From positions 1-64,000 of the forward strand of contig CAVRJG010000042.1 in NCBI GenBank assembly GCA_963721455.1: a stretch of 64,000 bases of DNA, written 5' to 3'. This document shows, piece after piece, positions 1 to 64,000 of this stretch. The notes beneath the pieces are model-generated. The model made no database searches, was not told the origin of the DNA, and saw nothing but the letters and a program-made list of their open reading frames with translations. Within the stretch, counting starts at the first letter, position 1. Each line of letters begins with the position of its first letter. The position numbers and the translations under genes are program-made. Origin of the DNA: an uncultured Methanosarcinaceae archaeon (lineage in GTDB: Archaea > Halobacteriota > Methanosarcinia > Methanosarcinales > Methanosarcinaceae).

Positions 1-5
1 AAGAG

Positions 6-503
6 ATGACTGAATTGCTCCGGCAGAGGCACCGTATAGGCCTAAACAAGGATGATGATTTTAGCTGTGAGAAACCTTACGCAGATGATGGACAGCAGCA
101 GAACAATCAGACAAAGATCATGACTATTCTTCTCGGCGCCATCGCCTCTATATCCTTGCTCGTTGGTGGAATTGGCATCATGAATATTATGCTTGTCTCG
201 GTGACGGAACGGACGCGGGAGATCGGCATCAGGATGGCTATAGGGGCAAAGACCTGGGATATAAGGCTTCAATTCATCATGGAAGCGGTGATATTGTCGT
301 TGATGGGCGGTTTTGTCGGTCTCATTGTCGGTTTTACCGGTTCCAAGATCATTTCAGTCATGTCGGGATGGCCGACGGAAGTCTCGGTACTTGCGGCCTT
401 TCTTGCCTTTGCCTTCTCAGGCATGGTGGGTATATTCTTCGGTTTTTATCCTGCTTACAAGGCATCACTGCTCAATCCGATAGATGCCCTCAGATATGAA
501 TAA
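6..503 (+). CDS. MacB/FtsX-type ABC transporter permease, C-terminal part (5' truncated, probable frameshift near 60-110)
   Basis: Motifs LLVGGIGIMNIMLVSVTERTREIGIRMAIGA and PAYKASLLNPIDALRYE. Confidence 0.9.
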   Translation: MTELLRQRHRIGLNKDDDFSCEKPYADDGQQQNNQTKIMTILLGAIASISLLVGGIGIMNIMLVSVTERTREIGIRMAIGAKTWDIRLQFIMEAVILSLMGGFVGLIVGFTGSKIISVMSGWPTEVSVLAAFLAFAFSGMVGIFFGFYPAYKASLLNPIDALRYE

Positions 504-632
504 TAAAGGATAATAACCAAGCACCAAATTACAAATTCCAAACAAAAAGATAATAACCAAATAACCAAATTGCAATGACCAAACAACTGCCACTATTTAT
601 TTGGAATTTGGAATTTGGTTATTTGGTTATTA
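504..632. repeat. Heptamer-periodic palindromic intergenic element, copy 1
   Basis: Left arm of AATAACC/AAATTCC/AATGACC-like units, right arm TTTGGAA TTTGGAA TTTGGTT ATTTGGTTATT; between convergent genes. Confidence 0.75.
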
Positions 633-1092
633 TTTTTTATCAATATGCTGGATGGCTTTTTCGGATAATGCTTTTAACATTGAGTTTGAAGTGCCCTTGA
701 TAATTTCCTGATATATTTTTTTAGCATCCTCATTTTTCCCTCGCATATAATTAATCTTCGCGAGATAGAGCTTGGCAATATAGTATGATTGTCTCTTATT
801 TTTCTGTGCAATCTCATTAAAGATACTCTCTGCTTTTTCAATATCTTCTTGTTTTCCGCTCGTGTTGTATTCGTTAAAGGATTGTATGCCCTGTGTTAGC
901 TTGTATTGGATTTTATCATACTGGCTGTTCAGGTGAAGCATATAAGCGTAACCGGCCGCGATGGCAACGAGGAGGATAACAAGTCCAATGATACACTGCT
1001 TTGAATTATTCACGGATAAATTGCATAGTGGATGTGAACAATGTGAGGAGCATATCCGGTTTATGGATAATTTCTTTATCTTTCTTTTTCAT
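630..1092 (-). CDS. YfgM-like TPR membrane protein (frameshifted near 1013; start MKKKDKEIIHKPD at 1092)
   Basis: N-terminal TM helix followed by TPR-like helices (AKLYLAKINYMRGKNEDAKKIYQEII); ATG at 1092 overlaps upstream stop. Confidence 0.65.
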
Positions 1093-1623
1093 CTTGATTG
1101 GTATTTCAACATATAAACGTTCGGTATGTCAATACAACAGAGAGATATTTTTTCTGTAATCTTTTGCGCGTTCAAATATATGCGGATTCTTCGCATGTTC
1201 TTTCTTTGAATAATGCGGAATATGAATGGATTTAACGTGTATTTTTCCGAGCACGCTCTGAATAGCCTCCTGGGTAAGATAGATGGCCGGTAATACGGTG
1301 CCGAATCCCAGAAGATAGCCAAGATATCTGTACGATATTTCTGGAGGAAGATTAATGTAAAACCAGTTTTGGAGCCGTATATTTATCAATTCAAAAAGAC
1401 ACCAGTATCCGGAAGAGATAATGATAAGAAAGGGCAGGTATCTATTGAGAACAAAAAATCGTTTGTATTTTAAGGAAAGAACAGTATCGAGAAAGATGAT
1501 GTAAGACCACCAGGATGTAATATAATAATAATAAAAAAAAGGTTCTGTTTTTCGAATAAGAGTGTATAAACCGAAGAAATAGAGAGTGACGGCGAAAACA
1601 AATAGGAATAACTGCTTTTTCAC
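1089..1623 (-). CDS. Hypothetical integral membrane protein (probable frameshift near the 3' end)
   Basis: Several hydrophobic helices, WCLFELINIRLQNWFY segment; coupled to flanking genes. Confidence 0.6.
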
Positions 1624-2601
1624 ATATTATTAGAGGTTTTTGTGGGCGTTGATGTTGTTTCGGACCTTTCTTCGAAGAAACCATCCTTTATCCTTGTCGC
1701 GCCGGTGAATGCATTTGTGTAATAATCAGATGAGAGGGCATCTATCTTAACGCCTATCCGTCCATGACCCGAAGATGAATGGATAAAGTTGCCGTCACCG
1801 ATATAGATTCCTACATGGGTCGGATATTTCACATATCGTTTTGTTTTAAAGAATACAAGGTCACCAACGGCAAGTTCTTCTCTTCTTATTTTTGAGCCGA
1901 CTTGAAACTGTTCCCGGGCGCTTCTCGGAAGCTGAATATCAAATATTTCATAAATTTTTTTCACGTAGGCGGAACAATCAAGACCTTTGACCGTGGTCCC
2001 TCCGTATTTATAGGGGGCCCCCATAAAGCTTTTGGCAACCTTGACGAGCATATACTTCTCATCACTGTTTTTCCATGGTTTGATGGGCTTGTTGGTAAGG
2101 TTGACAATTTCTTCTTCGCCCTCATCGATAATTTTGGGGATAAGGACCGTTCTTCCCGGTGACAGTCTTTTGTCTTTTGAGACTCTGAAGATTATTTGAT
2201 TCAATAAGCTCTTCTCTGTCAACATTAAAGAATGTTGCGATTTTATCGATGGTATCACCTTTTTTGACCTTGTACTCGATGAATTCACCATCGTTTTCTC
2301 CGACAGGGACTTCAATCTCCTGGAGTTGTTTCTTTTTGGCAGTATTGTTTTTCTGTAGTGTATATCGTGTGGTTTTTTTCTTATTGTTTTTGATAACTAT
2401 GGTCTGGCCGGGGGAGAGTTTGGTGGATTTCAGGTTGTTCTGACTTTTTAACTGGTTAACGGATAGATGATATTTTTTTGCGATACTGTGTAAACTATCG
2501 CCTTGCTTAACCTTATGTACAGTCTGTGCTGCGCCTGCAATATGTGGTGTTACGATGCATAGAAAAAAAAGCAGTGCTGAGGCAAATATTGTTTTTCTCA
2601 T
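1620..2601 (-). CDS. LysM-repeat NlpC/P60 peptidoglycan endopeptidase (split by frameshift ~2150-2200)
   Basis: Signal peptide, LysM motifs HKVKQGDSL and YKVKKGDTI, NlpC/P60 motifs PYKYGG, DCSAY, HVGIY, FIHSS. Confidence 0.9.
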
Positions 2602-2827
2602 AACACCCCTTGAGATTACTGTAAACACTACCTTATCAGAATAAAGAAAAAACTGTCAAGAAAAAAAGCTACTAATTGTGAGCTTGAGCACAGTATTTCC
2701 TTCTCATGCCCTGTATTTATTGACGATAGAGCATATGTTGTGTTGAATAAGTGAAATTTGTCACATTTCTATTGATTTTATTGTCTTATTACAGATAAAA
2801 TATGACAAAAAGCCTTGGAGGTTCGTG

Positions 2828-4820
2828 ATGGAGGAGATCGGAAGAGAGGTTCTTTGGAATGTAGGCCGGGTGCCAGATTAATCACCTATGTACTTGCCGC
2901 GATAGCGATGTATTTTTTCATTAGTGGGAATTGTGAAAAGATACAAGATGTGGAAGATCGGAAAGCCCTCGCCAATGGATTTTAAGAAGACATTGGGGAA
3001 ACGGATAGGATATTTCATATCAAATGGGATATTCCACAAATCAATTCTCAGGGAATCCTTTCCCGGTATAATGCACTTTTTCTGTTCTGGGGATTTCTGT
3101 TTCTCTTGCTTCGGTACAGCCACGATTGTTATCCAGGATGATTTTCTCGAACTCCTTTTTAAGATAAAGTATCTTGTGGGAAATTTCTATCTTATTTTCT
3201 CCTTTATCCTTGAAATTGCCGGATTGATGGCAATCGTCGGTATTCTGCTTGCCCTGTGGAGAAGATATGTTGTGAAACCGAAGAGACTCGACAGCAAACC
3301 TGAAGACGCCATTATCCTCCTCTGGATTCTCGTGGTTCTTATCACGGGTTTTCTTGTAGAGGGCGCGAGGATCGCGGCAACACGACCCGAATATGAAGTC
3401 TGGAGCTTTGTCGGATGGGCTATTGCCGGTATTTTTACGGGCTCGCAAGAGGGTCTTAAGGTGGTCCACAGGGTACTCTGGTATCTCCACATGCTCCTTT
3501 CATTTGGATTGATAGTGTATATCGTTTATTCGAAACTGCTCCACATCATTACATCTTCGTTAAATATGATGTTCAGGGGTCGTTGAAGACACACCGAGAG
3601 GCGCCATTCAACCTATCGCCGATTTTGAAACTGCTGAGGAATTCGGCGTGAACAGCATAGAGGGATTCACCAGAAGCCAGGTTTTTGATCTCGATGCCTG
3701 TACACGATGTGGTCGATGCCAGGACCTCTGCCCGGCTTACAATACCGAAAAACCGCTTTCACCGAAGCAATTCATACAGGATTTGAAAGGCGAATGGGAG
3801 AGAATAGCAAGCGGTGTTAAAAACGAAGATGGTATTATTGACAAGGTTATCCAGGAAGAAACGCTCTGGTCATGCACGGCCTGTCTCGCGTGCCAGGTCA
3901 ACTGCCCCATCTCGATCCCGACCTTTGACAAGAATATTGAAATGAGAAGGTATCTCACGCTCACGTTAAGCAAGACGACCTCTGAAACAAGGCTTCTTTT
4001 CAAGAACCTCCAGCAGAAGAATGATCCCTATGGAATGGGCAAGAGACAGAGAACGGAATGGATAGCCGACCTCGGTGTCAAGAATATTGCCGAGCAGGAA
4101 TCCGAATATCTCTATTGGGTGGGGTGTGTCGCGTCCCTTGACGACAGAAACAGGAAGGTCGCAAAGTCCTTTGCGTCGATCCTCAACAAGGCCGGTGTCT
4201 CCTTCGGCATTCTCGGTCAGGACGAGGCCTGCTGCGGTGATCCTGCCCGCAGATGCGGCAACGAAGAACTCTACCTCGGAATCGCACAGGGTAATGTTGA
4301 GCTTCTCAACGAAATGGGCGTCAAGAAGATCATTACAACCTGCCCCCATTGTTACCACACCTTGAAGAACGAATACCCGCAAATAGGCGGCAATTTTGAG
4401 GTTTACCATCAGTCGGAATTTATCTGGAAACTTGTAAAAGAAGGCAAACTTTCGCTCAATCCGTCAATCGAGGGTACCATTACATTCCATGATCCCTGTT
4501 ATCTTGGAAGAGTCAACGGTGTTTTTGAAGACCCGCGTAATGTTGTAAATAAAGTGAGCAAAGGTCCATATCTCGAGATGGAAAGAAACCATGACAGAAG
4601 TTTCTGCTGTGGCGGTGGCGGTGGCAGGATATGGATGGAAGAGCACCATAAGAGAATAAACCACGCGAGAATCGATGAGGCCATCGCTCTTTCGGCCAAT
4701 ACGGTTGTCACGGCCTGTCCTTATTGCCTTATTATGATGGAAGATGCCATTAAGGATAAAGAAAAGGGCGAAACCATGAAAGTCCTTGATCTCTCTGAGA
4801 TTGTAGTGAAAAGTATTTAG
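2828..4820 (+). CDS. Membrane-bound Fe-S oxidoreductase (NarI-like TM + 4Fe-4S + CCG domains; FadF/HdrF/DUF224-type), frameshifted
   Basis: TM region with His ligands (HMLLS, KLLHII), CTRCGRCQDLCP, CTACLACQVNCP, CCG motifs; ORFs 2924-3586 and 3648-4820 plus N-terminus MEEIGREVLWNV at 2828. Confidence 0.85.
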
Positions 4821-4841
4821 GAACGAAAAAACAGGCGAAGT

Positions 4842-4883
4842 AAATATAAAAGGATGGGGGATTAACCCATCCTTTTATATTTT
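4842..4883. terminator. Bidirectional intrinsic terminator
   Basis: AAATATAAAAGGATGGG..CCCATCCTTTTATATTT inverted repeat between convergent genes. Confidence 0.8.
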
Positions 4884-4895
4884 ATGAATTCCTGA

Positions 4896-5069
4896 TTACC
4901 CTTCTAAAGTAATGGCCTCTACAGGGCATTCTTCTACGCAGGCGCCACATTCTGTGCAGAGCTCAGGATCAACCTTTGCCACATCATCAACGGTGATCGC
5001 GTCAGCTGGGCAAATCTCCGCGCAAGCTCCACATCCGGTACAGGCATCTTGATCAATTTTAGCAGGCAT
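4896..5069 (-). CDS. 2x[4Fe-4S] ferredoxin, 57 aa (missing from ORF track)
   Basis: Manual translation MPAKIDQDACTGCGACAEICPADAITVDDVAKVDPELCTECGACVEECPVEAITLEG; two CxxCxxCxxxCP motifs; AGGAGG RBS. Confidence 0.95.
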   Translation of the reverse strand: MPAKIDQDACTGCGACAEICPADAITVDDVAKVDPELCTECGACVEECPVEAITLEG

Positions 5070-5316
5070 GTATATCCCTCCTTTCTTTTTATAATTTCCT
5101 AAACAAATAAATGAAGAATGTCAATAAAAAAATAAATGCGCCTAATCTTTTCCTAATTCATAGTCCGTGACAGTTTATAACAGATAAACAGGAAAAAGTC
5201 CAATGAAAACATAAAAAATGTGGAAATTTACGACCATTTGACAGTTATAACCCATATTCATTGTTTTCACGTTGATTTCCATTGACATATATATCAACAT
5301 TGAATAATATTTCCCC

Positions 5317-6048
5317 ATGCAAGAAATCTTTACATTGCAGTTTTGGCAGGATATGTTTAAAGATCTTTGGGAATACTTCCAGGATTTTTTTCTAAATATC
5401 CTTGTCATGATCGTTATCATGATTATCGGGTTCATCATCAGCTGGCTTGTAAAGATGCTTCTGAGCAAAATGTTGAAGTGGTTCCGTTTCGATAAATGGG
5501 CGCAGGAAGCGGGGATTACTAATTTTTTGGAAAAAGGTGGTGTACAAACACTGCCGTCTCTCATCCTCAGTAAGATCATATACTGGATCTTTATTGTTTT
5601 CTTTTTGTCCGTTGGTTTGAATTTGGCCGGTATTTCCCAGTTTTCCGAGTATGCCTCACGGATTTCCGCGGCGCTTCCCATTATTATTGTATCCTTTGTC
5701 ATTGTCATCGTAGGTATTATCTTCAGTAATTTTATCAGCAGGGTAATCTATCTCGGTTGTGAAAACGCACGATTTCAGTATGGTGATTTCATTGCGAAAG
5801 GTGTCAGGATCCTCTTAATCGTTATCATATTCGGTATTGTTTTTGAATACATCGGTCTTGGCAATACGATTGTTACTGCCAGCTTTCTTATAGTATTCGG
5901 CGGTATTGTACTTGTTCTTTCCCTTGCCCTTGGTATCGGTTTAAGCAATGTTGTCGGGGACCTGATCAGAGAGAAATTCAAATCAATGGCTGCGCATAAA
6001 GACAATAAACACACATCAATATTTGACCATCCTAAAGATCCACAATAA
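5317..6048 (+). CDS. CmpX-like TM-helix repeat / small mechanosensitive channel family protein
   Basis: Multiple TM helices, LPIIIVSFVIVIVG and LALGIG motifs. Confidence 0.7.
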   Translation: MQEIFTLQFWQDMFKDLWEYFQDFFLNILVMIVIMIIGFIISWLVKMLLSKMLKWFRFDKWAQEAGITNFLEKGGVQTLPSLILSKIIYWIFIVFFLSVGLNLAGISQFSEYASRISAALPIIIVSFVIVIVGIIFSNFISRVIYLGCENARFQYGDFIAKGVRILLIVIIFGIVFEYIGLGNTIVTASFLIVFGGIVLVLSLALGIGLSNVVGDLIREKFKSMAAHKDNKHTSIFDHPKDPQ

Positions 6049-6186
6049 AAAGATAATAACCAATAACCAAATCACCAAGGTATCAAAGAGTAGAAAATAT
6101 GCTTACTTTTTATTGGTCATTGTAATTTGGTAATTGGTTATTATCTTCTTGTTTGGGATTTGAAATTTGGTTATTGGTTATTATCT
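6049..6186. repeat. Heptamer-periodic palindromic element, copy 2
   Basis: GATAATAACCAATAACCAAATCACC ... TTGGTCATTGTAATTTGGTAATTGGTTATTATC ... TTTGGTTATTGGTTATTATC. Confidence 0.75.
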
Positions 6187-6897
6187 TTTCAATAGGTATT
6201 TATCGAACCAATTCAGCGCAAGATGTATGACTCTCTCTCTGTGAGAAGGATCAGAAAACACATGGTCTCCCCCCTCTATGATTTCAAGTCTTTTGGGCTG
6301 TTGCAGATTTTCATAGATCTTTTTTCCTTCAATGCAGGGAACAGTTTCATCTATCTCTCCGTGTATGACCAGCGCGCAGGAGACGTTTCCTGATTCTGAA
6401 AGTATGTCATACGTTGAAAAATCAGTATATATATCATCTTTGAAGAAAATATTATCAATGCTGCCATCCCCCTCTTTTGCCAAAATATAGGGGGTTGCCC
6501 AGAGGGATACGCATTTTATCCGTTTATCCCGTGCTGACTTTATGAGGCCTGCAGTTCCACCGAAACTGCTCCCGATGATGCCGATTTTATCAGGATTGAC
6601 ACTGCGGTGGCGAAGAACATAATCGACAATGGTATTTAAATTGTCAAGCCGTATAGTGAGGGTTGTTTCTTCTATATTGCCGCCGCTGTCGCCGCATCCG
6701 TGATAATCGAACCTGCACGATGCTATACCCGCTCTTGGCAAATCTTTCCGAAATCGCCACATATTTGGAGCTTTCCTTTGAACTGATAAGACCGTGGGAG
6801 AGAACAACACAGGGAAATGTTCCCTTACCTTCCGGAAGCACCATTAATCCGCTTATTTTGTTAAATGTTGAGGTGATTTCAAAGGGTCTCTAATCAT
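6181..6897 (-). CDS. Alpha/beta fold hydrolase (frameshifted)
   Basis: VVLSHG, RFDYHGCGDSGG, GSSFGG nucleophile elbow, IHGEIDETVP, GGDHVF. Confidence 0.85.
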
Positions 6898-6901
6898 GAT
6901 T

Positions 6902-7375
6902 CTATTCTTCTCTGAGACTCTCCAGTATCTCTTCGAGTCGAATGAGATTTATGACATCTTCCTTGTTGTATTCGAGCAAAAGATTAAGGGCGTCACGATT
7001 ACCGTATTTTTTATAATTTTCCCATAACCACATTGCCTTGTATCCGTTCATCCCGTCTGTTTTTCGTTCAATACCGAACATCTTCTCGAGTTGTTTAAGA
7101 CCGCCCTTGATGCCAAGTTTCTTTTTTTCTTTAAAAAGATCACGGGAGACGCATTGTGCTTTTAGATCGATATTGAGAGACTCCTTGATTCTTGGAAGGT
7201 CAAAGAGGTCACCGTTGAAGGTGACGATGGTCTTTATATCGCCCAGTTCCTGCTCGATATTGCTTGCTTTTATGTCCTCACCATACCACTGGAGAAAACC
7301 GTTATTTTCGATAGAGATACCGAATACGCAGATTTTGCCTGCACGATCGGTTTCTATATCAAGATATGCCCTCAT
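6902..7375 (-). CDS. YprB-like RNase H-fold exonuclease
   Basis: YLDIET, VTFNGDLFDLP, GGLKQLE, YNKEDV motifs. Confidence 0.85.
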   Translation of the reverse strand: MRAYLDIETDRAGKICVFGISIENNGFLQWYGEDIKASNIEQELGDIKTIVTFNGDLFDLPRIKESLNIDLKAQCVSRDLFKEKKKLGIKGGLKQLEKMFGIERKTDGMNGYKAMWLWENYKKYGNRDALNLLLEYNKEDVINLIRLEEILESLREE

Positions 7376-7430
7376 GAGATTGCTCCTTTCTTAAGAACCC
7401 TGCCAGGATTTATTATTATATCGTTTCCAC

Positions 7431-8510
7431 TTATGTCCTTAAGGTCACTATGCCGATGACCCCCGAAGAGATGAAGAGAAGATTTGAGAACCATGCGGCA
7501 AACAGAGGAGGAAAAATTTCAGAATAACCGAGTGAGAGTGAAATCGAATGGAAGACCCAGTAACAAGCACCGAGCAAAATACCGGAGAAAATGCCTATTG
7601 AAATATGTTTTGTCTTCATGTATCTGAGACCCACAGAAAAGGCAGCAAATACCATGATAAGGTTAATGAACGGAAAGGCTATTTTATCATACAGATCAAC
7701 GAGGTATCTTTTAATGTCGTGCCCATCACGCTGAAGCCTTCTGATATAGCGGGAGAGTTCCTGATATCCCATGTCTTCAGGGTTTTTATCGGCGATTTTA
7801 AAGATCGACGGGGGTTCCTGAAGAAGATCTTTGAATTGTTCATATGTTTTTTTTGCCACTAACCCTTTTGCATCAAAGGTCCGTTCTGTAACGTTTGTAA
7901 AGTACCACGAATTATCTTTGAATATACCTTCTTTTGCGTCATACCTTTTTTTAACAGAGAACGTTTCTGAAAGCTCCAAAACGGTCAGTCCTTTTATTAT
8001 GTCTTTTTTTGCATCAAAAAAATCTATATTGTAGATTACATTATTTCTTTTAAACCATATACTGTTGTTTTTGAAGAATACCTTCGCTTCTTCACCTTTT
8101 ATCTTGACCCGGTACAGATAATCGGAAGCGCTGGAAGTGAAAGGTATTATCCACTCCGCAAGAACAAATGAGAGTACTACAAGGACCAGTGAAAAAGCAA
8201 GAAGAGGTTTCATAAGCGACGCGGTGCTGATGCCTGAAGTTCGGACAACGATCATTTCATTTCCTCTGACCATGAGGATGAGGAGTATCAGTATTGAAAT
8301 AAGAAAAGCCAGGGGAAGAATGAGATGAATGTAATACGGTGTTCTGAGCAAAAGATACAGTATGCTGAGGAGAAAATTACTGAAAGACCGGGTAAAGATG
8401 TCCATATGTTCGAAGAACTCGATGGTGATGAACATGATAATCCCCCCAAGTTCTGTAATGAACAGGAGCTTTATCACGTTGGCGATGAGATATCTATTTA
8501 GTCTTTTCAA
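7431..8510 (-). CDS. lptG: LPS export ABC transporter permease LptG
   Basis: YjgP/YjgQ family signature GNEMIVVRTSGIS; 6 TM plus periplasmic domain; downstream of lptF. Confidence 0.85.
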   Translation of the reverse strand: MKRLNRYLIANVIKLLFITELGGIIMFITIEFFEHMDIFTRSFSNFLLSILYLLLRTPYYIHLILPLAFLISILILLILMVRGNEMIVVRTSGISTASLMKPLLAFSLVLVVLSFVLAEWIIPFTSSASDYLYRVKIKGEEAKVFFKNNSIWFKRNNVIYNIDFFDAKKDIIKGLTVLELSETFSVKKRYDAKEGIFKDNSWYFTNVTERTFDAKGLVAKKTYEQFKDLLQEPPSIFKIADKNPEDMGYQELSRYIRRLQRDGHDIKRYLVDLYDKIAFPFINLIMVFAAFSVGLRYMKTKHISIGIFSGILLGACYWVFHSISLSLGYSEIFPPLFAAWFSNLLFISSGVIGIVTLRT

Positions 8511-9679
8511 GGCAGTACGTCCAGAAGTATCTTAATTTTTGTGATATTGTTGCGTATTCTTCTTCGTTAATGTGTTTCAGAAGATAAAATCCCATTGCCA
8601 CAATGATAATATCGGGAAGAAAAGCAGTGATAACAGCCGGCAAATGGATTGTTTTCCCGATATTTTCCGTGAATGCCATAAGTATATAATAAAATATGAA
8701 GACCAGAAGACTGTAAAGCGTACCGGAAAATCTGCCCTCGATTTTTCTCTTCACGCCAAGGGGTATGGTAAGGAATATAAATGCCAGAGGTGAGAGGGGG
8801 ATGGTGATCTTTTTGTATATTTCGAGGAGTATATCATATCGCTCGTCATAGTTTTTGGCAGACAGCAAGGTTTTTTTTCAGTTCCTTCCTGTCCATTTCA
8901 TACCACGATTTTCTCAATTCCCCACCAGAACGGATCATCGAAGAGAGGTTCATGGAAAACGTGTAGTTGTCGAAGGCAATGGTCCTGTATGTATCGTTTG
9001 CTTTTTCCCATCGATGAAGATTTCCGTTTTCGAGGGCGAAATAGAGATCAAGGGTGTCCGGATTAATGTTTATATATCCTTTTTTCGCGGATACGGTCTG
9101 TTTCACTTCCTTGTCTCTGTCGTCCGATATGACGACCCCTGAGAGAAACTTATTTTGTGTATCCACCTTATCGATATAGATGACAATACCGGGGATTGTA
9201 TCGTTGAATACCCCTTCTTTATCGTCAACAGAAATCCCTTTTTTAATGACATTTATGAGTGTGTTTCTGAAAAGCCCGCCGCTTTTCGGTAAAAGCAGGT
9301 TTGTGTTTAATAGTCCGCAGAATGTTATAAACAAGCCGAGAACGATAATGGGTATAAAAAGATTTTTCAGGTCTACACCGCTTGATTTTAATACAAGGAT
9401 CTCATTTTCTGAAGAAAGTCTGCCGAGGACAACAATGATTGAGAGAAGAAAGGCCATGGGTAATGTAAATGTGAGGTAAGGAGGAGTGGAATAGACGATC
9501 AAGAGAAGAATATCCGTGAATCCTACCCCTTTATTGATGACGAGGTCGGCCATTTTGCCAAGTCTGCTGAGGACAAGAATAAATGTGAGGACCCCCATGG
9601 AGACGAGGAGGGTAATGATCAGTTCTTTCAGGATGTATATATTGAACTGAGAACGCAATTTCTTCAATATTTCCATCAT
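8494..9679 (-). CDS. lptF: LPS export ABC transporter permease LptF (frameshift ~8860)
   Basis: GRLSSENEILVLKSSGV signature; C-terminus in ORF 8494-8868. Confidence 0.85.
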
Positions 9680-9720
9680 GTAATGTAACATTGCGAGCCG
9701 TGATATGTCAATGTGAAGCT

Positions 9721-9900
9721 GAATAACCAATGACCAAATTACAAGGTACAAACAAAAAAATAATGACCAATAACAAATCTCAAATTCCAAATGAGAAGAT
9801 AATGACCAATTAACAAATTTCAAGTTCCATATAGAATTTGATACATTGGTCATTATCTTGATTGTACTTGGTCATTGGTGCTTGGTAATTGATTATTTTC
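9721..9900. repeat. Heptamer-periodic palindromic element, copy 3
   Basis: AATAACC AATGACC AAATTAC ... TTGGTCATTGGTGCTTGGTAATTGATTATT; between divergent genes. Confidence 0.75.
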
Positions 9901-9948
9901 ATCACATTGACATCGCCGCGGATTTTGTATACAGTAATTTTAATCAGT

Positions 9949-10425
9949 ATGAAAATAGGGATACTTTCCGATACTCATCTTACAAATATTACAGAAGATT
10001 TTAAGGAAACAATGAAAAGGGTCTTCGACGGTGTCGATATGATTATCCATGCGGGAGATATGACCGGAATCAGTGTTTTCAATTACCTTTCCAATTGGGA
10101 ACTCAAGGCGGTGAGAGGTAACATGGATGATTTTGATTTGTACAACCTGCTTCCCGAAAAACGAATAGAAAATATCATGGGAAAGAACGTAGGAATCATT
10201 CACGGCAAGGGCCCACCCAACGGCATTGAAAATGTGGTATTAAGGGAATTTCAGAATGTTGATTTGATTATATTTGGTCATTCCCATGTTCCCCTTGAAA
10301 CAAAGAAAAGGGGTGTCCTGTTGTTTAATCCGGGAAGCTATCGGAGGAGCTATTCATACCGTGGAACTGTCGGAATTATAGAGATAGCCGACAACATTAC
10401 CCTCCGGCATATTGAAGTTGAGTAA
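9949..10425 (+). CDS. Metallophosphoesterase, YfcE/MJ0936 family
   Basis: SDTH, IHAGD, VRGNMD, HG, FGHSHVP, NPGS motifs. Confidence 0.9.
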   Translation: MKIGILSDTHLTNITEDFKETMKRVFDGVDMIIHAGDMTGISVFNYLSNWELKAVRGNMDDFDLYNLLPEKRIENIMGKNVGIIHGKGPPNGIENVVLREFQNVDLIIFGHSHVPLETKKRGVLLFNPGSYRRSYSYRGTVGIIEIADNITLRHIEVE

Positions 10426-10602
10426 TAAGCAATTATCAATCACCAAACAACAATCACTAAATAAAACCGTTCCCAGGATAATGAAAAAACGCCATTTGCC
10501 GATAATATATATGAGATGATGGTGGACTTCAGGGTTATTATGTTTAAGATGTTTCAGATGTTGATATGTGTGTTTGGTTATTGTAATTTGATTATTGGAC
10601 AT
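10426..10602. repeat. Heptamer-periodic palindromic element, copy 4 (degenerate)
   Basis: AATTATC AATCACC AAAC ... GTTTGGTTATTGTAATTTGATTATTGG. Confidence 0.55.
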
Positions 10603-10613
10603 TAGGTGTAGAT

Positions 10614-12431
10614 ATGGGACCTCTCTATATTTCATTTCTCTGGCACATGCATCAGCCGTACTACAAGAACCTTTCTTCGGGAGAGTATCTTCTTCCCTGG
10701 GTTTTGCTCCATGGGACGAAGGATTATTATGATATGGCTGCCATGCTGAAAGAGTTTGACGGCATGAAACAAAATTTCAACCTCGTCCCTTCACTGATTG
10801 TCCAGCTTCTTGATTATGAAAATCTGGAAGCAAAGGATGCCTATCTTACGATATTCAAGAAAGAGCCGAAAGATCTGTCGGATTCTGAAAAGGTCTTTAT
10901 TCTCAGTAATTTTTTTAATGCCAACTGGGATAATATGATCCGGTCATATCCCCGGTATTATGAACTGCTTGCCAAACGTGGATTTTATTACCCTAAAGAC
11001 GCAATGGGAAAGATAATAAACTATTTCACCAACGAAGAATTCAGGGACATTCAGATACTCTTTTTTCTTGCCTGGATAGACCCCACCTTTTTTGAGGTCT
11101 ATGATGGCCTGAAATACCTTAAATCAAAGGGACGTTTATTCAGTGAAGACGACAAAAAGATCCTTGAAGACGCGCAGAAGAGCATTCTAAAAGGTATTAT
11201 TCCTCTTTACCGGGAGCTTGCGGAAAAGGGTATTATTGAGCTTTCGACGTCGCCTTTCTATCATCCCATTATTCCTCTTCTTATCGATAGCAGTGTTGCC
11301 AGAGAATCCATGCCGAACGTGGCCCTTCCGGAGAGGTCTTTTGTCAGACCGGAAGACGCTTCACATCAAATAGACAGAGCGGTGAAGCTCTTTCAGGAGG
11401 TTTTTCAGAGCACTCCGCAGGGCATGTGGCCCCCTGAAGGTTCGGTCAGTGACGATGCCCTTCAACTCTATATGGAACAGGGTGTGAAATGGCTTGCCAC
11501 TGATGAGGATATTCTTTTTGAAAGCCTGAAATGGGAATCACGAAGAGATGGCAGCGGTTTTTTGACTCATCCGGAGATTCTCTATAAGCCATACCGATAT
11601 GAGAAAAAAGGGAAACATATCGATATGATATTCCGGGACCAATCGCTTTCGGACCTTATATCATTTCACTATTCACGTATGGACGCGAAGGATGCCGCCA
11701 TGGATTGCCTGCGGCGGCTCAGGAGAATCCGGGATTCTGTGCAGGGCAAGATTAAAAAACCTCTCGTCACCATTGCTATGGACGGTGAGAACGCCTGGGA
11801 AAGTTACAAGAATGACGGAAGGGATTTTCTGAAGTATCTCTATGAAGGGATTCTCTCAGAGGGTGATATCGTCCCTGTTACAATATCGGAATATTTGAAA
11901 GATGCCGAAGAATTTGGCGGCCTTACTCATTGTTTCGCCGGTTCCTGGATCGGCCACAACTTTTCCATATGGATCGGCCATAGCGAAGACAACAACGGCT
12001 GGTCCCAGCTTTCACAGGCACGAGATATGCTGGAAACACAAGACCCGGACCATACAAACAAAGAGGCCTGGGAGTCGATTTATATAGCCGAGGGGAGTGA
12101 TTGGTTCTGGTGGTATGGCGATGAACATTCTTCAGAAAATGACGAAATATTCGATTTTCTTTTCCGTGAAAATCTTGCCAATGTCTATAGATTTCTCCAC
12201 AAAGAACCTCCGGAGATACTCAGTATCCCCATTATTGTAGAAGACCGTGAAACACGGCCTACGCGGGAGCCGATGAATTTTATTCATCCGAAAATAGACG
12301 GTCTGGTTACCAATTACTTTGAGTGGATAGGCGCCGGATATCTGGAAGGGAGAGGACATGGCGCGGCCATGCACGAGTCGGTCTCGCTCATCAAGGGATG
12401 CTATTACGGTTTTAATGAGGACAACCTCTTC
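10614..12431 (+). CDS. Glycoside hydrolase family 57 (amylopullulanase-like), truncated at the junction
   Basis: WHMHQP, ELSTSPFYHPI, GMWPPEGSVS, DGENAWE, AEGSDWFWW motifs. Confidence 0.92.
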
Positions 12432-12445
12432 TTGTTGAGGACGAG
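12425..12445. other. Bacterial/archaeal junction (probable chimera or contig join)
   Basis: GH57 breaks mid-domain; sequence continues TTGTTGAGGACGAGCATATCGTTGCAATG, nearly identical to the receiver gene at ~13408. Confidence 0.85.
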
Positions 12446-12805
12446 CATATCGTTGCAATGGGGATAAAGAAAATGTTAAAGAGTTTGGGATACACGGTTA
12501 CCGGTGTAGCCTCGTCCGGAGAGGATGCCATAAGCAAGGCGGAAAGTACTTTTCCTGATGTCGTGCTTATGGATATCATGTTAAAAGGTGATATGGACGG
12601 CGTGGAAGCTGCAAGGGAGATCAGGGAACGGTTTGATGTCCCGGTTGTTTACCTGACTGCTTATTCCGATAATAATATTCTTGAGCGGGCCAAGAGAACC
12701 GAGCCTTTCGGTTACATTATAAAACCTTTTGACGAGAAGGATCTCTACAGCAGCATCGAAGTAGCCCTGCACAGGCAAAGGGCGGAAAAAGAAAAACCAA
12801 AATGA
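12434..12805 (+). CDS. Stand-alone response regulator receiver protein (N-terminus lost at junction)
   Basis: VEDEHIVAMG, DVVLMDIMLKGDMDG, VYLTAY, GYIIKPF. Confidence 0.9.
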   Translation, partial: VEDEHIVAMGIKKMLKSLGYTVTGVASSGEDAISKAESTFPDVVLMDIMLKGDMDGVEAAREIRERFDVPVVYLTAYSDNNILERAKRTEPFGYIIKPFDEKDLYSSIEVALHRQRAEKEKPK

Positions 12806-13385
12806 TTCAGGAGAAAAAACGATGCCTCGGATCTATCCGACAGGAAGTTCATTTTTTCCGGGCTTTCCGGGAAATTCGGAAATTCTCCGGATCGCCAGAG
12901 TTTATTTCTTTTCCTTAACAGAGGCAGCAGGAATTTCTCTCTTATATATCTCTTGTCTCTTTTTTCGTAATCTGTTTTGTCCAGACATATTTGATCTTAA
13001 CGAGGTCAGGGAAAATACCCTGATCAGCGTTATTAAGTTCTGTCTTTTCCCGATCGTGCAATCAAAATTTTTAAATGAATCAAAATATCTTTTAGCCCTG
13101 GATAAAGTACTTCTCTCCTGCCAGAGACAAAGCCACCTTAAATTTCTTTTCCTCCTGTAAACGCTATACGGGGTGGGTTATATACCTTTGTTTATATAGG
13201 CATCTGCAATGAGAAGTCCTTAATTGTATTTACATCTGGATTTTTACAGATGCGAATACTTCTGGCTCCGGCTTGTGACTTTCCCTGTGGATGGGTTGAA
13301 GGGAATATTGAACTTGATATGAGCAGGAAACTTGGTTCAAAATCAGTTCTCAGAAGCCGGAGTACGAAAAAAAGGTGTAGTAATA

Positions 13386-14042
13386 ATGGTAAATGGAAGA
13401 ATTCTGGTTGTTGAGGACGAACATATTGTTGCAATGGGAATGCGGGCAATGCTAAAGAGTCTGGGATATACTGTGACTGGCGTAGCCTCGTCCGGAGAGG
13501 ACGCCGTAAGTAAGGCAGAAAGCACCTTGCCTGACCTCGTGCTTATGGATATTATGCTTAAAGGCAACCTGGATGGCATAGAAGCATCAAAGGAGATAAT
13601 AACCCGGTTTGATATACCAATCATTTATCTTACTGCCTGCTCGGATAGTAAAGTCCTTGAGAGGGCCTGGAATACGGGGTATTTTGGATATATTGTGAAG
13701 CCCTTCGATGAAATGGACCTGAAAAGAGGTATTGATATTGCCCTTGCCAGGCGCAGGGTGGAAAAAAGGGGGTTGACAGAAATCCCGGGAAGCTTCAAAA
13801 GGATTCCGAAAAACTCCGGCTTCTTCCGGGTTCCCGGTCCAGTCCTCAAAGTTCACAGTAAACCTTCAAATTACAATCTTATATCTTCAGTTCGTTATAT
13901 TTTCAGTTCTTTTTCAAGTGCTTCAGCAACGGTTTTCAGGACTTTAATCCGGGAATATCGTTTGTCGTTTGATTCCACGACAATCCACTTAGCGTTTGTC
14001 GTGTTCGTTTTCTGGAGCATCTCATCGGCTGCGTTTTTATAG
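13386..14042 (+). CDS. Second response regulator receiver protein (paralog); tail overlapping PPK2 is probably a frameshift artefact
   Basis: RILVVEDEHIVAMG, DLVLMDIMLKG, YIVKPF. Confidence 0.8.
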   Translation: MVNGRILVVEDEHIVAMGMRAMLKSLGYTVTGVASSGEDAVSKAESTLPDLVLMDIMLKGNLDGIEASKEIITRFDIPIIYLTACSDSKVLERAWNTGYFGYIVKPFDEMDLKRGIDIALARRRVEKRGLTEIPGSFKRIPKNSGFFRVPGPVLKVHSKPSNYNLISSVRYIFSSFSSASATVFRTLIREYRLSFDSTTIHLAFVVFVFWSISSAAFL

Positions 14043-15406
14043 TCCTCCCACCTGCTCCGATTACGCCAGTCTTCGTCTGTGATTTTCCACTTTTTTTCCG
14101 GATCATATTGCCTGCTGTTAAAGCGTTCCAGTTGAGTGTCCGTATCGATTTGAAGCCAGAACTTGAGTATAATCGCTCCTGCCTGTGCCAGAATTTCTTC
14201 AAATTCATTAATCTCCCTGTAAGCTCTTTTCCATTCTTCTTCGCTGCAGAACCCTTCAACTCTTTCTACCAGGACGCGGCCGTACCAGCTCCTGTCGAAA
14301 ATAGTTATATGTCCGGCTTTAGGGAGTGCTTCGCAGAAGCGCCAGAGGTAATGGTGGGCTTTTTCTACTTCATTTGGTGAGCCCACTGGCACTACCCTGT
14401 AGAGCCTGGGGTTAAGGTTTTCGACAAGGCGGTAGATATCTCCTCCTTTGCCTGCAGCATCCCAGCCTTCAAAAACCACAATCAAAGGGCGCTTTTTTTT
14501 GAATAGCTCGTACTGGAGGGCTTCGAGCTTTTGCTGGTAAAGCTTTTTTGATTCTCTGTACTCATTTGCAGGCATTTTTTTAGAGAGATCAACTTTTTCC
14601 AGGATAGAACTGTTAAGCTCAGGGATGCCCCGGGTTTCTATATCCAGATATTTAATTGTCTGCGCTGCTGGAATTCGGGTTACCTGTTCAATACAGGTTT
14701 CAATTGCATGGGCAACTGTCACCATAATTTTAAGAGTTGCGAAGCCCCGGTCATTAGCTTCTACGATTGTCCAGGGGGCATAAGGCATATCCGTTTTCTC
14801 CAGCAGCTTTTCGACAAACGGCAGGTACTCATTATAATTAAGGACAAAATCAAGATCCTGTTTGCCTTCCTTTTCATTTTCGTCAAGGATAAAGGGGACA
14901 TCGTTCTTTTTGATGTCTTTGAAACGTTCTTTGTGTTCTTTTTCGCTTATGTGGAGGAAAAATTTGAGTATAAGATACCCATCATCTGCAAGCTGGCGCT
15001 CGAAATAATTTATTTCTTCCAGACATTGTCCCATTTTTTTTTCGGATTTTTCCTTCCCCAGACACTCTATAATTGCCCTGCTGTACCAGCTCCTGTCAAA
15101 GATCGCAATTTTTCCCCTCAAAGGAATCCTGGACCAGAAGCGTACAATAAAGGGCTTGAGTAGGTCTTCGTAGCAGGGACTGACCATGGTGTGAAAGTTG
15201 TATCCTCTGGGGTCCAGAGAAAGAATAAAACGGTTGATATCTTCTGCCATCCCGGAGACGTGCCAGCCTTCGAAAACAAGGATAATAGGTATTTTTAACT
15301 CCCAGGCTTTCCGTTGCAGCTCTCCGAGCGTGGCTTTAAATACTTTCTCGCTATTTTTATATTCTGCATTTGTTATTGTCTTTGACAGATCGGTTTTTTC
15401 AAACAT
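13895..15406 (-). CDS. pap: Two-domain polyphosphate kinase 2 (polyphosphate:AMP phosphotransferase)
   Basis: Two PPK2 domains, FEGWDAAGKGG Walker A and FDRSWY motifs twice; N-terminal Walker A degenerate (FEGWHVSGMAE). Confidence 0.9.
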   Translation of the reverse strand: MFEKTDLSKTITNAEYKNSEKVFKATLGELQRKAWELKIPIILVFEGWHVSGMAEDINRFILSLDPRGYNFHTMVSPCYEDLLKPFIVRFWSRIPLRGKIAIFDRSWYSRAIIECLGKEKSEKKMGQCLEEINYFERQLADDGYLILKFFLHISEKEHKERFKDIKKNDVPFILDENEKEGKQDLDFVLNYNEYLPFVEKLLEKTDMPYAPWTIVEANDRGFATLKIMVTVAHAIETCIEQVTRIPAAQTIKYLDIETRGIPELNSSILEKVDLSKKMPANEYRESKKLYQQKLEALQYELFKKKRPLIVVFEGWDAAGKGGDIYRLVENLNPRLYRVVPVGSPNEVEKAHHYLWRFCEALPKAGHITIFDRSWYGRVLVERVEGFCSEEEWKRAYREINEFEEILAQAGAIILKFWLQIDTDTQLERFNSRQYDPEKKWKITDEDWRNRSRWEDYKNAADEMLQKTNTTNAKWIVVESNDKRYSRIKVLKTVAEALEKELKI

Positions 15407-17842
15407 GCTGGAACCCTGAGCTTGTCTCTTTAAAATCAATAGCTATCCCAATATCATTTGAGTAATATTGACCTGCAGGTATAAGATTTGTCTTTAAATG
15501 AATTATAATATGTAGTATATGCGTCTAATTAGGTATTTTAATTTTTTGATAGAGTTTGCTCTGGTAAGTATTAATTGGGAACAGAAAAAGAATTATGTAA
15601 ATTTTATCGGCAAGAATTCACATATATACGATTTAATAATATTTCGTTTAATACAATTTAATTTTATATCATTTGACATATAATTTTAATTATTTTTAAT
15701 TTCTGAGTTTATTGGATATATAATAATTTAGCCTGACAGGCTCAAAATGAAAAGATCTCTTCTTATAATACTGAAAGTATGTGTTTTATTGGATGTTTAT
15801 CCCGGAGAGTCTATACAAACCAGAGGGAAAACTATTTTATAAATATATTTGGATAATTAACCTGTATTTTTAGGGATCTGATATTTAATTTGTAGTTCTA
15901 TATCTCAATTTCTCAATTTGCTGCGTATATTTGTTATATTAATTATATATAACATACTGAGTACCATTATCATGCGTTTCAGTGATTTAATGCTCCATAG
16001 GATATAATTTATATAATATATGTATTAGGTTGGTGGTTTAATAATTGTTACAGTTAAACTTTAAAACATATATTAATAATATGTTATTAATAACCTCTAT
16101 AGATATATCTTTGCTATTATGGGTGTGACTTATCAAAAGTAAGTTGAGTTATATATAGTTAAAAACTTATTTTAAATTAAGTGTATTTAACTAAACACTT
16201 CAAAGCAAAAAAGGAGAAGAAGTATATGCAACATAGTGAATATATTAATGATACTCATTTATACCTGTACTTTCTGAATAACACTCTCCAAAAGCATCTT
16301 TAGAAATATATTTATTAAATAGGGTATTAAATTTATGTGGTCTAATTATATGGTCCAATTAATTTTATACTCATATATTTCCTAATAAAAATATACTTTT
16401 AAATTTATGCATTATTTATTGGTGACATCATATTCTCGATATCACTTTTTATAATTTATATTAAATTATGTGCAAAATAGTTACTATGATTAATTATTAC
16501 TGATTTTATTTACTTTTTTAATCAAATTATAAAATATATACTAAATTTAACTCATTAATTTTGGTTACTCAAAAAAATGAACCTATATCCTGCAAAATCA
16601 TTTTCGTTCATGACTTCAAAAGACTTCTTAAGTTATATTTCCAAGTTTTTTCAGATTTCACTCTATTTTTTGTGCAGCGTGTTTAATATATCACTATATT
16701 TATAATTCATTTTTTTGAGTACATAGGGTAGGACTTCTGTATGAAACTTTAGTGAAAACACATAGGTAAAAATTAGACTCGAACTAGTTATATAAAATAA
16801 AATTAGCCAATTAATGGCAAAGACATCACTTTTTAAATGGGTACTTGAATTTTTGAATTGGGTGAGGCAGATACTACCCATGCCTATAGTATATGGGTAT
16901 AATTCCCTTCATTTTTCTGACAATCTTCCTGCAGTATTTTTTTGTGTTTCATGGGGCGGTGTTCGGCTGAAACATGCCTATTCCTATAGTCTTTGTAATG
17001 GACGAGTTTACAAAATTGGGGGTCAAATGCTATTTTGTGAAATTAGACAAAACCATACACATATCATATATGAATGGATTTTCCCGAAAATATTTTGAGC
17101 CTGGAAAACCGGCCCAAAAAAAGGGAGCATGGAGCAAAATTTAAAATATGCGTTTGAGTTATAAGTGCCGCTGTTAATTATTAATAAATTGCAGCTTTGT
17201 TCACCCGGGTTCTAATGTATGGCTCTGAAATACTCAAATTTTTAACATTTAATAAACTATAAAATAATAAAAAAATTTAATTTCGGAAAAACTTTTTCTT
17301 GTGAGTTTAATTGACAAATTTCATCAATTTTTAAGTCATCCTTTTTATATTTTGCCTTAATAAAATCGCGACTTTAAAGTTTTATGCACCTATATTTATA
17401 TATTAGTTTTTGATCTGTTGAGTGTATACGTCGTAAGCAAAAAATGAGGTAAAACACATAGGGTAGAAATATGGATATTTTTGCTAAAATCAGAACTTAT
17501 CTGAACTTATTAATTCAAAGCCACTAAAATATCCTCTATGATGCCTGAATATATTAATATTCTCTGACCTGGTAAGCGGCGTATTTTTTCAAAGATCATA
17601 CATTTAATTAAAACATATATATTCAATAATAAAAATAAAAAACCGACTATATTGAAAATATTATATATTTGGATTTATTACAGCTTTTAATTAAATCTAA
17701 TTAAATTTAAATCATAGTATTCTTTAATTAAAATATAACTTATTTTTTATGTATCTTTATAATATTACGTTAAATAAAGACTGACTTAAATTATTATATA
17801 AAGGAAAAATTATCAAAAAACGGAAAAACGTGTGTAACTAAA

Positions 17843-18307
17843 TTATAATACAAGTTTAACATCAAATATTTCTTCAAAAAGCCCGTATTTTTTGCGGGCC
17901 CTATACAGGTACTGGCGGATAGGAGCCTCATCTTTTGCCCTGGCAATAAGGGCTTCAATTTCCCCTTTGGAAAAAACGGCTTCAAGCTTTTTCATGGGAA
18001 TTGCCTCAAGTCCTTTCCAGTCATCAATTATCTGGTTGCTTATATGGATTGGGATTGGAAGCAGGGATACTCGGGCCTCATCTACCCAGTTCCACTCTGA
18101 ATCGTAGATATTTGCATAGAAATCACCGCATGAAACACATTTTGTTACGACTACAGTTCTCTCCCCTGCAGAGTGGTAGCTGAGGCTCATAAGTATTGAA
18201 TCGCAACTGGTGCAATTACCGATCTCATTTTCTTCCAGACTATACGCAGGTATTCGGTTTTCTTCAATGCAAAGATTATTCCCGTTAAGGTCATAGCTGT
18301 ATTCCAT
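17843..18307 (-). CDS. Zn-ribbon-containing hypothetical protein
   Basis: CTSC and CVSC pairs; GGAG RBS. Confidence 0.7.
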   Translation of the reverse strand: MEYSYDLNGNNLCIEENRIPAYSLEENEIGNCTSCDSILMSLSYHSAGERTVVVTKCVSCGDFYANIYDSEWNWVDEARVSLLPIPIHISNQIIDDWKGLEAIPMKKLEAVFSKGEIEALIARAKDEAPIRQYLYRARKKYGLFEEIFDVKLVL

Positions 18308-18968
18308 ATTATCTGCTCCTGGATGAGGCTGAGGGAATTGGCGCTGCTATTAGTTTTCAGGCTTTTTCTTTAGTTTCTTCTCTGTTCTGTCTAAAGGTTA
18401 TAAACCTATTAATATTAATCGGGTATATATGTTCCCCGTTTGTGGGAGGTTTTATAAGTCTTACTAAAATAAAAACATACTCTTTTCTCTAAAAGTAATA
18501 CTTATTTTTTATTAACACAAATTTTTCAAAAATAACACAAAAAAACAATAATCGCAATCGTGAAGATGTGTAATCAAAATAAGTTACTTAAAATTTACAA
18601 GAATTACTAAATTTTTACTCCAATGTAAATCTTTTCTTTTGATGGTTTCGGTGAAGATATTCAAGTCGGTATCTTTTAACATTGTTATTTTTTCTAGTTT
18701 TTGAATTATGCAAAATTGTCTTTTTTAAAAATTGCCCCAAAAATTTCTATTTATATATCTGTTTAATAAAAAATCCATGTTTTGTACACAGTTTGTTTAG
18801 ATGTCGGGGGCATCAGCTAATCTCGAATAAATTATCTTTATCAAAAATGTTCTTAATTTTTATGCGATGCTTATACACAACTGCATACAAAAAATTTAAG
18901 TGACCTATATTCCTACTATTTAGTGTGATATTCAAATAAAGATTATAACTAACAGAGTGGTGTGAAGT

Positions 18969-19886
18969 GTGAGCAAAATATTTAGATGTACAATATGTGT
19001 AATTCTGTTTATATTTTGCGTGGGATGTATAGAAAACGAACAAAGAGCAATTAGGGGAAATAGTGAAAATAATAATTCAACAAGTGAAGTTCAAATAAAT
19101 CTTGTTGAGGATTACTATAAAGAACTAGATAAAGCCGGAGAAATGGCAGATTATATAAATCATATGGAATTACTAAATTATTATAATCGACCTAGAATAG
19201 ATTATGTATTTGATGAAGAAGTATTTTATATGAATGAAAGTGAATTAGCTAAAATTGAATACAAAAGAGCAATAATAACACTTAATAGACAATCAATTCA
19301 TTTTGTAAATCTTAATAATATCGAAGAATTTGGGACATCGAACTATACTAATACTCATATAAATTCAATTGTGTATGCCGCATTTACGCCGATGTATAAT
19401 CTTGATGATGAACAAACTAATTGTATAATATTTTCCAGAAATATTCTATTAAAACATTGTTCAACAGAAGCCGAAAAAAATACGCTAAGCGAGTATTTTA
19501 AAACGATAGATAAATGGAGTAAATTCAAGAATAGTCTTGTATATGCTAATGTACCTATGAATAATTCAGATGAAAATAGAACATTTGTAGTTGATAATGT
19601 TGAAGACATGGATGTAATAACTGATTTAGAGTGGAAACAAACTGATCTGGAACATTATTTTGAATTTTTAGATTCTTCTGGTTTTGATTCATCCGATGAG
19701 ATGTTAATTTTTGCTCGCCAATTTAGAATTGCAAAACAAAATATTAATAATGAATTATCCGATAGGGAACGAGAAGAAATATCTAGCGCAAGAGAATTTG
19801 TAATAACTAATTTCCCACAAAATAGTAATGATATTAACAGATCAGATATTCAAATGTATTTTTACCAATGTGATAACAAAACATAA
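18969..19886 (+). CDS. AT-rich hypothetical secreted/lipoprotein
   Basis: 305 aa ORF, signal peptide with lipobox-like FCVGC, GGTG RBS. Confidence 0.6.
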   Translation: MSKIFRCTICVILFIFCVGCIENEQRAIRGNSENNNSTSEVQINLVEDYYKELDKAGEMADYINHMELLNYYNRPRIDYVFDEEVFYMNESELAKIEYKRAIITLNRQSIHFVNLNNIEEFGTSNYTNTHINSIVYAAFTPMYNLDDEQTNCIIFSRNILLKHCSTEAEKNTLSEYFKTIDKWSKFKNSLVYANVPMNNSDENRTFVVDNVEDMDVITDLEWKQTDLEHYFEFLDSSGFDSSDEMLIFARQFRIAKQNINNELSDREREEISSAREFVITNFPQNSNDINRSDIQMYFYQCDNKT

Positions 19887-21119
19887 ATGTTTTTTTAACG
19901 TTTTTAGTGCGGAGATAAGTTAACTTAAAAACGCAGCTTATGTGTAAAGATAATGCACAACTGCATTTTTTCAAAAGTTGCCTGACTAAAAAGAGTAATA
20001 TTTCAGGGTAAAGGTTCTGTTCTCAGTGTATTTTCATGAGCAATATTTATCAAGAAACTTTGTAAAAAAATATAGTTTTTCCTTTCCTCTTTAATTCCCT
20101 AACCTTAAAAATTAGCTATCTCCTTAAGCCTTAACAGTATTCCCCAAAACCAAGTTTTCCCAAGCCTTAACTCTCTCCAAATACAGACAAGATAAACAAA
20201 TATAAAGTATAGACTATTATATCCCTTTTACAATTCCCTTTAATATCGTTTTACTATTTTACAGGTAAAATTTACATTTTATATTTTACAAGTAAAAACA
20301 TACATACTTTTGCATTTTCTTTAAATAGCAAACTAGCCCATTTACAGAACTATACACATTTTACACTCTTCTTAATACAGAAAGTTAATATCCTCTCTTC
20401 TTCCCTCTACACTATTAATATTAATCCCCTTTTTATGAAAAATTCTTTGATTCAAGGATAATGATTCAAGGATAATTCAGCTTCCTCCCGCCTTCTCTTC
20501 TCATTCTGAGATTTCAAAATATGCACAAAAGATGCCGCAAGGTCCTTCAAGAACAGGCTTTTAGAGGTAAATTTACATAACATCGAATATTTGATAAATT
20601 TGAGAACGATTTTTATGGCCAGGTTTCTATACCTAATTTCAGGGTGTTAAACAAAATCCGCAAAACGCAGTTTTCACTTTAGTACAAGTAAAAACAGGAC
20701 AGTTTTAGTAGAGTAAACACAAACTTAATATATAGTCATAAGAAAATAATAATGTATTTAAGTAAATATATTATATAAGTATTCAAATTTCCCCTCTGCA
20801 GAATAAGAGTTTTTCTCATTTACAGGAGTATAAAGCTTTTATAAAAATAATAAGTTAAAGACAAAAATATAAGAGTCAGGCATTTATTATGAAAAACTCT
20901 AAAAGAGATTTGAAAGTATAGATGGCACTGATGAGCCATAAAAAGCAATATATCAGAGAAAGAATATATAGGTATACAGAAAACTGGAATTGAATTAAAG
21001 TAAAATTGTTTAATGGATATGAATTTTTATATCCATTCCCATCAGGACGAATAAATTTACAAATCTATATATAGGGTTATAACTGACATAGTTTGCTACA
21101 TCAGTAAAGGTGGTAATTA

Positions 21120-21449
21120 ATGGTATCCATCCGCGCTAAAATTAAATCCAGATTAGAGAAATTTCTTGAAGTTGATTCCAGTGGATATCGAAGGGCTATA
21201 CTGTGTATCTTCATCAAGGTAAAAAAAGCGACTATTGATGAACTTCATGAAATGCTTACAAGCAGGTATAATGTATCGAGAAATACAGTTGCATCCATGG
21301 TAGGGTACATCCATTCGAAACTTGGAATTCTGAGGGCGCATAAAGAATCTTATAAAACCCCGATGGTTTACCTTCTGAGAGAAGAATACGTAGACCTGCT
21401 CATGAAGATTGTAACTTCATCCAGAACATCTACCGAATTTACGGTTTGA
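21120..21449 (+). CDS. DUF2551-like winged-helix protein
   Basis: VASMVGYIHSKLGIL motif; GGTGG RBS. Confidence 0.7.
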   Translation: MVSIRAKIKSRLEKFLEVDSSGYRRAILCIFIKVKKATIDELHEMLTSRYNVSRNTVASMVGYIHSKLGILRAHKESYKTPMVYLLREEYVDLLMKIVTSSRTSTEFTV

Positions 21450-21487
21450 TAAGTTTACTATTCTACCCAACTTCCTGATGGACAACA

Positions 21488-21889
21488 ATGTCACTTGTGA
21501 AAAATGCACCCAGAACAGCAACAACTGTCGTGGTAAGGTCTGATGCCAATACCCGTATAGGCCATTCAAGAGACCCCTATTACAGTCTTATGCGGCGTAT
21601 TTTTCAAGAGGATACCACTGCTGTTAGAGGCCAGAAATTTTTAACACTCATTGAAGAGCGACAAGCCGCAGGAAATGCAATGCGGACTGACGAATGGAAT
21701 GCCATTCTGGAAGAACTCCAGGTAGGCCGTGCCTCATTTTACGCAATGCGCAATAAGTTGCTTGGAGCAGGGCTTATCTCGATAAAGAATAAAGAATACA
21801 GGCTTTCAGGCCAGTTCTCAAAAGATCTCCTGGACATGGCCCGCTGGTGGTGGACTGCAGTTCTCAATCAGCCAGAAGAAAACCTTTAA
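21488..21889 (+). CDS. Conserved hypothetical protein, probable winged helix
   Basis: SFYAMRNKLLGAGLISIKNKEYRLS; co-oriented with DUF2551 gene. Confidence 0.65.
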   Translation: MSLVKNAPRTATTVVVRSDANTRIGHSRDPYYSLMRRIFQEDTTAVRGQKFLTLIEERQAAGNAMRTDEWNAILEELQVGRASFYAMRNKLLGAGLISIKNKEYRLSGQFSKDLLDMARWWWTAVLNQPEENL

Positions 21890-21939
21890 GGAAGTATAAC
21901 TTTTTTGTTATTCTGTTTTAGAAGTCCAGAGCTCTTCAG

Positions 21940-21959
21940 CCGAAAGATATATATATAAA
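21940..21959 (+). promoter_or_regulatory. Archaeal BRE/TATA promoter upstream of tRNA
   Basis: CCGAAAGATATATATATAAA ~65 nt before the tRNA. Confidence 0.6.
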
Positions 21960-22022
21960 ATCTTCCTTTAGAAGATACGCTTCAGGACGAAAGAAATGCA
22001 TCCCACAGCGAAAAATCATCGA

Positions 22023-22095
22023 AGCCCGGTAGTGTAGTGGTCAATCATGCGGGACTCTGGATCCTGCAACCTCGGTTCGAATCCGTGCCGGGCTA
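22023..22095 (+). tRNA. tRNA-Gln (CTG)
   Basis: AGCCCGG/CCGGGCT acceptor stem, anticodon arm CGGGA-CTCTGGA-TCCTG, GTTCGAAT T-loop; no encoded CCA. Confidence 0.95.
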
Positions 22096-22414
22096 TACTC
22101 ACTATGTAAGAAAACCTACTTTGTGCCCTGAAGCAGAGAATTCTTTTTTCTGCTTTTTGTGTTTTACTTTTATATCAGGCGTTGTAAACTTAAAAATATG
22201 TCAACTTTCCCTAACAAAAATATTTTAGTAGGATATTTTTGAATTTTATTGCTATGTTATTTTTGGTCATCCATAATTATATGATTGATGTTTATAATTA
22301 TATGATTGATGTTTTCAAAAACCTATACGGACATGAAATTCTTCGAATAACAGGCACAAAAAAATGAAAGTGCTATTCACCTTACCTTTTTTGACTATTG
22401 ATTTCCTCATTACC

Positions 22415-22549
22415 TTGGGCAGTAAGGTTGTCCTACATTTTGGTTTTTCAAAACCGTGCCTAAACTAATCAGTGAATTGCCATCGAAGGCTCAAATGTGA
22501 CTTTGATCACGGATGCTAAATTGGCCTTTGAGGCAATTCCACTGCCCAA
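22415..22549 (+). ncRNA. Candidate IS110 bridge/guide RNA
   Basis: Outer stem TTGGGCAGT/ACTGCCCAA enclosing hairpin GGTTTT-TC-AAAACC and long stem GAATTGCC+TCGAAGGC/GCCTTTGA+GGCAATTC with internal loop; immediately 5' of the IS110 gene. Confidence 0.5.
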
Positions 22550-22568
22550 ACAAATTGGGTGATCTAAT

Positions 22569-23807
22569 TTGATTGAAGTCATAAACAAAGCTTGTGGTTT
22601 AGACATTCACAAACTCTTTTTCATTGCTACAATCCTCAGTAGATCCGGCGCAAAAAGCAACAACGTTTTGATCGAAACGGTGATGGAATTTTAGCCCTTA
22701 AAAAATGGGTTACATCAGAAAAATGTGATGTTGTTGCATGTGAATCAACAGGTGACTTTTGGGTTCCTATTCATGATTCCTTGATAAAGCATCTACCTGT
22801 TATAGTTGGAAATGCCGAGATATGAAGGCATTTACACAAAAAAACAGATAAGATAGATTCAGAAGTCATTGCACAACTTGCATTAATAAGATGATTCAGC
22901 CATCACGATTTTTCCAAAAGATCATAGAGATTTTCGATCATATGTTCGACTTCGGTTTACACTTGTACAAAAAAGAATAGATCTAAAAAATGAAGCTCAC
23001 TCAATTCTCGCACCTGAAATGTTCAATCTCAAGGATGTGCTGACAGACATTTTTGGCAAGAATGGCAGAATGATCTTATCAGGAATCTCTTCAGGTAAAA
23101 CCGTTGATCAGATTATCGCAAGCCTTTCTCCAAATGTTCGTAAAAAAAGTGATCAGATAAGAGAAATTCTGGATAGAGAAATCTCTCAAAGTGCTGCATT
23201 CAGGCTTCAGATCTGTCTGAAACTTATAAAGCATCTTGACGATGAAATTGAAGCTTTAGAAAAAGAAATTTTCAATTATGCTTATAGGAATCATAAGCGT
23301 GAAATGGAAATTTTAATGTCAGTTCCTGGCATCGGAGAACTTGGTGCAGCTACTCTAATTGCTGAAATAGGCAATTTCAAGGACTTTTCATCTGGAAATA
23401 AGCTTGCTTCGTGGCTTGGAATAGTTCCGAATGTGTATCAATCTGCAGATAAATTCTACAACGGCAGAATCACAAAGAGAGGATCAAAAGTAGCAAGGTG
23501 GATTCTGACACAGATTGCTCAAGCAGCGGCAAGAAAGAAAAATAGCAAGTTAAAAGAGTTTTTTAACAGAAAAAAGAAGTCGATTGGACATGCAAAGGCA
23601 ATTATTGCCCTGGCAAGAAAAATTGCCACAATTATCTGGCATCTTATTACAAATGATGAGATGTACGAAGATGAAACAGGATATCAAAAGGGAGAAATTC
23701 AAAAGAGGAAGATTGTTGAGACCGAGATATTTTCGGTTGATGAACGGATTAAAATAATTAGTGGAATATTTGCAATTAGGGGAAAAGAGGATCGAGAGAG
23801 CACGTGA
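22569..23807 (+). pseudogene. IS110 family transposase/recombinase, frameshifted in the N-terminal half
   Basis: N-terminus LIEVINKACGLDIHK; C-terminal SVPGIGELGA, LASWLGIVPNVYQSA, ITKRGS, ALARK motifs. Confidence 0.9.
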
Positions 23808-23839
23808 GGAGGATTTCCTCATGTACTTTCATGCTAAAT

Positions 23840-24371
23840 GCATTTCAGGATTAACACCTCTCTTCGTCACTGATGGATTGACATTTTATGCAGAAGCTTT
23901 TTCGAAAGAATATGGGAAAACTGAGGAGTTTCCAAGAACCGGAAAGATAGGAAGATCAAAGAAACCAAAACTTGTTCCCCCGGAAGATTTGAAATATGCA
24001 CAGGTAGTAAAAGAAAGGAAGGGGGAACTATTCACAAAATAGTGAAGAAGATTATATTTGGAAAAGATATTGAGCACAAGCAGATATCAACAAGCTTGCT
24101 TGAAAGACAGAGTCTGACATTTAGACAGGATAATAACAGGATTTCAAGAAAGACAATAGGATTTTCAAAGAAAGTAGAGTGCTTAATAAATCATATGAAT
24201 CTATATTGCACAAATTTTAACTTCTGGAGAGAACATGGGGGATTAAAATATGAAGATAAAAGAGGAATGAAATTTAAAAATACACCTGCAAGAGAGTGTG
24301 AGATTACGGATTCAAAGTGGACATTAAGGGATATACTCACATTTAGGTGTTTCAAAACATCAATCATCTGA
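23840..24371 (+). pseudogene. IS1-family transposase C-terminal remnant
   Basis: LFVTDGL, LKYAQVVK, TSLLERQSLTFRQDNNRISRKTIGFSKK, TPARECEITD motifs. Confidence 0.75.
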
Positions 24372-24477
24372 TTAGGGACAACAAAAATTTTCGGTTCTTC
24401 AATCCAATTGCGTGTAAAAATATAAAACTTAAAATGTATTGGGTTGGAATTGTAGAGAGAATAAAAAGAGCCGGGCA

Positions 24478-24610
24478 TAAAGTAAAAAATAAAAAGTAAA
24501 AAGTAAAGCCAGCCGATGAAGGCAAAAGAATAAAGTAAAACAGTCGATGAAGGGTAAAGTAAAACAGTAGATAAAGGCAAAGAAGTAAAGTAAAAAGGTA
24601 GGATAAAGAC
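24478..24610. repeat. Purine-rich low-complexity AAAGTAAA repeat tract
   Basis: Repeated AAAGTAAA / GATGAAGG units. Confidence 0.5.
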
Positions 24611-24681
24611 AGGTTTGAATCAAAACTAAAGACCGAGTTCGAATCAAATGAGATATTTAACCAGAAGGGGTTTGCAGGAGT

Positions 24682-25185
24682 ATGAAAGCACAACTTGAAC
24701 AGCGTTTAACGGAGCTAAGGGCAGAATACGAATCAGGACAGAAAATCCTGAAAGATATCGAGTTAAAGCTTACGGAACTTGAAGACCGAAAGAAAATCCT
24801 GAACGAAACCCTCCTCAGGATTAGCGGGGCAATCGACTTACTTGAAGAAGTACTGGAAGTAAACGAAGGCACGAAGGGGCCAGAAACTAGGGAAGGTCCC
24901 GGAACTACCGCAGAAAGTGTAGAGACTCCGGATGTCATAAGGCAGTCCCTTGAGAAAGCCATGAAAACTCTGGAAGAAGCGGGGCTTACGGCAGGAGAGG
25001 TCATTGAACAAAGAGGTGTTCTTCCTATAGGGGTTATGATTGGAGAAGTGCTCAGGCAGGAGCCGAAGCCAGGGACAAGATCACCAGCCGGATCGGCTGT
25101 AAAGCTTGTAGTTGCAGCAAAAGGCAAGTTTTTGCCTCCAGTTGATAGAAATTCAGTGTGCGGCTCTTTTTCCGACCGCAACTGA
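24682..25185 (+). CDS. Coiled-coil + PASTA domain protein
   Basis: N-terminal coil ending TLLRISGAIDLLEE; PASTA pattern PDVIRQSLEKAMKTLEEAGL...VLRQEPKPG...VKLVV. Confidence 0.75.
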   Translation: MKAQLEQRLTELRAEYESGQKILKDIELKLTELEDRKKILNETLLRISGAIDLLEEVLEVNEGTKGPETREGPGTTAESVETPDVIRQSLEKAMKTLEEAGLTAGEVIEQRGVLPIGVMIGEVLRQEPKPGTRSPAGSAVKLVVAAKGKFLPPVDRNSVCGSFSDRN

Positions 25186-26422
25186 ACAGAGGACAAAGGA
25201 GGGCTTTAAAACGGAGGCTTATTCCAGAATAAACGGTTCCCTGGGCGAACTCAGGGAACATTGCAGGGCAGCGATTTCAGCCTTTACCACGCTTGAGCGT
25301 TCAGAGAGCCAGGTATCCTTGAGGCTCTGCCTGCTAAAATTCCTCAATGAATGTGAGGGTGTTTCAAAGGTTCTATGGAATAGCAATGACAAAAAACTCA
25401 GGAAGCACCTTAGATCCGTGCTTTCAATCCCAGGCGATTTCCCTTTTTCTCCTGCGGCTTTCTCCGGACTGGAAGCAGTGGCTAAAGGAATGGAAAAGAC
25501 TGGAGGAATAGAGAAAACCCTGAAAGATAAAGGCAAGGGGAATAAACCGGAAGAAAATCCCGGTCACAGGGAATCGGCAGCCTTCTTCTATGATCCGGGA
25601 ACAAGGTTACTTACATTTGACGGGAAAAACTATGAAATCCTGCCTCTTTTCCTGGCTGCCAGGAAACTTTATGCTTCCCTCCCGCTCTTCGAAGAGCTTG
25701 AGGCCTGCACTGAAATGCTTGAACGGAATCCTCAGGACGCCACAGCCCTCTTCCAGAAAGCTGTGCTCCTGTATAAGGCCAGGCGGTTTGAAACTGCCCT
25801 GCAGCTTACTGCGCAGGTGCTGGGAATTGTTCCTGACGATTACAGAGTCTGGTACAACAGGGGTGTTATCTTCCTGGAAATGGGGCGGCTTGAGGAGGCG
25901 ATTGCGGCTTACGACAGGGCAATTGAGCTTGAACCGGCTTTTAAAATTGCCTGGGACAACAAAGGAGTTGCTCTTTCCAGGCTTGGCAGGTTTGAAGAGG
26001 CGCTTGAAACCTACGAAAAAATCCTACTGAAATATCCCGAGTATGCTGAAGCCTGGGCAGGAAAAGGCTCGGTCCTTTCGATCCTTGGCAGGAAAGAAGA
26101 AGCTCTTGAGGCTTACAGTTCGGCCCTCAAAATCAGGCCTGATTACCCTGAAGCCCTGACGTGCACCGGAAGCCTGCTTTCCAGGCTTGGCAGGCTTAAG
26201 GAAGCTCTGGCAGCATACGATAGGGCTCTTAAGCTTTCCCAAACAGATCCAGTGCTCTGGGCAGGCAGGGGTTTTGTCCTGTTAGAATCGAATGAATACG
26301 AAAAAGCACTGCAAAGCTGCAACAGAGCCCTCGAATTGAAACCGGGTTTTGCTCCTGCGCTCGAAATAAAGGTAAGAGTCCTTTCGGGGATCAGCCGGCA
26401 AAAGGCAAGGGCTTCTCAGTAA
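25112..26422 (+). CDS. Tetratricopeptide repeat protein (start uncertain)
   Basis: About six TPRs (WYNRGV..LEEAIAAYDRAIEL; WAGKG..EALEAYSSAL). Confidence 0.85.
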   Translation: MQQKASFCLQLIEIQCAALFPTATEQRTKEGFKTEAYSRINGSLGELREHCRAAISAFTTLERSESQVSLRLCLLKFLNECEGVSKVLWNSNDKKLRKHLRSVLSIPGDFPFSPAAFSGLEAVAKGMEKTGGIEKTLKDKGKGNKPEENPGHRESAAFFYDPGTRLLTFDGKNYEILPLFLAARKLYASLPLFEELEACTEMLERNPQDATALFQKAVLLYKARRFETALQLTAQVLGIVPDDYRVWYNRGVIFLEMGRLEEAIAAYDRAIELEPAFKIAWDNKGVALSRLGRFEEALETYEKILLKYPEYAEAWAGKGSVLSILGRKEEALEAYSSALKIRPDYPEALTCTGSLLSRLGRLKEALAAYDRALKLSQTDPVLWAGRGFVLLESNEYEKALQSCNRALELKPGFAPALEIKVRVLSGISRQKARASQ

Positions 26423-26636
26423 TCTTTCTTTCCCTGTACTTTTCCCTGCCCTTTTTTCCTTTTATCAGCCTTTTTCTATTTTTGATACTTTGAACGTAAA
26501 AATTGCACCTTTTTTATATTTGGTAAAATTCGAATCAGAAGAAGTATATCTCATTGAAAACAAAAGTGCAGAATACCAGTTTTAGCTCTGGTTCCATGCA
26601 TAAAATGGGAAAGCGGTCAGATGGGAAAAAGGTCGT

Positions 26637-27272
26637 GTGGTAAAAGCCTGGAAGGTGTCCGGAATGAACTTTCACCGGAAAAGCGAGGATTCCGAAATGA
26701 CAGAAGAAAGTGAAACTGCAAAAATGAACAGTGTAAAGCGAAAGGAGCTTGAACCGGCAGGAAAAACCGGAGAACCAGAGAATCCAGGGCAGCTCCTTAT
26801 AAAGGCTAGCGAGACTGACAATTACGAAGACAAGCTCAGGCTGTATGATGAAGCTTTAGCTCTGGATCCTCTGTATGTCAATGCATGGATTCAGAAAGGT
26901 TTTGCATTGGACAGGATGGAAAGATCAAAAGAAGCTCTTGTCTGCTATGACAGGGTTCTTGAACTCGATCCTGAAAACCTGGGAGTCAGGTGCCTCAAGG
27001 GTCTTGCTTTCTATAACTTAAAGGAGTTTGAAAAGTCGGTAGAGTGTTATGATGAAGTCCTGAAGTTTAATCCAGATGATTTATTTTCATGGTATCGGAA
27101 AGGTTCAGCCCTGGAAAGCCTGGGAAATTACGGGAAAGCCATGGAGTGTTATGACAAAGCTCTTGAGATCGATCCGGCAGATGCTCTTATCAGGGAGAAA
27201 AAAATGGAGCTCCTGAAACTTATTTATAAGAAAGGAACTTTAGAGAACTCTCCTGACAGCGGCTTTAACTGA
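26637..27272 (+). CDS. Tetratricopeptide repeat protein
   Basis: TPR units AWIQKGFAL..EALVCYDRVL; WYRKGSAL..AMECYDKAL. Confidence 0.85.
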   Translation: MVKAWKVSGMNFHRKSEDSEMTEESETAKMNSVKRKELEPAGKTGEPENPGQLLIKASETDNYEDKLRLYDEALALDPLYVNAWIQKGFALDRMERSKEALVCYDRVLELDPENLGVRCLKGLAFYNLKEFEKSVECYDEVLKFNPDDLFSWYRKGSALESLGNYGKAMECYDKALEIDPADALIREKKMELLKLIYKKGTLENSPDSGFN

Positions 27273-27327
27273 GCTTCAAAGGTCTGAAAAAGAATCTGTA
27301 ATCAGGAACGAGATGCCGGGTAAGATC

Positions 27328-27460
27328 AAAAGAGAATTACAGGATATCGCTAAAAATAACCGCAGATATCACCAGAAAAGAATTGCAGGGTGTTGTTAAA
27401 AAACAATTGTAGATAACGTCAAAAAAATTGCAAACGTCGTCAAAAAAGAATTATAGGGCC
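27328..27460. repeat. Degenerate ~23-bp tandem repeats
   Basis: About six units resembling AAAAAGAATTGCAGGATATCGTC between convergent genes. Confidence 0.45.
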
Positions 27461-27471
27461 AATTTCGGCCT

Positions 27472-28254
27472 TTACTTTTTGCTCTTTTCTCCCTCTTTTC
27501 GGATATCTTCAACGAGTTCCAGAAGTTTTTCCTTGATTTTCACGATAGCATCCACAGCTTCGCCGCCTACCTCAATCGGAGCCCGTTTTTCCAGGTCTGC
27601 CTTCATTAGCTGCGGGTCAAAAGGAATTTCTCCAAGAATCTGGATACCCAGTTCTTCCAGCCTTCCATTGACTTTTCCGGAACCGCCTTTATTAATTACG
27701 GCAGCAAGGTGTTTTATCCCTATTTCGGAGGAGAGCTTTTTTATTCTCTCAGCCGTTTCAAGCGACCTTGCCCCTGGCTCCACTACCACAATCATAAGAT
27801 CCATTCCTCTGGTAGTGCCTCTTCCGAGGTGCTCGATCCCTGCTTCCATATCCAGGATCACCGCACTTTTTTCCTTAAACATGAGGTGCCTGAGAAGAGC
27901 CCTCAGGAAAGCCGAGGCAGGACACATGCACCCGCTTCCTCCGCGGTCCACGGTGCCCATGACAAGCATTCTTACTCCATCAGGCCCGATGACTCCGTAT
28001 TTGTCAGCAATATCATCAACCTTCGGGTTGTAGATAAAAGCCCCGCCTTCTGCACCTGCTCTTTCCTGAATCAGGTCTTTGAAATCTGTCAGGGGCTTTG
28101 GGGGGTTTTCTATCCCAAGTGAAGATGCCAGGTTCATATCCGGGTCCGCATCTATTGCCAGGACTTCGTATCCGTCCCTTGCAAGCAGTCTGGCCAGAGT
28201 GCCTGAGAGAGTTGTCTTTCCAACGCCGCCTTTTCCGGTAATTGCTATTTTTAT
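27472..28254 (-). CDS. cooC: CooC-type nickel-insertion ATPase (CO dehydrogenase maturation)
   Basis: KIAITGKGGVGKTT, IDADP, GGSGCMCP, DMEAGIEHLGRG; frame continues upstream of the track start to an ATA codon at 28254. Confidence 0.88.
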   Translation of the reverse strand: MKIAITGKGGVGKTTLSGTLARLLARDGYEVLAIDADPDMNLASSLGIENPPKPLTDFKDLIQERAGAEGGAFIYNPKVDDIADKYGVIGPDGVRMLVMGTVDRGGSGCMCPASAFLRALLRHLMFKEKSAVILDMEAGIEHLGRGTTRGMDLMIVVVEPGARSLETAERIKKLSSEIGIKHLAAVINKGGSGKVNGRLEELGIQILGEIPFDPQLMKADLEKRAPIEVGGEAVDAIVKIKEKLLELVEDIRKEGEKSKK

Positions 28255-28442
28255 GAGGATTCCCCCTGAACATTGATTCAGATTAACTGCAGTGATTTTC
28301 TAAGCAGGGATATAACCATCAAAATGTTTATACTTATTCATTTATCCATGGCTTCATCCTTTATCCCTGAAAGATTATTATTTAAAACTTTTCATAAGAG
28401 ATAAGTCTTCTGAAAATATCTGTGACCTTCAGGTTTTATCAG

Positions 28443-29933
28443 TTAAGTTTTATCAGTTAATATGAAGTCAAACCCCTGCTCTGCAGCAACCTGTTTGAGG
28501 TACTTTTCGATATGGTTTCCTTCTCTTTTTGAAAACCCTGCTTCTCGGGCAAGCTTATCGAGCACCTTTTGAACCCCCGTCCCATACTGCATTGCTTTCT
28601 TTTCCTTCCAGAGAAGCTCCGACGGAAGCACTTCTTCGGCTGCCTTTCTCAGAATATACTTTCTTGTATAGGAACCGCCTTTTTTAAGGACTTTAAGTTC
28701 AGGGCTGATTGCAAGCCCTGTTCTTATTACCTCTTTATCCAGAAAAGGCACCCTGAGTTCCACTGAATTAGCCATGGTAACCATATCGTCCCTTTCAAGG
28801 TTAATCGTTGAAATATTTCGAATGTCTGAATATATTTCTCTGTCAAGCACTTCAGGCCCCTGCTCAAGAAAACCCTCGTGCCTGCTGTAACCGCCAAAGA
28901 GTTCGTCTGCGCCCTGTCCTGTAAGAAGAACCCTTTTTCCATCTTCCCTTGCAGTTTTCGCAACAATGTAGAGAGGAAGCCCTATTGCAATTTTCATAGG
29001 GTCCGTTGATTCGGTCGCATAGATCACGTGAGGAACTGCTGCTTCGATTTCTTTGGGAGAAAGGAGGTGTATTTTGAGAGAATCCTTCATGCCGGCAGCT
29101 TCAGCCGCACTCTCAGCCTGAGAAATATCATGGGAGTCCGGGAGCCCGACTGCATAGAGAGAAATATCCGGATTAATTTTTTTTGCAAGGGCTGCTAAAA
29201 AGGCACTGTCAATGCCCCCGGAAAACGCAATTCCCGAAGCTGGTGTAAGCCTGAGTTCCACAGCTTTTCCAAGGGCTGCCTTCAAGCGGGAAGCAGCGTC
29301 ATGTTCTTCGGAGATCCTTTCTTGCGGCGGCTCTATTCTAATGAATTTTTCTTCAAGCCTTCCGCTCATGATATTAAAACTCATGATGCTGCCCGGAGGG
29401 AAAGGTTTTATGCCTCTTCCCGAAGTAGTGAAAGCTTTTTTTTCGGAGGCAAAGGCAATTTCCGGCTTTTCTATACCTTCTTCCGGGGAATAAAAAAGAG
29501 GCTTGACTCCGACAGGGTCTCTGGCCAGTACAAGCTCGCTATCCAGGACATATGCTAGAGCGTAGTCTCCGTTTACTCTGGAAAGTGTGGAAAAGACAGC
29601 ATTTATCGGCGTATTTCCTTCCTGAATTCTGGTTTCTATCAGGGAAAAAAGCACTTCAGTATCAGAATCGGTTTTTACCCCTGATTCAGCCGCAAGCTCC
29701 CTGAAATTGAATATTTCTCCATTGAGTACTAGAGCCCCCTTTCCTACAAGAGGCTGGGGCATATCGCCCGTGATTTTAAGCAGGGTGTTTCCTATACTTA
29801 CTCCTCCGGCCTGATATGTTCCGCAAGCATCAGGCCCCCTGTGCCCCAGGGCTGCAAGCATTTTTTTCACTTTTATGCTAGTGTCAGTTATGTTAGTATC
29901 AGGAGCTCCGGCTGCCCCTGCTATTCCGCACAT
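28443..29933 (-). CDS. asnB: Asparagine synthetase B (glutamine-hydrolysing)
   Basis: MCGIAG N-terminal nucleophile, HRGPD, NGEIFN, SGGIDS, GQGADELFGGY, ELRVPFLD. Confidence 0.92.
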   Translation of the reverse strand: MCGIAGAAGAPDTNITDTSIKVKKMLAALGHRGPDACGTYQAGGVSIGNTLLKITGDMPQPLVGKGALVLNGEIFNFRELAAESGVKTDSDTEVLFSLIETRIQEGNTPINAVFSTLSRVNGDYALAYVLDSELVLARDPVGVKPLFYSPEEGIEKPEIAFASEKKAFTTSGRGIKPFPPGSIMSFNIMSGRLEEKFIRIEPPQERISEEHDAASRLKAALGKAVELRLTPASGIAFSGGIDSAFLAALAKKINPDISLYAVGLPDSHDISQAESAAEAAGMKDSLKIHLLSPKEIEAAVPHVIYATESTDPMKIAIGLPLYIVAKTAREDGKRVLLTGQGADELFGGYSRHEGFLEQGPEVLDREIYSDIRNISTINLERDDMVTMANSVELRVPFLDKEVIRTGLAISPELKVLKKGGSYTRKYILRKAAEEVLPSELLWKEKKAMQYGTGVQKVLDKLAREAGFSKREGNHIEKYLKQVAAEQGFDFILTDKT

Positions 29934-30204
29934 GTCTACTCCTTTTTTCTGTTCTGTTCGGTGTATACACGCACTCTATCTCTATTTATCATTTTGCCAC
30001 TTGAGGAGAAAGCATCCGGAATCCGGATACTTCATCTTATAAGCACCCCGGAGTGTGCCCTGAAACCATATATTTGAGAGAAATGAAATTCTACATGATA
30101 ATCTGAAAAATAAAATCTGGAGCCGCCGGGTTTAGAAAGTGAAATCCGGAATAATGATGCAAAAATGGTAAATTTAAAAAAGAATAGTCCGTTTTTTTCA
30201 ACTT

Positions 30205-30506
30205 TCAGGTCCTGACCTTTGTCCCAACATCATCCGGGGATTCTTCCCGCAGTACTTCTATGGCGTATACAGGGTCTCCTTTCAAGGCAGCAAAGGGGTT
30301 CATCGCGCTTTTCTCGTCCCCTATCCAGATTGAGTTCGCGCAGTAAATACAGCAGCAGCGAGTTATATAGAGGTTGTTTGCAGGCCTGTAACCGCTGCAG
30401 CAGTTACTTCCTCGCAGGACTCCGTATTTGCAGAGGACAAGCTGCCTGGTAAGGTGCAGGTCCTATTCCAGACTGTACTGGTTGTATTTCCGGTTGTTTT
30501 GTTCAT
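30205..30506 (-). CDS. Putative ~100-aa ORF upstream of asnB (needs one frameshift)
   Basis: MNKTTGNTTSTVWNRTC... with GGTGA RBS and TATA upstream; second frame ...RCCCIYCANS...LREESPDDVGTKVRT. Confidence 0.35.
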
Positions 30507-30856
30507 TGAAATCCAGAATTTCACCCTATTTATAATTACGTTTTATATACTTTTAAAACTTTCTAGATTTGCACATTTTTTATAATAGTAAATTTTTATA
30601 AATCACGGGTACAGGTAGCATAACAGAGAAAACAGAGAATGCAATGTGCAGCTAATTATGAAGACAGCGATGGCTGTTATTGAGGAAACTTTTTATCCGT
30701 GCTCTCCAATATACGCAACGTTTTTAAGCATCTTATAATTATTATGGTGCTGACTGATTATTATTTACTTTTAGATCTCATTTGATCCCGCATTAGGGCA
30801 ACCGAAAAGCGTGGATATCCGGTTAATTTGAAAATTTAAAATTGAGGCATATAAAG

Positions 30857-31108
30857 ATGCAGTACCAGGCAACAGTTAGAATCGAACAGAAAGCAGGTAT
30901 GCTTGACCCTGAAGGCACTACCGCAAAAAGGGCTCTCGGACACCTTGGCTACCAGGTCAGCAGCGTAAAGACCGCAAAGCTGTATGAAATCGTGCTCGAA
31001 GCCGAATCTGAAGAGGTTGCAGAGCAGAAGGTTGACGAGATGTGCCAGAAACTTATCGCAAACCCAATCGTCCATAACTACACAATCGAGCTCAAAGGAC
31101 TTAATTGA
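30857..31108 (+). CDS. purS: Phosphoribosylformylglycinamidine synthase subunit PurS
   Basis: LDPEG, MCQKLIANP motifs; precedes purQ. Confidence 0.95.
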   Translation: MQYQATVRIEQKAGMLDPEGTTAKRALGHLGYQVSSVKTAKLYEIVLEAESEEVAEQKVDEMCQKLIANPIVHNYTIELKGLN

Positions 31109-31183
31109 GCTATCCGGCGGATAAGGGATTCAAACGTTAGAAAAGCTAAAAAGCTTTGAAAATGCGAAGATTGAGGGAAAAAG

Positions 31184-31882
31184 ATGAAAATTGCCATTAT
31201 TCAGTTCGGAGGCACAAACTGCGACCTGGACGTCCTTCATGTCCTTAAAGATGTCGTGGGTGTGGACGCAGAGACTGTCTGGTACAAACAGGAAGACCTG
31301 ACGGGTTTTGACGGAGTTGTTGTCCCTGGCGGCTTTTCCTACGGAGACTATCTTAGAGCAGGGGCAATTGCAGCCCGTACTCCAATCATGGATTCAGTGA
31401 AAAAACTTGCAGCCGAAGGAAAGCCTGTCCTCGGGATTTGCAACGGCTTCCAGGTCCTTACCGAAGCCCGGGTTCTTGAAGGGGCCCTGACAACCAACGA
31501 GTACCCGAAATTCAGGTGCCACTGGACCAACCTCAGGGTAGAGACAGTTGATACGCCTTTTACCTCGAAGTTCAGGAAAGGCGAGGTTATCAGGATGCCT
31601 ATCGCCCATATGGAAGGGAAATTCTATGCCGAAGAGAAAACCCTGGCAGAACTCGACGAGAACGACCAGGTTGTTTTCCGTTATGTGGACGAAAACGGAA
31701 AAGTAACGGATGAAGCTAACCCTAACGGTTCTCTAGAAAATATTGCAGGAATAGTAAACACTTCAAGAAATATCTTCGGCCTCATGCCCCATCCTGAAAG
31801 AGCTTCCGAATCAATCCTCGGCTCGGATGATGGCCTGCGGGTTTTCGAGTCCATGGCGGATTATATCACTGAGAATTTCTGA
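31184..31882 (+). CDS. purQ: Phosphoribosylformylglycinamidine synthase subunit PurQ
   Basis: PGGFSYGDYLRAG, GICNGFQ, NPNGS, MPHPER. Confidence 0.97.
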   Translation: MKIAIIQFGGTNCDLDVLHVLKDVVGVDAETVWYKQEDLTGFDGVVVPGGFSYGDYLRAGAIAARTPIMDSVKKLAAEGKPVLGICNGFQVLTEARVLEGALTTNEYPKFRCHWTNLRVETVDTPFTSKFRKGEVIRMPIAHMEGKFYAEEKTLAELDENDQVVFRYVDENGKVTDEANPNGSLENIAGIVNTSRNIFGLMPHPERASESILGSDDGLRVFESMADYITENF

Positions 31883-31902
31883 TTAATCCGTTTTTATTTC
31901 TT

Positions 31903-32024
31903 TATAGGACTTACGCAGTTGAACTGAGAAATCAATAGCATTAAACCTCCAACTGTATAAAACATTGAACCCGTCACAAAGCCGAATGTGCATGATTTTG
32001 TACATCGAGTGCGTAAGTCCTATA
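31903..32024. mobile_element. MITE with TAGGACTTACGCA terminal inverted repeats
   Basis: TATAGGACTTACGCA...TGCGTAAGTCCTATA; related copies at 38027 and 53452. Confidence 0.85.
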
Positions 32025-32035
32025 TTTGCAAACAT

Positions 32036-35000
32036 TTACGGTAAATTTGAAAATGTCTTGTGATAAGGCTTATCACCCATATACTTTTTCCATTCCTCTG
32101 GTGTAAGATTCCGGGTTAAATGACTGCTGGCTCCGCTTATAAGATCTTCTATATTGCCATATATCCACAACCTTGCTTTATTGTCAGCACTCGCCGTTGC
32201 CATATATTTTCCATCAGGACTGAACACAACATCATTTACCAGACCATCATGTTTCAGAACAGTAATTTGTTTACCTGTAGATACATTCCATAAACGTGCT
32301 TTGTTGCCACCACTCGCCGTTGCGATATCTCTTCCATCAGGACTGAAAACAACAGCAAGTACCGGACCATCATGGTCCATAACAAAAATTTTTTCACCTG
32401 TAGGGGCATTCCATAAACTTGCTGTGCTGTCACGACTCGCCGTTGCGACATATTTTCCATCAGGACTGAACACAACTTTATACACCCAACCATAATGTTT
32501 CAAAATAGAAATTCGTTCACCTGTAGATGCATTCCATAAACTTGCTGTGCTGTCACGACTCGCCGTTGCGATGTATTTTCCATCAGGACTGAACACAACT
32601 TTGTTCACCCAACCATAATGTTTCATATCAAAAATTTGTTTACCTGTAGATGCATTCCATAAACTTGCTGTTTTGTCAGAACTCGCCGTTGCGATATATT
32701 TTCCATCCGAACTGAAATTAATATCATTTACTGAACCATTATGATTCAGAACAAAAATTTTTCCACCTGTAGATACGTTCCATAAACTTGCTGTGCTGTC
32801 ACGACTCGCCGTTGCGATATATTTTCCATCAGGACTGAAAACAACATTATTCACCCCACCAGCATGGTTCAAAACAAAAATTTGTTTACCTGTTGATGCA
32901 TTCCACAAGCGTGCTGTATTGTCCCAACTCGCCGTAGCAACATATTTTCCATCAGGACTGAACACAACATTACTCACCAAACCATCATGTTTGAGAGGAG
33001 CAAAAATTTGTTCACCTGTAGATGCATTCCATACGCGTGATGTACTGTCATTGCTCGCCGTTGCGATGTATTTTCCATCAGGACTGAACACAATTTTAAA
33101 CACCTTATCATCATGGTTCAGAACATCAGATTCTGTAGATGCATCCCATAAACGTGCTGTTTTGTCATTGCTCGCTGTAGCGACGTATTTTCCATCAGGA
33201 CTGAACACAACATTATTTACCACACTATCATGGTTCAGAACAAAAATTTGTCTACCTGTAGATGCGTCCCATAAACTTGCTGTGTTGTCAGAACTCGCTG
33301 TAGCGACGTATTTTCCATCAGGACTGAATACAACATTATTTACCGGACCGTCATGAATCCGAACAAAAATTTGTTCACCTGTAGCTGCATCCCATACGCT
33401 TGAGGTGTTGTCAGCACTCGCCGTTGCGATGTATTTTCCATCAGGACTGAACACAACTTTAAACACCCTATCATAATGTTTCATATCAAAAATTTGTTTA
33501 CCTGTAGCTGCATTCCATAAACTTGCTGTTTTGTCAGAACTCGCCGTTGCGATATATTTTCCATCCGAACTGAAATTAACATCATTTACCGAACCATTAT
33601 GATTCAGAACAAAAATTTGTTTACCTGTAGCTGCATCCCATACACGTGATGTATTGTTAGCACTCGCTGTAGCGATGTATTTTCCATCAGGACTGAATAC
33701 AACATTATTTACCGGACCATTATGTTTGAGATGATCAAAAATTTGTTTACCTGTAGCTGCATCCCATAAACGTGCTTTGTTGCCACTACTCGTCGTTGCG
33801 ATGTATTTTCCATCAGGACTGAATACAACATTATTTACCGGACCATCCAGGTCCAAAACAAAAATTTGTTTACCTGTAGCTGCATCCCATACGCTTGATG
33901 TATTGTCAGTACTCGCCGTTGCGATGTATTTTCCATCAGGACTGAATACAACATTATTTACCTGACCATCATGGTTCAAAACAAAAATTTGTTTACCTGT
34001 AGCTGCATCCCATAAACGTGATGTATTGTCAGCACTCGCCGCAGCAATGTATTTTCCATCAGGACTGAACACAACATTTAATACCGGACCATCGTGTTTC
34101 AGAACCACAACGCTATGAGGTATGAGTAATAATCCCTGACGTATTAACTGATCAGCATCCAATGTTCTATGAATTCTAAATGATTCGATAGCAAGAAGAA
34201 CACTTTTATCTAGATTCCTGGGATCTCCTTGGAGAAGGCTGGATTTTAAATTTAAATCATCCGAAGCACGGACTTGCTGTTTCTGCTGCTCAGCCTGATA
34301 CCATTGATAGGCTGCAAATCCAGCTAGAATTAAAACAATAATGGAAAAGGCTTTAAGTATTTTTATATTGCGGCTTTTTCTCCGTTCTTTCTCTGCCCAT
34401 TCTTTCTCTGCCCATTCTTTCTCTACCCGTTCTTTCTCTACCCGTTCTTTCTCTGCCCATTCTTTCTCTGCCCATTCTTTCTCTACCCGTTCTTTCTCTG
34501 CCCGCTCTTTCTCTGCCAGTTCATCATTAAAAACCTTGTTAGAAGATAGTATCGGTTCGATAAACCTGTCGTGTGTCAGTTCATACCAGCGCGCACCTGC
34601 CCGCCACTCTGCTCTAATAAGGCGCATGCTTTCAAGCACATCAATGGCTGTATTAGGAACACCGCCAGTTGACTCTTGAGCCCGGTACACCATCCCTCGC
34701 GTCCCCATCGCCGTTATCAACACTTCACCACACAATGTGCGCAGGCTCTTCTCATCAATGCGTGCCTTCTCTGCCGCTGCCCTTATAGCCTCTTCGTAAA
34801 ATCTGAAAAGTTCCTGTTCTACATTTCCATAGGTTTTCAGGTGCTGAAATGTGATTTGCCTTTCATCTGGCGGTAACTCCCGCCAGAGGTTCTGGCATAC
34901 TACCTGAAGTTGCACAGCCTCTATGAACTCTCCTGTTACCTCAGCGGTCTTGCCTGGTATTGTCTCAACTCGAATCTTCAGCAAATCATCGACAAGTTTT

Positions 35001-35707
35001 TCTGCCACTCCTTCTGCAAAAGAGCGACCAGTATCTCTCAACGGCCCTTTGATTGCCAGCAGTGCAGCCCCACTGCGCAGGCGCTCCATGTGAAAACGCG
35101 TCCGCAATCTTTCGGGCAGAAGATCTGTATACGGGTCTAGCTGAGCTATGAAATCCTCCCGCATGACAAAAACCACCCTTAAAAGGGGATCTGCTTCCAG
35201 AGCAGTGCTTACTTGCTCAAAGAATCCCTCTCTATCTTTCCAGCGGTCTTGATACAAAGAGAATATTTCCTCAAACTGATCGAAGATGACGACACGGGGT
35301 AAAGGCATGCCATCTTCATCCTGCATACGCTCCTGCCTATTCAAAAAATCAACAAGTTTCATTTTAGCCAGGCGCTCAACATCATATTCACCTTCAGTCC
35401 AGCTTGTGAGAGTATTAAAGACAAATATGTTCGCAATCTCGTCAGTTTTTATGTTTTTCAAAGGTGTGCCTTTAACTCGCGCCACCGGGAAAACTTCAAA
35501 CTGGTTTTCCTTCAGGAGAGGAATAAGCCCGGCATTGATAAGTGAAGTCTTACCCGCCCCCGACTGGGCATAGACGAGAACCAGATTATGTGCAATGACT
35601 ATGGACAGGAGATCTCGAGCTTCACGGCCCCTTCCGAAAAAAATGGCTTTATCTTTCTGTTCAAAAGGTTGAGGGCCCACGTAAGCCTGGAATTCAAGTG
35701 CCACCAT
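32036..35707 (-). CDS. nSTAND1-type NTPase + coiled coil + TM helix + 16 WD40 repeats
   Basis: FFGR, Walker A AQSGAGKTS, Walker B VVIFDQFEEIF, MREDF, YELTHD; TM ILKAFSIIVLILAGFAAY; repeats H.G.V..VVFSPDGKYIATAS.D..A.LW. Confidence 0.92.
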   Translation of the reverse strand: MVALEFQAYVGPQPFEQKDKAIFFGRGREARDLLSIVIAHNLVLVYAQSGAGKTSLINAGLIPLLKENQFEVFPVARVKGTPLKNIKTDEIANIFVFNTLTSWTEGEYDVERLAKMKLVDFLNRQERMQDEDGMPLPRVVIFDQFEEIFSLYQDRWKDREGFFEQVSTALEADPLLRVVFVMREDFIAQLDPYTDLLPERLRTRFHMERLRSGAALLAIKGPLRDTGRSFAEGVAEKLVDDLLKIRVETIPGKTAEVTGEFIEAVQLQVVCQNLWRELPPDERQITFQHLKTYGNVEQELFRFYEEAIRAAAEKARIDEKSLRTLCGEVLITAMGTRGMVYRAQESTGGVPNTAIDVLESMRLIRAEWRAGARWYELTHDRFIEPILSSNKVFNDELAEKERAEKERVEKEWAEKEWAEKERVEKERVEKEWAEKEWAEKERRKSRNIKILKAFSIIVLILAGFAAYQWYQAEQQKQQVRASDDLNLKSSLLQGDPRNLDKSVLLAIESFRIHRTLDADQLIRQGLLLIPHSVVVLKHDGPVLNVVFSPDGKYIAAASADNTSRLWDAATGKQIFVLNHDGQVNNVVFSPDGKYIATASTDNTSSVWDAATGKQIFVLDLDGPVNNVVFSPDGKYIATTSSGNKARLWDAATGKQIFDHLKHNGPVNNVVFSPDGKYIATASANNTSRVWDAATGKQIFVLNHNGSVNDVNFSSDGKYIATASSDKTASLWNAATGKQIFDMKHYDRVFKVVFSPDGKYIATASADNTSSVWDAATGEQIFVRIHDGPVNNVVFSPDGKYVATASSDNTASLWDASTGRQIFVLNHDSVVNNVVFSPDGKYVATASNDKTARLWDASTESDVLNHDDKVFKIVFSPDGKYIATASNDSTSRVWNASTGEQIFAPLKHDGLVSNVVFSPDGKYVATASWDNTARLWNASTGKQIFVLNHAGGVNNVVFSPDGKYIATASRDSTASLWNVSTGGKIFVLNHNGSVNDINFSSDGKYIATASSDKTASLWNASTGKQIFDMKHYGWVNKVVFSPDGKYIATASRDSTASLWNASTGERISILKHYGWVYKVVFSPDGKYVATASRDSTASLWNAPTGEKIFVMDHDGPVLAVVFSPDGRDIATASGGNKARLWNVSTGKQITVLKHDGLVNDVVFSPDGKYMATASADNKARLWIYGNIEDLISGASSHLTRNLTPEEWKKYMGDKPYHKTFSNLP
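34381..34518 (-). repeat. 15-bp coding tandem repeat (EKERA/EKERV/EKEWA x9)
   Basis: TTCTTTCTCTGCCCA / TTCTTTCTCTACCCG units in frame. Confidence 0.9.
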
Positions 35708-36596
35708 TGAAAACCTCCCATCGTGTTCTCAATTCTGCGGCAAATTCGCGGCAATCCTGCCAGTATACTTTGATATCAAGTTCTTCAAAAGAGCGATCCA
35801 GATATTTCTGAGCTTTTTCTTTTTGGGCCTCAGAAATATCCCCTGGCACGAGCTGCACGGATAGGTGCTTTCTCCTAGTACTTATTTCTAAGTATCCAGC
35901 AAGAATCCGGAAAAGAACATGGAAATCCCAATCAGCTATCCTGTAGCCTAGAAAAAGAAGAGATGAGTCTGTAAATGCCTCCTGAATACGCAGCGGAAGC
36001 ATGTTTTGTTCCATTGAAATGGCCGCAAGGAAGTCCAGATAGTCATACTCTGTTAGAACCAGCGACTCTGGTATTTCATAGCAGCCATGTAGGTGAAATA
36101 CTAAAGGTTTTTCTGGAGTGTAAACGCAGTCTGATGACGTTAGTTTGAATCGCTTGAGGTATTTATTCCACCTACATATTTCCTGGTTTGGTGTTTTGCC
36201 ATGGCTTTCAAGAGCTCGCATCATAAGGTCATCGTAATTTGTGGTAATATAAACTGGCAGTGGGAGATCGGCTAGCAATCCGTGAGGTTCATCAGGAATT
36301 TCAAAGTATTTTGTTGTGACTTCTTTTAACTGTTCTTTGATTTTTTTACACATCTCTTCCTTTGGAGTCATAGCGTCTTCGGTCACAGCCACAAACTGAG
36401 CCACCCGTATCAAGTCATATGAGTCTGCCATTGGGTAGTCGTACTTTTTTGCCCATTCACTTGCAATCTGGGAACCAACAGGAATCTTCCCGGCACTAAC
36501 TCCAGCTCCAAGAAATGGAGTACACTTCCCATCCTTGATTCTCTGAAGAAGGCGTTCCCAATCCTTCTCTTCCAGCCTATTTGGCATTACTAACAC
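35694..36596 (-). CDS. Stand-alone SIR2-like (SIR2_2) domain protein, putative NADase effector
   Basis: PFLGAGVS, YITTNYDDL, VFHLHG, LVLTEYDY, LLFLGY motifs; stop overlaps start of the NTPase gene. Confidence 0.88.
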   Translation of the reverse strand: MLVMPNRLEEKDWERLLQRIKDGKCTPFLGAGVSAGKIPVGSQIASEWAKKYDYPMADSYDLIRVAQFVAVTEDAMTPKEEMCKKIKEQLKEVTTKYFEIPDEPHGLLADLPLPVYITTNYDDLMMRALESHGKTPNQEICRWNKYLKRFKLTSSDCVYTPEKPLVFHLHGCYEIPESLVLTEYDYLDFLAAISMEQNMLPLRIQEAFTDSSLLFLGYRIADWDFHVLFRILAGYLEISTRRKHLSVQLVPGDISEAQKEKAQKYLDRSFEELDIKVYWQDCREFAAELRTRWEVFNGGT

Positions 36597-37317
36597 CCTC
36601 CACCAGGTTGAATCCCTTTCTCAATTTTTTTCGTGTTTATCCTCCTTACTCACCTGCTGTCTTGAATCCTGCCCTTCACCTGCCTTTGTAAACACTGTCT
36701 CAGCTATATCTTGAAGTTTGAGCGCAGCCTGTACTGAGAACAGGCCTACCAGGGCAGAAAGAGCTACAAAGCCAAACGGGCTTGTTTGCTGAATCGTTGC
36801 CTGAGGAAAGAGCCCACCGCGGATTGCAATATAAAAAATAAGCCCGAGCGTTGCCCCGGTAACTGGTAAAAGAGTGTACATGGCAAGCCAGCTCAATATT
36901 AGTTCACGATTACCTACATACCAATAGAAAGATCGAAGAGCATGAACTAAACTCCCAAGAGCACCAGCTAATGCAACAATGAGGAACATTCGTCCTTCAT
37001 ACGAAATCGTGACTGGCCAGAGGAAGAAAGTCACTGGCAAATTCACTGGCAAATTTGAAGAGTTCACCGGTGGGCACGCTGGCTCTTGAGGTGGCCAAAA
37101 TTGCACAAGACTGTAGACGATATTACAGAGAGCAGAAGAAGGTAAGTCATGGTCAAGACAATACCTGTAGGTCCTACAAATCTATCGCCTGGTCCCTCTG
37201 CTGGATTTGTTGGATATGCAATAAACTCTTTACTGTCTTTTTTATCTATATCCTTCTTTACGATTAATTCATCGGTTTTTTCGGCGATTTTAACATTCAT
37301 CTTGCCTTTATCAGCTT

Positions 37318-37490
37318 CTAGTGCATCGATTTCAAATTAGGGGGATAAAAATGGACTTTGAAATCAACACTTGTGAAAGAGTTTCCCATAGAAAACTGCA
37401 GATGGACACGGGTAAACACGAATTGAAACCATCTGTGTTCATCTGTGTTTATCCTGGGTTTATTGAGGATATATGGAATCGATGCACTAG
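37318..37490. mobile_element. MITE inserted at a CTAG site
   Basis: CTAGTGCATCGATT...AATCGATGCACTAG; no coding capacity. Confidence 0.85.
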
Positions 37491-37589
37491 TATGAGGAAA
37501 ACAGTGCTCTTTCCATCAGTTATTTTGATCGTTTTTGCATCAGTTTTTTCGATTTTTGCTGTTAGTGACAATTTTGGATCATAATTATG

Positions 37590-37765
37590 GTATCCTCTTC
37601 AAATTGTATGGGTAAAAGTAAATTTCACATATTTGCTGAAAAATTAATAATTTAACTATGTTTAAAAAACAGCATCTTGAGATGCATTCAACTTTAGAAC
37701 TGTATGACAGAATTATTGCATATTTTTCTGGTTGGAAAATTCTCCCTTGAATTTGAAGAGGATAC
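37590..37765. mobile_element. MITE with 16-bp TIR and 8-bp target-site duplication
   Basis: GTATCCTCTTCAAATT...AATTTGAAGAGGATAC flanked by TAATTATG at 37582-37589 and 37766-37773. Confidence 0.9.
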
Positions 37766-37911
37766 TAATTATGAATTATAAATTCTATAATTCGTTTTTT
37801 ATCTTTTTCTGTAACTTCTTCCCATTTGACTTCATCCCACCTGAACAAATGTTCTTTAAGCCCTACCATCACATTTTCTCCGTTCAATATTTAATGGAAT
37901 AATTAGAGGCT

Positions 37912-38143
37912 CTCTTAAAATTCAAACCATTTCCCCAATTGGATAATGAGCAACATTAACTTAAAATTTAGATCATAAATTCTCTGAAATTCAGGTTACA
38001 TTGACCTTAAGGCATCACTTTCCCCCATAGGACTTACGCACTCGAAGTATATAATGAAGTGCAGTAAACATTAAATGCTACCGTTTTTCGGTTCAAATGC
38101 ATGAGTACTATCCCAGTTGTAGGATCAAGTTTAATTTTAAGAC
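37912..38143. mobile_element. MITE-like element (TCTTAAAATT ends) with nested TAGGACTTACGCA-type MITE at ~38027-38111
   Basis: TCTTAAAATTCAAACCATTT...AATTTTAAGACA; homologous partial copy at 57744-57830. Confidence 0.6.
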
Positions 38144-38674
38144 ATATATTAATTATTTGTAATGTAATGGCTTAGGCAATGAATAATTTAGTTGAAGTTA
38201 AATCAGCCATCTCACTCATGAAAGTTACTTAATACATTCTTAAATACTGCTTATGTTATTTAGCCGCAGATTTGAAGTGTATTTTGGAAATAACTTCAAT
38301 CACATAATAGGGGACAACAGTCTTTTTTCAGTATTGTTTTATTTTTAGTGATATATCTCCTCCAATTTCCCGATTTACCTATCCAATTTTTATATTAATC
38401 TTTTTTTATCTATTTCCCTTTTTTTTCCCTGACATTTCTTTTTTCCTCAGGCAATTTTACGGGGCCCCATGTCTTAGATTTTTATCAAAGTATGGGATTT
38501 CCGGGCGCAGGCAGACCTATGGACGAAACAGACAAAGATAAGTTCAGGTTTATTTTTCAGAACATATATTTCAAAATCTTTTTATTATCTCAAATTATTA
38601 TTCTTACGAGTTATTATAAAAACAGAAGTAGTTTTTCTATCTATATAATTTAAAATTAAGGGGAGTATTGGTTC

Positions 38675-39742
38675 ATGAAAGGAAAATCAATTCAAAGTAT
38701 TTGCACAGTTTTGCTCCTTGTGTTTGGGGTAACAGTTACTCAGGCAGGTGCTGCGGTTTTTACTGTAGGCAATAATGGAGAAGGAAATTATAGTTCCATT
38801 CAGGAAGCTGTCAATAATGCCCAGAATGGGGATACAATCTTCGTAAGCCCGGGCGTATACAAGGAAAATGTAAACGTGAATAAAGAACTCGCAATTATCT
38901 CAAGCTCCGAGCTCTCGGGTGACATGACTAATCGTACCTATATCATAGGCGCGGTTCCGTCAAATGATGTCTTCAGCATCAGCTCAAGCAACGTAACAAT
39001 AAACGGTTTCCATATTGCAGGAGGCCCTTCAGGAATGGACACCCTCCGGCAGGTCGGGCTTTACCTTGAAGGAGTGCAGAACTGTTCTTTAAGTAATAAT
39101 ACCCTGGTACTGAATGATGTGGGCATTTCCCTCAATAATTCTCAGGGTAATCTCCTTGACAACAATCTGGTAGGTCTCGGGTCCAGCGGAATTCTTCTTT
39201 CAATGTCTAATGAAAATATGCTGTCAAACAACATGGTAGTGACAAACAATGAAGGAATCCTGCTGGAAAATTCTACTAATAACAGCCTTATGAACAACAC
39301 TGCGGATGCAAATGGAATGGGGATCTTCCTGGGCACATCTAAAATGAACATGCTTGCCTATAACTTAATTTCAAGAAACAATTATGGTGTAATCCTCGCT
39401 AATATGGCGGATTCCAATGTTCTGGTTAATAATAGCATGTACATGAATGGTCATGGGATATACCTTAACCAATCAACAGGTAACACAATTTTCCAGAATC
39501 AGTTCTTCAACTTCCTGAACGCCGTGGACGAAGGAACGAATACCTGGAACAGCAGTTCAGCAGGTAATCTCTGGAACGATTATAACGGAACCGATGCTGA
39601 CGGAAACGGTATAGGAGATACTCCTTATGTTGTCAACGAGACAACCGGAAGTATAGATTATCTGCCTCTTGCAAATAACCTTTCCTCAGGCGAGAACCAG
39701 GAAAATATGAGTGGCAACAACAGTACTGTAACTTCTCAATAA
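38675..39742 (+). CDS. NosD-like right-handed beta-helix cell-surface protein
   Basis: Signal peptide, YSSIQEAVNNA..GDTIFV.PGVY.ENV, Asn-rich repeats, GNLWNDYNGTDADGNGIGDTPY. Confidence 0.9.
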   Translation: MKGKSIQSICTVLLLVFGVTVTQAGAAVFTVGNNGEGNYSSIQEAVNNAQNGDTIFVSPGVYKENVNVNKELAIISSSELSGDMTNRTYIIGAVPSNDVFSISSSNVTINGFHIAGGPSGMDTLRQVGLYLEGVQNCSLSNNTLVLNDVGISLNNSQGNLLDNNLVGLGSSGILLSMSNENMLSNNMVVTNNEGILLENSTNNSLMNNTADANGMGIFLGTSKMNMLAYNLISRNNYGVILANMADSNVLVNNSMYMNGHGIYLNQSTGNTIFQNQFFNFLNAVDEGTNTWNSSSAGNLWNDYNGTDADGNGIGDTPYVVNETTGSIDYLPLANNLSSGENQENMSGNNSTVTSQ

Positions 39743-39873
39743 ACAAATCTGTTAGACTTTTATTGGCAAGATCTTTTTAAGATTTTTTTCTTTTTAAGAT
39801 CTTTTCTTTTTTTAAAGACAATCCCTTTCTAACATTTATATTTTCCAGCTTTTCTTTTATCTTTCCCGATTTT

Positions 39874-40545
39874 TCACTTACTTCCTGCCTTTTCCAGTTC
39901 TCCCCTTATATTTTCTACAGTCTTCCAGGACTGCCTGACAATATTGGGAAACTCTCCTGAGTGTTCTTTTCCCCATTTCAGCAGAAATTCTTTTGTTTTC
40001 GGGTCTGAGGGGTAGCCGCTTCCGAAATCTACGCCCCATTCTTTCTTGAGTTCTTCGATCCGTTCATCCCTGCGCACCTTTGCAATAATAGAAGCTGCCG
40101 AGACCGTGGGATAAATTGCATCGGCCTGATGCATGGAAATTATCTCTATTTTCTTTGCGTGATCAGGACTTGTTTTCGCATACTGCCTGCGGAGATTGTC
40201 TGCAAAACGCTCAGCTTTGACATCAGCAGCATCAACATATACCAGATCAGGCTTTAGCTGTTCAAACACTTTTGCAAAACAGACCACCATGATCTCGTTC
40301 ATTGTCATGATCTTTCGGAGTTCGTCAATCTGAGAAGGGCCGACCTCAAGGACAAAAAAGCCGTCCGCGTGTTTTTTTATCTGGGCTGCAAGCTGCTCCC
40401 TTTTTTTCGGCGTCAGTTTCTTTGAGTCCGCAACCCCTAGCACCCTGAGGATATGGGCTTTCGACTCCTCGATTTTTACGCCTCCTATGCACATTGGCCC
40501 GATTACAGGTCCTTTTCCGGCTTCATCTATTCCTGCGATCATCAT
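39874..40545 (-). CDS. rnhB: Ribonuclease HII (archaeal type)
   Basis: IAGIDEAGKGPVIGPM, DSKKL, VSAASIIAKV, GSGYPSDP; real start MMIAG at 40545. Confidence 0.95.
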   Translation of the reverse strand: MMIAGIDEAGKGPVIGPMCIGGVKIEESKAHILRVLGVADSKKLTPKKREQLAAQIKKHADGFFVLEVGPSQIDELRKIMTMNEIMVVCFAKVFEQLKPDLVYVDAADVKAERFADNLRRQYAKTSPDHAKKIEIISMHQADAIYPTVSAASIIAKVRRDERIEELKKEWGVDFGSGYPSDPKTKEFLLKWGKEHSGEFPNIVRQSWKTVENIRGELEKAGSK

Positions 40546-40574
40546 TCTCTGTCTGCCTCCTGATTTGACGAAAG

Positions 40575-42660
40575 AGAGATGTGGATGTTCAGGGCCAAGT
40601 GCTTTTTCTGTGATTTCCAAGGCACGGATATACAGAGGTTCGGCTTCAGAATACCTGCCCAAATCGCTATAAACTGACGCTAGATTATTAAGGCGATTAC
40701 CTACATCTGGATGTTCAGGGCCCAAGTGCTTTTTTTGTAATTTCCAAGGCACGGATATAGCAGAGGTTCGGCTTCAGAATACCTGCCCAAATCGTCAATA
40801 AACTGCCGCTAGATTATTAAGGCGATTACCTACTGCATCGGATGTTCAAATTAATTGCATATTTTTTTCATATCGTAATTCCACAGGGAATCTTATCTTT
40901 TTCTTCAACTTTATATTTCCACATAAATATCACAGGTTCCTCATTGAGTAAATTTATGTATTGAGCAATCCTATCCTTCAATTCCTCTGCAGATTATACT
41001 CTTATTGCCCTTAAAAAGCTTCTAATCATTTTGCTGAAGAAACTTTCAATAATATTCAACATCTGGATGTTCAGGGCCAATGACTTTTTTGTAATTTCCA
41101 AGGCACGGTTAGAGGTTGGCTTCAGTTTCTTCTAAATGTGTACTCCGTAGTTATTAAGGCGAATACCTACGTCTGGATGTTCAGGGCCAAGTGCTTTTTC
41201 TGTGATATTCAATGCGCGGATTCGTAGTGGTTCGGCTTTTGAAGGTCGCCCTAAATCTCTATAAACTCCAGCCAAGTTATCGAGACTCTCTGCTATGGCC
41301 GGATCATCTGTAATTTAAGACAGTTTCCCGAATTTCTAATGCACGCGCATGTAGTGGTTCAGCTTCAGAGTACCTACCCAAAATCCTATAAAGTTGCGCT
41401 AACTTGTTAAGACTCTCTGCTATAGCTGGATCATCTGAATTTAATGTATTTTCTCGAATCTCTAATGCACGCAAGTATAGTGGTTCGGCTTCGGAGTACC
41501 TGCCTAAATCGCTATAAAGCTCCCCTAGATTATTGAAACTCTCAGAGATATCAAAATGTTCGGATTCCAGAACTTTCTTTCGAATCTCCAATGAACTTTT
41601 CAAGAGCGACTCACTTTCCTTAAAAAGTGCACGTTCATGCAGGTAGCTGCCAGTTGCATTTAGCAATTTTGCAGATTCTTCAGTTTCTATATCCCATAGC
41701 CCAATATATTCTGCACAGGTCTGAGCATGTGGAAGAAGCTTATCGCAAACGTTCCCAATTTTCATACTTAACTTCAGGAAATGCACAGTTTACAGCTTTA
41801 ACAACACGTTCAGCCCAGAGTCTCTGTTCACTTTTTACCATTCCGTCTCTAAGAACAGCCTGTACAAGACGGTGAATGTCATAAGTATGGGAACCAGCAT
41901 TCACGATTGATTAAAGAGTACTGCCATAGTGGTTTGAGAACTTCATCAAAAACGAGAGGATCTGTATCAACCTCATCAAAATGTGGCAGAAATTAATGGT
42001 CCTAACTCGTCCGCACCTTTGTAAATAATTTCTGCATGGTATCTCATGGGGATTCAGAAAAGCACTTGCAAATAAAATATCTGCGGATACTTCTGAACTT
42101 TTCTTCACCTCCTCGAAGTTCATCAACCATGTGGTAGATATCAGATTCTGGATATTCATTCTTATCAATATGAGACTTTTCCAATAACTTTAGACCACGT
42201 ATTTTATAACTGGCAGAATAATCTTTAAAACTAGAATTGTTTACATAAATATAGGCTCCTGCTTGTTCTAAAGCCAATGGGAGACAACCAAGTTCATGTA
42301 CCAGTTTATCAAGCGCTTCGAGTTCTGATTGATCTAGTTCTGATTGATCTAGTTTGATATCTAGTTCTGATTGGTCTAGATTAGCACGCCCTGTACGCTT
42401 CAGGAGGAAACTCTTAGCTTCATGAGGGGACATCTCCTTTATTTTAACCAATTTTATAATCTTTAATGAATGAAAAACTGGTGCTCTTGAAGTCAGGAGA
42501 ATGTGTCCTTTTGGATTTGGAGGTAGAAATTTCTTTACAAAAGAAACGTCGCAAATTCCGTTTTCATTTATTAAAGCTTGCTCTTTTTCATGACAATAAG
42601 ATTTTTCCAGAACACTATCAAACACTTCCTGAAACAAAAGCATTAAATCTAAAGTTGAGT
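40575..42660 (-). pseudogene. Degraded NB-ARC + kinesin-light-chain-type TPR gene fragment (both ends missing)
   Basis: GHILLTSR, ELGCLPLALEQAGAYI, HRLVQAV, repeats LNNLA.VYSDLGRYSEAEPLY.RALEI.EKALGPEHP; many indels. Confidence 0.8.
40885..41062 (-). mobile_element. IS630-family transposase C-terminal fragment inside the TPR region
   Basis: Manual translation LNIIESFFSKMIRSFLRAIRV*SAEELKDRIAQYINLLNEEPVIFMWKY. Confidence 0.65.
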
Positions 42661-42703
42661 ATGTTTGGGATTAAGTTAGCGCAAAAGACGAGATGAATTC
42701 CCC

Positions 42704-44335
42704 ATGCCAGTAATTACCTTGCAGTACGACGACCTCGAAAAACTCACAGGAACGGATAAGGAAACCATCATAAAAAGGGTGCCCATGATAGGAGCCGATA
42801 TCGAAAGAGTTGAAGACGAATCTATCGATATCGAGTTCTTCCCGGACAGGCCTGACCTTTATAGTGTCGAAGGGGCAGCCAGGGCAATGCGGGGTTTCCT
42901 GGACCTTGAGACCGGGCTTTCCGAATATGAAGTAAAACCATATAAGGTTTCGATTTCTGTCAGCGAGGATATCCTGAAAATCAGGCCTTTCCTCGGGTGT
43001 GCGGTTGTAAGAGGCATAAAGTTCACATCCTCTTCTATAAAATCCCTTATGGACCTTCAGGAAGACCTGCACTGGGGCCTGGGAAGAAACAGGAAAAAAG
43101 TTTCTATAGGAGTGCACGACCTCTCGAACGTAAAGCAGCCTTTCCGCTATATGGCAGTTGACCCGAGTTTCGAGTTCGTGCCGCTGGATTACACTGAAAA
43201 GATGAGCATGACCGAAATCCTGGAAAAGCATCCCAAAGGCACAAGGTTTGCCCATCTCGTCAAAGACTTCGAAAAATACCCGATCATTCTGGACGCAAAT
43301 GACAACGTGCTGTCCTTCCCGCCTATCATCAACGGGACTCTCACAAGTGTGACCGAAGAAACAACTGACCTCTTTATCGATGTCACGGGGCTTGGAGAAG
43401 CCGTATACACTACCTTAAATATTGTTGTCACAGCCCTTGCCGAGCGCGGCGGACAGATCGAATTTGTAAGGGTTATCAGGCCCGACGGCGAAGAACTTGT
43501 ATTGCCTGACCTGGAACCAAAAACCAGGCTTCTTACGAAAACTGAAGTAAAATCCCTGCTCGGCATGGAACTTTCTACAGAAGAAATCGTTAAGCAGCTT
43601 GAAAGGATGCGTTTTGGGGCAGAGGCCCTTGATGAAGAGACCGTCGAGGTAAAAGTGCCGGCTTACAGGGCAGATATTCTTCATAACTATGACCTGGTAG
43701 AGGATATTGCCAAAGGTTACGGTTATGAAAACATCAAAGTCAGGATTCCTGAGACCTATACCGCAGGAAAGTCTCACCCAATTTCCCTGCTGCGTTCTCC
43801 TGTGAACGAGATAATGGTAGGGCTGGGATACTATGAAGTCATGCCCTTTACGCTTACCAGCGAAAAGATCAATTTCGAGAATATGCGCAGGCAAAAGACG
43901 GATGATGTTACGTATGTCCTTCATCCGATCAGTGAAGACCAGACAATGCTCAGGACAACCCTGCTTCCGAACCTTCTTGAAATCCTTGCCTTAAACCAGC
44001 ACAGGGAACTTCCGCAGAAGATCTTCGAGTTCGGGGAGGTCGTAAGCAACGAAACAACCGGCCAGCACGTAGCTGCAGTCTCAATTCACCCGCAGGCAAA
44101 CTTCACCGAGATCTATGAGGTTGTAGACGCCCTCATGAGGGAGATGATGCTTCCCTATGAAGTAAAAGAGTCTGAAGACCCTGCTTTCCTCGAAGGCAGG
44201 CGGGCAGATTTGTATGTCAGAGGCAAAAAGCTTGGGGTTTTTGGAGAACTGCACCCTGAGACCATAAACAACTTTGCTCTCGGATATTCAGTTGTAGGGT
44301 TTGAACTTGACCTCAATGACCTTATAGATAAATAA
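42704..44335 (+). CDS. pheT: Phenylalanine--tRNA ligase beta subunit (archaeal short form)
   Basis: [56 protein letters not shown]. Confidence 0.96.
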
Positions 44336-44376
44336 AACTAAGAATCAGGTTTTGAGTAAGAGGGTGAACTCTCCTC

Positions 44377-44454
44377 TTTTTCTTTCACTTTTCTTTCACT
44401 TTTCTTTCACTTTTCTTTCACTTTTCTCTTACTATTCTTTCACTTTTCTCTCAA
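44377..44454. repeat. 11-bp pyrimidine tandem repeat TTTTCTTTCAC
   Basis: About seven copies between convergent genes; probable oligo-T terminator region. Confidence 0.7.
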
Positions 44455-45084
44455 CATTTTTTCCATTTCAGCTGCGATTTTCCGGACTTCAGGCATCTCG
44501 TCAGTTTCAGACAGCCTGTACGCAAGTTCAAGCATCCTTTCTCTCAGGAAATCAAGGTCGTCAAGGGCAAAGCTCAGTTCTTCAACCAGGGCTCCCAGGC
44601 TTTTTGTTTCGAGAAATCCAGAGAGCTTTTCAGGGGCTGCGTTAATCAGAGAGAGAGCCTCGGGGGAGTTGAGGTCAACGTCGTATTCTTCCTCGAAGGC
44701 TCCTTTTAGAAGGTTTTTCAGCCACCTGACCCTCCGGATATGGCTGATAAAGTCACTGAGCTGCCTGTATTCGTAGTCCCCGGTAACCTTTCCGATCAGC
44801 ACCTCATTTCTGGTCTTGAGGGGGACTGCCACAAGGTCCCCTTTCTTTATTTTTGTGATATAAGAACAGATCTCCTCTGCCCAGGCTGCACATCGATCTT
44901 CCTGCATCCCCGGATATTTTTCGAGCATGAGTTTCTTTACCTGCGCTTCGTTTTTAATATGGGACAGATCAGGGAACTCGGACCACCCGATGGTAACCAC
45001 GCTGTCTTCCAGAATAATCTCTTCGTCTTCTAAAGTGCCTGCGGCTTTGAGCAACCAGAGTTTCATAACCTTCCTCCTTATCAT
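44440..45084 (-). CDS. Mrr-associated N-terminal (COG4127-like) domain protein without an evident nuclease domain
   Basis: WLLKA, VTIGW, IKKGDLVAVP, IGKVTGDYEY, RRVRWL motifs. Confidence 0.6.
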   Translation of the reverse strand: MIRRKVMKLWLLKAAGTLEDEEIILEDSVVTIGWSEFPDLSHIKNEAQVKKLMLEKYPGMQEDRCAAWAEEICSYITKIKKGDLVAVPLKTRNEVLIGKVTGDYEYRQLSDFISHIRRVRWLKNLLKGAFEEEYDVDLNSPEALSLINAAPEKLSGFLETKSLGALVEELSFALDDLDFLRERMLELAYRLSETDEMPEVRKIAAEMEKMLREK

Positions 45085-45355
45085 TATTTATCTGGCAATT
45101 TAAGCAATTTTTATGTCCATCTGACAAGTTTCTTCAGTTAAAAATTTATTTAATTAATTTTTGAACTATCTGGATCAACATTTAACTTGGCTTTATTTAT
45201 CTTTATTTTATTTACCTTCAAGCATTTTCCTGGGACTTTTCCAACCTTTAACTTTCTATTAATTTGCATGTCTTTTTATTAATTTACACAGTCCGGATAT
45301 CCGCAAGATAATCCGCAAGAAAAACTCTTTTAAATTTTCGCCTCCAACTGCAAAT

Positions 45356-46135
45356 ATGAGCAAAAAGGTCTTTGTCGGCGTTGACGGTTGCAGAGAAGGC
45401 TGGTTTGCAGTGTTCCTGGATACGGAAAATGAACAAAGCTGTGAGTGGAAAACAGGGCTTTTTCCTGAGTTTTCATCCCTTATTGATTTCTTAAAAAAAG
45501 AATATGAGCAAGCAGAACCATTCATCCTGATCGATATCCCTATAGGCTTAAAAGCCGGAGGCAGTGGAGAACGGCTTTCGGACCCTGGAGCACGCAGCAT
45601 TCTGAAAGCCCGGAAGTCCAGTATTTTTTCCGTACCGTGCAGGGAAGCAGTGTATGCGGAAAGCTATGAAAAAGCCTGTGAGGTCAACAAACAGCTTACA
45701 GGAAAAAGCATCTCCAAGCAGGCCTGGAACATAATCCCCAAAATCCGGGATGTAGACGCTTTCCTGGTCGAAAACGAAGTTTTCAGGGGGAAAATAAGGG
45801 AAACTGCACCTGAAATCTGTTTTCAGGCGTTTGCGGGTTTTCCCACGAAATGTTCAAAAAAGAGCCAGGGCGGCTTTCTTGAAAGGATACAAGCCCTTAA
45901 AAACATTTGCCTATTTACAGATGAAATTGTTGAAGCTGCGCTTTCAAAGTACAGGCGGAAAGAAGTTGCAAAAGACGATATCCTTGACGCGCTTGCGGCT
46001 GCGATCACTGCAAAAATGGGGTACAATTACGGGTTTGAGTATGTGCCCTGCATGCCTGAGATAGACAGTAAAGGGCTGAAAATCCAGATGATTTACTTTA
46101 TTCCAGAGTTCAATGCCAAAATTAAGCCTGAATAA
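45356..46135 (+). CDS. DUF429 family predicted RNase H-fold nuclease
   Basis: VGVDGCREGW, IDIPIGL, ISKQAWNI, ETAPEICF, DDILDA motifs. Confidence 0.8.
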   Translation: MSKKVFVGVDGCREGWFAVFLDTENEQSCEWKTGLFPEFSSLIDFLKKEYEQAEPFILIDIPIGLKAGGSGERLSDPGARSILKARKSSIFSVPCREAVYAESYEKACEVNKQLTGKSISKQAWNIIPKIRDVDAFLVENEVFRGKIRETAPEICFQAFAGFPTKCSKKSQGGFLERIQALKNICLFTDEIVEAALSKYRRKEVAKDDILDALAAAITAKMGYNYGFEYVPCMPEIDSKGLKIQMIYFIPEFNAKIKPE

Positions 46136-46167
46136 AAATGAAAGGTTTACGATTACCATTCAATGTT

Positions 46168-46962
46168 CTACAGGAATTCATTTTCATCCAGAGGTTCGGC
46201 TGTTTCCATGCAGTACCGGAAAAGCTCCTTTCCCCAGCATACAGCTCTTTCCCCGAAACACAGGACTATCTGGTCCCTTAACTTTCCGTCGGCTTCGAAG
46301 AGTTTGAGTGCAAGAAACCTGTCCGTTACAATCACTGAGGGAATTGTTACCGGCTTTCGTGATATAAATAATTTTGAGTTTTTGACTCCGGACAGCTTCT
46401 TTGCCTCTTCCCGGTGACTTAAGAATAAACGCTCTGCAACATTTTCTGTCATGCAGAGTGTAACCTCAGCTCCCTTTTCCGCAAGCTCTGCGTAAATTAA
46501 AGGAGCTTCCGGGTGAGAATAGGCTGCGAAGGTCAGGATCTCTCTTGAGTTCAGCATATTCGCCATGAGTATTTTTGGGGTTTCAACCAGATGTTCGGCG
46601 TCAGGCTCCAGCAGTTCGCAACGCCCCAGTTCGTCGATTCTCTGCAGCAGGAACTCAGGAATCGGGCTTAAATCGTGGCTCATCCAGTATTCAGCATTTT
46701 CTCCAAAAAACTCAGCCATATTGAGGAGAGGCTGCATGTTTTCGATTATTACTTCCCCTATTTCGGACAACCTGTATATTTTGTTTTTCTCGGTTATCAG
46801 GCCGGAATCTTTCATTTTTTTAATATGAGGCTGGATTGAACTGGCATCCACTTTAAGCAGTTCTTTGATTGTATCGATATCTTTTGGTTTTTCCTTCAGG
46901 AGCAGTAGAATATCTTTTCTTCTGCCCGAAAAAAGAATCAGGTTAATAAGGCACTGTTTCAT
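46168..46962 (-). CDS. Winged-helix transcriptional regulator with DUF1724-type C-terminal domain
   Basis: LFSGRRKDILLLL, YRLSEIG, YWMSHDLSPIP, WGKELF motifs. Confidence 0.8.
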   Translation of the reverse strand: MKQCLINLILFSGRRKDILLLLKEKPKDIDTIKELLKVDASSIQPHIKKMKDSGLITEKNKIYRLSEIGEVIIENMQPLLNMAEFFGENAEYWMSHDLSPIPEFLLQRIDELGRCELLEPDAEHLVETPKILMANMLNSREILTFAAYSHPEAPLIYAELAEKGAEVTLCMTENVAERLFLSHREEAKKLSGVKNSKLFISRKPVTIPSVIVTDRFLALKLFEADGKLRDQIVLCFGERAVCWGKELFRYCMETAEPLDENEFL

Positions 46963-47199
46963 TATTGCTCACTTGCGTTCTGTTCCCTTGCTTCTATATT
47001 AATATCTTAAAAACTTTTTCATTTTGAATGTATTCAACTTTTAACTGTACTCTATATTTTGACTATACTTTATATTTTATAAGAAATCTTTATATTTATA
47101 TGAAGTTTTGATTAGTTTAAGAAATAAATAATAGAGAAGGAAAAGGAAATAAAACCTCAGGATTATTTTTAATTATTTCAATTGATGTGGTGAGACTCG

Positions 47200-47964
47200 A
47201 TGGATAATTCAATGAATGACTCAATCAAAGATTTTTTAAGCAGCTCAATGAGTAACTCTATCGGGATGGAGTTTGTCCTGATTCATGCCGGGGAGTTTGA
47301 TATGGGCTCTCCAACACGCGAAAAACGCAGAAAACTCTGGGAAAGCCCTGTGCACAGAGTAACGATTAAAAAACCCTTTTACCTGGGCAGGTATCAGGTT
47401 ACACAGGAGCAATGGCAGAAAGTCATGGGGAATAATCCTTCGTATTTCAAGGGTGCAAAGCACCCGGTTGAAAGTGTTTCCTGGAATGAGGCTCAGATTT
47501 TTTTCAGAAAACTCAATGCCCTTGAAAAAGCCGATGAAAGCAATTGCATCTACCGACTCCCTGCGGAAGCCGAATGGGAGTATGCAGCCAGGGCAGGGAC
47601 TACAACCGGTTATTTCTTCGGAAATGACGAATCGAAACTTACGGAATATGCCTGGTTTCTGGAAAATTCCGGACTCGAAACCCATGCGGTCGGTTTGAAA
47701 AAGCCAAACCCCCGGGGGCTTTATGACATCTACGGGAACGTGGGAGAATGGGTGCAGGACGAGTACCACATAAGCTATAAAGGCGCCCCAACAGATGGCA
47801 GGGCCTGGGAAAACCATTTTATAAGCGTATCGACTCCAGTGCGGATAAGGAGAGGCGGGGGATGGAATGGAAATGCAGGCTGCTGCCGATCGGCTGAAAG
47901 ACTTTTTGCGGCTCAAGATAAAAAGCTTAACAGTCTTGGGTTCAGGGTGGCCAGGGAAGTATAG
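47200..47964 (+). CDS. Formylglycine-generating enzyme (SUMF1) family protein
   Basis: NSIGMEFVLI, HPVESVSW, RLPAEAEWEYAARAG, GLYDIYGNVGEW, RGGGW, GFRV. Confidence 0.92.
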   Translation: MDNSMNDSIKDFLSSSMSNSIGMEFVLIHAGEFDMGSPTREKRRKLWESPVHRVTIKKPFYLGRYQVTQEQWQKVMGNNPSYFKGAKHPVESVSWNEAQIFFRKLNALEKADESNCIYRLPAEAEWEYAARAGTTTGYFFGNDESKLTEYAWFLENSGLETHAVGLKKPNPRGLYDIYGNVGEWVQDEYHISYKGAPTDGRAWENHFISVSTPVRIRRGGGWNGNAGCCRSAERLFAAQDKKLNSLGFRVAREV

Positions 47965-48696
47965 TTCCAGAACAATGCCGCCGTTCCGGAAAGTATTGAC
48001 ACTTTAGATAAGCAATATCTGGCACAATCTTAACTACCAGCTCTTAACTGCCAATTCTTGCTTACATAGATCCTGCTTTTTTGAATTACTTTTTTAGGCC
48101 CCATACTCTGACAGGCCGCCTGTGACCGGCCTTTTCCGGGGCTATCACGAAAAAAGAGGAGTAGCACTTCAACTTGCTTTTTGGATTGAAACAATTGATT
48201 TTTTTCATCTCGTTGCTGAAAAGTTAGCTATACATTCTCATCCGGCACTCCATCTGTTGCACCCTGACCCCTGTCTGTTTTACTACTATAGGCAGGGGCA
48301 AAAAAGAGCTTCAGGTGCTTTCGACAATTTAGGAGGCGATCTAAGTTTTGTGTCTGCTTGGTAGAGACACTTAATTATACTACCAACTAATATTTAACAC
48401 TTTTGTTTACATTTTTGTTACTTTATCTTAAATATAGTTAATGTATTCTTACTAAAATGGGGAAATTGATTTTTTGAAGAGTCTGGTATTGTGCAGTTGA
48501 CAGAACATTATAAGTGAGTCGAAGAATTTAAAAAGCCGCAAGCATATGATAAAAGGTAACAAAGCAGGAAAATAAAATCGGTCTGAAGTGAGAATCAAAT
48601 ATTGAATACGGTTAAGCACTACCCGGTTTTCGAAGAAAATAGAGGCGGGTAATACATTAATAAGCCGCCTTTATGTGAAAATAAGTCTTAGAAGGG

Positions 48697-49338
48697 ATGA
48701 ATATGGCATTTCGAGATACAAATCCTGAGGAACTTAACTTTCTTGTAAAAAAAGCCCTGGAACTGGAGGCTATCGAAGCAAAGATAATTCCCACTTACAA
48801 GGTCTTTGTAGAGAAGAGAGTGGTCTTAAAATGCAGAGGATGTATAGGATACGGAAAAAAGCTGACCTGCCCACCGCACGTTCCCACAGTTGACGAGTTT
48901 CGGGAAATACTCAAAGAGTACAGGTATGCCCTGCTTGTCAAGTTCAGGTCTCCCGCAGTTGCAGATGAAGAGATTGCAAAAGCCCCGTACAGGACCTGGC
49001 TCGACCCTGCCGGGCCTGAGGAAACAAGAGAAAAAGCAGCAAAGTTCTGGGCAGATTATTTTGACTACAGCAAGAAAATGGCGTCCGCAATGCTAGAGCT
49101 TGAAAAAACAGCCTTTAACGAAGGTTTTACCTTTGCAGTCGCATTTGTAAACGGCTCTTGCAGGCTGTGTGAGAAATGCAATGTGGAAAAGGGAATCTGT
49201 CTCCATTCGAATATGGCAAGAATTCCGGAACACGCCGTTGGAATCAATATGAAAAAAACGGCTGCGGAATCCGGGATGCCCATAGTATTCCCGATCAAAG
49301 GGCAGCCTGAACCCATGTCCATACTGTTGATTGACTGA
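48697..49338 (+). CDS. DUF2284 metal-binding protein
   Basis: LKCRGC..YGK..TCPP, GSCRLCEKC, PEHAVGIN motifs. Confidence 0.85.
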   Translation: MNMAFRDTNPEELNFLVKKALELEAIEAKIIPTYKVFVEKRVVLKCRGCIGYGKKLTCPPHVPTVDEFREILKEYRYALLVKFRSPAVADEEIAKAPYRTWLDPAGPEETREKAAKFWADYFDYSKKMASAMLELEKTAFNEGFTFAVAFVNGSCRLCEKCNVEKGICLHSNMARIPEHAVGINMKKTAAESGMPIVFPIKGQPEPMSILLID

Positions 49339-49765
49339 AACTGTTATTTGTCCAATATTCACTGACTGGACAGTTGATTTATCTATATGTCGACTGACCG
49401 ATCAGTTAACTTATTTGTAACTAACTGAAGTTGCTACCGGAATTTATTCCTTTTTTAATTCCTCAGTTTAAGGATTCCCATTAAATACATAGGTCGTGCC
49501 GACAGTATTGAGCAGAAATTGTTCTGGCATCTCTTCTGCAAACCGGTTTATAGCTTTCCAGCCGATCGGTTTTCCGAATATTCAATTCATTCATGTAAAC
49601 ACCTGATTTTGTCTGGAGTGCGGATTGATCTATAAAGTGTAGATTTTCTCCAGATATTTTTATGAAATATATGTAAACCTAAATGAGTGCAATCTTTATA
49701 AATTTTTCAAAATTACTCGTATAGGTATCGATAACTTTTCAAGCAACCCTATATTTCTCAGTTCG

Positions 49766-50614
49766 CTATATTTTCCTCGCCGCTATCGCTATCCAGTCTC
49801 CGCCTTCCCTGTACGGTTTTCCGGAAAAGCTGTTCCAGGCCTTCTCGACCTTAAACCCATTCTGCTCAAGCACCCGGCTTATCGTCTCAAGGGAATGGTC
49901 ATGCAGCCAGAGCGTGCAGGTCTTAACTGTGCCGTCTTCATCCGTAACGATATACTGATTCATCCAGATATCATTTTCCGGGTAATCGAACCCTCTTCCA
50001 GTACAAGGTGTTTTTCCCGCTCTTCAGAACCCTCCCTCGGAAACTTACCATCTGTTTTTAAGCAATTCCCGCAGGCGAAGCGTCCTTGTGGACACATCAG
50101 AGATAAAAATCCCGCTGTTCCTAAGTGCTCTGTGTATCAGGCCAGGGAGCAGGTTCCGTTTTTCATCGGAAAAAGTGCAGATTTCTCCGTAGACCTGAAG
50201 AACAGTATCAAAAGTCTCCTCATACTCTACATTGAAAAAATCGGCACAGGTACATTCGATATCCATCCCTTCCTTTTCAGCCTGAGAGCGGGCATAGTCA
50301 ACGGACCGTTGGGATATGTCAATGCCTGTGACCTTCATCCCTCCAGGCGCAACCTGCTGCTGTATAAACCCGTACATACAGCACAGGTCAAGCACCTTGT
50401 TTTCGGTTTTAAGTGTGCCTTAAGCAGTCAGGTGGCAGATCGTTTTTTCAATTTCAGCGATTTTCCGGCTTGCACCGTTATGTGCCTGGTCAAGATGGGC
50501 TTCTAGCATGCTCTTTGAAATGTGAGGGTCGTCCCAGAAACGAGGCTTTCCGGGTTTGAAAGGAGAAGGTTTTGAGGTTCTGGCAAAGCTCGAGGGGAAG
50601 GATTTTAGAGGCAT
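49766..50614 (-). pseudogene. Class I SAM-dependent methyltransferase pseudogene
   Basis: FWDDPHISKSMLEAHL, VLDL..., VTGIDISQRS; in-frame TAA stops at 50420 and 50045 and a degraded glycine motif. Confidence 0.8.
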
Positions 50615-51008
50615 GTAAAATCCGTCCTTGAAAATTTCCAGTGGGATCTTTAGTCTCCAGATCTTATATGGTTTGTATAGGTACAGTTTATTCTCATGAG
50701 TTTCATTATAATAATGATCTCATAGACAAAAATCGTCATTATAATGAACACTATTTAAATGAAATGGATGTGTAAGAGGCGAATGATGCATCGAAAATAT
50801 TTCTTCCCTCCTGCTGAATAAATCCCTCACCTTGTTACTTAAAATAGGTTTACAGGAGCAGTTTAAAATAAGAGAACTGAGTCTGAAATAAGATTTCTCC
50901 GAGAATTTGCCGCCCTTCAGGGGAGGGTTGGGATGTACTTTATCCTCCATACAAAATTCTCTTTACAAAAAAGCGTTTCCCCAAACAAAATAATACCGGA
51001 CCGATACT

Positions 51009-52508
51009 ATGGAAAATAACCCTAAAAGACAGACAGACAGGAAAGGAAAGGCAGGCAGGCCGAGCAAAATAGGCCGGACATCCAGGACAGATGCAGGTAA
51101 GACAGGTGGAACCGCATATGAACGCCTGAATAAAGCTCTCGCAGTCCATGAAAAAGCCCTTGCAAAAAACCCGGGTGACGCAGGCGCTTGGGCAGGGAAA
51201 GCCGCAGTTTATCTAAGACACAGGATGTATAAGGACTCCCTTAAAGCAATTGAAAAAGCCCTTGAAATCGAGCCTGAAAACCCGGCCCACATCTACGAAA
51301 AAGGTTTCTTGCTCCTGCAGCTTAACATGGAGGAAGCTGCCTTGCAGGCTTTTGACAAACTGCTTGAAATAAAACCTGACAGCGACAAAACCTGGAATAT
51401 CAAAACCTCAGTCCTCTGCAGGCTCGGAAAGCACGAAAAAGCCCTTGAAGCCTGTGAAAAAGCCCTTGCTGCCCATCCGAACCTTACGGGTGCCTGGCAC
51501 GCAAAGGGCTCTGCCCTTGCTGACCTCGGCAGGTACGAAGAAGCCATAAAAGCCTATGATGCCGCCCTCAAACTCGACCAGAAACTTGCCCGAACCTGGG
51601 AAGGCAAAGCCTTTGCCCTCTACAGCCTGAACAGGCCTGTAGAAGCCATGATAGCATATGACGCTGCCCTCAAAATAAACCCTGACAATGCAAAGACCTG
51701 GGTTGGGAAAAGCCTTGTCCACTTAAAGCTCGGCAAATATAAAAGAACCCTTGAGGCCTGCAACAAAGCGATCTCAATAAAGCCTGATTCTGCCGACGCC
51801 TGGTACTGCAAAGGTATGGCCCTTTCCGGTTTAGAAAAAGATGAAGAAGCCCTGAGAGCCATTGAAAGAGCCCTCAGGATCAATCCTGACTATGCCGATG
51901 CCAGACAAGCCAGAGCTTTCGTAAGCTCCAAACTCGGATTCGGTCAGGATGAAGACGAAGAGGAAATAAAAGAAAAAAAGCCGAAAGTAAGGAGGAGCGT
52001 ATGGACAAGGAAAGAACCAACAAGCGAGATACTAAAGAAAAATCGGAGCCCGGAAAGGGAGAAAAGAGGAGAAGGGACTAAGGGAAGCGAATGGACGAAG
52101 AAAGAGCCAAAAGAAGAGGGAACTGAGAAAAATCGGATCCAGGAAGAGCAAAGAGGAGAAGGGACTAAGGGACGAATGGACGAGAAGAGCCAAAAGAAGA
52201 GGGAACTGAGAAAAATCGGATTCAGGGGAGAGAGCAAAGAGGAGAAGGAACTAAGAGGAGTGAATGGACGAGGAAAGAGCCAAAAGAAGAGAGAACTGAG
52301 AAGAGTTGGGGTCAGAGAAGAGAGAAAAAGAAGTGACTTTTACTCTTTCCATAGTTTGGTTAGATGCTTAACCACCTGTTTATGTGTATCCCGAGTTCCG
52401 CTACCCGAGTTCCGCTCCCGAGTTCCGCTTCGGGAGCACGGGGTCCTTTTCGCTGCGCTCAAGAGGACTAATTTATGTAGTTTTAGCTTTTCCCTCCGAG
52501 AGGACTGA
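51009..52508 (+). CDS. TPR protein with charged repetitive C-terminal tail (3' end uncertain)
   Basis: About eight TPRs followed by Lys/Glu/Arg-rich repeats with indels. Confidence 0.8.
   Translation: MENNPKRQTDRKGKAGRPSKIGRTSRTDAGKTGGTAYERLNKALAVHEKALAKNPGDAGAWAGKAAVYLRHRMYKDSLKAIEKALEIEPENPAHIYEKGFLLLQLNMEEAALQAFDKLLEIKPDSDKTWNIKTSVLCRLGKHEKALEACEKALAAHPNLTGAWHAKGSALADLGRYEEAIKAYDAALKLDQKLARTWEGKAFALYSLNRPVEAMIAYDAALKINPDNAKTWVGKSLVHLKLGKYKRTLEACNKAISIKPDSADAWYCKGMALSGLEKDEEALRAIERALRINPDYADARQARAFVSSKLGFGQDEDEEEIKEKKPKVRRSVWTRKEPTSEILKKNRSPEREKRGEGTKGSEWTKKEPKEEGTEKNRIQEEQRGEGTKGRMDEKSQKKRELRKIGFRGESKEEKELRGVNGRGKSQKKRELRRVGVREERKRSDFYSFHSLVRCLTTCLCVSRVPLPEFRSRVPLREHGVLFAALKRTNLCSFSFSLRED
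51975..52330 (+). repeat. Degenerate ~80-bp coding repeats (about 4 units)
   Basis: Recurrent GAATGGACGA..AAAGAGCCAAAAGAAGAGGGAACTGAGAAAAATCGG..AGAGGAGAAGGGACTAAG. Confidence 0.7.
52390..52470. repeat. CCCGAGTTCCGCT x3 followed by CGGGAGCACGGGGTC..CGCTGCGCTCAAGAGGACT element
   Basis: Three 13-bp direct repeats; GC-rich structured segment in AT-rich context. Confidence 0.55.
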
Positions 52509-52779
52509 CTGAAGGGGATTATTACAAAATTACAGTTTTTCTGTGATTTCCGTTTTTTCCGGGGTCATGGAGTCTGGATTAGGTTTTTCCGTGCCTGTCT
52601 TATGGAATTATGAGAGTTAAAACCACGGGACAGACGCAAGTCCCTGATATTATGACTCTATTTTTTATATTAAACTTCGGCTACGATAACAACGTAATTT
52701 TTCCCGTATTTTTCGACACATGCGGGACAGGTAGTATTAAACTTAAACCTGTAAAGCAAGAGAGAATTAACTCAAATCA

Positions 52780-53451
52780 TATTACTTATGAAGATTACCA
52801 AAAACTTATCTAAGTTTGTCTTAATCAACGTGATAGAGCTATGATTGCTTTTTTGCTTGATAGCGGTGTAAGACGTGGAGAACTTCTTAAAATTAAATAC
52901 TGTGATGTCCAGTTTGAAAATGATGGTATAATTGTATATGTTCCTAGAGCTAAAACAAGTCCAAGAAGAGTATATTGTGTTTGGTGCACACAAGAAATGT
53001 ATCACTGGTACATGCAGCACCCATTAAAAGAACCTGATAGTTACTTCTTCTGTAGTAATCCTCCTCCACAGGGAAAACTAATGAAAATGGATACTAGGAA
53101 AAATTACACGATATTGAAGAAGGTCAGGAATGCCTAAAATTGATGGTGATTTTGAAGCCCATTTAGTTGCCCTTAGTTGCAGTGCCCCTGAAGGTTTTGA
53201 ATACACCCCAACATGGAAGCTGGCTGAATATGGGATTGAAGAAGTACTTACAGGCAATGTTTAAAAAGGGCATGGAAAACTAAGTGAAAATGGATTCTGG
53301 GAATAATTACACGATATTGCAGAAAGGGCAGGAATGCCTAAAATTCAGGCTCATCTTTTCAGGCATTCATCTGCCACCATATTTGCAGCACTTGAAGGTA
53401 TGACAGATCAGAAACTTAAGTACAGGTATGGTTGGACTCCAAGCTCTAAAA
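52780..53451 (+). pseudogene. Tyrosine recombinase/integrase remnant
   Basis: LLDSGVRRGEL (catalytic R), AKT, AHLFRHSSAT (HxxR), YGW; broken by frameshifts and a ~70-bp internal duplication (53071-53141 / 53274-53345). Confidence 0.8.
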
Positions 53452-53509
53452 TTTTAGACAATTGAAGGTTTAATGCTATTGATTTCTCAGTCCAACCGCG
53501 TAAGTTCTA
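53452..53509 (-). mobile_element. Partial TAGGACTTACGCA-type MITE truncating the integrase
   Basis: GGTTTAATGCTATTGATTTCTCAG..CGTAAGTTCTA matches the reverse complement of the 31903 element. Confidence 0.75.
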
Positions 53510-53572
53510 GTATATTTATAAATCGGAAAGATACGGGACCAAGGAGAAAGCACTTCTAAAACGGGTGATGCT

Positions 53573-54202
53573 TTGAAAGCTGTCAAAATCCGGATTTCAC
53601 AGAGAGAACAGGACTTCTGCAAATGGATGTGGTGTGGCCTATTGTCTTTTGCTGTAAGGGTCGGCCGGATTATCGCAAAAGTTATTGACTTCTATGCTTT
53701 CCCGGAAGCAATGGATTCGTTATGGCAAGCTGTTAAGTCTAATACCCGAAGTCTTACCCCAGTAGAGGAACAGGAAGCCCGAAGCGTATTTGGAGATAGC
53801 ATCATTTATTCGCAGGTGCGTATCGACGAATGTTCGCTCATTGCCCGAATCGGAGCGAAAATAAACAGGTGCTCGGGTATGGGTATTACAACCTTCCATA
53901 CTATCAATTTCAATCGAAAGATTAACACGGCAGCAGATAACTCCGAAATGAAGTGGCTTATTCATGAGTTAACCCATGTTGCGCAAATGAAGTATGTTGG
54001 TTCGCAATATCTTATTGAAGCAATTCATGCGCAAGCAAGCTTGGGGTATGCGTACAGGCTTGGTGCAAAAAAGCATTTGCGTGATTATAATCGCGAGCAG
54101 CAAGCTTCGATTGTTGCGGACTATTATATTGCACACAGTTCAGGCGGTTCAACTGCAGCTTATGATCCTTATATCGCAGAATTGAAAGCCGGGGAATTAT
54201 AA
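53573..54202 (+). CDS. DUF4157-like (eCIS core / zincin HExxH) domain protein, possibly N-terminally truncated
   Basis: RSLTPVE..ARSVFGDSI, WLIHELTHVAQ, YNREQQASIVADYY. Confidence 0.75.
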   Translation: MKAVKIRISQREQDFCKWMWCGLLSFAVRVGRIIAKVIDFYAFPEAMDSLWQAVKSNTRSLTPVEEQEARSVFGDSIIYSQVRIDECSLIARIGAKINRCSGMGITTFHTINFNRKINTAADNSEMKWLIHELTHVAQMKYVGSQYLIEAIHAQASLGYAYRLGAKKHLRDYNREQQASIVADYYIAHSSGGSTAAYDPYIAELKAGEL

Positions 54203-54510
54203 ACGGCGAATAAACAGCAGCATATTCACAATGCCTTCGAAAAACTGATCCAGGTCTATCGCCTTTGTCCTCCAGAAGAGTGTCATGTAACAAAGAGAAA
54301 TATATCAGTACGAAAATACTCAGAATATTGAAAGAATTCAATTGTTGAAAATAATTTTTCAGTTGAAAAGTAACTACACAAAATAGATAATCATCGATTT
54401 TGAATGTGATTCCCCACGATAAATCTTTTCAAATATTATATGTGTTGTATCAATTTAGAACGTAACTATAAATTACCCACTCGAAATAGCGAAGAGCCTC
54501 TTTTTTAACC

Positions 54511-54750
54511 TTATTGGAGAACTTTGAGGATTTCATCCGTTTTCCGTACCCTGCCTATTCTTTTGAATATGAAGTTCACTGCTGCGTTGTGTTGTTCCTC
54601 AGATCTGGAGGTCATAGCATCTTCGGCAAAAATCTGTTGAAATCCATACTCGCAGGCAAAACGTGCTGTACTCTCGATGCCAAAGTCGGTTGCAATTCCA
54701 CAGAGTACGATCGTGTTCATTCCACGCCACCGTAGCTGGAGTTCCATATA
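54511..54750 (-). pseudogene. Isochorismatase/cysteine hydrolase C-terminal fragment
   Basis: TIVLCGIATDFGIESTARFA.EYGF...AEDA; N-terminus replaced by IS66 DNA. Confidence 0.75.
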
Positions 54751-55168
54751 CGATGCAATAATGCAAGAAGGAATTGAAGAAAATCCACCTCCCGACAACT
54801 CTAAGGATCAGGCGAAAAAGAGAGGAAGAACGGCACAAACAAAAGCAAAGAATCTTCTGGATAGGTTCATATTACACAAGGAACGGATTCTGCGATTCCT
54901 CAATAACCTGAGAGTTTCGTTTGATAACAATCAAGCAGAGAGATATCAGGATGATGAAGCTACAACAGAAAATTTCGGGAACTTTCCGAAGTATAGAAGG
55001 AGCGGTAGCTTTCTGCAGAATTAGAGCATACATATCCTCAATTAAAAAGAATGACCTCAATGTCATGGATGCTATCCTAGCGGCGCTCAATGGAGCGCCG
55101 CTATTATCCTGAGAATTGCAGCATTTTGCTGAAAAAACATACTTTTTTATCAGTGGCTGAATAGTTAC
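54751..55168 (+). mobile_element. IS66-family transposase 3' remnant with right end
   Basis: ILRFL..LRVSFDNNQAER/DIRMMKLQQKISGTFRS..AFCRIRAYIS; terminal GGCTGAATAGTTAC. Confidence 0.8.
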
Positions 55169-55378
55169 CAGTAATTTACCTCAATAATCACTCCAAAATT
55201 CTTAAAATGCCTACCTTTATTGATAAACGTCGCTATCTTGGGTGATCTTCTCATTTGGGAAAACATTGAAAAAAGTGAAAAGTTTGGTATGGAAAATAGA
55301 TTAGAATTTTTGTTAATGAGTGCAGTTTAGAAATGTTTTACCCTTTCGCGTTGCTCTCCTGTTTTTCCTGGGTATGGT

Positions 55379-55609
55379 TTAGGGCTTCTCTAAAGTACCC
55401 GCTTGCATGGCCCTTACTTCCTCCAATCCAATTGCCTCTCCGCCTACCCCCCAGCTTCCGCTCTTTACTTCCTGGACTACTACCAATGTAAAACTACGGA
55501 GATTTTCTCCCATGAACGAGACTACAACGTCTGTAACGTCCTTGATAAGCTTCTTGATCTCTTCCTCGGAGAATACACCTTCAATGAGTTTGATATCAAC
55601 AAGTGGCAT
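55379..55609 (-). CDS. 4-oxalocrotonate tautomerase family protein
   Basis: N-terminal catalytic Pro (MPLVDIKLIEG), WGVGG; GGAGGT RBS. Confidence 0.9.
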   Translation of the reverse strand: MPLVDIKLIEGVFSEEEIKKLIKDVTDVVVSFMGENLRSFTLVVVQEVKSGSWGVGGEAIGLEEVRAMQAGTLEKP

Positions 55610-55778
55610 CTCTTTCTACCTCCATATGTACAGTTTAGACTTTTATATCCACGTTTTTATTTAACCCAGTTATATAATATTTCCTTCTATAAATACACTA
55701 TTTACAAAGAGAATCAGAAAGTGTTTTTCAGGGGTTATTAAGTCTTAAAAAACATATTAAATACTTTTTTGGTACTTT

Positions 55779-57260
55779 CAGTAGTTCCGATCAGACTTAC
55801 TTCCGAATAACAAAAACATATTGATTTTACTTTTTACCCATCAATTGGGTATTTTTACATATCCCGCCAAAAAGGGTCCTTAGCGCTTTGTAGACAAAGA
55901 TAATTTTTTATCGAGTGATTTTATAGCATAAGCTATTAAGTTAGTAATTTTTTATTCAATGCAAGTTATATTGTAGTTAATCGAGTGCGTAGCACTCGAT
56001 TTCTTTCTTCATTAAACCATCTTAAACATTCCAGTAATACCTTAACCGGAATAAAATTCAACGACTTTAGCCCATATCTAAAAGCTTTGTTTATGTCTTC
56101 ATTTATTAATGATTTTAGCTCATAAGCCGTAATTTCAATAACTGACTTTAGCATATTTAGAACATTGTACATGATGCATTGAATAACAAAGAATAATACT
56201 CTTGCTACTGGAGATTTTGTACATGTTCGTATCTTGAAGTCGTTTTTACTCTATAGCCAGTTTCTATGTTCCATCTTTTTCTGTATTCTTCAGGAATTGT
56301 CTTTTCAAATTTCTCAGTTGATTCTGCCTCTTTGTTTGTAGCAAACAGGATGTACCTTTCCCTTTTATCATCATATATTGCAACAATATTGAAGGAAGGT
56401 CCTCCTTGCTTAAATTGATATTCAAAAATAGTTGAAGTATTTCCCCACTCTTTTTGATGATTTTTAAGTTCTCTATTGATAACCTGATTTGATTTAGCTG
56501 CTATAACAAAATTGACTTTAAGTTCATCTAATTTTGAAATCACAGCTCTGTTACAAAATTCTTTGTCCAGGTATGCTGTCCCTGTTTCTACACCTATTGT
56601 CTTAAGTCTTTCGAATAAAGATTCGATGAATAGAGAATAATTCTTGTTCAAACTATTAATGTCGATTACGTCAAGTGTCAAGTGAGAAGTTCCAATTATA
56701 TCCAGGGTACAGAACGATTTACCCCATGAACTGCCATTCTTTGGTTTTATTCCCCTAATACCAGGGAGTATTTTTGTCTCCATAAAATGGAACGTCATGA
56801 AAATCAATAGCTATGTCATGAACAGTGTTTTCAAGTTTCATCATCTTGAAAATCTCAAAATTCATTTTTCTGAAAGCGGAAAGAGCATCTTCAATATTAT
56901 TGTCTTTGATGTAATTGAAAATAGTATCTGCTGAGGGAATTCTTAAGTCAGGATTTTTGCTTTTGAGGTCATTACTTGCAGATTCAAGAGAGTTTGTAGA
57001 AGATGTTGAGGCATGTAACAACACGTTTAGAATGTCCTGACATTCATAATTTGCAGATTCTGGCAAAGTTATTATATCATATTCGCGAAACAATTCAGAG
57101 GATACCGCCAGCAAGCTGGCTGTATCTATGGCCATGGAGTCGTTTTTGGTTGGCATCACAAACGAATTCCATGGTTCATTAGATCTTTTTTTCGGTAAAT
57201 CATAAATATTTGATGAATGTCAAATTAAGCATTCGGAACTTGGGTTATTCGGAACTACTG
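55779..57260 (-). mobile_element. ISH3-family insertion sequence with frameshifted transposase
   Basis: TIRs CAGTAGTTCCGA / TCGGAACTACTG; motifs IAIDFHDVPFYG, YLDKEF, YRKRWNIETGYRV. Confidence 0.85.
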
Positions 57261-57443
57261 GTACATATGATAATTCTAATGATGCAGGCAAATCAAAAGA
57301 CTAAAATGAAGGCAGTTGGCGCGTAGATCTCAACGATACGCTAAGCATAGCAAAATGTACTTACGCATCTGGTATTATAATACTAGAGCAATAAAATGAA
57401 ATAAGAAAAACTTAATCGAAAATTAAAATAAAGAGGTGTATCT

Positions 57444-57620
57444 ATGGTTGAGGTTAAAAGAGTGTGCAAAACAGCTTCAAAAATAGCTTTTGGTGTTGTT
57501 GTGGGCGCCGGTTTAATTGGTTTTGTTAAAGGCGTATGTGTAGGCTGTTTAATTTGTCATTACAAAGATAAGTGTTGTTGGCATAACATAAAATGTACTG
57601 ATAAGACAGATAAAGAGTAA
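57444..57620 (+). CDS. 58-aa Cys-rich small membrane protein (missing from ORF track)
   Basis: MVEVKRVCKTASKIAFGVVVGAGLIGFVKGVCVGCLICHYKDKCCWHNIKCTDKTDKE; GAGGTG RBS. Confidence 0.6.
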   Translation: MVEVKRVCKTASKIAFGVVVGAGLIGFVKGVCVGCLICHYKDKCCWHNIKCTDKTDKE

Positions 57621-57743
57621 AAATAATAGAGGTGGGTTTATACGTGGTGTTAAAAGAGTATCTCTGTTGTCATCGGTTAACGAATTTTATGCACAACTTC
57701 GAATACCACGTATAGTGGTTTTCCAATATAATTCTTACAGGTT

Positions 57744-57830
57744 GTCTTAAAATTCAAACCATTTCTACAGTTGGATAATGGCAACGTTAACTTTAAATTC
57801 ATATCGTAAATTTTTCCTAAAGATGGGACA
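57744..57830. mobile_element. Partial MITE, homologous to the 37912 element
   Basis: TGTCTTAAAATTCAAACCATTT..TTGGATAATG.CAAC.TTAACTT. Confidence 0.55.
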
Positions 57831-57890
57831 TAAGTCGAGAAGCTCTACTATTGATGAGATTATCCTCATAGCTTATGGAGAAGATAAAGA

Positions 57891-58196
57891 ATGTCAGTAG
57901 GATACTTAACTTATCGACCGGGCGATATGATTCCAGTCAACAACGAACTGTTAAATAAATTTGAGATATACAGAGAGAATCGATCTCAAGCTCAGACGAT
58001 TCGGGATCTATTATGTGCGGCATTGGGCGTGCAACTGAGCAAGATAGATCTCAGTCACGGTCACGTTCAAAAAATAAATACAAGGATAGAAATGGCACTC
58101 GAAAAGGAAAGAAGTAAACGCGGGACATCTAAAAGAGAAACGGTTAGGCAGCTTGTCAGTGAACAGTTGGATGAAATAAATGGAGCAAGAGGTTAA
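57891..58196 (+). CDS. Hypothetical protein, possible tandem ribbon-helix-helix DNA-binding protein
   Basis: Two similar segments SQAQTIRDLL and SKRETVRQLV; GGAG RBS. Confidence 0.5.
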   Translation: MSVGYLTYRPGDMIPVNNELLNKFEIYRENRSQAQTIRDLLCAALGVQLSKIDLSHGHVQKINTRIEMALEKERSKRGTSKRETVRQLVSEQLDEINGARG

Positions 58197-58417
58197 ATTC
58201 TGAGTATTTTTAATTTTTTCTTGTTTGGTTTAATTTTCGGTCTTGGGGGCTAGTAATTGAAAACCAGAAGTATAAGAATGTATTTAGATTTTTTCAAACA
58301 CGGTGATGTGCTCGTTTTTCCACATTAAATCAGTGATTCCCAACGATCTAAAAACCAGTAAACCAGAAAAAGAAAAAATTATGATAAAAAATTTAAAAGA
58401 GATATACGGAAAGTAGT

Positions 58418-58660
58418 TTAAAGCTTGATTTCTTTAGCCATTTGCTGAAAAACCTTTCCTTTGTCAGTGGTAATGAAAAGCCCGTTTTCGTACCTGATGA
58501 GTTCTTTTTCGTTCAACATTTCCAGATATTTCTGCGCAATATTAAAGTTCAGATTCACCTCATACACAATATGGGTTTTTTTTGCTCCACTCATTGCTAC
58601 TCTTAAAATATTTTCTGCGATATCAGTCCTGCTCCTTCTCTTAATACTACTCCTCCCCAC
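58418..58660 (-). CDS. Archaeal winged-helix transcriptional regulator (HTH_45-like)
   Basis: RRSRTDI..IL...GAKKTHIVY.VNLNF...KYL..L...LI...TTDKG. Confidence 0.85.
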   Translation of the reverse strand: MGRSSIKRRSRTDIAENILRVAMSGAKKTHIVYEVNLNFNIAQKYLEMLNEKELIRYENGLFITTDKGKVFQQMAKEIKL

Positions 58661-59561
58661 AGTGGATTAAAAATAATCTTTGCAACAATTCCACGCCCCA
58701 AATATATCTCAAAACATGTCTTTTAATAGGCAATAAAGATTCTAAATATCAATCATTTCCTTTCTATATAACAATATCTATTTTATATAAAATGTCAAGT
58801 TATAATCGGACTTTGAAATATATTACTAATTAACAAGTATTTTATTACAAAAACGCATTGTATCGATACAGGGGATTTATAAAAAATGAAAAGTGTCCGA
58901 CATCAAAAAACACAAAATAGAACTTTGAATTGTACAAAGAAAACCGAAGCATGGAGCCGATTTATGCATAATAAAATGTATGCTTCTGTCAAATTAGGGT
59001 TAAATTATGAAAGACTTATGAAGATAAGCGGAATGCCAAGTAGCTCAGGTCAGAGATGCAAAGTTGGCTGTTTATGAGGATGTGGGTGAAGTAGCCGACA
59101 AGATCATGAGGTTAAAAAATAAGCTGTGGAGGTGAAACAAAGGCAAAACGACAGTGAAAGCGAAAAAGGTAGGCATAAGCCATAATCATTTGCCCACTGC
59201 ACGTTGGTTAACCCGAAAGATAATCTATTACTCCAGAATCGGCACAACGCTTGGCTAAAAGGATAACCGAGCGCTTGTCGAGCTTAATTTTGGAATAGTA
59301 AAGGATAATGGGCAAAAGTATAACCAGCCTTGATTGAATTGCTCTAGACCGTTAAAAAGAAACTGAGATGATTGTCCTGTTCAGGAAAACATAGGTTAAT
59401 ATTTTGTAGCAAATTCTCTTGAGTTAATATGGCACATATTCTGGAGATGTTTATAACTTCCAAGATGAGTAGTATAAATTTGTTTTTTAAAATTCCTGCA
59501 TCTTATCTTTAGCTTTGCAAATCGGGCAATCAATGCTACTAACAATGTTCATAAATATCAA

Positions 59562-60452
59562 TCATATTATATTCTTCGCTTCATTAATCATATCAATGCA
59601 AAATTTTTTAGTTTCGAATGCTAATCGAGGGCTAAAGACTTCTGGGTTCAATATCAAATCATTATTAACACTATTTATTTTATTAAAGACTGATAGCCAA
59701 GGAACAGCATCTCTAATTGTTGGAGCTTTCGTGTGTGAATTATGTATATGGCATCCTTTTATCGATTCGTCAGGTATCAATTCAATGTTATCGATAAAAT
59801 GACTACTTATATTATTAGAATAATCCTTAGAAACTTGTGTATACATCGCACTAAAATCTACAACAAAGCCGATATACTTCTGATATAATGGATAATTCTT
59901 AATTAGATAATCCCAAAATTCTTTCATCTGTATGCCATTTGATATTACATGTTCGGTTCTATTTTCAATGAGAATTATTGGCTTTACTTTAAATTCGTCT
60001 TTAAAGTTATTAAATAATTTAATAGCAGATTCAGCAATATATTGGTTTGTATTAGGCTTTTTTCCGGGATGGATTTCTATCATGGTAGGAGGCAATCCCA
60101 TATGCCTAGCAATATCGATATTCATCTTTATAAACCGCTTTACCCACGGTTCACTATACCATTTTAAATAGCATTTAGAGGCTAAAGCAGGTTCTGTATG
60201 AAAAATATATTTGATACCTCTTGGAAGTTTATCGTCTTTCGAATATAATTTATTTATAGCTTCTTCAGTTAGAAATTCACACTTATTTAATCCTAAAAAC
60301 TGAGTTTCGTTCTTTTTGACAAAATTAGCAGGTACCTCTAAGAAATCAAAACTATATTTTTTTGCGTTTTCCCATCGATTAAGTAATCCTCCTCTAGAAT
60401 TTTTAGAATTAAAACTCCTTACACTAGGAAATACGAACCATATTTCACCCAT
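59562..60452 (-). CDS. AT-rich hypothetical TIM-barrel protein (xylose isomerase / AP-endonuclease-like)
   Basis: IEIHPG, ILIENR, FVVDF, GCHIH, NPEV metal-ligand-like motifs. Confidence 0.6.
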   Translation of the reverse strand: MGEIWFVFPSVRSFNSKNSRGGLLNRWENAKKYSFDFLEVPANFVKKNETQFLGLNKCEFLTEEAINKLYSKDDKLPRGIKYIFHTEPALASKCYLKWYSEPWVKRFIKMNIDIARHMGLPPTMIEIHPGKKPNTNQYIAESAIKLFNNFKDEFKVKPIILIENRTEHVISNGIQMKEFWDYLIKNYPLYQKYIGFVVDFSAMYTQVSKDYSNNISSHFIDNIELIPDESIKGCHIHNSHTKAPTIRDAVPWLSVFNKINSVNNDLILNPEVFSPRLAFETKKFCIDMINEAKNII

Positions 60453-60648
60453 ACATATCCGAATAATAACTATTATTTAATAACTTATTAAACTTTTGCA
60501 GCCTTTAGAGAAACGCCTATTATTGGCCTTATCCTGACGATGGTCAAATATAACTTTCCTGTCCTAACTTACATGTACACCGAATAAGATATTTTTCATT
60601 GTAAATAAGCTTGGAATTTAAGTTAAAGAATGTTTAAAAGAAAGGACA

Positions 60649-61059
60649 ATGGCTACAGGCACTTATCATAAATTTAATTTTTTGAAGTTCAGGATGTTGG
60701 AGGCATTGTTTGATGCATATCCTGCTTCCCTTACCTCCAAAGCGATTGCAGATAATGGAGATATCGAGCTAAAAAAGGTGGCCGACGCTTTAAACCATTA
60801 TATTGCAGGCAACTACTCTTATATCACGAGGCTAAAGAAGAAATCTAACGAGGGCAAATACAGGTACAAAATCAATACTAGCGGGGCTGAAGCCTACCTC
60901 CAATATAAGCACCGTATAAAGCTTGGCTTTGATTTAAACCGCCATAGAAGGGTTCCAAAACGCGTTGATTCCTATTATGACATGACCAAAAAAGGCGCAT
61001 TAGAGCTTGGTCTGGTTTGGGCTGATGAAGAGGCACAGCCAATCGCGAAAAACGGGTAA
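60649..61059 (+). CDS. Winged-helix hypothetical protein
   Basis: LTSKAIAD..IELKKVADAL..Y....YITR...YRYKIN..G pattern. Confidence 0.55.
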   Translation: MATGTYHKFNFLKFRMLEALFDAYPASLTSKAIADNGDIELKKVADALNHYIAGNYSYITRLKKKSNEGKYRYKINTSGAEAYLQYKHRIKLGFDLNRHRRVPKRVDSYYDMTKKGALELGLVWADEEAQPIAKNG

Positions 61060-61323
61060 TGCTCGAAGAAGCGACAGACTAATTTTTTGCTGATTTTTCG
61101 ATCAAAATTTAGATTCATTCACTTCGAATACTTGTCTCCACTACCGGCTCAAGCTGAAAACCCTCTTTTATAATTCCGAGCGGCTTTTTTGAGTCGATTT
61201 TTGGATCAGAAACGGATTATGAAATACATATCAAACCAAAAAATAAGCCTATTAATAGCTTTTTTGTGGCTTTTAACTTTGTTTACCACCTTAATAATTA
61301 TTTTAGCTGACTTGCTCTCGATC

Positions 61324-61749
61324 TCATTCTCTAATATGGTGTTCCCAGGTAATTTCCATTGTTTCTCTAAACAGCGCTGCAACGGGACAAGTATGCATTA
61401 TAGCGTCCTCAATTATCTCAGCGACGGTGAGATCATCCACGTCGCCGGAAAGAGTAATTATAAGATGTAGCTTCTCAAAAATTCGTGATGGTGATTTGCT
61501 CTTGGTGCCATCGACCTTCATTGAAAAAGAGTCCAGTTTAAAACCTTTCCCGGAAATATCCATGATCGTCTTAATACCAATGCATCCGCCTAGAGCAGTA
61601 ACCAGATAATCTACCGGATTTGGAGCTTTACCGCTTCCACCCATAAAAGCAGGTGGCTCTAAGGGAATTTTGCAGCCAGTACTGTTCTCTGCAATAAACT
61701 GCATTTCGCCTTTATATGACATAGTTATAAGAGTATCATTTTCGGACAT
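61324..61749 (-). CDS. OsmC family protein
   Basis: MGGSG.APNPVDYLVTALGGC and TCPV cysteines. Confidence 0.88.
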   Translation of the reverse strand: MSENDTLITMSYKGEMQFIAENSTGCKIPLEPPAFMGGSGKAPNPVDYLVTALGGCIGIKTIMDISGKGFKLDSFSMKVDGTKSKSPSRIFEKLHLIITLSGDVDDLTVAEIIEDAIMHTCPVAALFRETMEITWEHHIRE

Positions 61750-62094
61750 GCAAACACCTTACTCCATTCTTAAAGCAGATATGATCTGAAGGAATAAGAT
61801 ATCGAATATCTGGAGGTAAAATCCAAACTTGATTCTTTGAAGATTTGATGAATACCATAACTCAAAATATTCGTAATAAAATTATAAAATTGGTATTATC
61901 TGCTAAACTGTAAATTCTAATTACCCAGGGTAATTGTCGGACAGCCTGTAAAGGACAGGGTATTCGTGACCCTCCGCGCTCCCGAAGTAATAAAATCAAT
62001 TCACCGAAATTTGCCCATCGGATTTTATAAAGATGGATATCGAGGTTGTTTTGCTTGGGCTGAATAGTTATAAAAATTTAAACTAATTTCCTCA

Positions 62095-62952
62095 TTATTT
62101 CCCAGTTACACTATTTCGGGCATCCAGGTAAGACTGTTCTGCAATTTCCGCACTTCCCTTGAGATTCATAACCTTCATATCAAAGGTACAGGCAAATTCC
62201 TGAACATTTTCATTAAATTCCGGATTATCCGCAAGTCCGTTATCTATTTTTGCAGCCAGGCAATAAAGAGGATTTTTCAGGTAACTGTTGTTGAAGTCCC
62301 GGCTGCCTGTATCATTTCCCAGCCGCTTCCAGCTCGAAGCCCACATCGGGGTCAGGTAAATCGTCCCCGTGCCTCTGAATGCAATCATGGCTCTGGCGTA
62401 AGCTTCATTTCCACCGAGAGCTAAACTAATGCAGTCTTCTATGGTTTCCCCGCTTTTGTCTTTCAGGAAAAAAAGCGGACAACCGAGGTCCGCGAAATCC
62501 TCTTCCAGTTTTCCAAACGTATGCCCACAGGTGCCATAAAAAATCAGGATTTTGTCCGAAAAGGGAGCCATTTCCCGGATGTTTCTGTACACCTCTGCCT
62601 TCAACAGCTCAAGGTCTGCGTGCAGGCCCAATCTTAGCAGATTTACAACAACGCTTACCTTTTTCCCTTCCCTGATCTTCTCCTTCTCGTGAATCCTTTT
62701 AAAGAAGGGAAAGAATGAAATAAACTTTGCGAAAGTTTTGAAATCAGGGCTGGACCCGCCTTTAAGAAGCATTGCGATTCTGTCCAGAAAAACTGTCCTT
62801 GGACTGCAGTTCTTTGACTTAAGCTTGCGGAGGAAACCTGAGCTGTCCCGATTTTCCACAACGATTAACTGCTGGAGTTCACGGTCTTTTGATAATACAT
62901 GTACAAGTTCGTCTTCGAGCATTCCGCAGGCAATAATGCTTAGTACAGGCAT
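62095..62952 (-). CDS. DUF1638 domain protein
   Basis: IIACGMLEDE, LGLH, FYGTCG, DCISLALGG, YLTPMW. Confidence 0.82.
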   Translation of the reverse strand: MPVLSIIACGMLEDELVHVLSKDRELQQLIVVENRDSSGFLRKLKSKNCSPRTVFLDRIAMLLKGGSSPDFKTFAKFISFFPFFKRIHEKEKIREGKKVSVVVNLLRLGLHADLELLKAEVYRNIREMAPFSDKILIFYGTCGHTFGKLEEDFADLGCPLFFLKDKSGETIEDCISLALGGNEAYARAMIAFRGTGTIYLTPMWASSWKRLGNDTGSRDFNNSYLKNPLYCLAAKIDNGLADNPEFNENVQEFACTFDMKVMNLKGSAEIAEQSYLDARNSVTGK

Positions 62953-63303
62953 ATTTCAGATGTCCTTCCTCGTAAAGATTCGTTTCCTCACATTCTTTCT
63001 GCAATAAATATCCGAAGTTCTGGCAGATTTATTCCAGAAAACTATACGATAAGCACTTCTTTCTGTGGACATATAAAGAGTAACAGCTAAATCATAAAGA
63101 AAAAGCGGATAAGAGAAACTGCAAAAGAAAGCAATGTGAATAGGAAAAATTAGTGCCCCTTTTCAATTCCGTTCTTCCCACTTCTCTTTATGCTCACACA
63201 GTGAGTAATTTAGCTTATTTCGGTTCTATTTCTTCAGTATTCGTTTTTCAGTTTAGTATTTAATAGGTTAAGTTTATCATAATATATTTTATTTTATTTT
63301 ATT

Positions 63304-63543
63304 TTATTTTATTTTATTAATTTGTTTTTGTTTATTTCGTTTTGAACTTTCAGGGAGTTTTTTATCAGGAGTGACTCCGTAATATTTTGTTCTTGCTGCC
63401 CCCCAGATACAACCATTTTTCCCAAAAATTTTCAATTCAATGTTCTGAATAGTCTTGCAAATTCCATTTCCCTTTCTCGCACCCTTGCAGACTATACAGA
63501 ACTTTTCACAAAAAACAGGAGGATTTCCCTTATTTTCAACCAT
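63304..63543 (-). CDS. Small Cys-containing hypothetical protein
   Basis: FCEKFCIVCKGAR...C...GCIWG pattern; RBS-like GGGAGTG. Confidence 0.55.
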   Translation of the reverse strand: MVENKGNPPVFCEKFCIVCKGARKGNGICKTIQNIELKIFGKNGCIWGAARTKYYGVTPDKKLPESSKRNKQKQINKIK

Positions 63544-63637
63544 TTCGACACTCCCTGCTATAATATATATTTCTATCTGGATACTTATGGGCGCGTATCC
63601 AGATATTTCCTTGATACGACGATAATTTCAGTTTCGG

Positions 63638-64000
63638 TCAGAGCAATTTATTTCCTGCGCCAGGGCCGGGAGCACACTGGAATACATCGGTAATCCTGAC
63701 TTCTATAAGGTTCTTTGCAGGGAGTCCGGGTTTTGCTGCATTCACAATTGCTTTCATTTTTTCATATTTTTCCCCGGAATTAAAAATCTCTGTTTTACCC
63801 TTTATCTGGAAGCAACCGCCTGTGTCCGGGCCCCATACATAGACTGCAACATTAGGGTTTTCTTCAAGGTTTGCTAGGGATTTGGCCATGAAATTGTCAG
63901 CAATCCAGATCGTTTCATCATCTACAAGCTGGCAGAACCCTATCGGTACTACATTGGGAATTCCATCCTTTGAGGCTGTAGCCACGGGAAAGATCTTTAC
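63638..64000 (-). CDS. Pyridoxamine 5'-phosphate oxidase-like FMN-binding protein (5' end beyond window)
   Basis: ATASKDGIPNVVP, IADNFM.KS..NL.ENP.V, FQIKG, PGPGAG. Confidence 0.88.
   Translation of the reverse strand, partial: VKIFPVATASKDGIPNVVPIGFCQLVDDETIWIADNFMAKSLANLEENPNVAVYVWGPDTGGCFQIKGKTEIFNSGEKYEKMKAIVNAAKPGLPAKNLIEVRITDVFQCAPGPGAGNKLL

Follow-up and report, generated by a model that had tools for sequence, protein, structure and literature searches.

A near-obligate gene pair of SIR2 and a predicted membrane-anchored nSTAND1 as a putative conflict cassette in a Methanosarcinaceae genome

Several described systems resemble parts of the locus analyzed here. In the Avs5, or SIR2-STAND (AVAST type 5), architecture, as outlined in the accessible text of PMC11897194 and 10.1101/2025.07.08.663546, a STAND NTPase with a C-terminal helical sensor governs a SIR2 NADase effector. 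The nSTAND1 systems of Kaur, Iyer, Burroughs, and Aravind (eLife 2021, PMC8195603) combine variable effectors with repeat or FGE-type C-terminal domains and employ fused effectors or EAD/Death-like adaptor domains; in the accessible text of that paper, SIR2 appears once, in another context, and no SIR2 encoded as its own gene or sensor anchored by a TM helix is described. The DGR-diversified STAND-CLec sensors (Doré et al., PNAS 2024, PMC10907252) are, in the sections consulted, proteins of the nSTAND1 or NACHT type that end in FGE/CLec domains; one of the targets is predicted to be periplasmic. Membrane-spanning STAND sensors have already been noticed in defense contexts: a preprint (bioRxiv 10.1101/2025.11.14.688446) refers to "transmembrane STAND ATPases" that serve Pepco-associated proteases as sensors; in its available portion, this is a passing mention of protease-fused proteins with a Pepco effector, with no SIR2 and no analysis of topology or family.

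The cassette considered here lies in a window of 64,000 nucleotides (nt) from an uncultured Methanosarcinaceae archaeon (contig CAVRJG010000042.1, positions 1 to 64,000) and contains a SIR2 gene followed by an nSTAND1 NTPase gene. As in the published outline of Avs5, a STAND NTPase with a C-terminal sensor would govern a SIR2 NADase effector, an order also found in fused kin (P0162 and P0165), but here the effector is encoded as a separate gene, a TM helix is predicted between NTPase and sensor, and the sensor is of the WD40, TPR, or FGE-like type rather than helical. The NTPase, of the nSTAND1 clade, matches no PADLOC model for Avs, bNACHT, or other STANDs; its kinship with proven antiviral STANDs is therefore only at the superfamily level. 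It shares its Pfam family, and the variability of effectors and C-terminal domains, with the systems of PMC8195603, but neither the SIR2 nor the NTPase protein shows an adaptor domain. One relative (L003), an nSTAND1-TM-FGE-sulfatase protein, recalls the STAND-CLec sensors as presented in PMC10907252, but the window contains neither a retroelement nor a CLec domain, and its effector is a SIR2 protein. By profile, the SIR2 domains of ThsA (Thoeris), KomC (Kongming), and DSR2 are the nearest with solved structures; their catalytic Asn and His are kept, but their regulation differs, the window system having no SLOG domain, ThsB/TIR gene, KomA/B, or large DSR C-terminal domain. The first-pass annotation recognized no named system in this arrangement, and we agree: PADLOC has no model for a SIR2 plus nSTAND1-TM-sensor system, and the literature searched contains no description of one. 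The arrangement of SIR2 with a predicted membrane-anchored nSTAND1 is widespread and uncharacterized.

The cassette comprises three tightly packed, co-oriented genes on the minus strand, spanning 32036 to 37300 with the displaced-frame piece of a membrane gene included. The end of the SIR2 ORF and the start of the NTPase ORF share 14 bp, and a 24-bp gap (36597 to 36620) separates the SIR2 and membrane ORFs, both as first described. The upstream boundary of 37869 given by the first-pass annotation coincides with no gene start, and the small ORF located there (37765 to 37890) contains stops in relatives and is not conserved as coding. The distance between purQ and a NosD-like gene is 6,793 nt (~6.8 kb) in the window, but in three of five complete same-genus genomes without the SIR2 gene, purQ lies 322 to 569 nt from the NosD-like and RNase HII genes that follow it, indicating that the cassette is, as proposed, an insertion after purQ. 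Housekeeping genes (asnB, purS, purQ, and RNase HII) flank it.

Repeats bracket the cassette on both sides, again in line with the original description. Eleven base pairs from the NTPase stop lies a complete 122-bp MITE with 15-nt terminal inverted repeats (31903 to 32024; inverted repeat I3), which is matched 43 times across the window's own genome, and the stretch 37310 to 38670 is a mosaic built from four or more repeated elements. Within this mosaic, two MITE copies (37317 to 37492 and 37590 to 37765), with copies of 83 to 99% identity elsewhere in the genome, separate the start codon of the membrane gene from an upstream noncoding region common to relatives. This region (37766 to 38131) is 86% identical in nucleotides to that of L081, the closest metagenome relative, and the stretch to 38264 includes repeat copies at 37903 to 38071 and 38150 to 38264; positions 36900 to 37766 of the window are absent from L081. 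The two MITEs ahead of the first start codon may have severed the promoter of the cassette.

The cassette occurs in 7 of the 34 same-genus genomes searched, sits at other chromosomal sites in relatives, and extends to Methanoperedens and several bacterial phyla; it is patchy and, on sequence evidence, probably horizontally acquired. A PADLOC scan of 140 of the 244 neighbor proteins returned 18 matching proteins at E ≤ 1e-8, distributed over 9 of 22 loci, counts for which there is no baseline for comparison. These matches include Dpd, MADS, an RM methylase, TIR, HEC-01, LmuA, and MzaA, and some represent generic folds (radical SAM, AAA+, and TnpB).

The SIR2 gene (35694 to 36596, minus strand) encodes a 300-amino-acid (aa) predicted NADase effector with a Pfam SIR2_2 match (E = 4.8e-25; 88.7 bits against a cutoff of 24.5). 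It had been called split, but the ORF is intact and equal in length to its orthologues; it is split only in being a gene apart from the NTPase, and it is the membrane gene that is broken. Assignment to the defense-type, NADase-like effectors is supported by the catalytic residues Asn120 and His170, invariant in 13 SIR2 sequences, and by the nearest solved relatives in PDB profile comparisons (KomC, 7.5e-28; ThsA, 7.4e-24; DSR2, 7.6e-18). Additionally, the PADLOC model ThsA1 matches the gene product over its SIR2 part only (E = 5.6e-21). The dN/dS of SIR2 against close relatives is 0.39 to 0.52, which suggests relaxed or diversifying evolution.

In metagenomes, 65 loci extend 300 nt or more beyond SIR2, and in 62 of them the NTPase gene follows immediately. 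In contrast, the membrane gene lies beside the pair in 5 of the 16 loci with both flanks visible, and the conserved unit is a near-obligate pair of SIR2 and NTPase, not the three-gene triad initially envisaged. Two of the 85 longer matches, P0162 (1,034 aa) and P0165 (1,542 aa, WD40), are same-order SIR2-nSTAND1-TM-sensor fusions, which points to SIR2 as the predicted effector of its STAND partner. Other fusions within this SIR2 clade involve CHAT, trypsin, TIR, NB-ARC-TPR, and a different nSTAND1 clade.

The NTPase gene (32036 to 35707, minus strand) encodes a 1,223-aa predicted receptor and switch consisting of an nSTAND1 module, a TM helix, and 16 WD40 repeats (Pfam nSTAND1, E = 2.8e-39; WD40, E = 1.6e-136). 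The nSTAND1 match, the only one in the window's own genome, covers residues 9 to 384 (34556 to 35683; 136.3 bits against a cutoff of 27.1) and is predicted to be cytoplasmic; because it begins at residue 9, there is no fused N-terminal effector, as had been noticed at the outset. Residues of the Walker A (G50, G52, K53, and S55) and Walker B (D143, Q144, E146, and E147) motifs are invariant across 40 sequences, in keeping with the proposed STAND switch, and the N-domain has a dN/dS of 0.14 to 0.23 against relatives. A charged stalk of EKE(R/W)(A/V) pentapeptides (34367 to 34546; nine copies of the 15-nt tandem repeat family D3) directly precedes a single predicted TM helix (aa 448 to 466; 34310 to 34366; Kyte-Doolittle [KD] 19-mer value, 2.21). 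The helix lies between the NTPase module and the repeats, with six K+R residues on its N-flank versus two on its C-flank. The WD40 repeats (32135 to 34105), of 39 to 42 aa each, amount to two propellers and form the predicted extracytoplasmic sensor; Pfam stretches, motif counts, and a 123-nt repeat family (16 copies) agree on the number of 16. In alignment the repeats are near-identical, with differences clustered at a few loop positions. The WD40-containing C-part holds 17 N-X-S/T sequons versus none in aa 1 to 447, a weak indication given that the repeats are not independent.

The TM helix claimed for the window's protein recurs throughout the family. A 19-mer with a KD value of at least 1.6 is present past the NTPase module in 51 of 53 relatives (a few being duplicate contigs), with values of 1.8 to 3.3 at a conserved position, and K+R averages 5.5 on the N-flank versus 2.3 on the C-flank (N > C in 49 of 51). 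Among the best 150 cluster representatives at 50% identity, the 134 of at least 650 aa were assessed, of which 123 have a TM segment (116 exactly one and 7 more than one). Hydropathy detects no segment in L028 (Methanoperedens, TPR sensor), in L154, or in 11 of the 134 representatives, indicating that a cytoplasmic sensor works for some family members. L028 is the closest relative outside the window's genus. A single predicted TM helix is a hallmark of the NTPase family, and from hydropathy and the positive-inside rule only, we infer an N-in/C-out topology. The C-terminal parts of 12 related NTPases are WD40 (six), TPR (three), FGE-sulfatase (one), or unnamed (two); by sequence, the scaffold appears to carry hypervariable sensors.

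The membrane gene is present as two pieces on the minus strand, one encoding the C-terminal 161 aa (36621 to 37106) of a four-helix protein with 185 homologues and the other, in a different frame, the N-terminal 78 aa (37064 to 37300). Both align with P0002 (232 aa, 78% identical), and a one-base deletion near 37121 to 37126 accounts for the frameshift. A 98%-identical metagenome contig (one contig, depth about 5) has one extra base at this point and an intact frame, so the frameshift is either a recent lesion or an assembly error. Given the frameshift and the MITEs in front, the window's copy may be partly decayed. No Pfam family was found in the 120 listed of the 185 homologues, and the AF2 model of P0002 (pLDDT, 78.7) has four TM helices and a beta-hairpin. 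In nine same-genus loci, the gene is a remnant in two and was not found in seven; compared with the L081 remnant, it has a dN/dS of 0.64. SIR2 and the NTPase are both present in 11 of the 80 loci retrieved through the membrane protein, the NTPase is its commonest cross-phylum neighbor family (13 loci), and the tree records 11 changes in this association, which was gained or lost repeatedly. The membrane gene is an optional accessory to the pair.

In nine loci without the pair, the membrane gene directly precedes a gene for a peptidoglycan (PG) hydrolase with no hydrophobic N-terminal segment by hydropathy or, in L077, for a PG-binding, endolysin-like protein. The hydrolases belong to four families (Amidase_2, Amidase_3, GH19, and M15), and all eight downstream proteins tested, of the nine, match PHROG endolysin families. 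From its position directly upstream of signal-less, endolysin-like genes, as in holin-endolysin cassettes, the membrane family looks holin-like. Unlike such cassettes, it has no match in PHROGs, holin families included, no relative in IMG/VR, and no endolysin gene in the window. No phage structural genes were seen around the membrane gene, and murein is not expected in the host archaeon. The first-pass suggestion that the membrane protein is a pore is not supported as stated; the adjacency to endolysin-like genes in other lineages backs it only indirectly.

We consider it slightly better than an even chance that the locus is a horizontally acquired conflict or defense cassette with a two-gene core of SIR2 effector and membrane-anchored nSTAND1 with an outward sensor; extracellular sensing, NADase activity, and antiviral function are predicted throughout. 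SIR2 would be a stand-alone NAD+-consuming effector, translationally coupled to the NTPase gene, and would share the cytoplasm with the NTPase module, which one helix would anchor in the membrane with the 16-blade WD40 array outward. Binding of a cell-surface ligand to the propellers (part of a virion, a surface or secreted protein of foreign cells, or a disturbed component of the envelope) would be signaled across the membrane through the TM helix and charged stalk, upon which the NTPase would swap nucleotide and oligomerize, activating bound SIR2 and depleting NAD+ to the point of cell arrest or death. The holin-like protein would be an optional accessory, possibly a membrane-permeabilizing co-effector.

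Outward, hypervariable propellers might recognize neighboring cells or secreted proteins rather than virions, serving allorecognition, kin discrimination, or anticompetitor surveillance, with NAD+ depletion enforcing incompatibility in an aggregate-forming methanogen. NACHT-WD40 proteins of the HET-E type enforce incompatibility in fungi. The predicted extracytoplasmic sensor, the loop-restricted variation among near-identical repeats, and the lack of membrane-gene relatives in IMG/VR viral contigs fit such a role, as does the link of related NTPase conflict systems to multicellular prokaryotes in the accessible text of Kaur et al. 2020 (PMC7159879) and Kaur et al. 2021 (PMC8195603). We nonetheless regard it as unlikely, with defense genes near 9 of 22 loci, a SIR2 clade that groups with antiphage NADases, and many hosts that are uncultured bacteria not known to be multicellular. 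A shade less probable still is an intracellular, Avs-like sensor, in which the segment tethers to or fails to span the membrane and WD40 senses a cytoplasmic viral protein. The members without a segment would accord with this, and the TPR and WD40 sensors of characterized STANDs are cytoplasmic in the accessible text of PMC12803255, but the strength and conserved position of the segment, the consistent charge bias, and, weakly, the sequon distribution argue otherwise. Moreover, a protein that crosses the membrane once has one end on either side of it, and the NTPase depends on nucleotide from the cytoplasm.

Whatever the role of the family in other genomes, the cassette may have lost its function in the window's strain, a possibility that we rate as doubtful but more serious than the preceding ones. 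The frameshifted first gene, its reduction to remnants in same-genus relatives, and the MITEs that lie between the conserved upstream region and the genes and may disrupt the promoter suggest decay, but the SIR2 ORF and the repeat-rich 1,223-aa ORF are intact, the NTPase dN/dS is about 0.2, most family members do without the membrane gene, and the intact frame in the 98%-identical contig, though from one contig at low depth, makes the lesion recent or an assembly error. Transcriptional and signaling regulators occur among STAND proteins, and the housekeeping flanks would suit a TM STAND that relays an environmental signal to a SIR2 deacylase or ADP-ribosyltransferase acting on a housekeeping target. 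This nonimmune role is the least probable of all, and quite improbable, as SIR2 falls in the SIR2_2/ThsA/KomC/DSR2 group rather than among classical sirtuins, has relatives in fusions with CHAT, TIR, and trypsin effector modules, and belongs to a patchy, apparently horizontally transferred cassette with hypervariable sensors.

If the locus is indeed a conflict cassette in which an outward sensor governs a SIR2 effector, microbes could sense threats prior to cell entry.

The window cassette comprises three tightly packed ORFs on the minus strand, as the first-pass annotation had described: the NTPase (1223 aa, 32036-35707), the SIR2 gene (300 aa, 35694-36596), which overlaps the NTPase ORF by 14 bp, and a membrane-gene ORF (161 aa, 36621-37106) separated from SIR2 by 24 bp. 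Housekeeping genes border the cassette: asnB, purS and purQ at one end, a NosD-like gene plus RNase HII at the other. Its insertion after purQ is borne out by other genomes of the genus: in three of five complete genomes lacking SIR2, purQ is followed by the NosD-like gene and RNase HII after 322 to 569 nt, as opposed to a corresponding gap of 6793 nt in the window. None of the flanking genes lies near the system in 13 related loci, and SIR2 is present in 7 of the 34 same-genus genomes and 10 of the 151 family genomes searched, the window's own included. The annotated bracketing by MITEs likewise stands, with a 122-bp repeated element (31903-32024; 43 matches in the genome) on one side and, on the other, a mosaic (37310-38670) built from at least four further repeated elements. 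Two repeated elements, at 37317-37492 and 37590-37765, lie between the first start codon and the upstream region common to relatives.

The mosaic region is an AT-rich intergenic graveyard (29-32% GC) whose elements occur in many copies genome-wide, some of them 99% identical. A small ORF at 37765-37890, where the first-pass annotation had ended the operon, was dropped when its coding sequence proved not to be conserved. At its N terminus, the RNase HII ORF includes a TPR_10 repeat, and genes for several stand-alone TPR proteins are close by (RNase HII and TPR ORFs at 39874-40752 and 41304-41786, minus strand, and at 25112-26422 and 26637-27272, plus strand); since RNase HII relatives align only from about residue 57-68, its TPR part may be an ORF-calling artifact or a recent fusion. 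At most 46% of the sampled words are found in any one sequencing run, and all runs are contigs and therefore silent on expression in the window's strain. A soil RNA library covers a related SIR2, which is not proof of transcription, and parts without coverage in the runs carry no meaning.

The NTPase matches nSTAND1 (PF20703, a family named in PMC8195603) at 136.3 bits against a cut-off of 27.1, and it is the only such match in the 3.94-Mb genome. The match spans residues 9-384, equivalent to positions 2-342 of the 379-position profile, leaving no room for a fused effector, as had been annotated; SIR2 is a separate ORF. Walker A (G50, G52, K53 and S55) and Walker B (D143, Q144, E146 and E147) residues are invariant in 40 NTPases, and dN/dS in the NTPase domain ranges from 0.14 to 0.23. 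The NTPase profile found no match among PDB sequences, and NCBIfam returned only beta-propeller matches for the NTPase, all sub-threshold.

The transmembrane helix proposed at first pass agrees with the hydropathy of the protein, in which a single strongly hydrophobic 19-mer (aa 448-466, Kyte-Doolittle 2.21) lies between the NTPase and the repeats. A 19-mer scoring at least 1.6 follows the NTPase module in 51 of 53 related NTPases of at least 650 aa, the two without it being L028 (a Methanoperedens locus, with TPR) and L154. The 15 residues before the segment contain on average 5.5 K+R, against 2.3 in the 15 after it, and the N-terminal flank is the richer in 49 of 51 proteins. From 1.84 billion representatives, a search by profile recovered 9448 proteins at E <= 1e-30; among the best 150 of these, all above 579 bits, the NTPase module is N-terminal in nearly all, and of the 134 that reach 650 aa, 116 have exactly one segment, 7 several and 11 none. 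Judged by hydropathy, one predicted membrane pass after the NTPase is a hallmark of the family. Directly ahead of the helix in the window, 15-nt tandem repeats (34367-34546) encode about 11 charged EKE(R/W)(A/V) pentapeptides; close relatives have the helix at differing positions (aa 421-460), and the stalk may accordingly vary in length.

Behind the helix, the window NTPase carries 16 WD40 stretches (E 1.6e-136), which align as 16 repeats of 39-42 aa with a nearly invariant scaffold and differences clustered at a few loop positions. The C-terminal part varies among relatives: in the 12 tested, it is WD40 in six, TPR in three, FGE-sulfatase in one and unnamed in two. All 17 N-X-S/T sequons of the window NTPase lie C-terminal to the helix (shuffles, 8.8 +/- 2.6), a weak hint that the sensor may be outside and glycosylated, and weak because the WD40 repeats are not independent. 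Four close NTPase relatives (P0219, P0268, P0304 and P0361) have three to seven predicted C-terminal transmembrane segments and no repeat array; in these, a predicted multi-pass membrane domain stands in for the sensor.

The partner of the NTPase is a 300-aa protein that matches SIR2_2 (PF13289) at 88.7 bits against a cut-off of 24.5, and its profile matches the solved NADases KomC, ThsA and DSR2. Residues N120 (TTNYD) and H170 (HLHG), which we take to be catalytic from work on ThsA and DSR2, are invariant in the aligned SIR2 sequences, and dN/dS is 0.15-0.52. The first-pass annotation called this a split SIR2, a description that is correct insofar as SIR2 is encoded apart from the NTPase; the gene itself is intact and of orthologue length (290-327 aa), and the broken gene is that of the membrane protein. 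NCBIfam offers one sub-threshold match for SIR2 (Dsr2), none of the four proteins scanned reaches a cut-off, and neither the membrane-protein homologue P0002 nor the SIR2-CHAT protein of the same-genus locus L169 has any match. A phmmer "SIR2" match in L078 turned out to be an enoyl-CoA hydratase and was dropped.

Longer proteins bearing this SIR2 clade connect it with STAND modules. Of 85 such matches, 22 were read individually, and two of these (P0162 and P0165) are same-order fusions of SIR2, nSTAND1, transmembrane segment and sensor. In 18 of the 22, another nSTAND1 clade is N-terminal and the window-type SIR2 C-terminal, and one of the 22 is an NB-ARC-TPR-SIR2 protein 78% identical to the window SIR2. 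By precomputed Pfam domains, the 85 also include many proteins of SIR2-CHAT type and a few in which SIR2 is joined to trypsin or TIR. From these domain relationships, SIR2 is the predicted NADase effector of the nSTAND1 NTPase. At nine same-genus loci (L168-L176), the usual effector is larger, at 508-542 aa (e.g., L169:8931-10475, minus strand), and the four of these scanned by Pfam all proved to be fusions of SIR2 with CHAT (28-34 bits against a cut-off of 24); some of these loci have a second short SIR2, or SIR2 fragments, between SIR2-CHAT and the NTPase. CHAT is a caspase-like protease, and the make-up of these loci suggests that effectors have been swapped and, perhaps, that control is exerted by proteolysis.

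The three genes had been annotated as one operon, but what is conserved is the pair of SIR2 and NTPase and not the triad. Among the matches listed from a SIR2 scan of metagenomes (at least 555 relatives confirmed; 77 loci, with a few duplicate contigs in the counts), the NTPase directly follows SIR2 in 62 of the 65 loci whose downstream sequence is long enough, whereas the membrane gene occurs in 5 of the 16 with both flanks visible; it lies upstream in 8 of 46 loci and downstream in 3 of 23. Of the 77 listed loci, 21 have several matching SIR2 ORFs, mainly tandem paralogues and in a few cases fragments. Starting from the membrane protein, with one genome per species (102 relatives, 80 loci kept), SIR2 and the NTPase are both present in 11 of 80 loci, whose hosts are Chloroflexota, Planctomycetota, Bacteroidota, Verrucomicrobiota, Geobacteraceae and Methanoperedens. 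The order is membrane-SIR2-NTPase in seven (L008, L014, L022, L026, L028, L047 and L054) and SIR2-NTPase-membrane in three (L006, L016 and L075); at L002, two genes separate the membrane gene from the pair. The NTPase is the commonest cross-phylum neighbor family of the membrane gene (13 loci), other recurrent neighbors reflecting lineage synteny. All that is left of the membrane gene at the nine same-genus loci is a remnant at each of two of them (71 and 95 aa).

Among the matches listed, the closest metagenome relative is L081 (2292-13873 of its contig), at which two tandem SIR2-NTPase modules accompany a SIR2-CHAT gene; its membrane gene is reduced to a remnant of 89 aa. At L056 (Dehalococcoidia), the membrane gene stands beside a divergent SIR2, with no NTPase. 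In Anaerolineae (L002, L003, L005, L007, L009 and L015), varied small genes follow the membrane gene, encoding DUF4760, NUDIX and unnamed proteins of about 245 aa, and this downstream site may be a variable hotspot.

The 161-aa ORF in the window covers no more than the C-terminal part of a membrane gene of about 230 codons, whose N-terminal piece (78 aa, 37064-37300, minus strand) lies in another frame. P0002 (232 aa, 78% identical) aligns over both pieces and thereby places a one-base deletion near 37121-37126. A metagenome contig 98% identical over 36697-37121 has one extra base at the frameshift point, a hint, from a single contig at a depth of about 5, that the frame is kept in a near relative. 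The protein has no Pfam match. An AF2 model of P0002 (pLDDT 78.7) comprises four long helices with a beta-hairpin in the first loop; Foldseek found no PDB match to the membrane-protein model at E <= 0.001, an ESM Atlas search returned only unnamed clusters, and the only fused forms found bear C-terminal IPT/TIG domains. EACC1 was rejected as its identity, in that EACC1, as described in PMC7159879, has a single conserved transmembrane helix and a caspase-fused partner, in contrast to the four helices here; a term search of that paper did not turn up SIR2.

In a tree of 86 members, the pair-linked membrane proteins are scattered, often beside stand-alone genes of the same phylum. The pair-linked label requires 11 changes, which rejects a single clade of triad-linked genes; shuffled labels average 15.7 changes, with no more than 2 of 500 shuffles reaching 11 or fewer, although some of the loci scored as alone lie on short contigs and may be misclassified. 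The pairing of Brocadia with Methanoperedens on this tree points to transfer.

In nine loci without the pair, in Acidobacteriota-type genomes (L017, L031, L037, L058, L063, L070, L071, L073 and L077), the next same-strand gene encodes a PG hydrolase or PG-binding protein, the hydrolases being of the Amidase_2, Amidase_3, GH19 and M15 families. None of the nine neighbor proteins has a hydrophobic N-terminal signal segment, and all eight tested against PHROGs (all but that of L073) match endolysin families, most strongly phrog_880 (1e-49 to 1e-53), phrog_181 (up to 2e-69) and phrog_6523 (2e-35), with a weak match only for the short L063 fragment (phrog_435, 1.7e-6). The position of the membrane gene in these loci is that of holins, which lie adjacent to endolysins, but the membrane family has no PHROG holin match, and only 1 of 30 members weakly matches an unnamed PHROG family (E 0.0029). 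No phage structural genes were seen near the nine loci, IMG/VR yielded no relative of the membrane protein, and no hydrolase adjoins the membrane gene in the window. From this gene order, the membrane gene and the endolysin-like gene may form a chromosomal holin-autolysin module, and the holin-like character gives this widespread, unannotated membrane-protein family its first lead to a function.

Each of the known systems that the cassette resembles shares only part of it. An Avs/AVAST system would have its effector fused N-terminally to the STAND module, whereas the window SIR2 is separate, although fused relatives exist; no Avs model matches the window NTPase, for which PADLOC gives only HEAT-ARM_XIII (in the WD40 region) and PDC-M06A. 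Thoeris joins ThsA, in which SIR2 or a transmembrane part is combined with SLOG, to a ThsB TIR gene; the ThsA1 model does match the window SIR2, but over its SIR2 part only (positions 11-237 of 478), and neither SLOG nor a TIR was found in the cassette. DSR1 and DSR2 join an N-terminal SIR2 to a large C-terminal sensor in proteins of about 1000-1200 aa, as opposed to 300 aa here, and the similarity is slight (PADLOC Dsr1 E 1.7e-5 and Dsr2 E 1e-3; NCBIfam Dsr2, 18 bits against a cut-off of 1400). The first-pass annotation did not recognize the arrangement as a named system, and this assessment holds: PADLOC models neither the NTPase nor the membrane protein, and the pairing of SIR2 with a transmembrane nSTAND1 is not described in the literature searched, though figures and preprint supplements, which that search did not cover, could show such architectures. 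Related statements are the prediction, in PMC10907252, of a periplasmic CLec for one NACHT target and a single mention of "transmembrane STAND ATPases" in a 2025 preprint (bioRxiv 10.1101/2025.11.14.688446). Among 140 of the 244 neighbor proteins, drawn from 22 loci, 18 match PADLOC at E <= 1e-8, in 9 of the 22 loci, a raw count without baseline; the matches include Dpd, MADS, RM methylase, PDC-S31, TIR, HEC-01, LmuA and MzaA, some of them generic folds.

The best reading of the cassette is a mobile STAND/SIR2 conflict module with a sensor predicted to face outward and an optional holin-like partner that is broken in the window. More broadly, the NTPase family, with at least 150 clusters (50% identity) above 579 bits and at least 555 SIR2-linked metagenome loci, consistently sets a hypervariable sensor behind a single predicted membrane pass. 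To our knowledge, the characterized prokaryotic STAND/NLR-like defenses all sense invaders in the cytoplasm. It is possible, though we hold the proposal only tentatively and below the point of thinking it probable, that a large, cross-domain class of NLR-like receptors in prokaryotes is membrane-spanning, reading external ligands and signaling inward to an NADase, with an optional holin-like executioner recruited from lysis cassettes in some lineages. Such receptors would sense virions whose genomes have not yet entered, foreign cells or damage to the envelope. If true, this would be an "outside-in" innate immune receptor, joining surface-receptor logic with NLR logic. If the predicted topology is right, microbes own an NLR-type receptor that watches the cell exterior, and the trigger ligand, STAND signaling across the membrane, and whether NAD+ depletion can start before a viral genome is injected would all become testable questions.
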